Assembly (NCBI GenBank): GCA_965232515.1
Contig: CBDDPY010000002.1
Location: 3,552,001 to 3,616,000 of the forward strand
Reading direction: 5' to 3'
DNA length: 64,000 nt
DNA from: Alphaproteobacteria bacterium
GTDB lineage: Bacteria > Pseudomonadota > Alphaproteobacteria > GCA-2731375
This document shows, one piece after another, positions 1-64,000 of the stretch (position 1 is the first letter of the stretch; every line of letters begins with the position of its first letter). Position numbers and translations under genes: made by a program. The notes under the pieces are model-generated. The model worked only from the letters and a program-made list of their open reading frames with translations, was not told the DNA's origin and searched no databases.

Positions 1-511
1 GGACCTCGATCTTTCGGGCCTGTGGCGCTCGGTCTGCCGCGCCGCGCTCGATTCCTGCCGCGTGCTGGTCATCATTTCGGTTGCCGGCATTTTCCTTTGG
101 ATCATCGCCAATATGGGGCTGGCGCGGGCGCTGGCCGGCGCGGTCACCGCGTTCTCGGACGATCCGACGGTCGTGCTCGCCGCCATTGCCGTGCTGCTGC
201 TCTGCCTCGGCACGGTGCTGGAACCGGTGACGCTGCTGGTCGTGGTGGTGCCGATCCTGACGCCGGCGGCGCTCGCCGTCGGCATCGACGTTGTGCAGCT
301 CGGCGTGGTCGCGGTGCTGGCGACGCTGATCGGCCTGATCACGCCGCCGGTTGGTTTCCTGATCTATCTGTCAGCCGCGCAGGCCGAAGCCCGCGCCGCC
401 GCCGTGGTCGCGGAGCTGACGCCGTTCCTGGGCGCGCTGCTGCTGCTGCTCGCCTGTCTGGTTCTGTTCCCGAGCTGGACGCTCTGGCTGCCCGGACTGT
501 TTTTCCCCTAG
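1..511 (+). CDS. TRAP transporter large permease (DctM family), 5'-truncated by the window edge
   Basis: Hydrophobic ORF with the DctM C-terminal signature (GID..QLGVV...IGLITPPVG...LFPSWTLWLP); stop TAG at 509-511. Confidence 0.85.
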   Translation, partial: DLDLSGLWRSVCRAALDSCRVLVIISVAGIFLWIIANMGLARALAGAVTAFSDDPTVVLAAIAVLLLCLGTVLEPVTLLVVVVPILTPAALAVGIDVVQLGVVAVLATLIGLITPPVGFLIYLSAAQAEARAAAVVAELTPFLGALLLLLACLVLFPSWTLWLPGLFFP

Positions 512-1110
512 CTCGCTTGACGATAGAACAGCGCCGTCAGCGTCGGCTGATCCGGCAGTCCGGTCACCGGCAGGCCCTTGGCCCGCTGATAAGCCTCCAG
601 CGCCCATTTCGTGTCGCGATCGTAGGTACCGGTCGGCGGTACCGAATAGTGTCCCAGTTCGGCCAGTTTCTCCTGGGTGCGCCGGATCGTGTCCGAATAC
701 AGTTTGAAGACCTTGTCGCCGACCGGAATCTCGACAACCGCCGACTGTTCGACCACCCGCTGCTCGTGCAGTGTCCGCACCATGACGATAACGGCGCGCT
801 GGAAGTCGAGCTCGGGATTTTCGCGGCAGAACTTGCCGAGGGAGGAAAAGATCACGGCCGATCCCTGCCAGGGCAGCAGATCGTAGGTCTCGCGCACGTA
901 GAGGTTGGATGCGCTGATATAGCCGTCGATCCAGCCGGCATAGATGAGCGCCTTGCCCTCCTTGTTATCGACAACCTGCACGAAATCCTTGCAGGTCGAA
1001 CGGCCGACGCCCTTGGAGGCGAACTTGCCCGATGCATCGACGGCGAGCACGCTGCCGCTCCACACGCCGGCGCACAATGCCAACACACCGCAAAGAACCC
1101 ATCGCATCAT
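508..1110 (-). CDS. Secreted protein: HdeA/HdeB-like N-terminal domain plus C-terminal peptidoglycan-binding (PG_binding_1-like) domain, paralog 1
   Basis: Signal peptide; STCKDF...WIDGY...FCRENP two-Cys pattern; C-terminal TQEKLAELGHY...PTGTYDRDTKWALEAYQRAKGLPVTGLPDQPTL matches PG-binding helices. Confidence 0.8.
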   Translation of the reverse strand: MMRWVLCGVLALCAGVWSGSVLAVDASGKFASKGVGRSTCKDFVQVVDNKEGKALIYAGWIDGYISASNLYVRETYDLLPWQGSAVIFSSLGKFCRENPELDFQRAVIVMVRTLHEQRVVEQSAVVEIPVGDKVFKLYSDTIRRTQEKLAELGHYSVPPTGTYDRDTKWALEAYQRAKGLPVTGLPDQPTLTALFYRQAS

Positions 1111-1282
1111 TTTCGCTCCGCGTTACCGATCGGGCGCCGGACATCTGGCCGACGGCCCCGGCACACTATCCCGCTATTTTGGCGCCGGCAAACCATGGTC
1201 CGGCATTGCGGCGGAATTGAGGTTTGCGCCGCCGCGCAAGGTGTTGAAGATGGCGGCGGAACAAACGGAGGAGCGAGCGACC

Positions 1283-2047
1283 ATGACCGGCGACAACCAT
1301 CCACGCCTGCAGGGCAAGACCGCGATCGTCACCGGCGGCGCGCGCAACATCGGCCGGGCCATCTCGCTCGCGCTCGCCGCCGATGGCGCAAACGTGGTGG
1401 TGAACGCCCGAGGCGACGCCGAAGCGGCCGAAGCGGTCGCGGCCGAGGTGAATAAGGCCGGCGGCAACGGCCTCGCCCATGTTGCCGACGTGACAGACGG
1501 GCATGCGGTGCGGGCCATGGTCGACGCGACGGTCGGCGCCTTCGGCCGGATCGACATCCTGGTCAGCAATGCGGCGGTGCGGCGGCAGCAGCCGTTCCTG
1601 GAGATCTCTTACGACGACTGGCGTGACATCATCGCCGTGCCGCTGGACGGCGCCTTCCACTGCGCCCAGGCTTGCGTGCCGCACATGATCGAGGCCGGCG
1701 GCGGCGCGATCGTCACGATCGGCGGCATCTCGACCCATATCAGCACCCCGAACCGGGCCCACGTCAGCGCCGCGAAGTCGGGCCTGGTCGGCCTGACGCG
1801 GGCGCTGGCCGTGGAGCTGGCGCCGCACAACATCCGCGCCAACTGCGTCTCGCCGGGCTCGATCGATACGGTACGCGGCGCGTCTGCGGGCGCCCGACCG
1901 GCGCGCATGGGCGGCGCCGAGATCCCGGCCGGCCGTCTGGGCCGGCCGGAAGAAATCGCCGGCATGGTCCGGCATCTCTGTCTACCGGAGGCGGCCTACA
2001 TTACCGGCCAGACGATCCATGTGAACGGCGGCATGTTCCTGACCTGA
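1283..2047 (+). CDS. SDR family oxidoreductase (FabG-like)
   Basis: TGGARNIG NAD(P)-binding motif, SNAA, HVSAAK in place of YxxxK, ITGQTIHVNGG; GGAGGAG RBS before ATG 1283. Confidence 0.9.
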   Translation: MTGDNHPRLQGKTAIVTGGARNIGRAISLALAADGANVVVNARGDAEAAEAVAAEVNKAGGNGLAHVADVTDGHAVRAMVDATVGAFGRIDILVSNAAVRRQQPFLEISYDDWRDIIAVPLDGAFHCAQACVPHMIEAGGGAIVTIGGISTHISTPNRAHVSAAKSGLVGLTRALAVELAPHNIRANCVSPGSIDTVRGASAGARPARMGGAEIPAGRLGRPEEIAGMVRHLCLPEAAYITGQTIHVNGGMFLT

Positions 2048-2063
2048 CCCTGGCGCGCCATAT

Positions 2064-2084
2064 ATGGTTAACGAATTGCTAACC
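2064..2084. promoter_or_regulatory. CtrA-like box (TTAA-N7-CTAA, TTAACCAT on minus strand)
   Basis: ATGGTTAACGAATTGCTAACC read directly; one mismatch to the TTAA-N7-TTAA consensus. Confidence 0.5.
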
Positions 2085-2152
2085 AATCTGCCCAAGCATG
2101 CGCAGCCAGCGGCGCTGCCGCGAAATGCAATCGAACCGAGAGGAAGAGTGGG

Positions 2153-2371
2153 TTGTCGGATCAAACGGTCGTCACATTTCCCGTTCACGGATTTTCCGGC
2201 GGTCATTTCGAGTACTGGCTTAGCTGGGCGGAATGCGAGCTGTCCATCCTCGGCTTCGACATTCGACAAGTCGATTTCGAGTGGCGCGCCGCCTTCGAGC
2301 GCGGACTGAAGCCAGAGCAGGCCGCTGCCGCCGCCGCCGCGCTGGTGCAGTCGGCACAAACTGTCGACTGA
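2153..2371 (+). CDS. Small hypothetical protein (72 aa)
   Basis: TTG start with GAGAGGAAGAG RBS; protein-like composition (W..AFERGLKPEQAA). Confidence 0.6.
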   Translation: MSDQTVVTFPVHGFSGGHFEYWLSWAECELSILGFDIRQVDFEWRAAFERGLKPEQAAAAAAALVQSAQTVD

Positions 2372-2817
2372 CGATCGACAAATACAGTCCCGCATCCCGT
2401 TCTTGGCACGAAAGCGGTTCTTTTGCGTTCATGCCGCTTCGGTGGGGTTTGTCGTGTTCCGGTTGAAAAACTGGACCTTCGAAGATATCGAAGTCGCTTT
2501 TTTCTCTAAATGCGCAAATTCTTCCTTGCAGTTATTGCTATAACAGCCTAAAATTCTTCGAGTTAAAGTAGTGATTTAAGTAGAAATATTGTTATGTCTG
2601 GTTTGTTCGCTTTCACGATCCAGTGGCGGACGGACAAACCCCCAAAATCAAAGACAAAAATTCGCATGGCGTGCAGTCGTTGTCTGGAGCGACTGAGTTT
2701 TGATCGGGATTGATTGCACGCAGCCAGGCTTAGCGTCGGAGCACAGCGACGTCTGAGCTCCCTTCGCAAGTGCCGAACCGCCAACGGTTGCGAGCGCATC
2801 GAACGGTGATGCATGCG

Positions 2818-3045
2818 ATGACCATCGAAGAAGCACTAAGCACGCACGAGGATTCCCTGATGGCCATACCCGGCGTCCAAGGCGTCGGGATCGGCGAACG
2901 ACAGGGCATACCGGTCATACAGGTCTTTGTTGACGCCAAAACTCCCGACAAAGCGCAGTTCGTCTCTCAGATTCCGACTGAGATCGAGGGCTACACAGTG
3001 GTCGTTGATGAGATCGGCACCATCAGACCGCTGCACGCGGACTGA
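2818..3045 (+). CDS. Small protein resembling the N-terminal (pro)domain of the downstream Nal1-like protease
   Basis: GVQGVGIG...VIQVFV...IPTEIEGYTVVVDEIG aligns by eye with NVVGVGLG...VLALV...VPEKINDLPTDVLAIG of the next ORF; start could be 2809 or 2818. Confidence 0.75.
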   Translation: MTIEEALSTHEDSLMAIPGVQGVGIGERQGIPVIQVFVDAKTPDKAQFVSQIPTEIEGYTVVVDEIGTIRPLHAD

Positions 3046-3062
3046 GAGAGGGAGAATTGATC

Positions 3063-4094
3063 ATGAGTATCGACGAAACGAAAATGGTTCTGGAACCCAA
3101 GACCGCGACCAGCAGTAACGTCGTCAAAGCACAGGGTAAAGCGGTCGAGGACATCATGCAGGTCGAGATACCGAAGGCCAATGTTGTCGGCGTCGGCCTG
3201 GGCGTCAAATGGTCAAATGGCGAGCCGACGGGAAAGCCCGCCGTACTCGCGCTGGTGTCACATAAGCTCGACCCGGCCGACCTGGCACCAGAGGACATGG
3301 TGCCCGAGAAGATCAATGATCTGCCAACGGATGTTCTGGCCATCGGCGAACCGTTCGCCGGTCAAGCAGAACCAATAGAAGTGGGTATCGAGGCGCTTGC
3401 CCGTCGGACGCGGCCTGCCTCAGGCGGTTACAGCGTAGCGCACGTGGCCGTTACCGCCGGTACGATCGGCACTTGCGTCTACGATCTTCAGGGCACCGGC
3501 AGCAACCCGGCCGGCATACCCGGGCGCTACTACATTCTCAGTAACAATCACGTGCTGGCCAACAGCAACAACGCCAGCATAGGCGACACGATCCTGCAAC
3601 CCGGCCCCTTCGACGGCGGCGTCGATCCGTCGGATCGGATTGCACGACTGCACCGGTTCGTGCCGATTACCTTTTCGCCCCCCGTGGATCGTCGATTTCA
3701 CCGCAACCTCGTCGACGCGGCGGTGGCGGAAGGTCAGTTCCACGATCTGAAACGTGAGATCCATTGGCTCGGCCACCTACAGGGATGGATCCCGCGAAGC
3801 GGCGTGAATGTCGGCATGCCGGTTCACAAGACCGGGCGGACAACCAGCTACAGCACCGGCCGTATTACGACCGTCAACGCCACGGTCGACGTCAATTACG
3901 GCGGTGGCAGAGTGGCGCGTTTCCGGGATCAGATCATCACGACAAACATGTCGGCCGGCGGAGATTCCGGTTCAATCGTCGCCGAACGCCTCAGCAACAA
4001 GGCGGTCGGATTGCTGTTTGCAGGTTCGCCCGTCGCGACAATCCTGAATCAGATACAGCATGTCCGCGCGCTTTTGCGGGTAGAGATCGTCTGA
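3063..4094 (+). CDS. Nal1-like trypsin-fold (clan PA) serine protease
   Basis: Triad motifs SNNHVL (His), LVDAAVA (Asp), GGDSGS (Ser); QPGPFDGG, KTGRTT and VGLLFAGS typical of bacterial Nal1-like proteases; GAGGGAG RBS; no signal peptide. Confidence 0.85.
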   Translation: MSIDETKMVLEPKTATSSNVVKAQGKAVEDIMQVEIPKANVVGVGLGVKWSNGEPTGKPAVLALVSHKLDPADLAPEDMVPEKINDLPTDVLAIGEPFAGQAEPIEVGIEALARRTRPASGGYSVAHVAVTAGTIGTCVYDLQGTGSNPAGIPGRYYILSNNHVLANSNNASIGDTILQPGPFDGGVDPSDRIARLHRFVPITFSPPVDRRFHRNLVDAAVAEGQFHDLKREIHWLGHLQGWIPRSGVNVGMPVHKTGRTTSYSTGRITTVNATVDVNYGGGRVARFRDQIITTNMSAGGDSGSIVAERLSNKAVGLLFAGSPVATILNQIQHVRALLRVEIV

Positions 4095-4262
4095 CGGAAC
4101 ACCCCTTCTCGATCTAAACAACGCACGCAGCAAGGGTCTGCCGCACGCCGTCCAAGCCGATCGGCGGGGCGCGGCAGCCCTTCCTTTGTTCGACATCGGC
4201 AATATCTTCGCGCAAACCCGCGCGCGACCACAGCCATTTGCCGCAGAATCCCGGCGCGATGG

Positions 4263-4850
4263 TCAATAAAACAGCGATTTCAGCGTGTTCTGATCTGGCC
4301 AGCCAGTGGCGGGAAGGTTCCGGTCGCGCTGGTATTCGATCAGCGCGGCTCGCGTGACCTCGTCGAACTCGCCCGTCGGTCGCACGCCGTCATGGCCGAG
4401 TTCCGCAAGCTGGATTTGCAGCTTTTCGATCGTCGTTCGGTAGAGCCGAACGCGCTTGCCGCCGGTTGGGATCTCGATCAAATCGGACTGCTCGGTCAGA
4501 CGCTGGGACTCGAGGCTGCGGCGCATGGCCGCCACGGCCTGGAAGAACCGCAGCTCGGGATTGGCCCGGCAATATTGATCGAGTGACAGCAGCACCATAT
4601 TGGGCTGTTGCCAGGGCAGGAGGTCGTAGGTCTGATCGTTGACCTCGTTCATCGCGGTCAGGTAGCCGTGCACCCAACCGGCAAACAGCAGCGCTTCCCT
4701 GCTCTCGCTCTGCAGCGCCTCGACGAACCGCGTGCAACTGGCGAGGCCGGCGCCCTTCAGGGCGAAACTGCCGGCCTTATCGGCGGCGATCGCGCTCGTC
4801 GCGAGCGCCATTGCGCTCAACACGGCGAATAACCCGCGAAGCCCGGTCAT
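4263..4850 (-). CDS. Secreted HdeA-like plus peptidoglycan-binding domain protein, paralog 2
   Basis: Signal peptide; GSFALKGAGLASC, AGWVHGY, TYDLLPWQ, YCRANPEL shared with 508..1110; C-terminal PG-binding helices. Confidence 0.8.
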   Translation of the reverse strand: MTGLRGLFAVLSAMALATSAIAADKAGSFALKGAGLASCTRFVEALQSESREALLFAGWVHGYLTAMNEVNDQTYDLLPWQQPNMVLLSLDQYCRANPELRFFQAVAAMRRSLESQRLTEQSDLIEIPTGGKRVRLYRTTIEKLQIQLAELGHDGVRPTGEFDEVTRAALIEYQRDRNLPATGWPDQNTLKSLFY

Positions 4851-4913
4851 GCCCGAACGACCCCCATTGTTGCTGCATCGGCGCGAACCTCGGGAAGCGT
4901 AGGGCGTCGCCGA

Positions 4914-7346
4914 TCAGGCGGCAAGGCGACGGCGGCGTCGTTGAAACCAGAATCCGCCGAGCGCCGCCAGGAACAATGCGAGGCTGCCAGGTTCCGGCAC
5001 GGCCGCGACCGACGTCGGGAAGGTGAAGCGGGCCAGGATCGGATCATGGTCGCTGGCCTGATCGCGGAAGCCGGTGTTGGTGTGGACGATGTCGAATTCG
5101 GGCATCGCCATATCGAGCAGGTTGGCGCTGACCAGCAGGTGGTCGAGCTGCTGCGAATTGCCTTCGAAGATAAAGGAATAGATGTCGGTCGGGTCGAGGC
5201 CGCTTTCGGTCACCAGGTTGAACAGCACCGGATCGATCAGGCCGCCGGCCAACAGCTCGAGCGGCGTATAGAACTGGAATTCGTTCAGATCGCCCAGCAC
5301 GATCAGGTTCATGTCGGGATCCGCGGCTAAAAGCTGGTCGACGAAGTCGTTGACGAACTGGGCCTGCGCCTCGCGCTCGTCGACGCTGCCGTTGGCCGGC
5401 GGCTGGGTGGTCCCGAACAGCGGATCGCTGCCGCCCTTCGACGAGAAGTGGTTGTTGATGACCGTGATTTCCTCGCCATTGAACAGGAACGTCGCCAGCA
5501 CCGGCTTGCGCGTGCTCTCAAACGCGTCGTCGCCGTCCGTATCCTCGAGGCGCTCGACCGAACCGGGCACCAGCTCGACGCGGTTCGGATTGTAGAGGTA
5601 GCCGACACGGATATTGCCGCCGGGCTGACCGCCGTCCTGGCCGTCCTCGGGCGGCACGTCAATGAACTCGTACTGCGGTCCGCCGGCATCGACGATGGCC
5701 TGGATCAGGGTTTCGTAGGTCAGGCTGGCGCTGGTCTCGCCGTCGTTGGTCGAGCCCGTGTTGTCCTGCACTTCCTGTAGGCCAATGATATCTGGCCGGT
5801 TCAGGTTGTTGACGATCTGCTGCGCCAAGTCGGCGAACTGACCGTTGGCGATATCGGTGCTGCCGTCCTGGTCGTTCGGGTCCAGGTTCAGCACGTTGAA
5901 GCTGGCGACCGTCACCTGATCCGACGTGCCGACGAGATCGCTGGTCTCGCTGACGAGACCGCCGTCGGTCGCCTGCACCGGATCGAGGGGCCGGATGAAA
6001 TAGTCGTTGAAACCGAAATCGACGACGCCGGTGATGTCGCCCAGGCCGTCGCCGACATTGGTGTCCGGCGCGCTGCCGGTATCCAGATCGACATCGATCA
6101 GCAAACGCTCGGGATTGAGGTCGGCGTCCAGCGGATTGTTCGGGTCGGGATCGGCGCTGATGGTGATGCCGCCGCGGCTGTTCACCGTGGTGGTGCCGTC
6201 GCCGTTGTTGGCGATGGCGTAGACCTGGCCGAACCGGTTGGTGTTGTCGACGGCCTGCGCGTCCTCGACCGTGACCAGCATGCCCTCCAGGCTCTCGTAG
6301 AAGTCGCGGCCATGGTTGTCGGGATCGAACACGGCACCGCCGGTATCGTCGATGATCTCGGTCGGCGGTTGCCGGCCGCCGATGCCGACCAAGGTCGGAG
6401 CGATCGCGTTGTTGCTGCTGGTGGTGTCGATCTGGCTGACCTGATCGATCTCAGTCGAGCCGAATTCTTCGTCGACCGTGCCGACGACCGTCACGCCGTC
6501 GCCCACCGCGACGGTGGGCGCGCCGCCGGTGAAGACGAAGATGCCGTCAGACGTGGCGGTGTCGCCGTCGCCCTGCTGGTCCTGCAGATAGAAGCCGTCG
6601 TTGGCGAGCGCCGTCACCACGCCCGAGGTCTCGACCTGCTGGCCCTCGAACGGCGAGACGTGCTGGGCGCCTTGAATTTCGAATATCGCCAGCTGCTGCG
6701 GCGGGATCGGCGTATCGAAAACCTGATTGGTGTTCGTGGCGCCGGCGGTCGCCGCCGGTTGCGCGGTCCAGATGAAGTCGCTTGCCTGCAGGCCCTGGCC
6801 GCTCAGCTGCAGAGAGGCGCCGGCCGGCGTGCCGCCGCTTTCCGAGACGCCGATGTCGGCGCTCGACATGCCGGCCGCCGGTCCGTTGTTGGCGGTGAAC
6901 GAGCCCTCGTAGCTGAGGAACTGAATGACGCTGTTCGTGTTGTCGACCAGCGCGAAGCCGTCGGCGGGGCCGTTTTGCAGGCCGTTGGTATTGTAGTTCA
7001 CCGTCGCGAAGCCGAATCCGCTGCCGGTATCGTCGCCAAGAATGCCGCTGAACACGTCGGATCCGGCGGGATTTGGCCCCGGGCTGGTATAGACGTTCCC
7101 GTTGTTGCCGTTGTAGCGGACGATGCTCCAGCCGGTTATGTCCGTGCCCGCCGTGCCGACGATTTCGATGAACTCGCCGCTGTCCGTGCCGTTGTTGTCG
7201 TAGTGGAACTCGTTGACGAAGACCACGGCCTGAGCCTGGCCGCTCGCCAGCACAAGGGCGAGCGCCGATGTGCCGGAGATCAGACGGCGACGCCAGCGGG
7301 GCGACAGCTCGGACGAACGAATCTGGGCGGTGTCTTTATGGAACAT
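4914..7346 (-). CDS. ExeM/NucH-type extracellular nuclease (LTD + OB-fold + EEP domain) with PEP-CTERM sorting signal
   Basis: VNEFHYDN (LTD), IFEIQG/GVVTA (OB), SFNVLN, LQEVQD, NHFSSK, GDLN, LDH, SDHDP (EEP); C-terminal VPEPGSLALFLAALGGFWFQRRRRR; alternative start 7361. Confidence 0.9.
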   Translation of the reverse strand: MFHKDTAQIRSSELSPRWRRRLISGTSALALVLASGQAQAVVFVNEFHYDNNGTDSGEFIEIVGTAGTDITGWSIVRYNGNNGNVYTSPGPNPAGSDVFSGILGDDTGSGFGFATVNYNTNGLQNGPADGFALVDNTNSVIQFLSYEGSFTANNGPAAGMSSADIGVSESGGTPAGASLQLSGQGLQASDFIWTAQPAATAGATNTNQVFDTPIPPQQLAIFEIQGAQHVSPFEGQQVETSGVVTALANDGFYLQDQQGDGDTATSDGIFVFTGGAPTVAVGDGVTVVGTVDEEFGSTEIDQVSQIDTTSSNNAIAPTLVGIGGRQPPTEIIDDTGGAVFDPDNHGRDFYESLEGMLVTVEDAQAVDNTNRFGQVYAIANNGDGTTTVNSRGGITISADPDPNNPLDADLNPERLLIDVDLDTGSAPDTNVGDGLGDITGVVDFGFNDYFIRPLDPVQATDGGLVSETSDLVGTSDQVTVASFNVLNLDPNDQDGSTDIANGQFADLAQQIVNNLNRPDIIGLQEVQDNTGSTNDGETSASLTYETLIQAIVDAGGPQYEFIDVPPEDGQDGGQPGGNIRVGYLYNPNRVELVPGSVERLEDTDGDDAFESTRKPVLATFLFNGEEITVINNHFSSKGGSDPLFGTTQPPANGSVDEREAQAQFVNDFVDQLLAADPDMNLIVLGDLNEFQFYTPLELLAGGLIDPVLFNLVTESGLDPTDIYSFIFEGNSQQLDHLLVSANLLDMAMPEFDIVHTNTGFRDQASDHDPILARFTFPTSVAAVPEPGSLALFLAALGGFWFQRRRRRLAA

Positions 7347-7448
7347 CGGGGCCCCCTGCATACGGTTGTTGACCGCAGCGCCGCTTCGACCCTGCCGGGC
7401 CGTGCGATCTTCGCTTGCGTCTCGTTGATCGGACGCTAGTGGGGAAAT

Positions 7449-7508
7449 GTTACAGCCGCTTGACGCGGCGACGACGGTTCCGCTCCGGAGGTCACGAAAT
7501 AGTCACGA
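7449..7508. promoter_or_regulatory. Putative Pho-box-like 11-bp-period repeats upstream of the nuclease
   Basis: Minus strand CCGTCGT-N4-GCGTCAA-N4-CTGTAAC (7449-7477); plus strand GTCACGA-AATA-GTCACGA (7491-7508). Confidence 0.35.
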
Positions 7509-7528
7509 GCGCCGGCCCAGTGAAACGT

Positions 7529-8365
7529 TCAGCCGATAAGGCCGGCGAGCCGGTCGAGACGCGGCAGGACATCGTCGCCCGCCGCCGACGGCAGCAGGAA
7601 GATGCCGCGCGCGACGCCGGCATCGGCGTAGCGCTTGATGTCGTCGCCGTCCGGCGCGACGCCGAACACCGTCACCTGGAAGGTCTCGGGGTCGCGGTTC
7701 GCTTCCGCCGCCATCTGCCGGAAGCGTGGCATCACGTCGAGGATGTCCAGCGACCGGCCGCCGATCGGCATCCAGCCGTCGCCATACTCGATGGCCCGGC
7801 GCGCGCCGTGCGGGAAGCCGCCGCCGACGATAACGGGCGGGTGCGGCTTCTGCACCGGCTTGGGCCAGGTCATCATCGGCTCGAAATCGACGAAGTCGCC
7901 GTGGTACTCAGGCTGCTTCTCGGTCCAGATCGCCTTGATGGCGGCGATGCGCTCGCGCATCAGGCTGAACCGGGTCTTGAAGTCGGTGCCGTGGTCGGCC
8001 ATTTCCTCGGCATTCCAGCCGCCGCCAACGCCCATGATCACCCGGCCCTTGGAGATCTGGTCGAGCGTGGAGATTTCCTTGGCGAGCTGGATCGGATCGC
8101 GCTGCACGACCAGGCAGATCCCCGTGCAGAGCTTCAGATCAGTCGTCACGGTCGCGGCCGAGGCCAGCGAGACCAGGGGATCGAAGCAATCGTAGTACGG
8201 CTTCGGCAGCTCGCCGCCGCCGGGCCAGGGCGATTTCCGCGAGGCCGGGATATGCGAATGCTCCGGCAGCCACAGCGACTCGAAGCCCCGCTCTTCCAGC
8301 GCCATCGCAAGATCGGCGGGCGAAATCGAATAGTCCGTCGGAAATATGGTGACGCCGAATTTCAT
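7529..8365 (-). CDS. LLM class (probably F420-dependent, Rv2161c-like) oxidoreductase
   Basis: GFESLWLPEHSHIP, DPLVSL, LAKEISTLDQISKGR, GWNAEE, PKPVQKPHPP, YGDGWMP. Confidence 0.88.
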   Translation of the reverse strand: MKFGVTIFPTDYSISPADLAMALEERGFESLWLPEHSHIPASRKSPWPGGGELPKPYYDCFDPLVSLASAATVTTDLKLCTGICLVVQRDPIQLAKEISTLDQISKGRVIMGVGGGWNAEEMADHGTDFKTRFSLMRERIAAIKAIWTEKQPEYHGDFVDFEPMMTWPKPVQKPHPPVIVGGGFPHGARRAIEYGDGWMPIGGRSLDILDVMPRFRQMAAEANRDPETFQVTVFGVAPDGDDIKRYADAGVARGIFLLPSAAGDDVLPRLDRLAGLIG

Positions 8366-8402
8366 CCTGCCGCCTCGAATTTTCCGGAAAATCGTCGGCG
8401 GC

Positions 8403-8476
8403 TGGAGCGGGCGAAGGGAATCGAACCCTCGTCGTAAGCTTGGGAAGCTTCTGCTCTACCATTGAGCTACGCCCGC
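8403..8476 (-). tRNA. tRNA-Gly (anticodon CCC)
   Basis: Reverse complement GCGGGCGTAGCTCAATGGTAGAGCAGAAGCTTCCCAAGCTTACGACGAGGGTTCGATTCCCTTCGCCCGCTCCA; 74 nt cloverleaf with encoded CCA. Confidence 0.97.
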
Positions 8477-8712
8477 GCGACGCCGATAGACAACGCGTGT
8501 TTCGCAATTTGATACGATATCCGCCGCCGATCAATGGTTTATACTCGGGCCAAAACAAGAATCGCCGTGGGGAGAGGCGGCATCAAACCTGGATCACGCG
8601 TCCGCGAGGATGCGGGGTAAAGCGTTGACATCGTTGGTTCGACGCCACACGTTCGCTGCGGTGCAGCAGGTCGGATGCTGCTGTGGGGGCTGATAGGGGA
8701 AGGTAGTCGTTT

Positions 8713-9675
8713 ATGAGCAATGTCAGCGCCGTCGAGGACGTCACACGTCTCGACGCGACCAAGTTTCGTGATCCCGATACCACCGCCGACGGCCAGAAAC
8801 GTGCCTCCGTGGCTCTGAACGGGCTCAGAACCCTGTGGTTCAACACCGGCACGCTGTGCAACCTGACCTGCACCAACTGCTACATCGAATCCAGTCCGAC
8901 CAACGACCGCCTGTCCTATATCTCGGCCGCCGAAGTGGCGGCGCTGCTGGATGAGCTCGATCGCGACTGGCAGGCCGACGAGATCGGCTTCACCGGCGGC
9001 GAGCCGTTCATGAATCCCGAAATCATCCCCATGCTGGAGGATTCGCTCAGCCGCGGCTACGACGTCCTGGTCCTGACCAATGCGATGCGGCCGATGCTGA
9101 AGCTGAAGGCGCCGCTCTTGGACCTGAAGGAACGCTACGGCGACAAACTCTGCCTCCGCGTCTCCATCGACCATTATTCGAAGGAGCTGCACGAGGTCGA
9201 ACGCGGCGCGCATGCTTGGGATCGCATGATCGAAGGCCTGACCTGGTTGTCCGAGAACGGTTTCCACATCAACGCTGCCGGCCGGACATATTGGCCAGAG
9301 AGCGAGGATCGGCTGCGCGAGGGCTATGGCCGGACCTTCAAGGCGCACGGCATCCGTATCGACCATAACGACCCCGCCGCCATGGTGTTGTTTCCCGAAA
9401 TGGACGAGACCGTGGATGTGCCCGAGATCACCGAAGCCTGCTGGGGTATCCTCAACGTCAATCCCGACGACATGATGTGCGCCAGCCAGCGCATGGTGGT
9501 GAAGCGCAAGGGCGAGGACAAACCGAAGGTCGTGCCCTGCACGCTGCTGCCCTACGACACCGAGTTCGAGATGGGCACAACGCTGGCCGAGGCCGGCGGC
9601 GACGTAAAGCTCAACCATCCGCATTGCGCCAAGTTCTGCGTCCTGGGCGGCGGCTCCTGCAGCGTCGGCGACTGA
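8713..9675 (+). CDS. Radical SAM protein with Cys-rich C-terminus (ArsS-like clade)
   Basis: CNLTCTNC (CxxxCxxC), FTGGEP, C-terminal MC...VPC...HPHCAKFC...GSC. Confidence 0.88.
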   Translation: MSNVSAVEDVTRLDATKFRDPDTTADGQKRASVALNGLRTLWFNTGTLCNLTCTNCYIESSPTNDRLSYISAAEVAALLDELDRDWQADEIGFTGGEPFMNPEIIPMLEDSLSRGYDVLVLTNAMRPMLKLKAPLLDLKERYGDKLCLRVSIDHYSKELHEVERGAHAWDRMIEGLTWLSENGFHINAAGRTYWPESEDRLREGYGRTFKAHGIRIDHNDPAAMVLFPEMDETVDVPEITEACWGILNVNPDDMMCASQRMVVKRKGEDKPKVVPCTLLPYDTEFEMGTTLAEAGGDVKLNHPHCAKFCVLGGGSCSVGD

Positions 9676-9685
9676 CGGCGCACCC

Positions 9686-10576
9686 ATGACCGTCAGAATC
9701 GAGCAGGGCCACCGGATCGGTGACCTGGGCGAGCTGGCTGGGCCCGTCCTGGTGTTCGGCGGTCCCTACAGCAACTTTGAAGCGACCGTCGCCGTGCTGG
9801 CGGAGGCCGGGCGCCTCGGCGTGCCGATGGATCAGGTGATCTGCACCGGCGACGTCGTCGCTTATTGCAGCGATCCGCAGGCCACGGTCGACGCCATTCG
9901 CGCCGCCGGCGTGCATGTCGTCATGGGCAATTGCGAGGAGAGCCTGGGCCAGGGCGCTGAGGATTGCGGCTGCGGCTTCGAGGAAGGCAGCGACTGCGAC
10001 CTGCTGTCGGTGCAATGGTACGCCTATGCCGACGCGCATCTGAGCATGGACGCGCGGCGCTGGATGAACGGGCTGCCGCACCGCCTGCGCTTCCGCCTGA
10101 ACGGCCGCCAGTTCACGGTCGTGCACGGCGCCGCGTCCAGCATCAACCGCTTCGTCTTCGCGTCCGACCCGGCCACGGTCAAGCTGGCCGAGCTGGCGCT
10201 CTGCGGCGGCGACGCCGTGATCGGCGGCCATTGCGGTCTGCCGTTCAGCCAGGTCGTCGACGGCAAACTGTGGCACAACGCCGGCGTCGTCGGCATGCCG
10301 GCGAACGACGGCCGCACCCAGGTCTGGTACAGCCTGCTGCGGCCGGCCGGCGACGGTATCGAGATCCAGCACCGGCAGTTGGCCTACGACCACATGTCGG
10401 CGGCGCGGAAGATGCGCGCGCGCGGCCTACCGGCCGGCTATGCCGACAGCCTCGAGACCGGCTTCTGGCCAAACCTCGACATTCTGCCGCCGGCCGAGAC
10501 GGCGGCGAGCGGCCGGCCGCTGCACCTGCCAACCGTGCAATGGCTGCCCGACCGGGCTAACGCGGCCGTGTCGTAA
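9686..10576 (+). CDS. Metallophosphoesterase family protein
   Basis: GGPYSN, GDVVAY, MGNCE, VVHG, GGHCG, HNAG calcineurin-like motifs; extra CGCG...C cluster. Confidence 0.85.
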   Translation: MTVRIEQGHRIGDLGELAGPVLVFGGPYSNFEATVAVLAEAGRLGVPMDQVICTGDVVAYCSDPQATVDAIRAAGVHVVMGNCEESLGQGAEDCGCGFEEGSDCDLLSVQWYAYADAHLSMDARRWMNGLPHRLRFRLNGRQFTVVHGAASSINRFVFASDPATVKLAELALCGGDAVIGGHCGLPFSQVVDGKLWHNAGVVGMPANDGRTQVWYSLLRPAGDGIEIQHRQLAYDHMSAARKMRARGLPAGYADSLETGFWPNLDILPPAETAASGRPLHLPTVQWLPDRANAAVS

Positions 10577-10620
10577 TCGCCGCTTCACGGGCACGGCGGA
10601 TTGCCCGTAACATCGGGTCC

Positions 10621-11823
10621 ATGTCTTACGATCGACCGTTTGCCGGCTTGCGCGTGCTGGACATGAGCCAGGGCGTCGCCGGTCCCTATTGCGGCATGTT
10701 GCTGGCGCAATGGGGCGCCGAGGTGGTCAAGCTGGAGCCGCCGGAGGGTGATTGGGCCCGCCAGCTCGGCACCCGCCATGGCGACCATTCCGCCACCGAG
10801 CTCACCCACAATCGCGGCAAAAAGAGCATTGTCGTCGACCTGAAGTCGCCCGACGGTCTGGCCGTTGCGCGGCGTCTGGCGGCCCGCGCCGACGTGCTGA
10901 TCGAAAGCTCGCGCCCCGGCGTCGCCGCCCGCCTCGGCATCGGCTATGACGATGTCAGCCGCGACAATCCCGGCGTCATCTATCTGTCGGTCAGCGGCTA
11001 TGGCCAGACCGGACCGTATGCCGACCGACCGTGCACCGATACCGTCGGCCAGGCCTTTTCCGGCCTGATGTCGGCGAACCGGGGCAACGACGGCGAGCCG
11101 CACAGGGTCGGCCTGATCATCATCGACGAGATCACCGCGCTCTACGCGTTCCAGGCCGTCTCGGCCGCGCTCTATGCCCGCCGCGACGTCGGCCACGGCC
11201 GCTTCATCGATGTCAACCTGATGCAGGCCGCGGCCGCACTGCAGGCCTCGAAAATCGTCGAGCACCATCTGGAGGGCGGCGAGGCGCGACCACTGAACGC
11301 GCCGGCCGGCAGCTATCGCACCAAGGACGGCTGGATCGCGGTGACGCTGGTGCGGGAATCCCATTTCCGCGATCTCTGCGCCGCCATGGATCGCGCCGAC
11401 CTGGCCGACGATCCCCGTTTCGTCAGCTTTCAGAGCCGGGCCGAGCATATCGATGCACTGGCGCCGATCGTTCGCGATATCCTGGCCCAGGACACGACCG
11501 ACGGCTGGCTCGCCCGTCTGGGCGCCGCCGGCGTGCTCTGCAACCGGATCAACGACTACGGCGACTGGCTCACCGACGATCACGTCGCGGCCGTCGGAGC
11601 GGCGCCCATGCGGCACCAGCCGGGGCTCGGCGTCCTGCCGATGCCGCGTCTGCCGGGCGCGCTCGACCAGGACGACGACGATGGCCGACATCGCGCGCCG
11701 GCGCTGGGCGGCGACGGACGCGCTGTTCTGGCCGATCTCGGCTATGCCGAGGCGGAGATATTGGCGCTCGCCGAGGGCGGCGCCGTTCGCCTGCGCGATC
11801 CGGTGGGGAAGGCCGCGGAATGA
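10621..11823 (+). CDS. CoA-transferase family III (CaiB/BaiF)
   Basis: LRVLDMSQGVAGPYC, GAEVVKLEPPEGD, NRGKKS, catalytic Asp in IIDEIT. Confidence 0.92.
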   Translation: MSYDRPFAGLRVLDMSQGVAGPYCGMLLAQWGAEVVKLEPPEGDWARQLGTRHGDHSATELTHNRGKKSIVVDLKSPDGLAVARRLAARADVLIESSRPGVAARLGIGYDDVSRDNPGVIYLSVSGYGQTGPYADRPCTDTVGQAFSGLMSANRGNDGEPHRVGLIIIDEITALYAFQAVSAALYARRDVGHGRFIDVNLMQAAAALQASKIVEHHLEGGEARPLNAPAGSYRTKDGWIAVTLVRESHFRDLCAAMDRADLADDPRFVSFQSRAEHIDALAPIVRDILAQDTTDGWLARLGAAGVLCNRINDYGDWLTDDHVAAVGAAPMRHQPGLGVLPMPRLPGALDQDDDDGRHRAPALGGDGRAVLADLGYAEAEILALAEGGAVRLRDPVGKAAE

Positions 11824-12308
11824 GCGACAAACCGTTTTCGCCGGCCGATCATAAATTCGCCGAGCCGAAGTATTTCGAGGACCTGCAGGTCGGCGAGCAG
11901 TTCTACATCCCCTCGCGGACGCTGGGCGAGGCCAACTTCGCGGCCTTCCAGACCGCGTCCGGCGACAACCATCCGATCCACTATGACGTGGAATACTGCC
12001 GCGCCCGCGGCCATCGGGACCTGCTGGCGCACGGTTTCCAGGTGCTGATCCAGACCGCCGCCGGCGCCGGCATCTTTCCGCACGTGATCGGCGATGCCCT
12101 GATTGGTTTCATCGAGCAGTCCAGCCGGTTCCTGAAGCCGGTCTATGCCGGCGATACGGTCTATCCGATGCTGACGATCACCGACCTGAAAGCGCAGCGC
12201 AGCACCGGCGTCGTCACGGTGGCGTCCACCGTGCACAACCAGAGCGGCGAGCTGGTGCTGGAGGGCGAGCAGAAGTACCTGATCCGGCGACGGCAACCTG
12301 CTGCGTAA
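11820..12308 (+). CDS. MaoC family (hotdog) dehydratase
   Basis: YFEDLQVG, SGDNHPIHYD, AHG, FLKPVYAGDT; ATGA overlap with the upstream gene. Confidence 0.9.
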   Translation: MSDKPFSPADHKFAEPKYFEDLQVGEQFYIPSRTLGEANFAAFQTASGDNHPIHYDVEYCRARGHRDLLAHGFQVLIQTAAGAGIFPHVIGDALIGFIEQSSRFLKPVYAGDTVYPMLTITDLKAQRSTGVVTVASTVHNQSGELVLEGEQKYLIRRRQPAA

Positions 12309-12443
12309 GCCTTTCAGTTAACCGCGTCCCGATTCGGCCGCAATTTCTTCGCCAAAGGGTCACAATCCCGGCACGGAAGCGCCAACTTCCACGGTTACGA
12401 CCTCGTCTCGACACGCCAAATGGCTGCAAGGAGAGACGGGGCG

Positions 12444-13319
12444 ATGCGGGAAGTCATCACAAGATACGGCGCGATTGCCACACTGGTGGTCGCGACGGCC
12501 GGGTGCACCACCTGGGATATGGAAGAGCTACAGGCGACGGCGCCGGCGGGCGACCGGTTTCAACAGGCGCTGGCAGGCGAATATCTGGCCTTCGCCCAGT
12601 CCGAGGCCGCCCAGTACGACTGGGTCGATTCGCAGCATTTCGCCCGCAAGGGCCTGATCGCGGCCAAGGCCGGCGAGACGGCCCCGGAGGCGCCCGACGG
12701 CTGGCGGCTGCCGCGCGAGACCGTTGCTGCCATCGGCGACGCCCGGCAGCGGCTGCTGGCGGCCTTCGCGGCCGACGCGCGGCGGCAGGAACCCAAATTG
12801 GCCGCTCGGGCGCAATTGCATTACGACTGCTGGCTGGAGCAGCAGGAAGAGAACTGGCAGACCGATCACATCGCCGCCTGCCGCGACGGTCTCGCCGCCG
12901 ACCTCGACCGGCTGGAGCGGTCGCTGAAGCTGACCGCACTGCCGGCCGGCCCGAACCCGACGGCCTTCCCGGCCGCTCTCACCTACATGGAAGACGTCTA
13001 CGTGCTGCGCTTCGCCCATGACCGCGCCGAGATCGGCCCGGCCGGACAGGCCATTCTGAAACAGATCTTGAGCGATCTGCGCGCCGATCCCGATGCCCGC
13101 ATCGCGGTGCACGGCCACGCCGACCGGTCGGGGCGAGCCGACTACAACCTGTCGCTGTCCGGCCAGCGCGCTCAGGCCGTGGTCGACGCGCTGACGGCGG
13201 CCGGCATTCCGGAGGACGCGATCGAAATGCGTATGCATGGCGAAACCAACCCGGCCGTGGCGACGCCCGACGGTACGCGCGAGCCGCAGAATCGGCGGGT
13301 TGAGGTCTTCGTACAGTAA
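12444..13319 (+). CDS. OmpA-family lipoprotein
   Basis: Lipobox TAGC; C-terminal OmpA-C domain (F..D, GHADRSG, YNLSLSGQRA, NRRVEV). Confidence 0.88.
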   Translation: MREVITRYGAIATLVVATAGCTTWDMEELQATAPAGDRFQQALAGEYLAFAQSEAAQYDWVDSQHFARKGLIAAKAGETAPEAPDGWRLPRETVAAIGDARQRLLAAFAADARRQEPKLAARAQLHYDCWLEQQEENWQTDHIAACRDGLAADLDRLERSLKLTALPAGPNPTAFPAALTYMEDVYVLRFAHDRAEIGPAGQAILKQILSDLRADPDARIAVHGHADRSGRADYNLSLSGQRAQAVVDALTAAGIPEDAIEMRMHGETNPAVATPDGTREPQNRRVEVFVQ

Positions 13320-13437
13320 GCGCTGCCGCCGTTCCGGCGGCCCGCCCCGGCTCTGGACAACCGCCCATGGTGGCGCAATATTGGCGGCATCAGCGGTAAC
13401 CATCGCCCATCCGGGCGTCGCCATTCGGGAGGCCGGG

Positions 13438-13830
13438 ATGTACGCGGAAACAACGTACGACATCCAAGTCCAGGTTCAGCCGACCTTTCTTGAGGACCAG
13501 TCGTCATCGGACGAGAACTACTACGTCTGGGCCTATAAGGTGCGGATCGAGAATCAGGGCTCGCGGACCGTGCAGCTGTTGAACCGCTACTGGCGGATTA
13601 CCGATTCCATGGGCCGCGTGCAGGAAGTGCGCGGCCCCGGCGTCGTCGGCGAGCAGCCGGTGCTGAAACCCGGCGACGTGTTCGAGTATTCCAGCGGCAC
13701 GCCGCTGAACACCACCTCCGGCATCATGGTCGGCAGCTACGAGATGAGCACGTCGGAGGGCGAGCGGATCGAGATCGCGATTCCGGCCTTCTCGCTCGAC
13801 ATACCCGACGAACCGCGGCAGTTGAACTGA
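13438..13830 (+). CDS. apaG: ApaG (Co2+/Mg2+ efflux protein)
   Basis: VQLLNRYWRITD, GPGVVGEQP, FEYSSGTPL, IPAFSLD. Confidence 0.95.
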   Translation: MYAETTYDIQVQVQPTFLEDQSSSDENYYVWAYKVRIENQGSRTVQLLNRYWRITDSMGRVQEVRGPGVVGEQPVLKPGDVFEYSSGTPLNTTSGIMVGSYEMSTSEGERIEIAIPAFSLDIPDEPRQLN

Positions 13831-13882
13831 TCCGGCCGCCGCGCCGCGCCGCCGAATCGTCGCGAACGACGCGTCCGCCGAC

Positions 13883-15331
13883 GTGAGCAATTTCCGCCCA
13901 ATCCTTCTCGTCATTGGATTGATGCTCACCACCCTTGGTCTGGCCATGCTGGTGCCGGTGCTGCTGGACCTGGTTGTCGAAAATCCGGACTGGCAGGTTT
14001 TCCTGGCGGCGGCGTCGGTGACGCTGTTCGTCGGCACCAGCCTGGTTCTGGTCAGCCGCGGTATCGACGGCCGGCTGCGGCTGCATCAGGCCTTTCTGCT
14101 GACGACGCTCACCTGGGTCGTTTTGCCGGCTTTCGCGGCGCTGCCGTTCGCGTTTTCCGAGTTGAATCTGAGCTATACCGACGCCTTCTTCGAGGCTATG
14201 TCCGGTCTGACCACGACTGGCTCGACCGTGATCACCGGCCTCGACCTGGCGCCGCCCGGCATTCTGATCTGGCGCTCGCTGCTGCAGTGGATGGGCGGCA
14301 TCGGCATCATCGTCACGGCGGTGGCGATCCTGCCGATGCTGCGGGTGGGCGGCATGCAGCTGTTCCGCATGGAATCCTCGGACCGGTCGGAAAAGGTCTT
14401 GCCGCGCGCGGCCCAGATCTCCGCCGTGATCAGCGTCATTTACCTGGGCCTGACGGTGATCTGCGCCGCCGCCTACTGGGGCGCTGGCATGACCGGCTTC
14501 GAGGCGGTGGCGCACGCGATGACGACGATCGCGACCGGCGGCTTCTCGACCTCGGACGCGTCCGTCGGCCATTTCCGCAGCGCCTCGATCGATTACATCG
14601 CCACGCTGTTCATGATCGTCGGCAGCCTGCCGTTCCTGCTCTACTTTCAGGCGCTGCGCGGCCACCCCCTGCTGCTGTGGCGCGACAGTCAGGTCCGTTG
14701 GTTCGTCGCAATCCTGGCGGTCGTCATCGCCGCGCTGGCCAGCTGGCAGATCTTCGGCAACGACGTCCAGGTGGCCGACGCCGTGCGCTACACGTCCTTC
14801 AACGTGGTCTCGATCCTGACCGGAACAGGCTACGCCACCACCGACTACATGCAGTGGGGGCCGTTCGCCGTCACCGCCTTCTTTTTCATCATGTTCATCG
14901 GCGGCTGCGCCGGGTCGACCTCGTGCGGCATCAAAATCTTCCGCTTTCAGGTGCTCTATGCGGCGGCAAGCACGCAGATGGGCCGATTACTGCAACCGCA
15001 CGGCGTGTTCGTCGCCCAGTTCAACCGCCGGCCGATCCCGGAATCGGTCATGGATTCGGTGATGAGCTTCTTTTTCCTGTTCGCGCTGGTTTTCGGCGTG
15101 CTGGCCGTGCTGCTGACGATGCTGGGGCTGGACACGATGACCGCGATCTCCGCCGCCGCGTCAGCGCTCGCCAACGTCGGCCCCGGACTGGGTGAGATCA
15201 TCGGGCCCGCCGGCCACTATGCGCCGCTGTCGGACCCGGCGAAGTGGCTGCTGTCGGCCGCCATGCTGTTGGGCCGGCTGGAGCTGTTCACGGTGCTGGT
15301 GCTGTTCACCCGGGCATTCTGGGAAGCGTAA
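13883..15331 (+). CDS. trkH: TrkH potassium uptake protein
   Basis: FFEAMSGLTTTGST, QWMGGIG, TGGFS, GGCAGSTSCGIK, LANVGPG, LLGRLE. Confidence 0.95.
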   Translation: MSNFRPILLVIGLMLTTLGLAMLVPVLLDLVVENPDWQVFLAAASVTLFVGTSLVLVSRGIDGRLRLHQAFLLTTLTWVVLPAFAALPFAFSELNLSYTDAFFEAMSGLTTTGSTVITGLDLAPPGILIWRSLLQWMGGIGIIVTAVAILPMLRVGGMQLFRMESSDRSEKVLPRAAQISAVISVIYLGLTVICAAAYWGAGMTGFEAVAHAMTTIATGGFSTSDASVGHFRSASIDYIATLFMIVGSLPFLLYFQALRGHPLLLWRDSQVRWFVAILAVVIAALASWQIFGNDVQVADAVRYTSFNVVSILTGTGYATTDYMQWGPFAVTAFFFIMFIGGCAGSTSCGIKIFRFQVLYAAASTQMGRLLQPHGVFVAQFNRRPIPESVMDSVMSFFFLFALVFGVLAVLLTMLGLDTMTAISAAASALANVGPGLGEIIGPAGHYAPLSDPAKWLLSAAMLLGRLELFTVLVLFTRAFWEA

Positions 15332-15401
15332 GCGCGACTGGACCCGGAGTGTCGGCGCCGGTATCGTTCGCCGCTTGGTTTCCCCACCGCCGGAGTACGC
15401 C

Positions 15402-16565
15402 ATGGCCGCCAGCTACAGTCCGCGTGAAATGATCGAGAAACTGGTGTCGTTCGACACCACCAGCCGGGACTCGAACCTGGGGCTGATCCATTTCGTGCGC
15501 GACTATCTGGCCGAACACGGCATTGAATCCGCGCTGATCCACGACGAGACTGGCGAGAAGGCGAACCTGTTCGCCACAATCGGCCCGGAGATCGACGGCG
15601 GCGTCGTACTCTCCGGCCATACGGACGTCGTGCCGGTCGACGGCCAGGACTGGCACAGCGATCCGTTCGACATTGTCGAGCGCGACGGCCGGCTCTACGG
15701 CCGCGGCACCTGCGACATGAAGAGCTTCATCGCCATCGCCCTTGCGCTGCTGCCGGAATTCCAGGCCCGCAACCTGACCTCGCCCATCCATTTCGCGTTT
15801 TCCTATGACGAGGAGGTGGGCTGCCTCGGCGTCGACGGCATCATCCGGCATATCGACGGCCTGACCACGCGGCCGCGCGCCGTCATCGTCGGCGAGCCGA
15901 CCGACATGACGGTCGTGAACGCGCACAAGAGCTGCTACGGCATGGAGACCGTGCTGAGCGGCCTGGAAGCGCATTCCAGCGCCACGCAGAGCGGCGTCAA
16001 CACGATCTTCTACGCGGCCGAGCTGATCGGCTTCATCCAGGGACTGGCCGAGGAGATGAAAACCAAGGCCGATCCGGAAAGCCGCTTCGATCCGCCCTAC
16101 ACCACCGTGCATGTCGGCACCATCCGCGGCGGCACCGCCCTCAATATCATTCCCAAGGAGACCAAGTTCGTCTGGGAGTATCGCGCCGTCCCGGCGGACG
16201 ACGGCCCGGAGATCCGCGAGCGGGTCGAGGCCTTCGCCCGCGAACAGCTGCTGCCGAAGATGCGCGCGGTCTATCCCGAGGCCGATATCACCACGCGCGT
16301 GCGTTCGTCGATCAAGGGCCTGGCGCCGCAGAACGGCTCGCCGGCCGAAAGCCTGGTGATGGCGCTCGCCGGCACCAACCAGACCTTTGCCGTCTCCTAC
16401 GGCACCGAGGCCGGCGCCTTCCAGCATGCCGGCGTGCCGACGGTGATCTGCGGCCCGGGCAACATCGCACAGGCGCACAAGCCCGACGAGTTTATCGAGC
16501 AAAGCCAGGTCGATGCCTGCATCGCCTTCATGCGACGGCTCGGCGAGCACCTAAGCAAAGGCTGA
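15402..16565 (+). CDS. argE: Acetylornithine deacetylase
   Basis: LSGHTDVVP, GRGTCDMK, DEEVGC, VGEPT, YGTEAG, AHKPDEF. Confidence 0.93.
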   Translation: MAASYSPREMIEKLVSFDTTSRDSNLGLIHFVRDYLAEHGIESALIHDETGEKANLFATIGPEIDGGVVLSGHTDVVPVDGQDWHSDPFDIVERDGRLYGRGTCDMKSFIAIALALLPEFQARNLTSPIHFAFSYDEEVGCLGVDGIIRHIDGLTTRPRAVIVGEPTDMTVVNAHKSCYGMETVLSGLEAHSSATQSGVNTIFYAAELIGFIQGLAEEMKTKADPESRFDPPYTTVHVGTIRGGTALNIIPKETKFVWEYRAVPADDGPEIRERVEAFAREQLLPKMRAVYPEADITTRVRSSIKGLAPQNGSPAESLVMALAGTNQTFAVSYGTEAGAFQHAGVPTVICGPGNIAQAHKPDEFIEQSQVDACIAFMRRLGEHLSKG

Positions 16566-16576
16566 TGCGCAAAGCC

Positions 16577-16666
16577 CTGGATTGCCTGGTCAGGCCCGGC
16601 AATGACGAATTGTACAAAACGTCAGTACCTTAGTCGTCATGCCCGTGCTTGACACGGACATCCAGC
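16577..16666. repeat. REP-doublet (RIME-like) palindromic element, copy 1
   Basis: CTGGATTGCCTGGTCAGGCCCGGCAATGACG...CGTCATGCCCGTGCTTGACACGGACATCCAGC; reverse complement closely matches 50857..50945. Confidence 0.85.
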
Positions 16667-16678
16667 AGCGTCCGCCGC

Positions 16679-17278
16679 TCAGTTCACCAGGAACCCGCGC
16701 AGGTTGTCGGTGATCTCTTTTTCCATGGCGCGGTCGAAATCCTGCACCAGGCCTTCGGTCAGTTCGAAGAAGGTTTTGTCGCGCTCGTTCAGCGTCGCGT
16801 CTTCCGGCACGGTGCGGCTGCGCGCCGCCGACGCGGCGGCGAACCCGCTGCCGAGGCCGCCGGCGTTGCTGACTTCGAGCCGCACGGTCATCCGGGCGAC
16901 GTAGCGTTCGGACTGCTGGGTGGTGAAGACGCCGCGGATGCCGCCCTGCGTGGGCAGCTTTTCCTCAATTGCGCTGGCGTCCTGGATGATCACAGTCGCC
17001 ACGCCGTTGCTGCCGGCCGCCATCAACCGGTCGTCGATCCAGCGGCGCGCCGCGTCCGAGGGCTTCAGTGGAAACTGGTGTTCCACGTTCGGCGCCTGCA
17101 ACGGCGGCACATAGGTCTGCTGGATGTCGATCGCCGCCACGTCGAGCTTCAGTTTCGGCAGATGACGGAACGAGACCTCCGGGTAGACCGGCGTCGGCGA
17201 TGGCGTTTCGCAGGCTGCCAGCAGGAAAGCGACGGCGGCGAAAACGGCGATGGGAAACGTCTTGATCGACACGCGCAT
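16679..17278 (-). CDS. Hypothetical lipoprotein
   Basis: Lipobox LLAAC after a signal peptide; downstream of hslO on the same strand. Confidence 0.75.
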   Translation of the reverse strand: MRVSIKTFPIAVFAAVAFLLAACETPSPTPVYPEVSFRHLPKLKLDVAAIDIQQTYVPPLQAPNVEHQFPLKPSDAARRWIDDRLMAAGSNGVATVIIQDASAIEEKLPTQGGIRGVFTTQQSERYVARMTVRLEVSNAGGLGSGFAAASAARSRTVPEDATLNERDKTFFELTEGLVQDFDRAMEKEITDNLRGFLVN

Positions 17279-17334
17279 GACCGGATTAGTTGTTGCTGTT
17301 GCGCGGTCAGCGATATCCGCGTATTGCGGCAAAA

Positions 17335-18258
17335 TCAAGACCGCAGGCGGGCGAGATAGTCATCGGGCTGGAATTCATAGAACGAATTGCAGAACTCGCA
17401 GGTGACGTCCAGGCGGCCGTCGACGATCAGGTCTTCAAGCGCCGCGTCCGAGAGGGAGCGCAACACCCGATCGGCGCGCTGGCGCGAGCAGGTGCAGCCG
17501 AAGCTGAGCGGCACCGGTTCGAACACGCGCACGCCATCTTCGTGATAAAGGCGGTAGAGCAGCTGGTCCGGCGTGACGTCGGATGACAGCAGCTCGTCCG
17601 ACTGCGCTGTCGCCAGCAGGGTGACGGCCCGCCGCCAGTCGTCCTCGGTGTCTTCGGGGCGCGCTTCGGCGCCGCGCGCCAGCAACGCCGGATCGCCTTC
17701 CGGCAGCCGTTGGATCATCACGCCGCCGGCGCGCCAGGCTCCCTTCGGATCCGGCGCGGCGGCCAGCCGGATCGCGGAATCGATCTGCTCGGATTCGCGG
17801 AAATAGTGGTGCGCGCAGTCGGCGAGCGTCGCGCCCTCCATGCCGACGATGCCCTGGTAGCGTTCGGTGTCGTCGCCCTGATCCACCGTGAAGGCCAGAT
17901 AGCCGCCGCCCAGCAGGCGCGGCACGGTGGCGCTGCCCGTCTCGTGCAGGTCGAGCTCGGCAAGCCGGTCGGCGTCATAGCTCAGGTAACCGCGCATACG
18001 GCCCGGCGAAAAATAGTCCGCCAGCAGCATCGACACCGGCCCGTCGCCGCGGGCTTGCAGCGAGAACGCGCCGTCGAACTTGAGCGCGCCGGCCAGCAGC
18101 GCTGTCAGCGCCAGCGCCTCGCCCAACAACTCCGACAGCACCGGCGGATAGCCGTGCCGTCGGATGATCTCGTCGGCCGTCGGCCCCAGCCGCACCAGTC
18201 GTCCGCGCAGGCCGCCGCCTTCGATCTGAAACGGCCGGATCAGATCGTCATCTGTCAT
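17335..18258 (-). CDS. hslO: Hsp33 redox-regulated chaperone
   Basis: RGRLVRLG, RYQGIV, YFRESEQ, C-terminal CTCS...CEFC zinc motif. Confidence 0.95.
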   Translation of the reverse strand: MTDDDLIRPFQIEGGGLRGRLVRLGPTADEIIRRHGYPPVLSELLGEALALTALLAGALKFDGAFSLQARGDGPVSMLLADYFSPGRMRGYLSYDADRLAELDLHETGSATVPRLLGGGYLAFTVDQGDDTERYQGIVGMEGATLADCAHHYFRESEQIDSAIRLAAAPDPKGAWRAGGVMIQRLPEGDPALLARGAEARPEDTEDDWRRAVTLLATAQSDELLSSDVTPDQLLYRLYHEDGVRVFEPVPLSFGCTCSRQRADRVLRSLSDAALEDLIVDGRLDVTCEFCNSFYEFQPDDYLARLRS

Positions 18259-18314
18259 CTCTGGCGCCAAATGCTGTTCGGTGGCCTTGTGCCCCGTTCC
18301 CGTCCGCGCCGCGA

Positions 18315-19241
18315 CTAGGCCAGACACCAGGCGAGGATGCCCTTCTGCGCGTGCAGACGGTTCTCGGCCTGGTCCCAGACCACGGATTGCGGTCCGTCCA
18401 TTACCTCGTTCGTGACTTCCTCGCCGCGATGCGCCGGCAGGCAGTGCATGAAAACGGATTCGGGTTTCGCCCGCGACATCAGCCGTTCGTCGACGCGGAA
18501 CGGCGCCAGCATGTTGTGTCGGTCGCTGTTGGGATCGTCGTGCATCGACACCCAGGCATCGGCAACCACGCAATCGGCGCCCGCGACCGCGGCATCGGGA
18601 TCGGAACCGACGCTGACATCGGCGCCATGCCGTCGCGCCCAATCGATGGCCTGGCTCGTCGGCTGCAGTTCCGGCGGACAGGCCAGCCGCAGAGCGTAGC
18701 CGAAGCGCGCTGCGCCCTGGATCCAGGACGTCGCCATATTGTTGCCATCGCCCGACCAGGTCACGACCTTGCCCGCGATCGGCCCACGATGCTCCTCGAA
18801 CGTCATCACGTCGGCCATCAGCTGACATGGATGTGTCAGATCGGTCAGCCCGTTGATCACCGGCACCGTGGCATAGGCCATCAGCTCCTCGAGCACGGCA
18901 TGCGACTTGGTCCGAAGCATGATCGCGTCGACATAGCGCGACATCACACGGGCCGTGTCGGCCACGCTCTCGCCGCGGCCGAGCTGCAGATCCTGACCGT
19001 TCAGCACGATGGTCTCGCCGCCGAGCTGGCGCATGCCGACGTCGAACGAGATCCGGGTGCGAGTCGACGGCTGCTCGAAAATCATCGCCAGCAGCTTGCC
19101 GGCCAGCGGCGCGCCCGCATCCGGCGCCGCCTGACCCTTGCCGGCCCGCGCTTTCTTCAGCGCTTTCGCGCCCTCCAGGATGTCGCGCAGCGCGTCGCTA
19201 TCCACGGCGTCAATGTCGGCGAAATGCCGCGGCCCCGTCAT
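18315..19241 (-). CDS. argF: Ornithine carbamoyltransferase
   Basis: [46 protein letters not shown]. Confidence 0.97.
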
Positions 19242-20410
19242 GTCGACAACTCCCCACCCACCTGCTCGATAATGTCGAGCGCCGCGTCGACATGTTCTTC
19301 TTCGACGATCAGCGGCGGCAGCAGGCGCACCACGTTGTCGCCGGCCGGTATCGCCAGCAGCCCCTTCTCGCGCAGCGCGGCGGTGACGTCGGCGTTGGTC
19401 GCCCGCGACTTGAAGCCCAGCATCAGGCCGCGGCCGCGGATCTCCTCGACGATGGTGACGTTGCGCTGGCGCTGCGCCTCCAGGCCCGTGCGCAGGCGGT
19501 CGGCCATCTTCTGCACGTGTTCGAGGAAGCCGTCGGCCAGGATCACGTCCAGCACCGCGTTGCCCGCCGCCATGGCCAGCGGGTTGCCGCCATAGGTCGA
19601 ACCGTGCGTGCCGGCGACCATGCCGACCGCCGCATCCTTGGTCAAAAGACAAGCGCCGAGCGGAAAGCCGCCGCCGATGCCTTTGCCCAGGCTGACGATA
19701 TCCGGCTGGATGCCGCTCCATTCGTGGGCCAGAAACTTGCCGGTACGCCCGATGCCGCTCTGCACCTCGTCCATGCACAACAGCAGGCCGTGCTCGTCGC
19801 AGAGGGCCCGCAGTTCCCGTAGGAACTCGTCCGGCACCACGATGATGCCGCCCTCGCCCTGCACAGGCTCGATCAGCACAGCCGCGGTCTCATCGGTGAT
19901 GGCGTCGCGCACCGCGTCGATATCGCCCACCGGCACGTGATCGAAGCCCTCGACCTTGGGGCCGAAGCCCTCTAGCACCTTCGCCTGCCCGGTCGCCGCG
20001 ATGGTCGCCAGCGTACGGCCATGGAAAGCGTTCTCGAAGGTGATGATGCGATAGCGTTCGGGCCTGTCGTGGGCGAAATGATAGCGCCGGGCCGACTTGA
20101 TCAGCGCCTCGTTCGCCTCGGCGCCGGAATTGCAGAAGAACACGAAGTCGGCGAAGCTGTTCGCGGTCAGCCGCTCGGCCAAACGCTCCTGCCCCGGAAT
20201 CGTATAGAGATTGGAGACGTGCATCAGGGTCTGCGCCTGCTTGGAGATGGCGTCGGCCAGATGCGGATGGCTATGCCCGACGCAGGCGACCGCGATGCCG
20301 GTGCCGAAATCCAGGTAGCGTTTCCCGTCGGCGTCGAAGAGATAAGGTCCCTCGCCCCGCTCGAAGGAAATCTCGCCCCGAGCATAGGTCGGCAGAATCG
20401 CTGACGTCAC
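19238..20410 (-). CDS. argD: Acetylornithine aminotransferase
   Basis: [44 protein letters not shown]; GTG start with GGAGAGG RBS. Confidence 0.96.
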
Positions 20411-20421
20411 GCGACCTCTCC

Positions 20422-20450
20422 AAAATAAAACGCGGCGCCTTTAGCGCCGC
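20422..20450 (-). terminator. Intrinsic-terminator-like hairpin in the argD leader
   Basis: Minus strand GCGGCGC-TAAAG-GCGCCGC followed by GTTTTATTTT, directly before the argD RBS. Confidence 0.65.
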
Positions 20451-20458
20451 TGGATCAT
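20441..20458 (-). other. Candidate leader peptide uORF M-I-Q-R-R-stop
   Basis: Minus strand ATG ATC CAG CGG CGC TAA; the Arg codons are the 5' arm of the hairpin above. Confidence 0.45.
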
Positions 20459-20471
20459 CGGTTATGCAAAA

Positions 20472-20500
20472 ACTATCGGCCGCGGGCAAGTCATTGTCAA
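20472..20500 (-). promoter_or_regulatory. Putative sigma70 promoter of argD-argF-hslO
   Basis: Minus strand TTGACA-N17-GATAGT. Confidence 0.55.
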
Positions 20501-20519
20501 TCGCCAAGCCCGCGCCTTG

Positions 20520-21371
20520 TCAGGCCTTCAATTTCCAGCCGCGCTTCAGCAGCTCCAGGCTGACAATCCACAGCATGACGATCAGGCCCAGCAGCAGGCC
20601 GACGCCGATGGCGAGCGCCCCGTCGGCATGGCCAATGACGCCGTAGCGAAAGCCGTCGATCATGTAGAAGAACGGGTTCGCGTGGCTGATCGTGTACCAG
20701 ACGCCGGGCAAGCGTTCGACCGAATAGAACGTGCCCGACAGGAAGGCGAGCGGCGTGATGACGAAATTGGTGATCGCCGCCATATGGTCGAACTTGTCGG
20801 CCCAGATGCCGACGACAATCCCGAGCAGCGACATCAGCAGCGACGCGGCGGCCGCGAAGAACAGGATCGGCCAGAGCGCGTGCAGCGACAGCTCGACGAA
20901 CAACGCCATGCCGGCGGCGACGGCGAACGCCACAAGAATGCCGCGCGTCATGCCCGACAGAGCATAGCAGAGCGTCAGCTCGCCGGCGGTCAGCGGCGGC
21001 ATCAGCAGATCGACGATATTGCCCTGGATCTTCGAGATCAGGATCGACGACGAGGTGTTGGCGAAGCTGTTCTGCACGATCGCCATCATGATCAGGCCAG
21101 GGGCCAGGAACTGGTCGAACGGCACGCCGGCAATACCGCTGAAACGGTCGCCGAAGGCGAGCGTGAAAATGGCGAGGAACAACAATGTCGTGCTGACCGG
21201 CGCCAGGATCGACTGGATGCCGACCTTCAGGAACCGCTGCACTTCCTTGGCATAGAGCGTCCAGACGCCGAGCCAGTTCACGCGGCCCATGGCGCGCGGG
21301 CCGCGAAGCCGGGGCGTGCGGCTGATCTGCGCCGGTGCCGGCGCCGGGGCAATGCGTTTCGGTTGGGTCAA
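20520..21371 (-). CDS. ABC-2 type transporter permease (YadH-like)
   Basis: KEVQRF, FLAPGLIMM, FANTSSS, FLSGTFY, NPFFYMIDGFRYG. Confidence 0.9.
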   Translation of the reverse strand: MTQPKRIAPAPAPAQISRTPRLRGPRAMGRVNWLGVWTLYAKEVQRFLKVGIQSILAPVSTTLLFLAIFTLAFGDRFSGIAGVPFDQFLAPGLIMMAIVQNSFANTSSSILISKIQGNIVDLLMPPLTAGELTLCYALSGMTRGILVAFAVAAGMALFVELSLHALWPILFFAAAASLLMSLLGIVVGIWADKFDHMAAITNFVITPLAFLSGTFYSVERLPGVWYTISHANPFFYMIDGFRYGVIGHADGALAIGVGLLLGLIVMLWIVSLELLKRGWKLKA

Positions 21372-22012
21372 AACTTGCCGTAGGTGTTCAGCGCGTCGAC
21401 CGGATCGACACCGCTCAGGATCGCGTCGCGCATCTGGTTCTCGGTGGCCGCCACCGCCTCGGTCTCGGCCACGACTTCTTCCGCGAGCGCTTGCGGAATG
21501 ATGACGACGCCATCGATGTCGGCCAGCACATAATCGCCGGAATGGATGGTCACGCCGCCGATCTCAATCGGCTCGCCCATGCTGGCGGCCACCCAGCGGC
21601 CGACGATGTCCTTCGGCGTGTTGAACTTGGCGAACACGGGGAAATCCAGTTGCAGCAGGCGGTGCACGTCTCGGCAGCCGCCATCGGCGATATAGCCGCG
21701 AACGCCCTTGTATTTCAACGTCTCCGCCGAGAGCTCGCCCATCAGCGCGACGATGTCGTTGTTGGGCTGGCAGATCAGCACCCGGTCGGCCGGCGCCTTC
21801 GACAGCACCGTGGCCCAGGCCAGCAAGGTCTCGTCCGGGTCCTGCCCGTCCTCGTAATGCCCGTCGATGGTATGGATCTGTCCGGCGAGCTTATGGCGCG
21901 GATCGAGCGCGCGGATATCCGGCGGCAGCACGCAGTTGTCGTGTCCCTTGGCGCGCAGGGCGTCGTAGACGGCGCTGGCGTAGAGCTGTTCCAGCCGGCT
22001 GGTCAGGTCCAT
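21368..22012 (-). CDS. RraA / HMG-CHA aldolase family protein
   Basis: AVYDAL, ALMGELSA, DGGCRD, GDYVLADIDGVVIIP. Confidence 0.88.
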   Translation of the reverse strand: MDLTSRLEQLYASAVYDALRAKGHDNCVLPPDIRALDPRHKLAGQIHTIDGHYEDGQDPDETLLAWATVLSKAPADRVLICQPNNDIVALMGELSAETLKYKGVRGYIADGGCRDVHRLLQLDFPVFAKFNTPKDIVGRWVAASMGEPIEIGGVTIHSGDYVLADIDGVVIIPQALAEEVVAETEAVAATENQMRDAILSGVDPVDALNTYGKF

Positions 22013-22068
22013 GTCGATTCCTCCGCTTGCCCGGTTCGTCCGGAACATGATTGCGCCGCCGCCGTCGG

Positions 22069-24315
22069 TCAGCGCGGCAGCGGTGAGACGTGGAAGCTTT
22101 CGGGCGGCAGACCGTCCGCGTGACGCCGCCACATCGTCATATACGCCGATTCCAGATGTCGGGCCAGCCGGGGCTGGTCGAACAGGGCGCAGGTTTCGCG
22201 CGTGGCCTGCAGGCGTTGGCGCAATTCCGCCAGCGTTTGTGGCTCGCTCGCCAGACGCAAGGCTTCGACTTCGTAGTCCGGCAGCGACGTCTTGATGAGC
22301 TCCGGCAGACCTGCCGCCGTCAGGATCGAGGCGCCGGTACGCGATGGCTGCGTCGCGCCCGCGATGGTCAGCACCGGCACACCGGCCCAGAGCGCGTCCA
22401 GCGTGGTCACGCCGCCGGCGTGGTGGCGCGTGTCCAGCGCCAGATCGGCCAACCGATGCCGCGCCAGATGACGGGCGTGCGGCAAATGCCCAGCGAAGAC
22501 CAGCCGCGCCGGATCGACGCCGGCGGCGACGGCCACGCGACGGAGGTTCTCGACCGCCCGGTCGGTGCCCGACCGGCACCAGAGCACGCTGCCGTCGACC
22601 GCCGTCAGCAGCCGCAGCCAGGCCGCGAAGGTCTCGGGATCGAACTTGTGGTGCGCGTTGAAGCAGGCGAAGACGAATCCGTCCTCCGGCAGACCGCATT
22701 CCGCCCGTTGCCACGCTTCATCGGCGATCTCGGCCCGCGGCGCGGCCATGAACGTGTCCGGCAGGTAGATCAGCCGCTCGCTGCACTGCGCGGCCATGGC
22801 CGGCGGCGTGTGCGCCGCATCGGTGATCAGATAGGGAATGCAGTCGGCGCCCAACGTGGCGCCATAGCCGAGATAATGCGCCTGCACCGGCGCCGGCGAC
22901 AGCGAGAAGATCTCGATGGCCGAATGCCGGGTATGGCCGGCGAGATCGATCAGCACGTCGATGCCGTCGGCAGCGATGCGGCCCGCGGCGCCGTCGACGG
23001 TGAGCCCGTCTAGCGGCGTGAAGCTGTCGAAACGGCGGGCGAATTCATCGGTCATCTCGTCCGCCAGGTCGCCGCGCAGCGCGTAGCCGTGCCACTCGAA
23101 GCCCGCGCGGTCATGGGCGGCCAGCAGGTCGCGAAAGCTGATGCCGACGCTGTGTCGGCGGAAATCCGGCGAAACATAGCCGACGCGCAGTTTCGCGCCG
23201 CGCGGGCGGGCCGGCGGCCGCACAAAGCGTTCGCGCAACGGCGCGACGGCGGCGATGCAGCGCGCCGAATAATGCCGGGCGAGCGCCAGCCGCAGGTCGC
23301 CCGGCGCGTCGGTCGCGGCCAGACAGAACGGCGGGGCGGCGGTCTTGCCGCCCCGCGCCAGGCTGCTGCGGATGTCGGCGACAACGTCGGATATGACACC
23401 CTGCAGCGCGTCCCAATCGCATTGATACATCAGGGACTGCATGAGAAACGGCAGGCAATGCCGGTCCTCTGCATCGATCGCCAGGGCGCGGCGAAAAGCC
23501 GTCACGGCCTCGTCGTGCCGGCCCATGGTCTGCAGTAGCTGGCCGAGATCGGCATGGCCGCCGGCCAGGTCCGGATGCAGTGCCGTCAGGTCGCGCAGCA
23601 GCGCCAGCGCCTGATGCTGACGGCTCTGGCCGATCAACAGGATGGCCAGGTTCTTCAACGCCGCGGCATCGCCCGGCGCCATCTCAAGCGCGCGGCGCAG
23701 GCAGGCCTCGGCCCGATCCGCGGCGCCGGTCGCCTGATGCAACAGCCCAAGACCGAGATGGGCCGCGGCCAGCGTGGAATCGCGGTCCAGAACCTCCGAA
23801 TAGAGCGCTTCGGCCGCCGCGTGCTCGCCCAGGTCCCGCAGGATATTGGCGCGATTGACGGCCGCCGACAGCAGGCTGGGGTCGGCGGCATAGGCGCGGT
23901 CGTAATGCGCCGCCGCCCGCACCATCTGATCGAGCGCGGTGAGCGCATTGCCGAGCGTGTTGTGCAGCGGCGCGAAGCCGTCGTCGACGGCAAGCCCGCG
24001 CTCGGCCGCCATCGCCGCGGCCCTGGCGTCGCCGGCCTGCAGCAGCGCCGCAGCCAGATTGTTATGCACCTCGCGCACGTCGGGCGCGCGGGCCAGCGCG
24101 CGCCGGAACCAGTCCGCCGCCTCGCCGGGCCGGCCGGTCGCCAGCAATAGATTGCCGAGATAGAACGCCGGTTCGGGATCGGCCGGCAGCGCTTCGGCGG
24201 CCCGGCGCAGGGCGGCTTCGGCCCCGGCGGCATCGCCGGCCTGCAGCCGCGCCAGACCGTCGGACTTCAACGCCAGCGGATCGTCGGCCTTGCGCGGGAC
24301 ATCGGACAGGGACAT
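22069..24315 (-). CDS. TPR-containing GT41 (SPINDLY/OGT-like) protein glycosyltransferase
   Basis: Multiple N-terminal TPRs; [49 protein letters not shown]. Confidence 0.9.
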
Positions 24316-24338
24316 CGTCCGACAGGGTGTAGAGAGCG

Positions 24339-24357
24339 ATGGTTAACAGACTCTGAA
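24339..24357 (-). promoter_or_regulatory. CtrA-like box upstream of the TPR-GT41 gene
   Basis: Minus strand TTCA-GAGTCTG-TTAACCAT, about 25-40 bp upstream of ATG 24315. Confidence 0.5.
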
Positions 24358-24429
24358 ATGCCGTCTGGTTTGGCTGTCTGGGCGTCGCTATATTGCCTGG
24401 AACGTCGCATCCGGAGGGAACATCAGATC

Positions 24430-25614
24430 ATGACCGACGCCGTCATCGTTTCGACCGCCCGCACCCCGATTGGCAAGGCTTATCGCGGCGCGTTCAACAA
24501 CACCCATGGCGCCGATTTGGGTGGCCACGTGCTGAAGCACGCCGTCGAGCGCGCCGGCGTCGACCCTGAGGAGGTCGAGGACGTGATCATGGGCGTCGCC
24601 AACCCGGAAGGCGCGACCGGCGGCAACGTCGCCCGGCAATGCGCGATCCGCGCCGGCATGCCGGTGACAACGGGCGGCACCACCGTCAACCGGTTCTGCA
24701 GTTCGGGCCTGCAGACCATCGCCATGGCCGCACAGCGTGTGATCGTCGACGGCGTGCCGGTCATGGCCGCCGGCGGGCTCGAGAGCATCAGCCTGGTGCA
24801 GACCGAGCACATGAACCGCTACCACTCGGCTAACGACTGGATCGTCGAGCACAAGCCGTCGATCTACGACAGCATGCTGAAGACGGCGCAGACCGTGGCC
24901 GACCGCTATGGCGTCAGCCGCGACTACCAGGACGAATACGCCCTGCAAAGCCAGATGCGCACGGCCGCCGGTCAGCAGGCCGGCAAGTTCGACGACGAGA
25001 TCGTACCGATGCCGTCGATCAAGATCGTCACCGACAAGGAAAGCGGCGAGACCCACGAGGAAGAGGTCACGCTGACCAAAGACGAGGGCAACCGGCCCAG
25101 CACCAACGCCGAAGGCCTGGCCGGCCTGGAACCGGTGACCGGCCCCGACGGCCACATCACCGCCGGCAACGCCAGCCAGCTCTCCGACGGCGCGTCCGCC
25201 TGCATCGTCATGGACGCCAAGGAAGCCGAAAAGCGCGGCATCCAGCCGCTGGGCGTGTTCCGCGGCTTTGCCATCGCCGGTTGCGAGCCCGACGAGATGG
25301 GCATCGGTCCGGTCTTCGCCGTGCCGCGCCTGCTGGAGCGGACGGGCGTGAAAATGGACGAGATCGGCCTCTGGGAGCTGAACGAGGCCTTCGCCGTGCA
25401 GGTGCTGTATTGCCGCGACAAGCTGGGTATCCCGAACGAGAACCTGAACGTCGACGGCGGCGCCATCTCGATCGGCCACCCCTATGGCATGAGCGGCGCC
25501 CGCATGACCGGCCACGCGCTGATCGAGGGCAAGCGGCGCGGCGACAAGTATGCCGTGGTGACCATGTGCATCGGCGGCGGCATGGGCGCGGCCGGGTTGT
25601 TCGAGATCGTCTAG
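24430..25614 (+). CDS. Acetyl-CoA C-acyltransferase (thiolase)
   Basis: NRFCSSG, NEAFA, GHPYG, CIGGGMG. Confidence 0.95.
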
Positions 25615-25647
25615 TCCGCTACGGCGGCCGCCCGGCCGCAGTGCGCG

Positions 25648-25992
25648 ATGAAGATCTACAAAGGATTGCGCGGACCACAGGGCACGATCGTCACGGTCGA
25701 CGACGTGCCCTTGGATCCGCGCACCGACCTGCGCAACTTCAACGCCGACGGTTTCGAATGGGGCTATGAAGGCAGCGGTCCGAGTCAGCTGGCGCTGGCG
25801 CTCATCGCCGATCACCTGAACGCCGAAATGGCGCTCAAGCACTATCGCGATTTCATGACCACGATCATCGCCGAGATCGAAGGCGACGAGTGGACGATGT
25901 CGAGCGAGGACATCGACCGCCGCACCGAGGAAATCACGATCGTGCCGATGGATTTGGAAACCCTGCTGCGCAAGGTGCGCGGCGAGGATTGA
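25648..25992 (+). CDS. DUF6166-like hypothetical protein
   Basis: GFEWGYEGSGPSQLALALIADH motif. Confidence 0.75.
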   Translation: MKIYKGLRGPQGTIVTVDDVPLDPRTDLRNFNADGFEWGYEGSGPSQLALALIADHLNAEMALKHYRDFMTTIIAEIEGDEWTMSSEDIDRRTEEITIVPMDLETLLRKVRGED

Positions 25993-26011
25993 ACGGCCCG
26001 ACCGGCGTCGC

Positions 26012-27592
26012 ATGGATACCATCACCGGCCTGATCGCGGCGCGCGCGGCGCAATTCCCCGACCGGCCGGCGCTGATCTATCAGAATCGGTCGATCAGCTG
26101 GTCGGCTTTCGAAGCGCGCAGCCGCGCCGTTGCCGGCGGGCTCGCCGGCCTCGGCGTCGGCAAGGGCGACAGGGTCGCCCTGTGGCTGCCGAACACGCCG
26201 GCCTACCTCATTCTCAGCGCCGCCTGCGCCCGGCTGGGCGCGATCGCGGTTGCCGTGAACACCCGGTTTCGCAGCGCCGAGGTCGGCGACATCGTCGGCC
26301 GGTCGGGCGCCAAGGTGCTGGCGATGTGGCCCGGATTCCGCGGTATCGATTTCCCCGCGATCCTGGGCGACGTGGACCCTGCGACGCTGACGCGGCTGTC
26401 GACCGTCATCGCCTATCGGGAGGACGATGCCGAGACCGCGATGCCGGCGAGCGCCACGCATTGCCGGGTCGTGCGCTACGAGGAGCTCGAGCGGGCGGCG
26501 CCGGCCGACGCCGACGCGGCGGCGCCGGATCTGGGCTGCAACATCTTCACCACCTCGGGCACCACCAAGGCGCCGAAATTCGTTCTGCACAGCCAGGCGG
26601 GCATCACCCGGCACGCCCGTGACGTCGCGCGCGCCTTCGGCTACGGGCCGAGTGGCGGCGCCATGCTGCAAACCCTGCCGCTTTGCGGCGTGTTCGGCTT
26701 TTCCCAGGCCATGGCCGGCCTGGCCGGCGGTCTGCCACTGGTCATCGCAAGCGCCTTCGACGCGGACGAAGCGGTTGCGCTGATCGACCGCTACGACGTC
26801 CGGCACCTCAACGTCACCGACGACATGGTCGATGCGATCCTGCGCGTGACCGACCGCAAGGACGTGCTGCCGAGTGTCGCTTTTTCCGGCTACGCAGCCT
26901 TCGACGCCTCGTTGGGCGACATCGTCGAACGGGCCGACGCCCGGGGCTGGAAACTCTGCGGCCTCTACGGCATGAGCGAGGTACAGGCGCTGTTCAGCGT
27001 CCGCGACCCCGCGCTGCCGGTCGCGGAACGCCGGCCGGGCGGTGGCCGTCTGGTCTCGGCGCAAGCCGCCGCCAGGGTCCGGGACGTCGACAGCGGCGAA
27101 TTGCTGCCGTTCGGGCAGACCGGCGAGCTGGAGCTCAGCGGACCGAGCCAAATGCTCGGCTATTTCGAGAACCCGGAGGCCACGGCGGCGACGATCACGC
27201 CGGACGGCTTCGTGCGCACGGGCGACCTCGGCTACATGTCCGACGACCGCACCTTCGTCTATCTGTCGCGCATGGGCGACGTCCTGCGCCTCGGCGGCTT
27301 CCTGGTCAGCCCGTTGGAGATCGAAAGCCATATCCAGGCGCACCCCGGCATCGATGGCTGCCAGGTCGTCGGCGTCTCGACGCCGCAAGGTCCGCGCGCC
27401 GTTGCCTTCGTCACGCTGCAATCGGGCGCAACCCTGGACGAAGACGCGGTGCGACAGCATTGTCTGAACGGCCTGGCCAAGTTCAAGGCCCCGCAGCGCG
27501 TGATCGCGCTCGGCGAATTCCCGACAACGAAAAGCGCCAACGGCACCAAGATCCAACGCGGCCGGTTGCGCGAGATGGCGGAGCAGGCTTGA
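26012..27592 (+). CDS. AMP-binding acyl-CoA synthetase
   Basis: TTSGTTKAPK, YGMSE, RTGDLG, C-terminal NGTKIQR. Confidence 0.9.
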   Translation: MDTITGLIAARAAQFPDRPALIYQNRSISWSAFEARSRAVAGGLAGLGVGKGDRVALWLPNTPAYLILSAACARLGAIAVAVNTRFRSAEVGDIVGRSGAKVLAMWPGFRGIDFPAILGDVDPATLTRLSTVIAYREDDAETAMPASATHCRVVRYEELERAAPADADAAAPDLGCNIFTTSGTTKAPKFVLHSQAGITRHARDVARAFGYGPSGGAMLQTLPLCGVFGFSQAMAGLAGGLPLVIASAFDADEAVALIDRYDVRHLNVTDDMVDAILRVTDRKDVLPSVAFSGYAAFDASLGDIVERADARGWKLCGLYGMSEVQALFSVRDPALPVAERRPGGGRLVSAQAAARVRDVDSGELLPFGQTGELELSGPSQMLGYFENPEATAATITPDGFVRTGDLGYMSDDRTFVYLSRMGDVLRLGGFLVSPLEIESHIQAHPGIDGCQVVGVSTPQGPRAVAFVTLQSGATLDEDAVRQHCLNGLAKFKAPQRVIALGEFPTTKSANGTKIQRGRLREMAEQA

Positions 27593-27593
27593 G

Positions 27594-28316
27594 ATGAGCG
27601 ATCGCATATTGCTGGGCATGTTGACGCCCTCGTCGAACACGGTGCTGGAGCCGATGACGACGGCCATGCTGGACGGTCTGCCCGAGGTTTCGGCGCATTT
27701 CGGTCGCTTCCGCGTCACCGAGATCTCGCTCGACGACGGCGCGCTGGGACAGTTCGATCAGGACGCCCGGCTGGCGGCCGCCGACCTGCTGGCCGATGCG
27801 CAATGCAACGTGATCGCCTGGAACGGGACCTCCGCCGGCTGGATGGGCTTCGCCCACGACGAAGAACTCTGCCGCCGCATCACCGAACGGACCGGCGCGG
27901 CGGCGACCTCGTCGATCCTGGCCAACAACGACCTGTTTCGGCGCCATGACGTGAAACGCTTCGGTCTGGTGACGCCCTACACCGACGACGTGCAGGGCCG
28001 GATCATCGCGAACTATACCGAGGCCGGCTTCGAATGCGTCGCCGAACGGCATCTCGGCATCAGCCGCAATTTCGACTTCTCGGAAGTCAGCGAGGACACC
28101 ATTGCCGGCATGATCGACGATGTCGCCGCGGCAGAACCCGAGGCCATTTCAGTTATCTGCACCAATCTGCGCGGCGCACGTTTGGCCGAACGGATGGAGC
28201 AACGCCACGGCATTCCGATCTACGACAGCATCAGCGTCGTGGTGCTGCGCGCCCTCGAGCTCGCGGGCGCCGATCCGAAACGGGTCACCGGCTGGGGCCG
28301 GATCTTCGCCGGCTAG
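27594..28316 (+). CDS. Asp/Glu racemase / maleate cis-trans isomerase family protein
   Basis: LTPSSNTVLEP, WNGTS, LVTPY, CTNL. Confidence 0.88.
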   Translation: MSDRILLGMLTPSSNTVLEPMTTAMLDGLPEVSAHFGRFRVTEISLDDGALGQFDQDARLAAADLLADAQCNVIAWNGTSAGWMGFAHDEELCRRITERTGAAATSSILANNDLFRRHDVKRFGLVTPYTDDVQGRIIANYTEAGFECVAERHLGISRNFDFSEVSEDTIAGMIDDVAAAEPEAISVICTNLRGARLAERMEQRHGIPIYDSISVVVLRALELAGADPKRVTGWGRIFAG

Positions 28317-28343
28317 ACGGAACCACGCGATGCATCCCAAAGG

Positions 28344-30878
28344 TTGACACAGCACGGTCGTCCAACCGTCATGATAGACTGCCGAATTGGGAATTCCTTC
28401 CGGGATAAGACATTGGCCCCGCGCCTGACCGTCTCGTTTGTCGCCCTGGCGTTGCTTTGCGTCCTGACAACGGATCTGTTGGCGCAATCGCGCACGCCGT
28501 CACGGCCGTTCAGCGTCGTGGTCGAAGGCTGGACCCGCGACTTGGACCGGGCGCGCGACTACAGCCGCAGCGCCCTGCAGACGCCGGAACGGACGGAGCG
28601 GGTGCGGACGCGTGTGCTGGCGATCCGCAACGAGGCGACGGCCGCCCGCGACGATGCCAGCGCCGAGGCGGCCTCGACGCAGCGGCTGCTTGACGCCCTC
28701 GGTCCGCCACCGGCCGAAAATGAACCGCCGGAACCCGACGACGTCGCCTCGAACCGCGCAGAATTCAGCGAGAGCGTACAATTTTACCGCGCACGGGTGG
28801 CACAGGCCGAACTGACCATCGCGCGCACCGGCGAGATCCTCTCGACGCTGACCGAGCTGGCGCGGGCGGAGCTTCTGGAGCAATTGTTCACGGCCTATCC
28901 CTATCCGTTGGCGCCGGACACCTTTCGGGCGGCGGCCCCGGCGATCGTCGAGCGTTTCCTGGCGCTGGCCCGCGCGCCCGGCGAATGGTGGCGGACGTTG
29001 CCGAGCGCGCAACGCTCGCCGGCGCTGTTGTGGCGCGCCTTCGTCGTTCTCGCCGCGGCGGCGGCCTTGGGTTGGTTCATCCGCCGGATCGTGCTGACTC
29101 GTTTCGGCCGCACATCCGCCATCGAGGAACCGAGTTATGCCCGCCGCTTCGTCGGCGCCGTCGCCGAAGGCACTGCCAGCGGCGTGCTGCCGGCGCTTAT
29201 TTTCGCCGGCTTGCTTTGGCGGGCCAGCAGCGACGCCGCCGTCGTTTCGGGCCTGTTCCAGGACATGGTGGTGATGTTCTGCGCCGCGATGATCCTGTTC
29301 GTGCTGACCACGGCCATGTCCCGGGCGGTGCTGTCGCCGGATTGGCCCGACTGGCGCCTGGCGCCGATCCCGCCGCAAAAAGCCATCAAGCTCAACCGGC
29401 GGGTCGGGCTGCTGGCCTGCATCATCGCCATCGGCTTGTTCCTGAACAACACGGTCCACGAGATCGCGGTGTCGCCAGCCGTCGACTCGGTTTGGGAATC
29501 GTTTTGGAGCACGGTCGCCGCCGTCGCCATTCTCCTACTGATGCAACCCGGCCTATGGCGCGAGACCGCTACGCCAGACGGTGAGAACGAGGCGGAAGAC
29601 GCCCCACCTGCGTCCGAGACGAGCCGCTTTTGGCGGTCGTTGCGGGTCGTGATCATGCTGATCGCCGCCGCGAGCATCCTGAGCTGCCTCGTTGGCTACC
29701 CGATGTTCGGCGTCTACCTGATCAACAACCTGTTGGGCACCGGCATCATTATCGGCGTGCTGTTCGTGCTGCGCGGCCTGTTGCGCGAACTGGTCGGCGC
29801 GGCTCTGCGGGCGAGCTGGATGGTCCGTACGCTCGGCATCCGGCATCGTACGAGGCTGGTGTTGAAGTTCTGGCTTCGGGCCCTGCTGGACGTGCTGGTC
29901 TTCGCCTTCGGCCTGATCGCAATCGTACCGGCCTGGGGCGTGCCGATCCGCGATGTCTGGGATTGGACGACCGAATTCCTGCAAGGTTTCACCGTCGGCA
30001 ACGTCACCATTTCGCTGACCGACATTGCCATCGCCATCGCCGTTTTCATCCTGGCGATCGTCGTCACGCGGGTTCTGCAGCGGGCGCTGGCCGAAAAGCT
30101 CCTGCCGCAGACCCAGATCGACGTCGGCGTGCAGAACTCGCTCGCCTCGGGTTTCGGCTATCTCGGCGTCGTGCTGGCGATCGCAATTGCGGTCGCCACG
30201 GTTGGCATCGATCTCACCAACATTGCCCTGATCGCCGGCGCGCTCTCCGTCGGCATCGGTTTCGGGCTGCAGAATGTCGTCAACAACTTCGTCTCCGGCC
30301 TGATCCTGCTGATCGAGCGGCCGGTAAAGGTGGGCGACTGGGTGGTGGTCGGCACGAACGAGGGCTTCGTCAAGCGCATCAGCGTGCGGGCGACCGAACT
30401 GCAGACATTCCAGCGCGCCTCGGTAATCATTCCGAACGCCGATCTGCTGTCCAACTCGGTGATGAACTGGACTCATAAGGACCGATATGGGCGGATCGAG
30501 ATTCCGGTCGGCGTCGCCTATGGCAGCGACACGGCGCAAGTGCGCGAGATCCTGCTGGGCGTGGCCCGCGCGCACGACCGCGTGCTGTCCTGGCCCGAGC
30601 CGTTCGTGCTGTTTCGGGATTTCGGTAACAGCAGCCTGGACTTCGAGTTGCGCTGTTTCACCGATGACGTGATCTACAGGCTGGTGATCGGCAGCGACCT
30701 GCGCTACGAAATCGACCAGAAGTTCCGTGACGCCGGTATCGAGATCCCGTTCCCGCAGCGCGTGGTGCATATGGCGGACGCGTCGCAGGAAGACGCGATC
30801 GCCGAGGACGCCGATATCCGTCGCCTGCAAACGGCGCCGAGCAACTATGACGTCGCCGCCGGCGAAGATTCGACCTGA
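28344..30878 (+). CDS. Mechanosensitive channel MscS family with large N-terminal periplasmic and TM extension (DUF3772-like)
   Basis: GALSVGIGFGLQNVVNNFVSGLILLIERPVKVGDW, IPNA, VGVAYGSD, IEIPFPQR; start uncertain. Confidence 0.9.
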   Translation: MTQHGRPTVMIDCRIGNSFRDKTLAPRLTVSFVALALLCVLTTDLLAQSRTPSRPFSVVVEGWTRDLDRARDYSRSALQTPERTERVRTRVLAIRNEATAARDDASAEAASTQRLLDALGPPPAENEPPEPDDVASNRAEFSESVQFYRARVAQAELTIARTGEILSTLTELARAELLEQLFTAYPYPLAPDTFRAAAPAIVERFLALARAPGEWWRTLPSAQRSPALLWRAFVVLAAAAALGWFIRRIVLTRFGRTSAIEEPSYARRFVGAVAEGTASGVLPALIFAGLLWRASSDAAVVSGLFQDMVVMFCAAMILFVLTTAMSRAVLSPDWPDWRLAPIPPQKAIKLNRRVGLLACIIAIGLFLNNTVHEIAVSPAVDSVWESFWSTVAAVAILLLMQPGLWRETATPDGENEAEDAPPASETSRFWRSLRVVIMLIAAASILSCLVGYPMFGVYLINNLLGTGIIIGVLFVLRGLLRELVGAALRASWMVRTLGIRHRTRLVLKFWLRALLDVLVFAFGLIAIVPAWGVPIRDVWDWTTEFLQGFTVGNVTISLTDIAIAIAVFILAIVVTRVLQRALAEKLLPQTQIDVGVQNSLASGFGYLGVVLAIAIAVATVGIDLTNIALIAGALSVGIGFGLQNVVNNFVSGLILLIERPVKVGDWVVVGTNEGFVKRISVRATELQTFQRASVIIPNADLLSNSVMNWTHKDRYGRIEIPVGVAYGSDTAQVREILLGVARAHDRVLSWPEPFVLFRDFGNSSLDFELRCFTDDVIYRLVIGSDLRYEIDQKFRDAGIEIPFPQRVVHMADASQEDAIAEDADIRRLQTAPSNYDVAAGEDST

Positions 30879-30910
30879 CGGCCGGCACCGATCGTGGGGG
30901 TCCAGCGGCC

Positions 30911-31819
30911 ATGACGCATGCGTCCATGACGCACGACCAGAGGGCGGGATACATCCGCGGCTGCCTGTTGGTGCTGTTCTCCGGCGTGGTGTTCAGCCTG
31001 GGCGGACTGATCGTCCGGCAGATCGAGGCGGCGGACGCCTGGCAGATCGTTTTCTACCGCTCGCTGGCGCAGGGCCTGGCATTGCTGCTGTTGTTGTCGC
31101 TCAGGGACCGCGGCGGCATCGGCACCACCTTCCGTCTTGCCGGCTGGGCCGGGTTTGCCGGCGGCGCCTGCCTGGCAACGGCATCGATCTGCTTCATCTT
31201 CTCGATTACCCACACGACCGTCGCGAACACGCTGTTCCTGCTCAGCGCGGCGCCGTTCATGGCGGCGATCATCAGCCGCATGCTGCTCGGCGAACCGGTT
31301 CGCCCGTTGACGTGGGTGACGATGACCGTGGCCATGCTGGGCATCACGGTGATGGTCGGCGAGGGCATCGCGCTCGGCAATCTGTTCGGCAATCTCACTG
31401 GCCTGATGACCGCGCTGGGTTTCGCCGGCCTGACCGTGGCCCTGCGCTATGGCCGCGCCGCCGATATGCTGCCGGTCGTCTGTATCGGTGGCTTCATGAG
31501 CGGCGGCGTCGCCGGCATCGTCATCGCAAGCCAGAGCGGCGATTTCGCCATCAGTGCGTGGGACCTCTGGCTATGCGCGTTCTACGGCGCGGCGATCATC
31601 GCCGTCGGACTAAGCATCTTCACAAGGGGCGCCCGGCACCTGCCGGCGGCCGAATTGGCGCTGTTGTCGCTGACCGAGGTGGTGTTCGGACCGGTCTGGG
31701 TCTGGCTGGTGATCGACGAACGGCCGAGCGAGGGCACGCTGCTGGGCGGTACTATCCTGCTTGCGGCATTGGTGGGACATGCGCTTTATGGCGTCGGCAG
31801 GCGTCGCAACAGGCGGTGA
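30911..31819 (+). CDS. DMT/EamA family transporter
   Basis: About 10 TM helices in two repeats; LLGEPV, TEVVFGPVWVWL. Confidence 0.88.
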   Translation: MTHASMTHDQRAGYIRGCLLVLFSGVVFSLGGLIVRQIEAADAWQIVFYRSLAQGLALLLLLSLRDRGGIGTTFRLAGWAGFAGGACLATASICFIFSITHTTVANTLFLLSAAPFMAAIISRMLLGEPVRPLTWVTMTVAMLGITVMVGEGIALGNLFGNLTGLMTALGFAGLTVALRYGRAADMLPVVCIGGFMSGGVAGIVIASQSGDFAISAWDLWLCAFYGAAIIAVGLSIFTRGARHLPAAELALLSLTEVVFGPVWVWLVIDERPSEGTLLGGTILLAALVGHALYGVGRRRNRR

Positions 31820-31906
31820 CATCTGCGGGACCGGGGTTGCGGATATCGCGGTCTTTTAATGTAGGATGACTGTCATAAACCAAGGGGGCGTCCCCGTATC
31901 ACAGGA

Positions 31907-32569
31907 GTGAGTTCCATAGATCGCCAAACAGTTCGCAGGGCCTACGCCTGGTGGGCGCCCGTCTATGATGTTGCCTTTGGCGCCGTCGCCACGGCGGGCC
32001 GGAAACAGGCGGTCTCGCTCGTCAACGGGCATGTCGGCAAGGTGTTGGAGGTCGGCGTCGGAACGGGCCTGTCGTTGCCGCTTTACGGACCGGACGCCGA
32101 GATCACGGCCATCGACTTAAGCACGGAGATGCTGGAAAAGGCGCGAAGACGCGCCGCCAATCTCGACAATATGCGCGGTATCCTGGAGATGGACGCCGCC
32201 CAGCTCGCCTTTGCCGACGGGGAGTTCGATACCGTCGTCGCCATGTATGTCATGACCGCCGTGCCCGACCCGCACGGTGTGTGGCGCGAGCTGGAACGGG
32301 TCTGCGCGCCCGGCGGTCAGCTTATCGTCGTCAATCACGTGGCCCGGGAAAGCGGCCCAATGGCGGTGGCCGAGCGCCTGTTCGCGCCCGCCTGTCGGCT
32401 GATGGGCTGGAACTCCGACCTGACGGCCGACGTCCTGTTCGGCGACAGCAAGCTGCGTCTCCTGGAACAGCGCACCGTCGGTCCGCTCGGCCTGTTCACG
32501 CTGTGGCGCTATCGCAAGGAGGTCGCGGTCATGGATGGCACGATTCCAAGGGCGCTGCCGGGGGGCTGA
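31907..32569 (+). CDS. Class I SAM methyltransferase, phosphatidylethanolamine N-methyltransferase-like (PmtA)
   Basis: AYAWWAPVYD, VLEVGVGTGLSL, VVAMYVMTAVPDP, NH. Confidence 0.8.
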   Translation: MSSIDRQTVRRAYAWWAPVYDVAFGAVATAGRKQAVSLVNGHVGKVLEVGVGTGLSLPLYGPDAEITAIDLSTEMLEKARRRAANLDNMRGILEMDAAQLAFADGEFDTVVAMYVMTAVPDPHGVWRELERVCAPGGQLIVVNHVARESGPMAVAERLFAPACRLMGWNSDLTADVLFGDSKLRLLEQRTVGPLGLFTLWRYRKEVAVMDGTIPRALPGG

Positions 32570-32584
32570 AGCGGGAGGCGCGTC

Positions 32585-33574
32585 ATGCGTGTGGTGATTA
32601 CCGGCGGGACCGGCTTCATCGGCAGTTATCTCGCCAGGGAACTGCTGCAGCGCGGCCAGCTCGTCGGGCCGGAAGGAACGGCGCAGTCGATCGATCGGCT
32701 GGTTCTGGCCGACCGGTTTCCATCCCGGCGCGACTATACCGGGGATGACCGCGTCGAAGTGATGACCGGGGATTGCGCCGATCCGGACTTCCTGGCCGCG
32801 GCGATCACTGACGACACCGACAGCATCTTCCATCTGGCCGCATTGCTGACCAGCGAAACGGCGGCCAACTTCGACGAAGGCCGGCGCGTCAACCTGACGG
32901 GCATGGTCAACCTGCTGGAGCGCTGCCGACAGCTACGGCGGCCGCCCCGCCTCGTCTTCGCCAGCTCCATGTCGACCTATGGCGCGCCGCTGCCGGACGT
33001 GGTCGACGACACGGTCGTGCAGCGGCCGCAGAACGCCTACGGCGCCTACAAGCTGATCGGCGAGCAGCTGATCGAGGAATACACCCGCCAGGGCTTCATC
33101 GACGGCCGCGGGATGCGGTTTTCGGTCGTTATCATCCGGCCGGGCAAGCCCGACAATGTCGTCTCGAACGTGATCGCGGGCATCGTCCGCGAGCCGCTAC
33201 ACGGTCAGGATACCTATTGTCCCATTCCCGCGGACACGCGATTCCCGGTGATCTCGCCGCGGCGTGTCGCACAGGGACTGGCGACGGCCCACGACATTCC
33301 ACCCGACGCTTTCGGCGCCAGCCGGTCGATGAACTTTCCCAGTCTGTCGGTCACGGTGCAGGAGATGGTCGACGCGGCCGCCCGAGCGGCCGGCAACCGC
33401 GCGCTGGGCAAGATCGAATGGCGTCCCGACCCGGCCTTTCAGCGGCTGGTCGACGACTGGCCGAAATACTTCGAATCCGAGTTTGCCAACCGGCATGGCA
33501 TCCATGCCGAGGCATCCTTCGATGAGGTCATTCAGGTCTACATGGAAGAGCACATGCTGGAACCGAATGCCTGA
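32585..33574 (+). CDS. NAD-dependent epimerase/dehydratase (D-erythronate dehydrogenase-like)
   Basis: TGGTGFIG, FHLAA, YGAYK, RPGKP, REPL. Confidence 0.85.
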   Translation: MRVVITGGTGFIGSYLARELLQRGQLVGPEGTAQSIDRLVLADRFPSRRDYTGDDRVEVMTGDCADPDFLAAAITDDTDSIFHLAALLTSETAANFDEGRRVNLTGMVNLLERCRQLRRPPRLVFASSMSTYGAPLPDVVDDTVVQRPQNAYGAYKLIGEQLIEEYTRQGFIDGRGMRFSVVIIRPGKPDNVVSNVIAGIVREPLHGQDTYCPIPADTRFPVISPRRVAQGLATAHDIPPDAFGASRSMNFPSLSVTVQEMVDAAARAAGNRALGKIEWRPDPAFQRLVDDWPKYFESEFANRHGIHAEASFDEVIQVYMEEHMLEPNA

Positions 33575-33606
33575 TCCAACGACCGGGATCTGGCGTCGTC
33601 CGCCGG

Positions 33607-34383
33607 TCAGCCTGGCGGCCGGTCGCGCTTGATGACCATGCCCTGGCCGGTGGGCAGCTCAAGAACGATATAGCCGCGGTTCAGCATCCAGTTGTAGAGC
33701 GCGCCGAACAGTCCGGGCAGATCGCAGCGGCCGAAATCGTCCATCAGAACGATGCCGCCGTCCGAAACCCGGTCGAACAGCCGGTCGAGCGCCGCCGTCT
33801 CGGCAGCAGCCGCGTTCATGTCGAGATGCAGAAGCGCGATGCGCTCGGGCGCCCGCTCTTCCAATATGCTGGGAACGGTGCCCTTGATGACGTGCACGTT
33901 GGGAAAGTCGGCGAACCGATCGACAACCTCCTCGTAGGTGCCCTCCCATTCGTAATAGGGATTGGTCGCTTCGCGCTCCCGGGCATTGCTCTGCGCCTCG
34001 GGCAGCCCTTCGAAGGTGTCATAGAGATACATCTGCCGCGGGCACTCGGCGAACGACAGGTACCGGGCCAGCACGGCCGAGTAGAACCCCTTGTAGACGC
34101 CGCATTCGACAAAATCGCCCGGCACCGACAAAGCCGTCCGGCCAGCCCAGCAATACGTGTGGAGCCGCCAGAGCTTGGCGAAATCCGCGCTGTCGGCCGC
34201 CAACTCTTTGAATGTTTCGAAGAACTTCTTGTCGTGGACGAATGACAGGCTTCGGTTCAGCGCGATCATGTTGTCGCTGACGAAGTTCGGCATCTCGTAA
34301 TTGTTGTAGATGTCCTGGATGCCCTTGGCATGCCGCCAGACCTCGAGCAGGTCCTCTTCCTTGGACGGTCCATAAATCGTCAT
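33607..34383 (-). CDS. TylF/MycF family O-methyltransferase
   Basis: GDFVECGVYKG, YDTFEG, LHLD, MDDF. Confidence 0.88.
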   Translation of the reverse strand: MTIYGPSKEEDLLEVWRHAKGIQDIYNNYEMPNFVSDNMIALNRSLSFVHDKKFFETFKELAADSADFAKLWRLHTYCWAGRTALSVPGDFVECGVYKGFYSAVLARYLSFAECPRQMYLYDTFEGLPEAQSNAREREATNPYYEWEGTYEEVVDRFADFPNVHVIKGTVPSILEERAPERIALLHLDMNAAAAETAALDRLFDRVSDGGIVLMDDFGRCDLPGLFGALYNWMLNRGYIVLELPTGQGMVIKRDRPPG

Positions 34384-34537
34384 GTGGCGGTTCCTGGCGG
34401 GCGGACATCGCGGACCGAGGCCAAAGCCCGAACCATCGATGATCTGCGGCAACGATTACGAAGGCGTTAAGCCGGGCGCTCGGCCGGCCATGGCCAAATC
34501 CGCCAAATCGCCGTTGGGTTGCTGAATTTCGTCCCGG

Positions 34538-36328
34538 CTACTCGGCGGCTGCGGGAAGCATGACCCGATCGGCCGGGACAATGACGTCGGCGGTGGTGCC
34601 CATGTCGGGCTGGCTCTCGATCTCGAGGCGGCCGCCATGCAACTCGATCAGCCGCCTTGCCAGCGGCAGGCCCAGGCCGGTGCCCTCGTATTTCCGGCTT
34701 AATTTGCTGTCGACCTGGGCGAACGGCTGCAGCGCGAGTTCGATCTCGTCGGCCGTCATGCCAATCCCGGTGTCGCTGATCCGGATCAGCACGCCACCGT
34801 CGGCGACATGGCCGACGCTGAGCCTGACTTGGCCGCCGGCCGGCGTGAACGTGACCGCGTTCGCCAGAAGGTTGACCAGAATCTGCTTGAGCTTGACCTT
34901 GCTGGCGCGCAGCGGCGGCAGGCCCGGTTCGATGTCGACCTTGACCTCGAGCCCCGCCTCGGCCGCCCGCGGCCTGATCAGAATCAGCGATTCCTCGATC
35001 ATGCCGGCGATGTCGAACACCTCGTCCTCGATCTCCAGTTGGCCGGCCTCGATTTTCGAGAGGTCGAGGATGTCGTTGATGATCGCCAGCAAATGCTGGC
35101 CCGAATGGTGGATGTTATCGACATATTCGCGGTAGCGCGGATTGCCTAACGGCCCCAAAACCTGTTGCCGCATGGTGTCCGAAAAGCCGATGACGGCGTT
35201 CAGCGGCGTGCGGAACTCGTGGCTCATGTTGGCGAGGAATTCGGATTTCGTACGGTTGGCAAGCTGGGCCTCCGAGAGAGCGGACTGCATGACCTTCTGG
35301 TCGTCCTCGATCCGCTCGGCCATGGCGTTGAAGCCGTTCGACAGCTGCCGGAACTCCAGCGGCGTCGACCGCGATCCCGCAAGCATGCGCGCGGTCAGAC
35401 GTCCCTGGGCGATCTGCCGCGCCGCGCTGACGACGCCGTCGATCGGCCGCATCAGCAAGCCCGCGACCAGCCATGAGATCATCGCCGCCGCCACCAGGCC
35501 GGCCAGCATCACGCCCAGCGCCGTCCGTTGCACCGCGTAGGCGCGTTCCTCGAGCTCCTCGATCGGCTGCGGCACCATCACGCCCCAGCCGACCCTGGGC
35601 ACGCTGGTGAAGCCGGACACCATGTCGCGCTGCATGGCCGGGGAATAGAAGGTCGCCACGCCGGTCTGGGCCAGCATCATACGGCGCACCGGCTCGACCT
35701 TGGCGATGTTCTTGCGCTCCAGATGCCAGTCGGGATTGGGATGGGCCAGAAGATTGCCCTGATGATCGACGATCGCGGCGTGGCCCTTGCGGCCGAAGGT
35801 GATCGCCTGCTGCAGGCGCACGAAATAATCCGTGGAAATCCGAGCAAAAGCGATGTGACCGTCGGCCAGACGCCGGACCAGATAAATCGTCGGCCGGCCG
35901 GCCGCGTCGGCGGCGACAGGACCAAACAGCCGGCGGCCGTCGGCGAGCGACCGCACCTGCGTCAGCACGTCGGGTGGCAGCCGCGAGGGGCTGTCGCCAT
36001 TGAGGTTCAGTTGCCGCTCAATGCGCCCGCCGTCATCGATCAGGCAGAAATGGCGGAAGCCCAACTGCCGGGCGAGATCGGTCACGCTGTCAAGCGGCAG
36101 GTCCGAGACGGCGACGCGGGACATCATGCCGAACGTGGCCTCGACGTCCTTGGCGTAGCGCTCCAGAGCCGCGGTCATATTGCTGGCCAGCAACAGGTGC
36201 TTCTCGCGCACCGCGGACATCTCGTTGTCCAGCGCCGTGCGTTGAAACCACGCGCTCAGGAACAGCACGGGTATGATGGCGACCGAAATGAACGCCACCG
36301 CCAGCAGGTACCGAAAGCGTAGGGCCAC
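34538..36328 (-). CDS. Sensor histidine kinase (dCache-HAMP-HisKA-HATPase; PleC/DivJ-like H box)
   Basis: Two TMs around a Cache-like region; KSEFLANMSHEFRTPLNAVIGF, NLLANA, DTGIG, GTGLGL. Confidence 0.92.
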   Translation of the reverse strand: MALRFRYLLAVAFISVAIIPVLFLSAWFQRTALDNEMSAVREKHLLLASNMTAALERYAKDVEATFGMMSRVAVSDLPLDSVTDLARQLGFRHFCLIDDGGRIERQLNLNGDSPSRLPPDVLTQVRSLADGRRLFGPVAADAAGRPTIYLVRRLADGHIAFARISTDYFVRLQQAITFGRKGHAAIVDHQGNLLAHPNPDWHLERKNIAKVEPVRRMMLAQTGVATFYSPAMQRDMVSGFTSVPRVGWGVMVPQPIEELEERAYAVQRTALGVMLAGLVAAAMISWLVAGLLMRPIDGVVSAARQIAQGRLTARMLAGSRSTPLEFRQLSNGFNAMAERIEDDQKVMQSALSEAQLANRTKSEFLANMSHEFRTPLNAVIGFSDTMRQQVLGPLGNPRYREYVDNIHHSGQHLLAIINDILDLSKIEAGQLEIEDEVFDIAGMIEESLILIRPRAAEAGLEVKVDIEPGLPPLRASKVKLKQILVNLLANAVTFTPAGGQVRLSVGHVADGGVLIRISDTGIGMTADEIELALQPFAQVDSKLSRKYEGTGLGLPLARRLIELHGGRLEIESQPDMGTTADVIVPADRVMLPAAAE

Positions 36329-36412
36329 GCGCCGTCTCCGCAGCTTGCCGGGCAGAAGGCAGATCTGCGGTAGATTCCTAACCCAAGTTACTTAACGACC
36401 CCTTTCAGGGCG

Positions 36413-37189
36413 TCAGTAGATCGTATAGCCGCCGTCGACCACCAGTTCCGCGCCCGTGACGTAGCGGGATTCATCGGACGCCAGATAGAGCGCGGCGTTG
36501 GCCACGTCCTCGGGCTGGCCGACCTCGCCCAGCGGCACCAGACGCTCGCGGTCGGCCAGACCCTTGGCCGGATCGTCGTAGAGCCAGTTCAGGACCTGGT
36601 CGCCCATGGGCGTGTCGATCAGGCCCGGATGGATCGAATTGCAGCGCACCTTGTAGCCCTTGCGGCCGCAATAGAGCGCCACCGACTTGGTCAGCAGACG
36701 GACGCCACCCTTGCTGGCGCCATAGGCCCAGAGCGGCGTGCCGATCAGGCCGGCTACCGACGATAGGTTGATGATCGAACCGCCACCGCCGCGGGCGGCC
36801 ATGGCCCGGACGGCCTCTTTGCAGCCGAGGAACGTGCCTTCCATGTTGACGCTCTGGATCGCCCGCCACTCCTCGAGCGTGGTTTCCATCGGGTCGGGTG
36901 TGGGTCCGGTGCCGAGGATACCGGCGCAGTTCACCAGGATGTCGAGGCCGCCAAAGCGCTCGACGACGCTTTCCACCACCTCCCGCCAACCCTTCTCGTC
37001 ACGGCAGTCATGCGCCATGAACGTGGTCCCATGGCCGATCTCGTCGATCGCCGCCTCGCCGGCCGCCTGCTTGATATCGGTGATCGTCACCTTGGCGCCC
37101 TCCTCGGCCAGGCGTCGCGCCGTGGCGCGGCCAATGCCCGAGCAGCCGCCCGTGACGATGGCAATCTTGTCCTGCACGCGGCCGGTCAT
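36413..37189 (-). CDS. SDR oxidoreductase (3-beta-HSD/cyclopentanol dehydrogenase-like)
   Basis: TGGCSGIG, NCAG, YGASK, CNSIHPG. Confidence 0.9.
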   Translation of the reverse strand: MTGRVQDKIAIVTGGCSGIGRATARRLAEEGAKVTITDIKQAAGEAAIDEIGHGTTFMAHDCRDEKGWREVVESVVERFGGLDILVNCAGILGTGPTPDPMETTLEEWRAIQSVNMEGTFLGCKEAVRAMAARGGGGSIINLSSVAGLIGTPLWAYGASKGGVRLLTKSVALYCGRKGYKVRCNSIHPGLIDTPMGDQVLNWLYDDPAKGLADRERLVPLGEVGQPEDVANAALYLASDESRYVTGAELVVDGGYTIY

Positions 37190-37274
37190 CCCGTCTCTCC
37201 CATTCGTTGCTTGCGTGTTGGGCATGATAGGCTGGGCCCGGAAAACGCGCAAAAGGTGGACGAGGGAGGCAGCC

Positions 37275-38141
37275 ATGCAGATCGGCATCTCGTTTCCGCA
37301 GACCGAGATCGGCCGCGACCCGATCGCGATCCGCGACTTCGTTCAGGCCGCCGAGCAGATGGGGTTTGCCCATGTCTCGATGCCGGACCATGTGCTGGGC
37401 GCCGGCACGCCGCGCGGGCCCGAGTTCGCCAAGCTCTACACACGCGATTTCATGTTCCACGAGCCGTTCGCGCTGATGGGCTTTCTCGCCGGCCTGACCA
37501 CGACCATCGAGCTTGCTACTGCGATCCTGATCCTGCCGCAGCGCCAGGCTGTGCTGGTGGCGAAACAGGCAGCCGAAGTGGACGTGCTGAGCGGCGGCCG
37601 GCTGCGGCTCGGCGTCGGCCTCGGCTGGAACGAGGTCGAGTTCGACGCGCTGGGCATGGAATTCCGCAACCGCGGCCGCCGCATGGAAGAGCAGGTGGCG
37701 GTCATGCGCCGCCTGTGGTGTGAGGACCTGGTGACCTTCGAGGGCGAATGGCACAACTTCGCGGACGCCGGCCTGAACCCGGAGCCGCTACAGCGGCCGA
37801 TCCCGATCTGGTTCGGCGCCATGAGCGACGCCGCGGTGCGCCGGACGGGCCGCATCGCCGACGGCTGGTTCGTCTATTCCCGGGCCGAACCCGACGACGA
37901 GGTGCGGCGCTATTTCGACCTGCTGCGCGGCAGCGCGACCGAAGCCGGCCGCGACCCGGCCGAGATCGGCGTCGATGCCACGGTGTACGCCCATACCGGC
38001 GGGCCGCAGGAATGGCTGGGTCTGATCGAACAATGGCAGGCGCTGGGCGCGACGCGCATCACCTTCCGGACAACGGAATCCGACCTCGATTGCCCCGACG
38101 GCCAGCTCGACGCCATGCGGCGGTTGATGGACGCCCGCTGA
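37275..38141 (+). CDS. LLM class (probably F420-dependent) oxidoreductase
   Basis: DHVLG, FHEPF, LILPQRQ, AKQAAEVD, GWNEVEF, ADGW. Confidence 0.88.
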   Translation: MQIGISFPQTEIGRDPIAIRDFVQAAEQMGFAHVSMPDHVLGAGTPRGPEFAKLYTRDFMFHEPFALMGFLAGLTTTIELATAILILPQRQAVLVAKQAAEVDVLSGGRLRLGVGLGWNEVEFDALGMEFRNRGRRMEEQVAVMRRLWCEDLVTFEGEWHNFADAGLNPEPLQRPIPIWFGAMSDAAVRRTGRIADGWFVYSRAEPDDEVRRYFDLLRGSATEAGRDPAEIGVDATVYAHTGGPQEWLGLIEQWQALGATRITFRTTESDLDCPDGQLDAMRRLMDAR

Positions 38142-38151
38142 CCCGACAGCC

Positions 38152-38550
38152 GTGACCGGCAACGACGATCAGACGGCCGATCCGCCCGCGCCCGCCGCGC
38201 TGCCGTTCGCGAAGCGCTTCGGCCACGCCTTTCTCGGCAGCGCCGGCACGATCCTGGTGCTGACGGTCATCTCGCTCCAGGAAATCATGCTGGGCATGTA
38301 CGGCTACGTGGTCTTGACCGCCGAGTTCCTGAACTGGCTGCATCTGGAGGTCGTCGCCGATGACCTGTATGCGAAACTTGAGGCGTCGATCGAGATCGCC
38401 CTGTCGCTGGTCGCGGCCTGGGCCGCGTTCATGGCCGCCAGCGCCGCCCTGCTGATCGCCGCGTTCATCCGCCGCGGCGGCCCCCTGACCTTCCTGCTGC
38501 TCGGCCTGCTGTTTCCAATCGCCACCGTCAGCCTGTTGCAGGCCGCATAG
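38152..38550 (+). CDS. Hypothetical membrane protein
   Basis: GTG start 10 nt after the previous stop; about 3 hydrophobic segments. Confidence 0.6.
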   Translation: MTGNDDQTADPPAPAALPFAKRFGHAFLGSAGTILVLTVISLQEIMLGMYGYVVLTAEFLNWLHLEVVADDLYAKLEASIEIALSLVAAWAAFMAASAALLIAAFIRRGGPLTFLLLGLLFPIATVSLLQAA

Positions 38551-38645
38551 CCCGTCCTGGCCCGAGAACGCATCAGGAAACCTAATGGGGCGGACAAGTA
38601 TTGCTCGTTTGAGGTGGCGGTCGGCCGCTCCTACCCTTCGGTGGC

Positions 38646-39302
38646 ATGGAGCTGACCCGCGAAGCAATCATGAGCGGCGTTCTGACGCGCCTGGCCGCGA
38701 CCGACACCGTGCCGATGCTGTCGAAAGCCGAGCGGGATGCCTCGCGGCGGGCGATGCTGGAACAGCGCCGTCCCGGCGCCGATGTCTGGATATTCGCCTA
38801 CGGCTCGCTGATCTGGAATCCGGCCTTCCACTTCGCTGAGCGTCGGACGGGGCTGCTCTACGGCTTCCACCGCCGATTCTGCCTATGGGCCTGCGTCGGC
38901 CGGGGCACGCGCGCGCAGCCCGGTCTCGTTCTCGGCCTGGACCATGGCGGCGCCTGCCGGGGCGTGGTCTATCGGATCGCAGCGGCCGACGTCGAAACAG
39001 AGACCGATATGATTTGGGCGCGCGAGATGGAAACGCCGGAGTATCGTCCCCGCTGGCTGCCGGTGCGCACGGCGGCGGGAACGGTGCCGGCCATCGCCTT
39101 CGTCGTCAACCGGCGCCAGGATCGCTATGCGGGCCGTCTGCCCGACGAGCGTCTTGCCTCGGTAATCGCCACGGCGGCCGGCCATGTCGGAACGTCAGCC
39201 GATTATCTGGCGCAGACAGTGGCCCATCTCGACGCGCTCGGCATCGCCGACGCCGCCATGCAACGACTGCACCGCCGCGTATTGTTATTGCAACGCGGGT
39301 AG
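38646..39302 (+). CDS. chaC: Gamma-glutamylcyclotransferase (ChaC family)
   Basis: WIFAYGSLIWNP, RGT...PGLVLGLD.GG.C.G, RE. Confidence 0.9.
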   Translation: MELTREAIMSGVLTRLAATDTVPMLSKAERDASRRAMLEQRRPGADVWIFAYGSLIWNPAFHFAERRTGLLYGFHRRFCLWACVGRGTRAQPGLVLGLDHGGACRGVVYRIAAADVETETDMIWAREMETPEYRPRWLPVRTAAGTVPAIAFVVNRRQDRYAGRLPDERLASVIATAAGHVGTSADYLAQTVAHLDALGIADAAMQRLHRRVLLLQRG

Positions 39303-39347
39303 TACTGTTGCCGCCCTTCACCGTCTTCCGGCACTAAAAGGCAGAGT

Positions 39348-39363
39348 TGTGACCGATTTCACA
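39348..39363. promoter_or_regulatory. Perfect CRP-family consensus site TGTGA-N6-TCACA
   Basis: TGTGACCGATTTCACA read directly. Confidence 0.5.
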
Positions 39364-39532
39364 GCCTTTGTCTGACCTCGACACCAAAATTCATTTCACC
39401 CGCAGATTTCAGAACGAGTAGGCACGCCCCAGGCTTGGTGCTAGTATTTGACAATACTTGCGGGTTGAGGGCTAACGACAAAACAACCTGACGATTACAA
39501 GGGCGGCACCCGACTGTCTTAGGAGGGGGACG

Positions 39533-42184
39533 ATGGATGGTGCGATGATGCCTTTCGCGACCACGTTATCCGAGTGGCTGCACGAGCCGGTATTCTGGGC
39601 GGGCATTACGGTTGTCATCGTCTATGCCTTCATCCGGTTCAACCAGCCGGCCATTGGCTTCGTCGCCGATGTCTATAACGACACCGATCCGGTTGGCCCG
39701 GCGCGCGCGTTCACCACCGTGTTTCGCTATTACGTCTTCGCGCTGGTCTATGCCGGCGTGTCGGCAATGGTCTACGTCCTGTTGATCCTGATCGCCGGCA
39801 ACGAGGAGCTGCGGGAGTTCTTCGGCCAATTCTTCGTCGCGCTCGACGTCAGCGACGAGGAAAAGGCGAAGATCACGGCCTCGGCGCCGACTTGGGCCGC
39901 ATCGGTGCTGACGATCATGCTGCCGTCGGTGCGCGGCCTGCGGGATATCGACGGCAACCTTCGCGCCCGTCTGCACAAGCTGGCGGCGATCCCCTTCAAG
40001 GCGCAGGGCCTGGCGGCCGAGGTGCTGTCCGTCGCCTATCGGATCAATCGCAACCAGTCCTATCAGGCCGTGCGCAACGAGTTCGACGATCCGACGCTGG
40101 TCGACGGCTCGCTGTCGAAACCCGACACGCCCATGGGCAAGTATGTGCGGCTGCGCTACCTGCACCGCAAGATGGAGGCCTGGGCCGAACAGAGCAGCGA
40201 TTTCAAGGTCTTCCTCAGAAACCATCAGGACAATCTGAAATCGGTTCTGAAGCGCGTCGAATCCCTGCGACCGTTCCTGTTGGCCGCGACGCCGCAGGCC
40301 GCAACCTGCGACAACGCCGATTGCAACGGACAGGCGGGCCCGCGCATCGACGACGCCGTCGCCGGGCTGATGGACGACCGTCTGTCCGATGCCTACGAGC
40401 GCATGGTCCGTTTTCTGTGCTGCGCCGTCCTCTATTGCGAACGCACGGAGCACGCCGCGTACGAACGTCTCGGCTGGCTGGGCTTCCGCCTGAAACGGCA
40501 GCATGCCCGCTTCGACTTCTATGCGCCGCTCTACGCCAGCGTCCTGATCGCCGTCGTCACCGTCTTCACCGGCGCCGCGGCCTGGCTGCTGGCGCAGGAT
40601 CTCGACCTTTTCGGCGATCTCGAGGACGTCCATCAGGGGCGCATCCTGCTCACCTTCATCGGCTGGGCCCTGCCCGCCGCCGTCATGCACACAACCGTGA
40701 TCTGCGGCGCGCTGGTGGTGAAATATTGGGTGCTGCCGGACCTGCTGGCCAAGGGGCGCGGCACGATTTCGGGCGACCAGCGCTTCGTCGGCTATCTGCT
40801 GATCGCGCTGCAGGGCTGGGCGCTTGGTTCGGCCGTCGCGCTGTTCTTCAGCGTTATCAATCCGGACTGGCAGCTGAAGGAATTGGGCCAGGTGCTGCCC
40901 TGGGGCCTGGTCAGCATGGCGACCGCGCTCTGCTTCTCGGTGCTGGGCGATTGGACGCCGGTGTTCCGAGGCCGGCGGCTGTTGGACGCGGTGATCCAGG
41001 CGACGATGACGCTGCTGGCGTCGATCTTCGCCATGTGGCTGGCCGTGCCGCCGGACGCCGTCGAGTATGGCGGCCTGCCGATCGCCGCTTTCCGACTGCT
41101 CGGGCCGACCACGGCGATGGCGATCGGTTTCGTGCTCGGTTTCGTGCTGCCGTCGCGCTATCGCCTGCGCGCCTCGGCCGAAAGCCGCACGGTGGCGGTG
41201 GTCGGCGCCGGCACCGCCGGCCTGACCTGCGCCGTCAACCTGATGCGCGCCGGCTATCGGGTGACGGTGTTCGAAAAGCGGCTGAATGCCGGCGGACGGA
41301 TCTGCACCCACCGCTATCAGCCGGCCCAGTTCGACCTCGGCGCGCAGTATTTCACCACCGTGTCGGACGAATTCGCGGAGCGGGTCGAGGACTGGGTCAG
41401 CCAGGGCTGGGCCAAGCTCTGGACCGGCGAGATCGTTGCGCTCAGGAACGGCAAGGTGCAGCGGATCGACGACCGTACCAAGCGCTATGTCGCCCTGCCG
41501 ACGATGAACGAAATCGTGCACCAGTACGGCGAACGCATCGGCCTGCATGCGCAGACCCAGATCGGCCGCGTCCACTATGAACCGGGCAAGGGTTGTCGGG
41601 TCGAAAACGAGATCGGCGCCTACGTGAACCACTACGATCACGTCGTGCTGGCGATCCCGGCGCCGGAGGCCAAGCCGATGCTGAACGGCGCCGGCGATCT
41701 GGCCCAGCGCCTCGACGACGTGCGCATGTCGCCCTGCTGGGCGGCCGCCGTATCGTTCCCTGAACCGCTGGAGCTGCCCTTCGACGCCGCCTTCGTGAAC
41801 GACGCCGACATTCAGTGGATCGCCCGCGACAGCAGCAAACCCGGCCGTCCGGATGGCGAAAACTGGGTGATCCACGCCACCTACGACTGGAGCGAGGCGC
41901 ATTTCGACGACGACGAAGCAGATGTGCTGCAGGCCATGCTGGACGAATTCTGGCGCGTGACCGGCTTGGCGCCACGCAAACCGACGTTCGTGGCAGGCTG
42001 CCGCTGGCGCTACGCCGCCGTCCGTCAGGCGCTCGGCGAAGACTTCGTCTACGACAAGGCTACCGGCATCGGCGCCTGCGGCGACTGGTGCCTGGACGGT
42101 CGTGTCGAGGCTGCCTGGCGCAGCGGCCGGGCGCTTGCCGAGACGATCGCGGCGCCCGTGCGCTGGTGGCCATTCGATCGTTAG
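39533..42184 (+). CDS. Fusion: polytopic membrane domain (about aa 1-550) plus renalase-like FAD-dependent oxidoreductase
   Basis: About 9-10 hydrophobic segments, then VAVVGAGTAG, FEK, GGR..T.R, FDLGAQYFT, RWRYA, CGDWC, VEAAWRSG; continuous frame, AGGAGGGG RBS. Confidence 0.85.
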   Translation: MDGAMMPFATTLSEWLHEPVFWAGITVVIVYAFIRFNQPAIGFVADVYNDTDPVGPARAFTTVFRYYVFALVYAGVSAMVYVLLILIAGNEELREFFGQFFVALDVSDEEKAKITASAPTWAASVLTIMLPSVRGLRDIDGNLRARLHKLAAIPFKAQGLAAEVLSVAYRINRNQSYQAVRNEFDDPTLVDGSLSKPDTPMGKYVRLRYLHRKMEAWAEQSSDFKVFLRNHQDNLKSVLKRVESLRPFLLAATPQAATCDNADCNGQAGPRIDDAVAGLMDDRLSDAYERMVRFLCCAVLYCERTEHAAYERLGWLGFRLKRQHARFDFYAPLYASVLIAVVTVFTGAAAWLLAQDLDLFGDLEDVHQGRILLTFIGWALPAAVMHTTVICGALVVKYWVLPDLLAKGRGTISGDQRFVGYLLIALQGWALGSAVALFFSVINPDWQLKELGQVLPWGLVSMATALCFSVLGDWTPVFRGRRLLDAVIQATMTLLASIFAMWLAVPPDAVEYGGLPIAAFRLLGPTTAMAIGFVLGFVLPSRYRLRASAESRTVAVVGAGTAGLTCAVNLMRAGYRVTVFEKRLNAGGRICTHRYQPAQFDLGAQYFTTVSDEFAERVEDWVSQGWAKLWTGEIVALRNGKVQRIDDRTKRYVALPTMNEIVHQYGERIGLHAQTQIGRVHYEPGKGCRVENEIGAYVNHYDHVVLAIPAPEAKPMLNGAGDLAQRLDDVRMSPCWAAAVSFPEPLELPFDAAFVNDADIQWIARDSSKPGRPDGENWVIHATYDWSEAHFDDDEADVLQAMLDEFWRVTGLAPRKPTFVAGCRWRYAAVRQALGEDFVYDKATGIGACGDWCLDGRVEAAWRSGRALAETIAAPVRWWPFDR

Positions 42185-42190
42185 TGAGGG

Positions 42191-43888
42191 TCAGGCGGCT
42201 TTATTAGTGATCACCGTCAGCGACTGCATCTGCACGTCGCGCATCCAGTCGGCGATCTTCTCGTCCGACAGGCCGTGGTGGCGCAACACGACGGCGGCCA
42301 GATCGAGCCCCGCCGGAATGCTCCGCGTGACGACGGCCTGCATGCCCAGATCCTCGAATTTCTGCTTCTCGTCGTCTTCGTCGACCGCGATGAAGCGGGT
42401 CAGGTGCGGATAGCGCTCGCGGATGACCGGCGTCACTGCCTTTGAGATCTCATAGCGGTTGATGGTCACCACCACGGTCGGCCGCTGCTCCAGCTCGATC
42501 GTGGCCATCAGGCGGGGATCGCCGGCATCGCCGAACGACACGGCATAGCCGTCGGTGTTGGCGCTGATGAACCGGTCGTGATCCATGTCGAACGCCGTGT
42601 AGCCGATGCCGTGGGCCTCCAAACCGTCGGCGACCCGTCGGCCGATCTCGCCCATGCCCACGATGACGACGGGCGCCGGCTGGCTTGCCTCGGCCGCGGC
42701 CTCGGATTGCTGCGCCGCGAATTCGCGGTCCGACAGCCGCATCGCCAGGCGATGGCCGATCGCCGCGACGCTGGGCGTCAGAGCCATGCTGGCCGCCACC
42801 GCGGCGATCAGGACCGCCGAAAGGTCGGATCCCAGGGCCTCGCGCAACGCCGGCATGCCGAAGATCACGAAGGCGAACTCGCTGCCCTGCGACAGCAGGA
42901 AGCCGAGGCCGACGGCGCTGGGCAGTGGCGTGCGGACGGCGAGCGCCGCGGCGAAGATCACCATGGTCTTGACGCCTAACAGCAACACGACCGCGGCCAG
43001 GATCATGCCCCAGTCACGCAACAGAACATCAATATCGAGCGTGGCGCCGATGGTGATGAAGAAAAAGCCCAGCAGCAGGCCGCGAAACGGCTTCACTTCG
43101 GTCTGGATCACATGCCGATAGGGCGTCTCGGAAATGATCATGCCGGCAAGGAACGCGCCCAACGTCAGCGACAGGCCGAGCAGGCCGGTAGCCGCCGCCG
43201 TGAGCAGCACGATCAAGAGCGCCATCGCGGTAAAGACTTCCTCGTTCCGCGTGGCCGAGATCAGCCGGAACAGCGGGCCGATCAGATAACGGCCAATCAG
43301 GATTGCCGCCGCAAAGGCAGCCGCCGCCTTCAGGGCCGCAAGACCGACGGCGCTGCCGATCGACACCTCGGCGCCTTCCAGCGACGTCGCCAGGATCAGC
43401 AGGAAGATGGCGCAGATGTCCTGGAAGATCAGGATCGCCGTCGCCGTCAGGCCGATGGGGCAGCTATTGCGCCCCTTTCCGGCCAGCGTCTGCACGACGA
43501 CGGCCGTCGAGGACAAGGCCAGCGTCGCGCCGATCACGATGGCCAGACTGAGATCGAACCCGGCCAGCATGGCGATGGCGCCGAACGCCGCCGTGCAGGT
43601 CACCATCTGCAGCGGCCCGAAGCCCAGAATGTCGCGACGGGCATCCCAGATATGCCGCAGCGAAAAGTGCAGGCCGATATCGAACAGCAGGAAGACCACG
43701 CCGAGCTCGGCCAGGAGATGCGTGGTCTCGCTCTCGGCGACCAGAGCCAGGCCGTGCGGTCCGATCAACATGCCAGCGATCAGATAGCCGACGATCGGAC
43801 TGAGCCGCAGCGGCCGCGTCAGGACAACGGCCAGAATGCCGACCAACAGCAGGACGATCGCCGGCTCGAGGGCGTGCACCTGTTCCAT
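42191..43888 (-). CDS. CPA2 cation:proton antiporter (KefB/KefC-like) with TrkA_N domain
   Basis: AELGVVFLLFDIGL, LSSTA, FQD, LGAFLAG, PFRGLLLGFFF, SQGSEF, GMGEIG. Confidence 0.92.
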   Translation of the reverse strand: MEQVHALEPAIVLLLVGILAVVLTRPLRLSPIVGYLIAGMLIGPHGLALVAESETTHLLAELGVVFLLFDIGLHFSLRHIWDARRDILGFGPLQMVTCTAAFGAIAMLAGFDLSLAIVIGATLALSSTAVVVQTLAGKGRNSCPIGLTATAILIFQDICAIFLLILATSLEGAEVSIGSAVGLAALKAAAAFAAAILIGRYLIGPLFRLISATRNEEVFTAMALLIVLLTAAATGLLGLSLTLGAFLAGMIISETPYRHVIQTEVKPFRGLLLGFFFITIGATLDIDVLLRDWGMILAAVVLLLGVKTMVIFAAALAVRTPLPSAVGLGFLLSQGSEFAFVIFGMPALREALGSDLSAVLIAAVAASMALTPSVAAIGHRLAMRLSDREFAAQQSEAAAEASQPAPVVIVGMGEIGRRVADGLEAHGIGYTAFDMDHDRFISANTDGYAVSFGDAGDPRLMATIELEQRPTVVVTINRYEISKAVTPVIRERYPHLTRFIAVDEDDEKQKFEDLGMQAVVTRSIPAGLDLAAVVLRHHGLSDEKIADWMRDVQMQSLTVITNKAA

Positions 43889-43906
43889 TCCGACCCGCGG
43901 ACGGCG

Positions 43907-44449
43907 CTAGCGCGTAGCCGCGGCGGCCAGCGCCTCCAGCAGCTTGACGACGCGGCCGCGATTGGCTTCGTCGATCATCCGGCCGGTATCGTCGAACACG
44001 GTGCCGGCGTCGCCGACCATTAATTCGGGCTTGTTCAGGACCGGCGCGTTCAGAAACACGAAGCATTGGCGCAGGTGGTATTGCGCTCGCGCCGTGCCGA
44101 GACGTCCCGGACTGGTGCCCATCAGCGCCACCGGCTTGCCGTCGAACGGCTGGTCCGGCGGCCGCGAGGCCCAGTCGATCGCGTTCTTCAGCACGCCGGG
44201 AATGGAATAATTGTATTCCGGCGTCGCGATCAGCAGCGCGTCGGCCGCGGCGATGCTCTCGCGCAGCCGGACCACGCTGTCCGGCAATCCCTGCTGTCGC
44301 ACATCCTCGTTATAGAGCGGCACATTCGAGAGATCGGCGACCTCGATCGTGATCCCGTCCGGCGCCACTTCCTGCGCCGTGCGCAGCAACGCCGTGTTCA
44401 ACGACCCCGCACGCAAACTGCCCGAAATCCCCAAAATCTTGCACGGCAT
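43907..44449 (-). CDS. NADPH-dependent FMN reductase (ChrR-like)
   Basis: GSLRAGSLN, TPEYNYSIPGVLKNAIDWASR, GTARAQYHLRQ. Confidence 0.93.
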   Translation of the reverse strand: MPCKILGISGSLRAGSLNTALLRTAQEVAPDGITIEVADLSNVPLYNEDVRQQGLPDSVVRLRESIAAADALLIATPEYNYSIPGVLKNAIDWASRPPDQPFDGKPVALMGTSPGRLGTARAQYHLRQCFVFLNAPVLNKPELMVGDAGTVFDDTGRMIDEANRGRVVKLLEALAAAATR

Positions 44450-44528
44450 CCGCATCCCCCGATCCGTGAACAAACCGACAGTAACGGATGAAAGATAGTC
44501 CAGTTCGCGCCGCCGCCCACCCGTTCTT

Positions 44529-47500
44529 TTAGGTTTGCCGGCGGCGCATCCAGGCGAAGCCGGCCAAAGCCATCAACAGCACCAGAACGGTCGGCGGCTC
44601 CGGCACATCGGCGACGGTTGTCGGCGCCGCCTCGACCAGCAGGCGCAACACATCCAATTCGCCTTCCCAATCCATCAGCATGGGCGCGAAGACCAGACCG
44701 GTCGGCAGCAGGCCGAAATCGAACAGATCGATGAGGTTCGCCGGATCCGGCACGACGATGGTTTCGGCCACGACGATGTCGAAGATATCGCCGACCGACG
44801 GCAGGAACGGATTGGCGATGCTCTCGAAACTCAGCGGATCGAGCAGCTGGATCAGGATGCCGGTGCCGGCGGCGAACGTCGCGGTGCCGCCGACCTGCAG
44901 CTGGTCGTATTCGCTGCCAACCTCCGTGCCGGCGATCTCGATCTCCAGCAGCCCGTCGACGAACTGGTTGTAATCGCCGGTGATCTCCAGGATGCCCGGC
45001 GAGACGCCCGGCCCGAGCAGCGCGCCGAAGTTGTTGAACGTCTGGGCGTTGATGGTGCCGACGCCGGCGAAGCTGCCGCCGTCGACGTCGAGGTCCGTCG
45101 TCGTCAGCATGCCGTTGATGATGTTCAACGCCCCGTCGTTGCTCTCGAACTGGCCGTTCACGTTCAGCGTGCTGGTGGAATCGATCGTCAGCGTGGCGTT
45201 GTTCACGAAATCCGCTGACGTATCGAACACGGCGTTCTGGTTCAGCGAGAACAGCCCGTTGTTCGTGAAGTCCTGATTGGTCGCGTTGGTGGCATCCGGG
45301 ATGGCGGCGAGGCGGCCGGTGCCGTTCATGATGACATTGCCGCTGCTGGCGACGACACGGTCGACGTTTTCTTCCAGCCGGATCAGGGCGCCGTTATGGG
45401 CGATCCAGGTGCCGCCGTCGAGCTCGAAGTCCAGCAGCAGATTTCGGCCGAACTGCGCCACGTCGCCGCGCAGGTTGAGCGTGCTGCCCTGGGCCACCTC
45501 AACGGTGCCGGCATTGTCGAAGTCGCCCCGGAACGTCCGGACCACGTTTTCGGCGGCCAGCTTGAAGACGCCGTCGCTTCGGTTTTCGATGACGCCTTGG
45601 GTGGCGGGCTCGCCGGCCAGATTGCCGTGCAGATTGTAGGTGCCTGAATTGATCAGCCGGCTGTTGCTGCTGTTGAAGGTCACGGTGGCGTCCGCCGCGT
45701 GCGCGACCGTGCCGGTATTCTCGAAGACATCGAAGAATTGTTTCTTGTTGAGGCCGCCGGCAACGACGTCGACGTGGCCGCCGTCGTTCTTGAACAGGCC
45801 GAAGGTGCCGCCCTTCCACTCAGCATTGCCCTGGTTGATCAATGCGGTGCCGCTGTCGCCGAAGCCACCGATCGTGCTGCCGTCGAACATGAACTTGCCC
45901 GGGCCGTTCAGATCGATCACGAGGTTGCCCTCGGTCTTTAGGTCGCGGCCGCCGACCAGCTCCGCGGTGCCCTGGCCGTCGATCCGGTAGTCGCCCCGGA
46001 AGACGTTTTCGCCGGTATGCTGGAACTTCAGCGACGCACCTTCGCTGATCGTGTATTGGCCGGTGCTGGTGTGACTGACCGCGCCGAAATAACTGAGCGT
46101 GCCGGCTTCGACCTGCACCTCGCCGCCGCTCATCTCGAAACCGACGCGGATGTCGGCGTTGCCGCCGCCGGTTTTCTTCAGCGTGCCGCCGCGGTTGCGG
46201 AAGGCGCCCGACGTGTCCGGATTGGCCGCCCGGCCGATTTCGGCAATCCTGAATTCGTAGACGCCGCCGGCGTCGTTCAGGATGAAGCCGTTGACGACGT
46301 CGAGGTCGCCCTCCTGCTCGATAAGTCCGGCGCCCGTGCTGGCGCCGACGTTGCGCAGCACGCCGTCGGCGATCTTCACAAATCTGTTATTGAAGGTGGT
46401 GATCGAAACCGTACCGCCCTGGTTCTCGAAGCCGTTGATGCTGCCGCTGTCGGTGGCGGTACCGCCGGTCAGGCTGCCGCGCGAAAAGAAGAACTGGCTC
46501 TTGTTCACGAACGTGCCACCGGTGGCGTTGATCGACGGATTGCCGGTGGCCGCCTCTCCAATGCTCATCCTCACATTTCCAGTTGGGCCGATCATGTCGG
46601 CGGTGACGGTCCCGGATTGGATGTTGAAAGCGTTGACGATGTTTGTGGCACCGGAGCCGGTGATCCGGAAATCGCCATTGAAAGTCTGATCGCCGACGAA
46701 TGACAGGCCGCCCGTGTTAACAAGGTCTCCGGCCCTGTCGCGGGTGTCGAAGACGCCGGACCCCTGATGGTTGCCCGCGCCCTGCAGCTCCAGGAAGCCT
46801 TCTTCGATGATTAACTGGCCGCCGTTCGACATGTTGAAATCGGCAGAAATTTGCGGGCCTTCGAAAAGGACACCGGGGGCATTGACTCGCAGCGTGCCGC
46901 CGGCATTGTCGAATGCGCCGCCGCCAATGATGCGCGATCGCCTGGCGAGCGTATATTCGCCGCCGGTCTGGTTGACGATGCGGCCGCCGTCGACGAGAAG
47001 ATCGGCGTTCCTTTGGTGCTCGATCGTGCCGGCGTTCAGCAACACGCCTTGCAGGGTCTTCGGGCCGCCCTGCTCCTGAATCTGAAAACGTCCACCGGCC
47101 GCGTTTGCAAGTCCGCCGGTCACATTGCCGTTGTCGACCGTGCCGCCGGCAATGGTGCCTTCGCGGAAGGTCATGCGGCCCTGGTTGGTCAGCCGGCCCT
47201 GCGCGTCCAGAAGCACGTTATTCAGCAGCACGCCGACATCGCCGTTGAAATCGAACGTCGCCTCGGCGCCGGGTTTCACCGTGTAGGAACCGCCGTTCAG
47301 TTCCAGATTGCCGGCGCCGCTGGCGTCGAGCGAGCCGGTCACCTCCGTCACGCCGTCCAGCAACTCCAACGTCGCGCCGTCGCCGGCCCGGTATTCGCCG
47401 CCATTGTGCGTGTTGCGGCCCGTGAAGGTCAGCCGGCCGATTTCCGTCTCGATGCGGCCACCGTTGTTCACGACATCGGCGTCGATCGTAACCTGCTCGG

Positions 47501-49367
47501 ACCCCTGGCCGTTCTCGTCCGTCACCTTGGCGAACCGGCCGGCATTGACGATGGCTTCGCCTGAATCGATGCCGCCCGCCACGATCTGATAGCCGGCATT
47601 CGCCTCGGTCTCCAGATGCGCGCCGTTGCCGATGCTGAGCTGGCCGTCGCGCTGTACGACCTGTCCGCCGCCTTGCACAACAAGATTGGTGTCGAGCATC
47701 TTGTCGCCGCCGGAAATCTCGAGAATGGCCCGCGGTCCGACGACCAGCTTGCTGGTCCCGGCGGCCACGTTGGCGGCGTCACCAGAAATCGTGCCGCCGA
47801 GCCACTGGTCGGTGAAGTCGTCCGACAACTCGGCCTGACTGTTGAGTTGCAGCGCGCCGTCGGTGGTCAGGTCGCTGTTGACGGTCAGCCGCTGCGCGCT
47901 CGAATCCTCGGCAATGCTCAACGCCGCCTGCACGGCGAGCGATCCCGTCGCCTGAATGGACTGAATGTTGGCCGGCTGCTGTTGCAGGGTGACGGCGGCG
48001 TTGTCGATCCGGACGACATCGACGCCCGGATCTGACGTGCCGGGCGTGCTGATCGTGGGTTCGCCGTTGGGGTCCCGCCAGTTCGTGACGGTTTCGCCGT
48101 TGAGCTGGCAGGTGTCGTGCCAGAACGAGGTGCCGCAGGCGCCGGCCCAGATGAATTCGTTGCTCTCCGGCGTCAGCGGATCGAGGATCACCACCCAGGC
48201 TTCGAGCCGATTGCTGAAATTGATGCCGGTGCCGGTGACTACCCGGCCGTCGGCGGAAATGCCGGTCGCCTCGTTCAGCCGCGTGAAGCCGGGTGTGCCG
48301 AGACCGAAATCGTCGCGCAGCGCCTGCTTCAGGTCGCGCATGCCATTGCTCTCGTCCCAGATGAAGGCCCTGGTCGCGCCGCCGCTGCTGGTTTCGCTTT
48401 CGCCGACGACGATCGACCCGTCGCCCGAGGCGGCAAAGGCGCGGCTGTCGAAGTCGCCGCCGGGCAGGTCGCCGAGGCCGACCATGCCGGTCTCCGCCGT
48501 CCAGCGGAACGCCTCTCTCTCAATCGCGCCTGTCCCCGCGGCCCGTCTGCTGGACAGGCCGACGACCGTGCTGCCGTCCTGCGAGATGTCCAGTGCCTGA
48601 CTGCTCGCAAGTTCGCCTGGCAGCACGCCCAGGAACTGCGCACCGCCGCTGAACAGGGTGGCTTCGGCCCGGCCGTCGAAGGCGTCGTTCGCGGTGGTGC
48701 TCACGAACGACCGGCCGTCGCCCGAAATGGCTTGCGGTACCACGTCGCCGATACCGAGATCGGACGGGCCACCGCTGAATGACGCCCCCTTGGTGCCGGT
48801 ATCGTCGGTTCCGGAGCCGAGAATGACGCTGCCGTCGTCGGAAATCGCCGTGGCTTGGCTTCTGAAGTTCCGATCTATCGGACCGGGTCGGGGGCTGAAC
48901 GGCCCACCCGGCAGGTCGCCAAGCCCGACCATGCTGCCGGCGCCGGTGGCGGCGTTCGACAGGGTCCATTTGTAGGCTTCACCCTGGCTCGTGGGCGTCG
49001 TTGAAAAACCGACCACGGTGCTGCCGTCCCCGGAGACCCCCAGAGGACGGCTTCGCGGTCTTTCGCCACCAAGCGTGCCCAAATCGACGATGCCGGTCTC
49101 GAATGTCCAACGGAAGGACGTGCCGACAACTCCGGCGACCGGCGAAGAACCGGCGGTGCCCACCACGGTCGTGCCGTCGGCGGAAATCGCCGCCGCCTCG
49201 GTCCGCTGGGAAAAATCGCCGTCAAGGAAGCCGAGACCCATGAAAATCGGATCGGCCGCCACCGGCGGCGCCGATATCGCCAGGACGGTGGCTGTCAGGA
49301 GGGCAAATCTATGTCGTGTTCGCGCGTCGGCACGGCTGGAGCTTCGCATTCGACGGATTTGGCACAT
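44529..49367 (-). CDS. Large secreted PEP-CTERM protein (HAF-like repeats plus Gly/Asn-rich beta-strand repeats)
   Basis: Signal peptide; repeated AFRWT..GMVGLGDLPGG units; long G/N/T-rich region; SPGILEITGDYNQ..LEIEIAG..YDQL; C-terminal VPEPPTVLVLLMALAGFAWMRRR. Confidence 0.88.
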   Translation of the reverse strand: MCQIRRMRSSSRADARTRHRFALLTATVLAISAPPVAADPIFMGLGFLDGDFSQRTEAAAISADGTTVVGTAGSSPVAGVVGTSFRWTFETGIVDLGTLGGERPRSRPLGVSGDGSTVVGFSTTPTSQGEAYKWTLSNAATGAGSMVGLGDLPGGPFSPRPGPIDRNFRSQATAISDDGSVILGSGTDDTGTKGASFSGGPSDLGIGDVVPQAISGDGRSFVSTTANDAFDGRAEATLFSGGAQFLGVLPGELASSQALDISQDGSTVVGLSSRRAAGTGAIEREAFRWTAETGMVGLGDLPGGDFDSRAFAASGDGSIVVGESETSSGGATRAFIWDESNGMRDLKQALRDDFGLGTPGFTRLNEATGISADGRVVTGTGINFSNRLEAWVVILDPLTPESNEFIWAGACGTSFWHDTCQLNGETVTNWRDPNGEPTISTPGTSDPGVDVVRIDNAAVTLQQQPANIQSIQATGSLAVQAALSIAEDSSAQRLTVNSDLTTDGALQLNSQAELSDDFTDQWLGGTISGDAANVAAGTSKLVVGPRAILEISGGDKMLDTNLVVQGGGQVVQRDGQLSIGNGAHLETEANAGYQIVAGGIDSGEAIVNAGRFAKVTDENGQGSEQVTIDADVVNNGGRIETEIGRLTFTGRNTHNGGEYRAGDGATLELLDGVTEVTGSLDASGAGNLELNGGSYTVKPGAEATFDFNGDVGVLLNNVLLDAQGRLTNQGRMTFREGTIAGGTVDNGNVTGGLANAAGGRFQIQEQGGPKTLQGVLLNAGTIEHQRNADLLVDGGRIVNQTGGEYTLARRSRIIGGGAFDNAGGTLRVNAPGVLFEGPQISADFNMSNGGQLIIEEGFLELQGAGNHQGSGVFDTRDRAGDLVNTGGLSFVGDQTFNGDFRITGSGATNIVNAFNIQSGTVTADMIGPTGNVRMSIGEAATGNPSINATGGTFVNKSQFFFSRGSLTGGTATDSGSINGFENQGGTVSITTFNNRFVKIADGVLRNVGASTGAGLIEQEGDLDVVNGFILNDAGGVYEFRIAEIGRAANPDTSGAFRNRGGTLKKTGGGNADIRVGFEMSGGEVQVEAGTLSYFGAVSHTSTGQYTISEGASLKFQHTGENVFRGDYRIDGQGTAELVGGRDLKTEGNLVIDLNGPGKFMFDGSTIGGFGDSGTALINQGNAEWKGGTFGLFKNDGGHVDVVAGGLNKKQFFDVFENTGTVAHAADATVTFNSSNSRLINSGTYNLHGNLAGEPATQGVIENRSDGVFKLAAENVVRTFRGDFDNAGTVEVAQGSTLNLRGDVAQFGRNLLLDFELDGGTWIAHNGALIRLEENVDRVVASSGNVIMNGTGRLAAIPDATNATNQDFTNNGLFSLNQNAVFDTSADFVNNATLTIDSTSTLNVNGQFESNDGALNIINGMLTTTDLDVDGGSFAGVGTINAQTFNNFGALLGPGVSPGILEITGDYNQFVDGLLEIEIAGTEVGSEYDQLQVGGTATFAAGTGILIQLLDPLSFESIANPFLPSVGDIFDIVVAETIVVPDPANLIDLFDFGLLPTGLVFAPMLMDWEGELDVLRLLVEAAPTTVADVPEPPTVLVLLMALAGFAWMRRRQT

Positions 49368-49486
49368 GACAACCTCGCACGCCCAACAAACGACGGCTGT
49401 CCCTCTCAGCGGTCTCTAGGTTCAAATTCCCGTCGGCGGACCTCCTCGCCGGTCCCCAGCCTAGGGGACCGCGAAAAGGGCGCGCA

Positions 49487-49502
49487 TCCTACGAATGTAG
49501 GA
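49487..49502. promoter_or_regulatory. Palindromic operator TCCTAC-N4-GTAGGA
   Basis: TCCTACGAATGTAGGA between the LuxR-type gene and the PEP-CTERM gene. Confidence 0.55.
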
Positions 49503-49535
49503 AAGCGTTAACCCTGGCCGGTGCTTGGACGGCGG

Positions 49536-50666
49536 TCAGAAAGGCCGGCGATATTGCTGCAGGAGGCGGATCAGATCGGTCTGGCGGTTGACGTCCAGCT
49601 TCGCCATCAGGGCATAGAGCTGGGTCCGGACCGTGGAGACGGCGACGCCGCGCTGCTCGGCCAGTTCCGAGACCGACAGGCCGATATCGATGGCGCAGGC
49701 GATGTCTACCTCGGCCGCGGTCAGATCGTAGCTCTCCCGCAGCAGATCGGCGTCCAGGCGGACGAACGTCGACGGATCGCGAATGAACACGATCGCCGCG
49801 GCCGGCGTCGTTAGAACCGTGGCCGACGGCGTCGGCAACGGCCGGACCGCGACAAGATAGGGGCGTCGTCTGCTTGGCCGATGTACCGCGAAGTTACGCC
49901 TGCCGATATCGTCCGCTTCGCCCACGACCGTCGGCAGGCTCGCAAGCGCGGCCTCCAAGCGGGCGGCTGCATTCTTGTCGGAAATGCAGATCCGGCGATC
50001 GACGACCGTGATCCCATCGCCGCCCGAGAAAACCTCGGCGGCGGCGCTGTTGACGCACAAGACAGCGCCCGAGCGATCGATGAGGACGGCGGCTTCGCCC
50101 AGGCCTTCCAACCCGCCGAGCAGGGAATCGGTTTGCAGGCCGGCGTCATGCAGCCTGAATTTGAGGTCCAGCGCCTGGCTTACATGCGGCAGCAGCCGGC
50201 GCACGGTCTCGACTTCGGCCTTGCCGACATGGCCTTGTCCTGGCGAGCGTTGCGCCGCGATGACGCCGGCGTGGCCCGAGGTGTTCAGAACATGGCCGGC
50301 GACGAAATAGCGCAAGCCCTGCGGCGCCAGGCAGTCGTTGTAGAACTCGTCGCTGTCGATCTCGTCGTCGCTGATGATCAGGTGGTCGTAGGAGACGCGG
50401 CCCGACGGCATCTGCCCCAGGCGGATGACGCGCGGCGAGATTCCGCCGTAGTAGTTCAGGTACTCCGCCGAATTGACCATCTCGAGCCGTTTGCCCAGCT
50501 CGATCATGACCGGCCGGCCGCTCTTCTTGTCGATAATCTCGAAACTGACGCCGACAGCGTCCAGCAGGTCGGCCATGCCGTCCAGTGCCGACGCCCACAT
50601 ACGGTCGTCCAGCGCTGACGCATAGATCTTTTCGACGACGTCCAGGAAAGCCGCTGCCTGCGCCAT
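49536..50666 (-). CDS. LuxR/CsgD-type HTH regulator with GAF-like and PAS-like domains
   Basis: IYASALD..W, LLPHVSQAL, C-terminal YDLTAAE...GLSVSELAEQRGVAVSTVRTQL...KLDVNRQTDL. Confidence 0.9.
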   Translation of the reverse strand: MAQAAAFLDVVEKIYASALDDRMWASALDGMADLLDAVGVSFEIIDKKSGRPVMIELGKRLEMVNSAEYLNYYGGISPRVIRLGQMPSGRVSYDHLIISDDEIDSDEFYNDCLAPQGLRYFVAGHVLNTSGHAGVIAAQRSPGQGHVGKAEVETVRRLLPHVSQALDLKFRLHDAGLQTDSLLGGLEGLGEAAVLIDRSGAVLCVNSAAAEVFSGGDGITVVDRRICISDKNAAARLEAALASLPTVVGEADDIGRRNFAVHRPSRRRPYLVAVRPLPTPSATVLTTPAAAIVFIRDPSTFVRLDADLLRESYDLTAAEVDIACAIDIGLSVSELAEQRGVAVSTVRTQLYALMAKLDVNRQTDLIRLLQQYRRPF

Positions 50667-50856
50667 GTTCTTATCCTTATCTGAAGCGCAAACGCGCGAC
50701 CGACCCCGCCGCCTGTGATGTTATTATGTCAAATTGGTTAATTCAAACGCCCAAATCCCGGGATTGATAACGTATCCGAGATGAATCTTCGGCAAACGCG
50801 GCGAGGCCCCCGAAGGCCGAGAGACGAATTCACTTCTTAACGTGGCTTGAGATGTC

Positions 50857-50945
50857 GCTGGATGCCCGCGTCAAGCGCGGGTATGACGGTAAAGTGTTGA
50901 TATTAATGACAATTCGTCATTGCCGGGCTTGACCCGGCAATCCAG
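50857..50945. repeat. REP-doublet (RIME-like) palindromic element, copy 2
   Basis: GCTGGATGCCCGCGTCAAGCGCGGGTATGACG...CGTCATTGCCGGGCTTGACCCGGCAATCCAG. Confidence 0.85.
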
Positions 50946-50982
50946 AGCAATTGCCCGGACCGGAAAAACAAGCCGGCGGCTT

Positions 50983-51222
50983 CTATCTCTTCGACAGGTA
51001 GGCGACGCAGTCGTTCAGGCTCTGCAGCTGCGGATAGTCGGCTTCGGGCACCTCGATGCCGGTGGCGGCGGCGAGGCCGGTCACGAAATTCAGGAAATCC
51101 ATGGAATCGATCTCGAACTGATCGCGGAACGGCGTGTCGGGCTCGATCTCCTCGCCTTCCAGGTCGGGCGCGACCTCGAACAGCGTGCGGCGGACGAGAT
51201 CGGCGATTTCGGCGTCGGTCAT
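50983..51222 (-). CDS. Acyl carrier protein
   Basis: IDSMDF phosphopantetheine Ser motif; 79 aa, acidic; overlaps the E2 stop. Confidence 0.9.
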   Translation of the reverse strand: MTDAEIADLVRRTLFEVAPDLEGEEIEPDTPFRDQFEIDSMDFLNFVTGLAAATGIEVPEADYPQLQSLNDCVAYLSKR

Positions 51223-52380
51223 AGCGTTTCGGGCTCCTGCAACAAGCGGTCAAGCCGTTTCAGGAAACGGCTGCCGCGGCGGCCGTCGCTGACCCGATGG
51301 TCGGCGGCAAGCGTGGCGTTGACCAGCCGACGCGGACGGACGTCGCCATCGACCAGCCAGGGCCGGTCGGACGGCGCGCCGAAGCCGACGATGGCGACCT
51401 GCGGCGGATAGATCACGGGATAGAGCGTCTCGACCTCGTCCTCGCCGAGCGACGTGACGGTGATGGTCGGATCGCTCATCTCCGAGCCGCGGATTCGGCC
51501 GGTGCGGGCCCGGCCGACGAGATCGCGCAGCGCCGCCATCAGGTCGTCGAGGCCGAGACGGTCGCAATCGTGGATCGCCGGCGCGATCAGACCGCCGCCG
51601 CGCAGCGCGATGGCGACACCGAGATGCACGGGCTCCGACGGCCGGAATTCACCGTCGACATAGAGGCCGTTCAGCCCCGGCGACTCCCTGAGCGCGAGCG
51701 CCGTCGCCTTCAGCAGCGGCACCGCCGGCAGCAGCCGCTCGGTGATCGGGCGTTCGGCGTTCGCCGCCGTCAGCCACTCGGTCACGGCGGTCAGGTCGAT
51801 GGTGGCGCCGAGATAGTAGTGCGGGATCTCGCGCTTGGCGCGGGCCATGGCGGCGGCGACGGCCTTGCGCATCTCCGTCAGGTCGAGGCCCGGCTTGACC
51901 GCCGGGCCGGCGCGTTTGGCGGCCGCCGCCTCGACGTCGCGAAGGGCGATGGCGCCGCCAGGACCGCTGCCGTGCAGGCGCGCGAGATCGACGCCGAGCG
52001 CCTCGGCTTTGCGCCGCGCCGCCGGCGAGACCCGCCGGCGCGTACCGCGCTCCGGAACCGCGACGGGCGGCGACGGCGCCGCGACGGGCGCGGCCGCCGG
52101 GACCAGTTCGGCGGGCGCCGGTGCGGCCGACTTCGGCGGCGCCACGGCCCCATCGCCGGTATCGATGGTCGCCAGAAGCGTGCCGACTGGCACCTCCTCG
52201 CCCACGTCGACGGCGATGCCGACGAGCGTGCCGGTCTCGAAAATCTCGATCTCGATGGCGCCCTTCTGGGTTTCGACCACGGCGACGATATCGCCCCGGT
52301 CGACATGATCGCCCGGCTTGACCAGCCATTCGACGAGCGTGCCGGCGTCCATATCGGCGCCGAGCGACGGCATCACGAAG

Positions 52381-52388
<8 letters not shown>
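51219..52388 (-). CDS. Dihydrolipoamide acyltransferase (E2)
   Basis: Lipoyl domain (MPSLG...ETQKG), SPAARR peripheral subunit-binding domain, catalytic DHRVSDG. Confidence 0.93.
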
Positions 52389-53366
<978 letters not shown>

Positions 53367-53370
<4 letters not shown>

Positions 53371-54359
53371 GACGCCGCCCCCGGCGCCGGCGTCATCACG
53401 TCGCGGGCCAGGTCCTCGACCGGTTCCCACGGCGCGGCCTCGGCGAAATCGACGGCCGCCGCGAGCTCAGCCGCGATCGCGTCTTCAGCGGCCGACAGAT
53501 CCGCCTCGTGCGCCAGACCGGCCGCCAGGATCCAGTCACCGAACAGCTTCAGCGGATCGCGCTTTCGCCATTCCTCGACCTCGGCCTTGTCGCGGTAGAG
53601 CTCGGCGTCGAACATGGAATGGGCGCGAAAGCGGTAGGTCCGATTCTCCAAGAGATACGGCCCCTCGCCGCTCCGAACATGCGCCGCGGCCTTGCGCGCC
53701 GCCGCCTCCACGGCGACCACATCCATGCCGTCGACGGCCGCGGCCGGAACGCCGTAGCTCTCGGCATGCCGGGTCAGGTCGGTCTGCGATTCCGACCGCT
53801 CCAGCGCCGTGCCCATGGCGTAACCGTTGTTCTCGACGACGAACAGCACCGGCAGCTTCCACAACGCCGCCAGGTTCATGGACTCGTGAAACTCGCCCTC
53901 CGCCGCCGCGCCCTCGCCGAAGAAGCAGCAGGTGACGCGCTGCCGGTCTTGCATCCGGTCGGCCAGGCCCAGGCCGACGGCGATCGGCAATCCGCCGCCG
54001 ACGATGGCGTTACCGCCATAGAACCGCGTTTCGGCATCGAAGATATGCATCGAGCCGCCGCGGCCCCGGCTGCAACCCTCGGCCTTGCCGTACATCTCGG
54101 CCATGACCCGGTCCATCGGCAGACCACGGGCCAGCGCATGGCCGTGCTCGCGATAGGTGGCGACGATCGCGTCGTCCGGCGTCAGCGCCTGCATGACGCC
54201 GACGGCGTTCGCCTCCTCGCCGATATAGAGGTGCAGGAAGCCGCGGATCTTGCCGGCGCTGTAGAGCTCGGCGCACTTCTCCTCGAAGCGGCGGATGCGC
54301 ATCATTTCGCGCCACAGGTTCTGCACGTGCTCGGGCGACAGGTGCGGTTTGTCGCTCAT
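53367..54359 (-). CDS. pdhA: Pyruvate dehydrogenase-like E1 alpha subunit
   Basis: [26 protein letters not shown]...NN ThDP motif, YRFRAHSM. Confidence 0.9.
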
Positions 54360-56113
54360 GCGCCGCTCTCCAGGGTCGACAGATCGCCTTCCGGCAAACC
54401 GAGCTCGCGCGCCTTCAGCAGCCGGCGCATGATCTTGCCGGAGCGGGTCTTGGGCAGGTTGTCCTGAAAGGCGATCTCGCGCGGCGCCACGGCGGGGCCG
54501 AGCCGTTTGCGGGCGTGCGCCATCAGCTCGCGGCGCAGCGCGTCCGTCGGCTCGTAGCCGGGATTGAGCGCGACGAAGGCCTTCACGACTTCCATCGAGA
54601 TCGGATCCGGCATGCCGATGACGCCCGCCTCGGCCACGGCGGCATGCTCGATCAGGGCGCTCTCGACCTCGAACGGCCCAATCAGATGGCCGGCCGACTT
54701 GATCACGTCGTCGGCCCGACCGACGAACCAGAAATAGCCGTCGGCGTCGCGGCGGGCGAGATCGCCGGTCAGGTACCAGTCGCCGACAAAGGTCTTTTGA
54801 TAGCGCGCCTCCTCGTCGAGATAACCGCGGAACATGGACGGCCAGCCGCGGCGCAGCGCCAACTCGCCCTCGACGTCCGGTTCCTCGATGACCTCGATCG
54901 CGTCGTCCTCGCGCCGTACCACGGCGGCCTCGATGCCCGGCAACGGCCGACCCATGGACCCCGGCTTCACGTCCATGGCGCGATAGTTCGCGATCATGAT
55001 GCCGCCGGTCTCCGACTGCCACCAATTGTCATGGATCGGCTGGCCGAAAGCTTCCATGCCCCAGGTCACGGCCTCGGGGTTCAACGGCTCGCCAACGCTC
55101 GAAATGAAACGTAAGCCCGAGAGGTCGTAGCCGCGGGCCGCCTCGGCGCCCAGCTTCATCAGCATGCGCACGGCCGTCGGCGCCGTGTACCAGACCGTCA
55201 CATGGTTGTCCTGCAGGATCCGGTACCAGCGCTCGGCGTCGAATTCCTGCGCATCCGAGATCAGCGTCACGCCGCAGGTCAGCGGCGCGATGATGCCGTA
55301 GGAGGTGCCGGTCACCCAGCCCGGATCGGCCGTGCACCAGAAGACATCGTCGTCCTGCAGGTCGAGCGCCAGACGGCCTGTCGCGTGATGCGCCACCACC
55401 GCGCGATGCACGTGCATGGCGCCCTTCGGCGTGCCGGTGGTGCCGCTGGTGAAGTGCAGGATCGCCAGGTCTTCCGGATCGGTCGGCGGGATGGTGAAGT
55501 CGTCGTCGGCCGCCGCCATCAGCGCCGACCAGTCCTCGACCGAGCCATCGTCGTCATCCGGCCCGTCAACCAGGATCACGTATTCCAGATCGGGCAGGCG
55601 TTCGCGAATGCCCGCGACCTTGCGCCGGTAGAGACGTTTAGTCGTGACCAGCGCCTTGGCGCCGCCGATCGACATGCGCGCCTGGATCGGCTCCGGCCCG
55701 AAGGCGGCGAACAGCGGACACAGCACGGCGCCACGTTTCCAGGTCCCAATGGCGGCGACATAGAGCGCCGGCCGGCGGTCGAGCAGCATGAAGACACGAT
55801 CGCTCTTGCCGACGCCCAGACCGTCAAGAACGTTGGCGAACCGGTTGCTGTCGCGGGCGAGACTGTCGTAGCTGACGTCGACCGCCTGCCCGCCGGGATC
55901 GATCCAGCGGATCGCCGTCCTGGCCCCGTGACCAGCGGCCACGTGGCGGTCGACCGCCTCATAGGCGATGTTCAGCCCGCCGTTGCCGGGCAGTCCAGCC
56001 AGCCAGCCCTCGGCCGTCCGCCAATCGAAGCCGGCCTGCTGGCGGTCGTAGTCGTCCAGGTTCGGCGACGGCGCGGACTGCTGACGCGGCTTGTGAATCG
56101 ATTCCAACGGCAT
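54356..56113 (-). CDS. acsA: Acetate--CoA ligase (AcsA type)
   Basis: [47 protein letters not shown]. Confidence 0.92.
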
Positions 56114-56175
56114 GCGGATTGGACGAACGAAGATTGAACCCGCAACCAGCCTGGAATGGCGGCCGGCGCGCGGCC

Positions 56176-56189
56176 ATGACCTGGATCAA
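56176..56189 (-). promoter_or_regulatory. FNR/FixK-like box upstream of acsA
   Basis: Minus strand TTGAT-CCAG-GTCAT vs consensus TTGAT-N4-ATCAA, about 70 bp upstream of the ATG. Confidence 0.55.
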
Positions 56190-56338
56190 TCCTGCGCGAG
56201 GCGTCGCTTTGATGGTACCTTGAATTGGGGATAACGCTTTGAGGGACTTGGGCGGCGTTGCGGCAAGGTCTGAGGGAAATCCAGGCTCGCAAATGCCCGA
56301 CGGCTGGTGTGCAAGCGCGAGGGAAAAAATTCAGGCGT

Positions 56339-57112
56339 GTGATTTCTGGACCTCGAACCCGACGGCCGGGATTGCGCCGGCTTTCCGCGCTCCCGCTGCT
56401 GCCGCTACTGTTGTTGATGCTGGCATTTCCCGCCACCGCCACCGCGCGGCTGGTGATCAACACGACATCGGCGCCGCCGCTCGCCGATGACCGGCAGGCC
56501 GGATTCCAGGACCTCCTGACGTTCGAGATCTTCAGGCGAATCGGTATCGAGGTCGAGGTCCATCGTCTGCCAGGCGAACGCTCGCTGATCAATCTCGAAA
56601 AGGGTATCGATGACGGCACGGTCGTGCGCACGGCCGGCCTGGAAGGTCTCTACCCGAACATGCGCCGCGTGCCGGAGCCGATGATGCGTTGGGAGTTCGT
56701 CGCCTTTGCCAAGGACGTCGACTTCTCGCCCACCGATTGGCGCAGCCTTCGCCCCTACAACGTCGCTTTCATCAACGGCTGGAAGATCGTGGAGGCGAAC
56801 GCCACCGAGGCGAAATCGGTAAAAACGGTGCGGGACCCGAAACAGCTATTCGGGCTTCTGCAGAACGACCGGGCCGACGTTGTCGTCTTCGAGAAATGGC
56901 AGGGCCTACAGATGTTGCAGACGCTTCGGCTGGAAGGGGTAAAGTTGTTGGCGCCGCCTCTGGCCGCGCAGGACATGTACATGTATCTGCACAACCGGCA
57001 TGAGGGCCTGGTCGCGAATGTTTCGGCAGCGATCAAACAAATCAAAGAAGATGGCACCTACGAGCGCCTGTTCGACGAAACCTTGAAACCGCTACTGCGC
57101 GACGGACGTTGA
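56339..57112 (+). CDS. Periplasmic substrate-binding protein (family 3-like)
   Basis: Signal peptide; LPGERSL, G.DDG..R, L.NDRAD, IKEDGTY; start uncertain. Confidence 0.82.
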   Translation: MISGPRTRRPGLRRLSALPLLPLLLLMLAFPATATARLVINTTSAPPLADDRQAGFQDLLTFEIFRRIGIEVEVHRLPGERSLINLEKGIDDGTVVRTAGLEGLYPNMRRVPEPMMRWEFVAFAKDVDFSPTDWRSLRPYNVAFINGWKIVEANATEAKSVKTVRDPKQLFGLLQNDRADVVVFEKWQGLQMLQTLRLEGVKLLAPPLAAQDMYMYLHNRHEGLVANVSAAIKQIKEDGTYERLFDETLKPLLRDGR

Positions 57113-59721
57113 CCCAACGGTTGCCCCATTTGCAGCGTTTACGGCTATCGCGCCGTCCGATCGCCCGCCGGCTTATCGTTGCGGTCGTGCTGTTCAGTTC
57201 CTTCATCACGCTGATAACGACGGCGATACAGCTCTATCTCGACTACGAGCAGGGTATCGCGGAAATCGAGGACGAATTCGAACAGATCGTCGCCAGCAAC
57301 CTGGACAGCCTGATCAACAACGTATGGGTGTCGGACAGAGGTCAGGTCCAGACCCAGCTCAACGGCATGCTCAGCCTGCCGGACATCGAAGAGCTCACCA
57401 TCACCGTCGATGGGAATATCGAATGGTCGGCCGGGAAAGAACAGTCCGACAACTTCATTTCAAGGCAGTACCCATTGGTTTTCAGGTATCGCGATCAGGA
57501 CCTGACGATCGGGATACTGCAGGTCACGACGAGCCTCGACGCGGTCTACCAGCAATTATACGACAAGGTCCTGGTCATCCTGCTGGGCAACGGCGTCAAG
57601 ACCTTTCTGGTGGCGGGGTTTATCCTCGTCACGTTCCAATATCTGGTCACGCGTCATCTTCAGACGATCGCCGAGTATGTACGCGGATTTGGCGCCAGAC
57701 ATCCGATCGTGCCGTCGCTGACATTGGATCGTCGGCACAGCACGACGGCGGACGACGAGCTGGACGAGGTCGTCTCCGCGCTCAACCAGATGCAATCCGA
57801 CCTGAACAGCTCCCACGAAGCGCTCATCCTGACCAACAAGGCCATCGCCGGGGCCGACAGCGGGATCATGATCACCGACCCCCGGCAGGACGATAACCCG
57901 ATCGTCTACGCCAATCCGGCCATCGAGCGGATGACCGGATACGCCGCCGACGAGCTGATCGGACATAACCCCCGGATTCTGCAGGGACAGGATCGGGACC
58001 AGCCGGCCCTGGAGGAAATCCGCCAGGCATTGGCGGCGAGGCGGCCGGTTCAGGTCGTGCTGCGCAACTACCGCAAGGACGGCTCGCTTTTTCTCGATGA
58101 AATCCAGATATCGCCGGTATTCAGCGACGCCGGCGAACTGACCCACTTCGTCGGCATCCAGCACGATATCACCGAGCGCCGACGCTCGGAGGAGCAGCTT
58201 CGGGAGAGCGAAGAACGTCTGCGCTCGGTGCTGCAGACGGTACCGGACGCAATCGTCACGATCGACGAACTGGGGACGGTCGAATCCTTCAGCCCCCACG
58301 CGGAAACGATGTTCGGTTACGCCGCCGTCGAGGTGATCGGCCAAAACGTCCGAATGCTGATGCCGCCACCCATGCGCGACGAGCATGACCGGTATCTTGC
58401 CCGCTATCGGGACACCAAGGAGAAGCGGATCATCGGCACCGGCCGGGAGGTGAACGGCCAACGCAAGGATGGTTCGATATTCCCGCTCAATCTGGCCGTC
58501 AACGAAATGCAACTCGGTGGACGCCTTATGTTTACCGGTTTTCTGCGCGACCTCACCGGCGAGAAGAAGCGCCTGGAAGAACTTCACCAGGCGCAGAAGA
58601 TGGAGGCGTTGGGTCAGCTCACCGGCGGTGTCGCCCACGATTTCAACAACCTGCTGACGGTCGTGCTGGGCAATCTGGAAATGCTCGAGATGCGCGCGGG
58701 CGAGGATGATCGTCTGCAACGCCTGATCCAGCAGGCCATGGAGGCCACCGAACTGGGCGCCGACCTGACGGGCCGATTGCTGGCCTTCGGTCGCCGCCAA
58801 CCGCTTGAACAGAAGGTATTGAACCTGAACGATGTCATCTTGACCACGTCGCAGATGCTGCGCAGCGCGGTCGGCGAAGCCGTGCAGATCAGCACCGTAT
58901 TGGCCAATGATCTCGGCGGCGTCGAGATCGATCCCAGCCAGTTCGAGAACGCGCTGTTGAACCTCGCTATCAACGCCGGCGACGCCATGCCCGACGGCGG
59001 ATCGCTGGTGATCGAAACCGCCAATGCCGAGATCGACGAGGTCGCCGCCGCCCAGTTGGAGGATCTGACGCCCGGCGACTATGTCTTGCTGTCAGTGAGC
59101 GACACGGGCACCGGCATGACGCCTGACGTGCGGGAGCGGGCCTTCGAACCATTCTTCACGACCAAGGGCGCCGGCACCGGTACCGGTCTCGGCCTCAGCA
59201 TGGTTTACGGATTCGCGAAACAATCAAACGGCCATGCCCTGATCTACAGCGAGGCCGGCGTGGGGACCAACGTGAAGCTGTATTTCCCGCGTGTCCGCGG
59301 TGACGCGAGGGGAACCACAACGGAGGCCTTGGCAACCGCGACGCCAGGAGGTCGGGGCGAGACCATCCTGGTGGTCGAAGACGATCAGCGCGTTCGGACC
59401 GTCACCCTGAGCCGTCTGGCGGAACTCGGTTATCGGACGATCGAGGCCGAGGATGGCCCGACCGCCCTGACGCTGCTGGATCAGGGCATAGCGGTCGATT
59501 TGATTTTCACCGATATCGTCATGCCGGGCGGACTGTCCGGGATCGACCTGGCCGAGGCCGCGGACCGGCGCCGGCCCGGATTGAAGATATTGTTCACCTC
59601 CGGCTATGCCGAACCGGCCGTGCTCCGGGATCATGCGCAGATCGATGCGGCCAGCCTGCTGCGCAAGCCCCACAGCCTTGCGGAATTGGCAGCGAAGGTC
59701 CGGCAGGCCTTGGACAGGTAA
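57109..59721 (+). CDS. Hybrid sensor kinase: periplasmic domain-HAMP-LOV-like PAS (Cys>Pro)-FixL-like heme PAS-HisKA-HATPase-REC
   Basis: [13 protein letters not shown]...[10 protein letters not shown]...NYRKDG; TVPDA...[10 protein letters not shown]...EHDRYLARY...RIIGTGR; AHDFNN; REC domain with DIVMPG. Confidence 0.92.
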
Positions 59722-59733
59722 TCACCGGGACCG

Positions 59734-60471
59734 TTACCGGCGCACCACCTGCGGCGTGAAGACGTAGCCGACCCCGCGCACGGTCTTGATCCACACGGGC
59801 TTCGCCGGGTCGGGCTCGATCTTGCGCCGCAGTCGGCCGATCTGGGTGTCGACGGCGCGGTCGTAGGGCGTCCATTCCCGCCCCTTTGCCTGGTCCATCA
59901 ACTGGTCGCGGTTCAAGACCTTGCCGGCATTTTCGACGAACACGCGCAACAGCTCATACTCGCCCGTCGTCAGATCGATTGCCGTGCCATCGGCGTTGTG
60001 CAGCGTGCGCCGCGCCGGATCGAACCGCCAGCCATCGAACTCGAGGCAGGCTGTCGCCATCGCGTTCGTCGCTGCCGACGGCGGCTCGCTCTCGCTGCCC
60101 GGCATGCAGCGGCGCAGCACGCTGCGGATGCGCGCCAGCACCTCGCGCAGATGGAAGGGTTTGGCGATATAATCGTCGGCGCCGATTTCCAGGCCGACGA
60201 TGCGGTCGATCACGTCGCCTTTACCGGTCAGCATGATGATCGGCACGTTGGTGTCCCGCCGCAATTCCCGCGCCAGGGTCAGCCCGTCATCGCCGGGCAT
60301 GACCAGGTCGAGCAGCACGATATCGACGCCGCTTTTCGCAATCACCGCGCGCATATCGTCGCCGCCGGCGGCGAGCGAAACCTGGAACCCCTCGCCGCTC
60401 AGGAACTCGCGCAGCATTTCACACACGCGCGGGTCGTCGTCGACCACTAAGACATGAGCGTCCTGACGCAT
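59734..60471 (-). CDS. OmpR-family response regulator (FxkR-like)
   Basis: VVDDD, LDLVMPG, GADDYIAKPF, winged helix DRAVDTQIGRLRRKIE, TVRGVGY. Confidence 0.92.
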   Translation of the reverse strand: MRQDAHVLVVDDDPRVCEMLREFLSGEGFQVSLAAGGDDMRAVIAKSGVDIVLLDLVMPGDDGLTLARELRRDTNVPIIMLTGKGDVIDRIVGLEIGADDYIAKPFHLREVLARIRSVLRRCMPGSESEPPSAATNAMATACLEFDGWRFDPARRTLHNADGTAIDLTTGEYELLRVFVENAGKVLNRDQLMDQAKGREWTPYDRAVDTQIGRLRRKIEPDPAKPVWIKTVRGVGYVFTPQVVRR

Positions 60472-60569
60472 GGTGGTCCGGATTTCCGTTGTCCCCAATG
60501 GACCCTTTGGACATCGCGACGCGCCTCTGTCGCCCCAATAAAGGCGCATCGTCCGTCCGCGACGAGTTT

Positions 60570-60595
60570 GTCACAGACTGTCACATTCCGTCACC
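60570..60595 (+). promoter_or_regulatory. K-box-like triple direct repeat (OmpR-type site) upstream of fixK
   Basis: GTCACA-GACT-GTCACA-TTCC-GTCACC, 10-bp period. Confidence 0.7.
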
Positions 60596-60700
60596 CGTTG
60601 CGGCAAAGAACCGCAGCGGCCGACAACTTTCCGTGACACGGCATGCCTAACGTTCCCCTCAGACAACCGGCAACCAGGCCGCGAAAGAGGGAGATCGGCT

Positions 60701-61423
60701 ATGCAGGGTTTGGCGCTTTCCACGAACCCCGGTGGTTATCCTGCTTCTGGTGCAAACGCGTTCGCCAATCTGGCCGAAAAGGACCGTCACAAGCTGGCGA
60801 CGGTCACCAACATCGAGACCGCGCAGGCCGGCGAAACACTGTTCTACGAGGGCGACCCCGCCAGCCACCTGATCGAGGTCATCGAGGGTGTCGTCAAGCT
60901 CTACAAGCTGTTGCCCGATGGCCGCTGCCAGATTACCGGCTGGATATTCCCCGGCCAGTTCGGCGGATTGACGCCGGTCGGGACCTACGGCCAGTCGGCG
61001 GAAGCCGTCACGGACGTGCGGGTCTGCCGCTACAATCGGGCCCAGCTCGACCGGCTGGTCGACAATATGCCGGGTCTGGGACGTCGATTGCTCGACATTA
61101 CCTGCAACGACCTGGCCTCGGCGCAGAATCAGATCCTCTGGCTCGGTCGCAAGACGGCCATGGAGCGGGTGGCGTCGTTCCTGTTGCACCTGTCCGACCA
61201 GGCCGAACGCCGCAACGAAGACCCGACGGCCCTGCATCTGCCGATGCGGCGCTGCGATATCGCCGACTATCTCGGCCTGACGCTGGAAACCGTCAGCCGC
61301 ATGTTCTCACGTCTTCAGGCCATGCGCGTTATCAAGATCAGCGCTCAGGGACGCGATGTACGGGTCGACATCAACCGGCTCGCCGATCTGGCGGAAGGTG
61401 ACGAAGAGATCAGACTGCATTGA
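60701..61423 (+). CDS. fixK: Crp/Fnr family regulator, FixK-like (no N-terminal Fe-S Cys cluster)
   Basis: LLPDGRCQITG, LGRKTAMERVASFL, LPMRRCDIADYLGLTLETVSR. Confidence 0.85.
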   Translation: MQGLALSTNPGGYPASGANAFANLAEKDRHKLATVTNIETAQAGETLFYEGDPASHLIEVIEGVVKLYKLLPDGRCQITGWIFPGQFGGLTPVGTYGQSAEAVTDVRVCRYNRAQLDRLVDNMPGLGRRLLDITCNDLASAQNQILWLGRKTAMERVASFLLHLSDQAERRNEDPTALHLPMRRCDIADYLGLTLETVSRMFSRLQAMRVIKISAQGRDVRVDINRLADLAEGDEEIRLH

Positions 61424-61512
61424 AGCAATTGAGTTCGCTTGTTTCTGACCATCCACCGCCGGCAATCGACACGCAGCGGCAATGAGGGAGCGCTTGGAGT
61501 GCGCGTAGGGAG

Positions 61513-62052
61513 TTGGCAACGACAGCGACCAAACAACGGTATGCGGTCGCGCCTTTTTCGAGCGGCGACGGCCTGAGTCAGGCCTTCAACGCCTGGCAGT
61601 CGGCCAACCTGCCGAGGAATGGCTTCACCCTGATCGGCAGCCAGCCGCGCGTTGAAGACCTGCTCGGCCTTCGCCTGCTACCGCTGACGCCTGTCTCGGC
61701 CAAATTGCAGCCAGAGATCCGGCAGCCGGCGACCTTCAGTTGGCCGCCGCAAATCATCGATGCGCCGATGACGCGCCTGGGCATGGTCGGCAACGACGGT
61801 CGGCTGGTCGCCTCGGGGGGACCGTTCGCGGACTACCTGCTCGCCAGAATGCCCCAGGACGTCACGCGTTTCGACGCGCTTGCCGGTCAATGGCTGCCGC
61901 AAAGGTTCGCCACCGACCTGTCGAACCATCTCGACAACGGCGCCGTCCTGTTGTGGGCCGCCCTCACCGACAACAGTGTCGAGCACCAGGGTTGCCAAGC
62001 CATGCTGCAGCATTGCGACGGCACCATGCAGGTCCACGATCTGATCGACTGA
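61513..62052 (+). CDS. Hypothetical protein
   Basis: Open frame with TTG start downstream of fixK; protein-like composition. Confidence 0.55.
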   Translation: MATTATKQRYAVAPFSSGDGLSQAFNAWQSANLPRNGFTLIGSQPRVEDLLGLRLLPLTPVSAKLQPEIRQPATFSWPPQIIDAPMTRLGMVGNDGRLVASGGPFADYLLARMPQDVTRFDALAGQWLPQRFATDLSNHLDNGAVLLWAALTDNSVEHQGCQAMLQHCDGTMQVHDLID

Positions 62053-62065
62053 GCGCTAAGCCCGG

Positions 62066-63337
62066 CTATGGAAATGGTGTAAATGCCAACCCGGCCGCGG
62101 CGGCAAGCATGCTGGGGCCGAGCGTCAGCAGCAGCAGGCCACCCAGCCGGCGCCCGCCAACGGCGGCGGCAATGCCGTTCTTCACCGCCGTGTTGGCGAT
62201 CGCCGCCAGAGCAATGCCGGCCGCGGCGATCGGCAGCAGGCCGTCTTCGCCGGTCATCCGCGCCAACGACAGGGTGATGGCGTCGACGTCGCTGACGCCG
62301 CCGATGGCCGCGGCGACATAGACGCCGGTCTCGCCCAGCCAGGCCTGCATGGCCCTGGTGAACAGGATGATCCCCGCGAGCAGCGCGCCGAACTTGAGCG
62401 CCATGGCCAGTTGCAACGGGTTCCGCGGCGTCAGGGTCGAGGCCGGCTCGGCCGGCTCGGTCGGCTCGGCGCGCCGCCAGAGGATCGACGCACCGAGCAA
62501 TCCGGCCAGTGTCGCCAATCCCAGCGGCCAGGCAAGATGCGGCGCCAGCGCCGGCGCGATCAACGAGGCGATCAGCACGGTGCGCGGAAACATGGTCAGC
62601 GAGGCGAGCGCGATGCCGGCGGCCAGCAGCCGGTCCTGCGCGCCGCTGCGCCCGGCCAGGCGCGCGAGCGTCAACGCGACCGAGGTCGAGGAGATCAGCC
62701 CGCCGGCAAGCGCCGTCAGCAGAATGCCGCGGCGGTCGCCGGCGATCTTGACGGCGGCGTAGCCGACGAACGAGATCCCGGCGATCAGGATCACCATCAG
62801 CCAGATCTCGTAGGGGTTCAACGCCTGCCACGGTCCGAAGCCGCGGTCGGGCAGCAACGGCAACAGCACCAGAGACATCACGCCCAGCTTCAGCCCCGCC
62901 AGCAACTCGTCATGCTCGATCCGGGTCAGCCAGCGATGCAGCTCCGGTTTGATGCCGAGCAGCACGGCGGTCACCACGGCGGCGCCGGCGGCGATGACGA
63001 CATCGCCGGCGACGGCGAGCGCGCCGAGCGCGAAGGCGATCATGGCCGCGACAACGGTGGTCACGCCATAATCCGGCCGCGCCGCCGTGGCGCGCAGTCG
63101 GGCGACCACGATCACGGCGGTGACGGCGATAAAGCCGAATCCCAGCAACAGCTCGCCGAGCACGTCGGCGAGGATCGCCCACAGGCCGCCCAGAAACCCG
63201 ACCAGGCCGAAGGTGCGCAGCCCGGCAACACGGGCGCCCTCCGGCTCGGTCCGCTCGTGCCAGCCGCGCTCGACGCCGATCAGCAGCCCGATGGCCAGCG
63301 ACAATCCCAGCCGATAGACCGGATCGAGCTGGTCCAC
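62066..63337 (-). CDS. MgtC/SapB family membrane protein with DUF4010
   Basis: GLLIGVERGW, AGLRTF, GVTT, NPYEIW, GGLISSTS, DVDAIT. Confidence 0.9.
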   Translation of the reverse strand: MDQLDPVYRLGLSLAIGLLIGVERGWHERTEPEGARVAGLRTFGLVGFLGGLWAILADVLGELLLGFGFIAVTAVIVVARLRATAARPDYGVTTVVAAMIAFALGALAVAGDVVIAAGAAVVTAVLLGIKPELHRWLTRIEHDELLAGLKLGVMSLVLLPLLPDRGFGPWQALNPYEIWLMVILIAGISFVGYAAVKIAGDRRGILLTALAGGLISSTSVALTLARLAGRSGAQDRLLAAGIALASLTMFPRTVLIASLIAPALAPHLAWPLGLATLAGLLGASILWRRAEPTEPAEPASTLTPRNPLQLAMALKFGALLAGIILFTRAMQAWLGETGVYVAAAIGGVSDVDAITLSLARMTGEDGLLPIAAAGIALAAIANTAVKNGIAAAVGGRRLGGLLLLTLGPSMLAAAAGLAFTPFP

Positions 63338-63361
63338 GGCGGTCAGACCGCTCCCGGTCGG

Positions 63362-63766
63362 TTAGAGATGACCCATCTCGAAGTCCTGGCAGGACAGGCC
63401 GAAGCGCGACAGGGCGTCTTCCAGATAGTCGGCCAGCAACGGGATACCCAGCAGGTACTGCGGCGCCTTCTCGTCGCGCACCTCGCGCGCCTGCTTCAGC
63501 GCGTCCTGCCAGTCGTCGACGGTATAGTCGCCGCGGCCCAGCCAGGTGAGCGCCAACAGTTCCTCCATCTCGTCGACATTGAGGTCGTTGAGGAAGCTCG
63601 TCAGTTCCTCGAACACCGGATCGTCGGGCGTGTCCTCCAGCACCGCGGCGAAGCCGTCATCCGCGGCGTCGGAACCGTCATACATGCCTTCCGGCGCTTC
63701 CTTGACATCGAACTCGCGCGCCTTGACCACGAGATAACAGACCTTGTCGGTGTTTATGTTCAGCAT
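63362..63766 (-). CDS. DUF3775 domain protein
   Basis: KAREFD, ALTWLGRGD, YLLGIPLLADYLE. Confidence 0.88.
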   Translation of the reverse strand: MLNINTDKVCYLVVKAREFDVKEAPEGMYDGSDAADDGFAAVLEDTPDDPVFEELTSFLNDLNVDEMEELLALTWLGRGDYTVDDWQDALKQAREVRDEKAPQYLLGIPLLADYLEDALSRFGLSCQDFEMGHL

Positions 63767-63805
63767 CGGCCCAACTCCTCGAACGAACCCCACAAATTCA
63801 CGTCA

Positions 63806-64000
63806 TCACATATCGACGGCGGCTTCGGGCGGCTCGGTTGCCTCGACCACGGCCGCTTCGGTCGTGATCAGCAAACCCGCGATCGACACCGCATCCTGCA
63901 GGGCGATGCGGACGACCTTCGCCGGATCGACGATCCCGGCCGCGACCAGATCGCAATAGGCTTCGTTCTGGGCGTCGAAACCGAAATGCGTGTCGTCCTG
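63806..64000 (-). CDS. groEL: Chaperonin GroEL, C-terminal fragment (gene continues beyond the window)
   Basis: Translated by hand: FGFDAQ...[30 protein letters not shown]...AAVDM*; absent from the ORF track because the start lies outside the window. Confidence 0.92.

Follow-up and report, generated by a model that had tools for sequence, protein, structure and literature searches.

Why should a short open reading frame (ORF) resembling the N-terminal domain of a protease lie immediately upstream of the gene for that very protease? This question is raised by a locus in the window, a stretch of 64,000 nucleotides of alphaproteobacterial DNA. An earlier note had described a Nal1-like protease with an intact His/Asp/Ser triad and no signal peptide, preceded at 17 bp by a 75-aa ORF similar to its N-domain, the pair sitting behind an AT-rich, foreign-looking spacer. 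It had further suggested that the solo domain acts in trans, possibly within a protease/antitoxin or defence/death switch. NAL1 of rice is a protease controlling yield traits. The layout of the locus is as follows, and agrees with the note on the coordinates of both genes and on the gap between them.

2400..2720, no strand: AT-rich non-coding spacer upstream of the two-gene module
2477..2493 and 2674..2695, + strand: terminator-like hairpins in the spacer (consensus matches only)
2818..3045, + strand: small gene, 75 aa from ATG, start set by alignment of 75 homologues
3016..3042, + strand: codons for residues 67-75 (GTIRPLHAD), the C-terminal tail of the small protein, with a predicted position in the active-site cleft of the protease
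3046..3062, + strand: intergenic gap of 17 nt from the stop codon to ATG 3063, containing GAGAGGGAG as read from the sequence
3063..4094, + strand: protease gene, 343 aa from ATG, same as database protein P0002; NAL1-like S1 serine protease
3174..3362, + strand: protease N-domain, residues 38-100, equivalent of the NAL1 ATP-binding domain
3363..3425, + strand: variable linker, residues 101-121, from N-domain to protease domain (pLDDT <50 at 103-121)
3426..4091, + strand: catalytic domain, residues 122-343, chymotrypsin fold, with invariant alignment columns (74 sequences)
3549-3551, 3714-3716 and 3966-3968, + strand: triad codons for His163, Asp218 and Ser302, positions checked on the sequence
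4123..4181: terminator-like hairpins, - strand 4148-4123 and + strand 4166-4181 (consensus scan only)

The longest ORF for the small gene starts at GTG 2770 and encodes 91 aa, and the N-termini of its homologues (n = 75) align at ATG 2818; an alternative start for the protease lies at TTG 3057. The GAGAGGGAG in the gap looks like a Shine-Dalgarno sequence, and the hairpins at 4123..4181 fall between the protease and a convergent gene at 4263-4850. GC content in the spacer is 0.44, compared to 0.71 in the upstream SDR gene and 0.66 in the whole window, which bears out its AT-richness as first described. The module lies inside a 5.5-kb segment that is absent from this site in one same-genus genome. 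Five terminator-like sites were observed within 2000-4400 (2.8 +/- 1.7 expected), no sigma-70-like promoter was matched in the same interval, and no Rfam family other than one tRNA was found within positions 1-9000. No reads of a raw poly-A RNA run (X21) fell on the region, which says nothing about its expression.

The assignment of the protease to the NAL1 type is supported by both profile and fold. A protease-family profile matched rice NAL1 chains at E 6.6e-7 to 7.6e-6, and further solved chains comprising the Glu-specific protease 1hpg (9e-8), 2sfa (2.7e-6), streptogrisin B (2e-4) and alpha-lytic protease (3.6e-3). When the protease model was searched with Foldseek, ranks 1-34 among the matches listed were all NAL1 chains (E 1.3e-13 to 4.9e-10, TMq 0.57-0.65), the best of which (E 1.3e-13, TMq 0.64) superposed both domains. 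The next folds were streptogrisin B and alpha-lytic proteases (E 6.6e-9 to 7.6e-7, TMt 0.66-0.79), a clade (PDB 4PRO, 2PRO) that is closest to the bacterial catalytic domain in sequence and, in fold, next after NAL1. His163, Asp218 and Ser302 are invariant in 74/74 aligned proteases, confirming the intact triad, and the GGDSGS motif aligns with the GDSG of 1hpg and NAL1. Pfam NAL1_N (PF25608) scored 22.5 bits on the protease (E 9.9e-5), below its cut-off of 27, and is present in the precomputed annotation of some close relatives; Pfam Nal1_C (PF25819) gave no match on the protease at E <= 1. The linker, which follows a conserved G95-Y-P-F-A99-G100 motif, is where relatives carry long insertions.

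According to the available text of the NAL1 study (PMC12012508), the ATP-binding domain of NAL1 comprises residues 89-172, binds ATP-Mg and forms an inter-subunit contact with the protease domain that holds the trimer, an N-terminal strand (residues 48-53) joins the two trimers, and the hexamer is required for activity. The bacterial N-domain aligns to NAL1 residues 112-171, with K49, K68, D90 and V91, invariant in 74/74 proteases, aligning with the ATP-contacting R120, K139, D166 and V167; position 51 is basic in 46/74. Rice NARROW LEAF 1 (PDB 7Y77, 8HAS/8HAT/8HAU, 8PME-8PN2) shares with the bacterial enzyme the His/Asp/Ser triad and the lack of a signal peptide (by eye), but identity is only 14-18% in structural alignments, and the bacterial protease lacks both the first 88 residues of NAL1, including the hexamer-stapling strand, and its long C-terminal extension, the profile alignment beginning at NAL1 112. 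Whereas the bacterial protease has a co-encoded small partner, the available text of PMC12012508 describes no separate one for NAL1. Neither the small protein nor the protease carries a hydrophobic N-terminal segment by eye; the N-terminus of the protease, MSIDETKMVLEPKTATSS, is therefore unlike that of a secreted pre-pro-enzyme, and the protease looks cytoplasmic, in line with the absence of a signal peptide noted before.

We compared the small ORF with the protease N-domain. Pairwise BLASTP returned no alignment at E <= 100, so profiles were needed. A profile of the small family matched residues 40-99 of the window protease (numbered from TTG 3057) at E 1.7e-12, and the N-domain in 80/80 related proteases at E 2.6e-17 to 1.5e-5. 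A protease N-domain profile built without the window matched the small ORF at E 1e-4, and with the window protease alone as query the small ORFs of 50/80 other loci were matched at E <= 1e-3. Aligning the two families with hhalign gave a probability of 98.2% (E 5.8e-14, 59 columns), and both models follow the same order of helix, strand, strand, short helix and strand. The resemblance seen by the earlier note thus holds, as homology at the level of the families. Pfam NAL1_N is matched by 58/75 small-family members (E <= 1), and the window's own copy reaches neither this nor any other Pfam model. Judging from these profile matches, the small protein is a free-standing paralogue of the protease N-domain and a divergent NAL1_N domain.

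A word-indexed search with the single small protein found one near-identical match; the family emerged from an exhaustive search with that protein (793 representative clusters at E <= 1e-3) and from a search with the family profile (655 database proteins). The AF2 model of the small protein (pLDDT 85.6) comprises a helix at 3-15, strands at 20-28, 31-39 and 59-66, and a disordered tail at 69-75. This tail carries a pattern conserved across the family, G-x-[VI]-x-A-Q, with G67 kept in 74/75 members, V/I69 in 64/75, A71 in 54/75 and Q72 in 48/75, and the C-terminus falls 0-3 residues past position 72 in 57/75 small proteins (exactly at 72 in 11/75). No PDB chain reached E <= 1e-3 when this model was searched with Foldseek; metal-transporter C-terminal domains headed the list, and NAL1 chain 8hau_D stood at rank 38. 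A wide VIA-align search had its best match (Z 5.3) in a designed protein; the alpha-lytic pro-region (2pro_A at rank 12, with Z 4.3 and rmsd 4.7 A over 64 aligned residues; 4hlb_A, Z 3.7) and NAL1 (Z 3.9) scored level with numerous unrelated alpha/beta domains, which is noise level for this search.

A survey of 80 loci established the two genes as a conserved module, as had been supposed. The small gene lies beside the protease in 75/80 loci across many phyla, upstream in 73 and downstream in 2, and 56/73 of the upstream genes have their end between -31 and +40 nt relative to the alignment-estimated start of the protease. On a Bacillus cereus plasmid, for instance, an annotated 76-aa hypothetical gene stands 13 nt upstream of an 'S1 family peptidase'. 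Pairwise identities of small protein and protease correlate across 69 paired loci (Spearman 0.59), partly through shared ancestry. Within up to 4 kb on each side, 4/79 informative loci have a protease and no detectable small gene, so the partner is not always required nearby. Clustering of neighbouring ORFs gave no conserved third gene: clusters seen in 12-22 loci proved to be shadow ORFs inside the protease gene, and the largest true neighbour clusters (9 loci each) were close-relative synteny and a generic two-component-signalling cluster. The protease itself has relatives in >7,234 clusters at 90% identity and 402 relatives in one scan of species-representative genomes; all named database sources call the family 'hypothetical protein', bar one UniRef entry, 'Serine protease'. 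A literature search outside subscription journals and supplements found no paper on bacterial NAL1 homologues or on the small partner.

To ask how the two proteins might fit together we modelled them as a complex, and an interaction was predicted with ipSAE 0.90 in all three runs, compared to 0.01 for the best of three controls. In calibration, the ipSAE mark was reached by 116/157 solved complexes and 2/215 mismatched pairs, figures that apply roughly here, where our own alignments were supplied. The partner had a pLDDT of at least 92, and at least 99% of contacts were common to the runs. The modelled interface comprises His163, Asp218, residues 297-302 and 318-327 and the hairpin 269-280, and the folded body of the small protein makes a large interface of 108-110 contacts, its strand 21-27 pairing with protease 269-280. 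In the modelled tail, residue 72 touches Ser302, 299-301 and 318-320, residue 71 touches His163, and 69-71 touch 277-279, which places residues 69, 71 and 72 at P4, P2 and P1 and 73-75 on the primed side. A tail that is disordered alone, conserved in pattern and ended within 0-3 residues of position 72 would fit a product-like plug. When mutual information was computed for tail positions 69-72 against the protease columns, variable columns linked to lineage dominated, which leaves it uninformative about the interface. As for the binding mode, it is the prediction of a single program, and may conceivably reflect fold memory of the solved alpha-lytic protease/pro-region complexes and NAL1 oligomers.

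On the basis of this model we propose that the partner would dock on the catalytic domain of the protease, where its first beta-strand would extend a beta-hairpin of the C-terminal barrel and its short C-terminal tail would run into the substrate cleft and bring residue 72 to the S1 position beside Ser302. It would thereby act as an alpha-lytic-type pro-region supplied from a separate gene, capping the active site, and might also aid folding or assembly until removed or trimmed. Where the earlier note had left the role in trans between inhibitor, chaperone and co-assembling adaptor, the complex model, as a prediction, favours an active-site-occluding, pro-region-like partner. Our main reading is hence that the locus is an operon of a cytoplasmic NAL1-like protease and a dedicated small partner, the latter a pro-region-like active-site cap and possibly a folding helper, and we put its probability at roughly 0.5. 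Binding, occlusion of the active site, any part in folding and a signal releasing the cap are all steps that we infer from the models and from the comparisons below.

The alpha-lytic pro-region is also a potent inhibitor of its protease. In the alpha-lytic complex, reportedly described by Sauter et al. in 1998, the pro-region is said to lie on the strands of the C-terminal protease domain with its C-terminal tail in the active site. The modelled small partner adopts this same arrangement in silico, contacting strands of the C-terminal domain and placing its tail in the active site. Pro-regions of the alpha-lytic type are needed for folding and work in cis or in trans, according to the available text of PMC2289522 and bioRxiv 10.1101/2020.08.30.274340, and that of streptogrisin B has 76 residues (available text of bioRxiv 10.1101/2020.08.30.274340), close to the 75 aa of the small protein. 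The alpha-lytic and streptogrisin enzymes are secreted, with a pro-region that is fused and then cleaved off, whereas the bacterial NAL1-like enzyme looks cytoplasmic and retains its fused domain, while a separate gene supplies a second copy. None of the 75 small proteins matched the Pfam family of the alpha-lytic pro-domain at E <= 1, among 13 families matched in all. Free-standing propeptide-like inhibitors occur elsewhere, examples being yeast proteinase B inhibitor 2 (subtilases) and the CTLA-2-type inhibitors (papain-like proteases). Each is a small protein homologous to the N-terminal domain of its protease, has a gene of its own and is believed to bind the enzyme in its mature form. These inhibitors, which belong to the subtilase and papain clans, are not known to share an operon with their targets, nor are the targets known to keep the domain. 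In the present pair, by contrast, it is an S1 protease that forms the target, and bacteria encode the partner alongside it.

Whether the partner would be more than a plug is the question behind the alternative that we regard as possible yet doubtful, in which a hetero-oligomeric, NAL1-like cage would include the small protein as a structural or regulatory subunit. The small protein would then occupy, or compete for, the docking surface of a neighbour's N-domain, set the choice between trimer, hexamer or capped monomer, and perhaps sense nucleotide. With an N-domain already present in the protease, assembly could be the purpose of a second copy; the homologous domain of NAL1 is not a plug, but binds ATP-Mg and contacts the neighbouring subunit in a hexamer needed for activity (available text of PMC12012508), the four ATP-contact equivalents are retained throughout the proteases, and the protease model superposes on NAL1 over both domains. 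The small family likewise keeps the equivalents of ATP positions as K/R28 (61/75), K41 (60/75) and D62 (64/75), and the two solo copies found at 10 cyanobacterial loci, or the tandem arrays of some relatives, would suit assembly parts. However, six residues of the loop that bears R122 and K123 in NAL1 are missing from the small family in the hhalign alignment, the window's small protein has Val at the D62 position, and in the complex model the tail goes into the catalytic cleft rather than onto a distal surface. The same placement of the tail could be read as that of a dedicated substrate or precursor, from which cleavage behind residue 72 would free or expose something, with no regulation involved: the tail looks substrate-like in the cleft, with 73-75 on the primed side, and the positions modelled at P4, P2 and P1 are conserved. 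We consider this very improbable, given that most family members end so close to position 72 that nothing sizeable would be released, and that the folded body makes an extensive interface of its own. Least credible is a resemblance and adjacency due to chance or to a decaying duplication with no function, to which the blank BLASTP comparison and the lack of a Pfam match for the window's copy would point; it is already contradicted by an ORF conserved in aligned start and length at 75/80 loci across phyla, by the hundreds of clusters and database proteins matched, and by a confident model.

A toxin-antitoxin-like or anti-phage switch, in which the protease is an effector that kills the cell or arrests its growth, and is kept in check by a small, labile antidote until infection or stress depletes it, would be in keeping with the self-contained architecture of small gene then enzyme gene. 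It would also suit a patchy spread: the protease, searched with this query, was found in 0/32 other sampled genomes of the same family and at full length in 1/28 genomes from other families of the class, identity across distant phyla is high (50-77%), and 30 plasmid records hold copies, to which may be added the GC content below that of the flanks and the 5.5-kb segment absent from the same site in a same-genus genome. Against this, neither protein matched any PADLOC family (0 at E <= 1) or NCBIfam model (0), and only 12/141 flanking proteins matched PADLOC models at E <= 1e-5 with no recurring pattern (141 of the 144 nearest flanking proteins were surveyed). Only about six of these matches look specific, namely DRT DUF1848, PDC-S60 (three times, at related cyanobacterial loci), PDC-S59 and a weak LmuB, and several are generic (sigma-54 activators, GlgB, TPR). 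Flanking genes are mostly metabolic or regulatory by Pfam and vary from locus to locus, and the family is rare in phage records (3/50,697). The switch suggested by the earlier note is therefore unlikely, and the loci show no enrichment in defence genes.

Returning to the pro-region-like cap, we also considered a bolder form of it, in which the NAL1 ATP-binding domain and the solo protein both descend from an alpha-lytic pro-region. The pair would then be a mobile two-gene zymogen, a cytoplasmic cage protease with a nucleotide-sensing cap that is released by falling ATP or another nucleotide signal; the proteolysis thus unleashed could serve, for instance, a dormancy or death switch. We hold this to be a long shot; if true, such a split pro-region and nucleotide-sensing cap would reveal the evolutionary origin and the hidden regulatory logic of NAL1. 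Should the simpler trans-acting pro-region be correct, it would link the NAL1 ATP-binding domain to the classic alpha-lytic foldase/inhibitor, and would offer a natural two-gene system for chaperone-assisted folding and for control of a cytoplasmic S1 protease. The protease family is large, widespread and mostly named 'hypothetical protein', and is the bacterial counterpart of rice NAL1; a co-encoded solo copy of the ATP-binding domain of the NAL1 cage offers a direct way into the question of how such proteases are assembled or held inactive.

The genome also encodes a second, distant paralogue of the protease with a 74-aa ORF just downstream, and this ORF does not detectably resemble either the small family or its own protease. 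Relatives of the small protein that are long or tandem (P0122, P0126, P0260 and others) have no informative Pfam architecture, except for P0227, in which Nal1_C is followed by NAL1_N.

The pair consists of two genes on the same strand:

2818-3045, + strand, small gene (ATG 2818 to stop 3045), 75-aa ORF
3063-4094, + strand, protease gene (ATG 3063 to stop 4094), NAL1-like 343-aa ORF

Their coordinates give the 17-nt gap described in an earlier note made from the sequence alone, and this gap includes GAGAGGGAG. At maximum length the small ORF would begin at GTG 2770; in an alignment of 75 homologues, however, the proteins start at ATG 2818. The catalytic triad, previously read as intact, is invariant in all 74 aligned relatives (His163/Asp218/Ser302, numbered from ATG 3063), and the protease N-terminus, judged by eye, has no hydrophobic segment, in keeping with the reported absence of a signal peptide. 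The only Pfam matches of the protease are sub-threshold, to NAL1_N (residues 42-87, E 9.9e-5, scoring 22.5 bits where the cut-off is 27) and Trypsin_2 (E 1.5e-3); a Pfam search with the small protein returned no match, and NCBIfam and PADLOC gave no model for either protein.

The kinship that the earlier note had proposed between the small ORF and the protease N-domain (residues 38-100) is undetectable pairwise, with no BLASTP alignment at E ≤ 100, but clear at the family level. We fetched the best 80 loci of 402 confirmed protease relatives (579 pattern matches in species-representative genomes). The small-family profile matches the N-domain of all 80 proteases (E 2.6e-17 to 1.5e-5; for the window protease residues 40-99 numbered from TTG 3057, E 1.7e-12), while an N-domain profile made without the window sequence matches the window small ORF (E 1e-4), and hhalign aligns the two families at 98.2% (E 5.8e-14). 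Searched on its own, the window protease finds the small ORF at 50 of the 80 loci (E ≤ 1e-3), in every case via residues ~20-104. Pfam NAL1_N is matched by 58 of 75 small proteins at E ≤ 1, the window copy not among them, and AlphaFold models of the small protein and the N-domain have a common order of helix, strand, strand, short helix and strand. Taken together, the profiles, hhalign, Pfam and the shared order of elements therefore identify the small protein as a diverged free-standing paralogue of the protease N-domain.

The neighbourhood survey also bore out the linkage of the two genes: of the 80 loci, 75 have, adjoining the protease, a homologue detected with the window small protein; it lies upstream and in the same orientation in 73 and downstream in two (L028, L076). 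In 56 of these 73, the end of the small ORF falls between -31 and +40 nt from the protease start, as estimated by alignment. Four loci (L013, L031, L058, L071) yielded no small gene in a six-frame search, and the sequence of L068 ends at the protease and is uninformative on this point. Ten cyanobacterial loci (L023, L027, L033, L035, L036, L038, L042, L046, L047, L050) carry a second solo copy farther upstream; of the two copies at each locus, one has an N-terminal extension and measures 110-119 aa and the other measures 77 aa, and the protease linker contains a ~25-residue insertion. We found no third gene conserved among the loci. Solo domains also occur in tandem, as three stretches in a 255-aa protein and likewise in a 915-aa protein (from the database proteins P0122, P0126, P0227 and P0260), and P0227 carries the domain at the protease C-terminus (Nal1_C then NAL1_N), which shows that the downstream order also occurs as a fusion.

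The protease resembles rice NAL1. Its model (pLDDT 85.6) has NAL1 chains as best fold match (E 1.3e-13, TMq 0.64), and the protease-family profile also matches NAL1 chains (E 6.6e-7), positions 39-137 corresponding to NAL1 residues 112-218. According to PMC12012508, NAL1 residues 89-172 form an ATP-binding domain that contacts the neighbouring protease domain in the trimer and holds ATP-Mg via R120, R122, K123, K139, V140, Q149, L151, D166 and V167, and activity needs a hexamer cage. Of the residues described there, R120, K139, D166 and V167 align in the family-profile alignment with protease K49, K68, D90 and V91, all invariant in 74 of 74 relatives. The small family keeps K/R28 in 61, K41 in 60 and D62 in 64 of 75 members (R28, K41 and V62 in the window copy), whereas it lacks six residues of the loop bearing NAL1 R122 and K123. 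Because the equivalent NAL1 domain builds the cage, the small protein could be an assembly or nucleotide-sensing subunit, a reading that we regard as possible, if doubtful.

The next folds after NAL1 are streptogrisin B, Lysobacter L1/L5, alpha-lytic protease and Glu-specific protease (E 6.6e-9 to 7.6e-7), and the best solved sequence matches of the catalytic half lie in the same streptogrisin B/alpha-lytic/Glu-specific protease clade. The complex prediction bears on how the two proteins may meet: each of the three runs scored an ipSAE of 0.90 for the small protein with the protease, whereas none of three controls exceeded 0.01; at least 99% of contacts were common to the runs, and the partner pLDDT was at least 92. 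The ipSAE mark was reached by 116 of 157 solved complexes and 2 of 215 mismatched pairs, a calibration that is only rough here as the alignments were self-supplied, and solved alpha-lytic or NAL1 assemblies may have guided the model. In it, partner strand 21-27 runs antiparallel to protease hairpin 269-280, and the tail (65-75), disordered when the small protein is modelled alone, crosses the catalytic cleft. Residue 72 contacts Ser302, 299-301 and 318-320, residue 71 contacts His163, and residues 69-71 contact 277-279 and 320, a predicted placement that would be that of the P4-P1 residues of a substrate. In the complex of alpha-lytic protease with its pro-region, the tail lies in the active-site cleft, arranged as in this model. 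The tail pattern G67-x-[VI]69-x-A71-Q72 is kept in 74, 64, 54 and 48 of 75 small proteins respectively, of which 57 end 0-3 residues past position 72 and 11 exactly there, which suits a product-like plug. The N-domain of the protease ends in an aligned, conserved G95-Y-P-F-A99-G100, then a variable low-confidence linker, so that a tail in cis might likewise reach into this active site or a neighbouring one. Covariation over 69 small protein/protease pairs gave no informative signal.

According to PMC2289522 and bioRxiv 10.1101/2020.08.30.274340, proteases of this clade need an N-terminal pro-region for folding, which acts in cis or in trans, and the latter source gives 76 aa for that of streptogrisin B. 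The complex model, the tail features and this precedent lead us to favour, with a probability of about one half, a small protein supplied in trans as a pro-region-like cap: the partner would cover the active site with its tail in the cleft as a product-like plug, and possibly also help the protease to fold or assemble. The structural comparison of the small protein model with the alpha-lytic pro-region itself (2pro_A; Z 4.3, rmsd 4.7 Å, 64 aligned residues) is within noise, and no Pfam pro-domain was found among the matches of the 75 small proteins. That the small protein is instead a dedicated substrate is highly improbable, since almost nothing follows position 72.

The earlier note had also raised an antitoxin or defence switch. 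The module is patchy, mobile and self-contained, as such a system might be, but we consider this unlikely, as neither defence-database searches nor neighbourhoods lend it support. The nearest flanking ORFs (141 of 144 scanned, three left out) are a mixture of metabolic enzymes, transporters and regulators, and only 12 of these 141 proteins match any PADLOC model, without a recurring pattern, so the suggested defence-island enrichment did not hold up. In L035, L047 and L050, the gene next downstream encodes a Metallophos + SIR2_2 protein matching PADLOC PDC-S60. The protease family is found in 30 plasmid records and only 3 phage records; on one Bacillus cereus plasmid, an 'S1 family peptidase' is preceded, at a distance of 13 nt, by a gene annotated as hypothetical (76 aa). 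Clostridium plasmids, including Clostridium novyi pCN2 (L093), carry arrays of many distant protease paralogues (~34% identity, up to 25 matching places per record) adjoining a tubulin-like gene, with no small partner gene annotated between them.

Database sources name both proteins hypothetical, and our search of openly available articles turned up no publication on NAL1 homologues of bacteria or on the small partner. Subtilases and papain-like proteases have known inhibitors that are free-standing and propeptide-like, a kind that the pair would extend to a cytoplasmic S1 protease; the new element would be an operon-encoded solo copy of its pro-like/ATP-binding domain.

Features around the pair and at the second protease locus of the source genome

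508-1110, - strand, HdeA-like/PG_binding_1 protein, ~200 aa
2153-2371, + strand, 72-aa ORF containing an alanine run; the AT-rich spacer follows shortly after it
4263-4850, - strand, HdeA-like/PG_binding_1 protein, ~200 aa, paralogue of 508-1110 (48% identity)
4914-7361, - strand, 815-aa protein with lamin-tail and endonuclease/exonuclease/phosphatase domains and a C-terminal PEP-CTERM sorting motif
8406-8476, - strand, tRNA gene (Rfam RF00005, 68.6 bits), just past the luciferase-like gene
L082 1369-2460 and 2473-2697 (G000:C2:2240158-2241486), second protease and 74-aa ORF

The GC content of the AT-rich spacer noticed earlier ahead of the module (2400-2720) is 0.44. The two genes stand at 0.57 and 0.60, the window averages 0.66 and the upstream SDR gene reaches 0.71. 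G001, a genome of the same genus (81% complete), has the orthologues of the SDR gene and of the luciferase-like gene (window 7529-8365) on a single contig (C562), the latter directly after the former, and window 2048-7528 is therefore absent from that site. This 5.5-kb segment holds the 72-aa ORF, the spacer, the protease pair, a PG_binding_1 gene and the 815-aa gene; a different G001 contig carries a match to the last of these at 65% identity. Searches with the window protease found none in 32 other sampled same-family genomes, and one full-length copy and one fragment in 28 genomes of other families of the class. The absence from that G001 site and this patchy occurrence are compatible with, but not proof of, horizontal acquisition. 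The 72-aa ORF matches no family of Pfam, NCBIfam or PADLOC and may not be a gene. The two HdeA-like paralogues, with a C-terminal PG_binding_1 and, by eye, signal-peptide-like N-termini, lie on either side of the stretch with the SDR gene and protease pair.

A second NAL1-like protease, only distantly related (42% identity, Nal1_C E 4.6e-7), is encoded elsewhere in the source genome. The 74-aa ORF beginning 13 nt downstream of it might be a very diverged partner, but comparisons with the small family and with the adjoining protease detected no similarity. RNA-seq contigs of three libraries cover both window genes, such contigs proving neither transcription nor a single transcript: one from run X4 crosses the gene junction (2765-3264) and one of 2,285 nt from run X7 spans 2586-4400 at ~93% identity, neither being evidence of one transcript. 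X4 contigs also extend over the AT-rich spacer (2300-2757), and contigs from two studies contain window 2300-4400 at 93-100% identity. These matches suggest that the source organism or close relatives live with the sequenced hosts.
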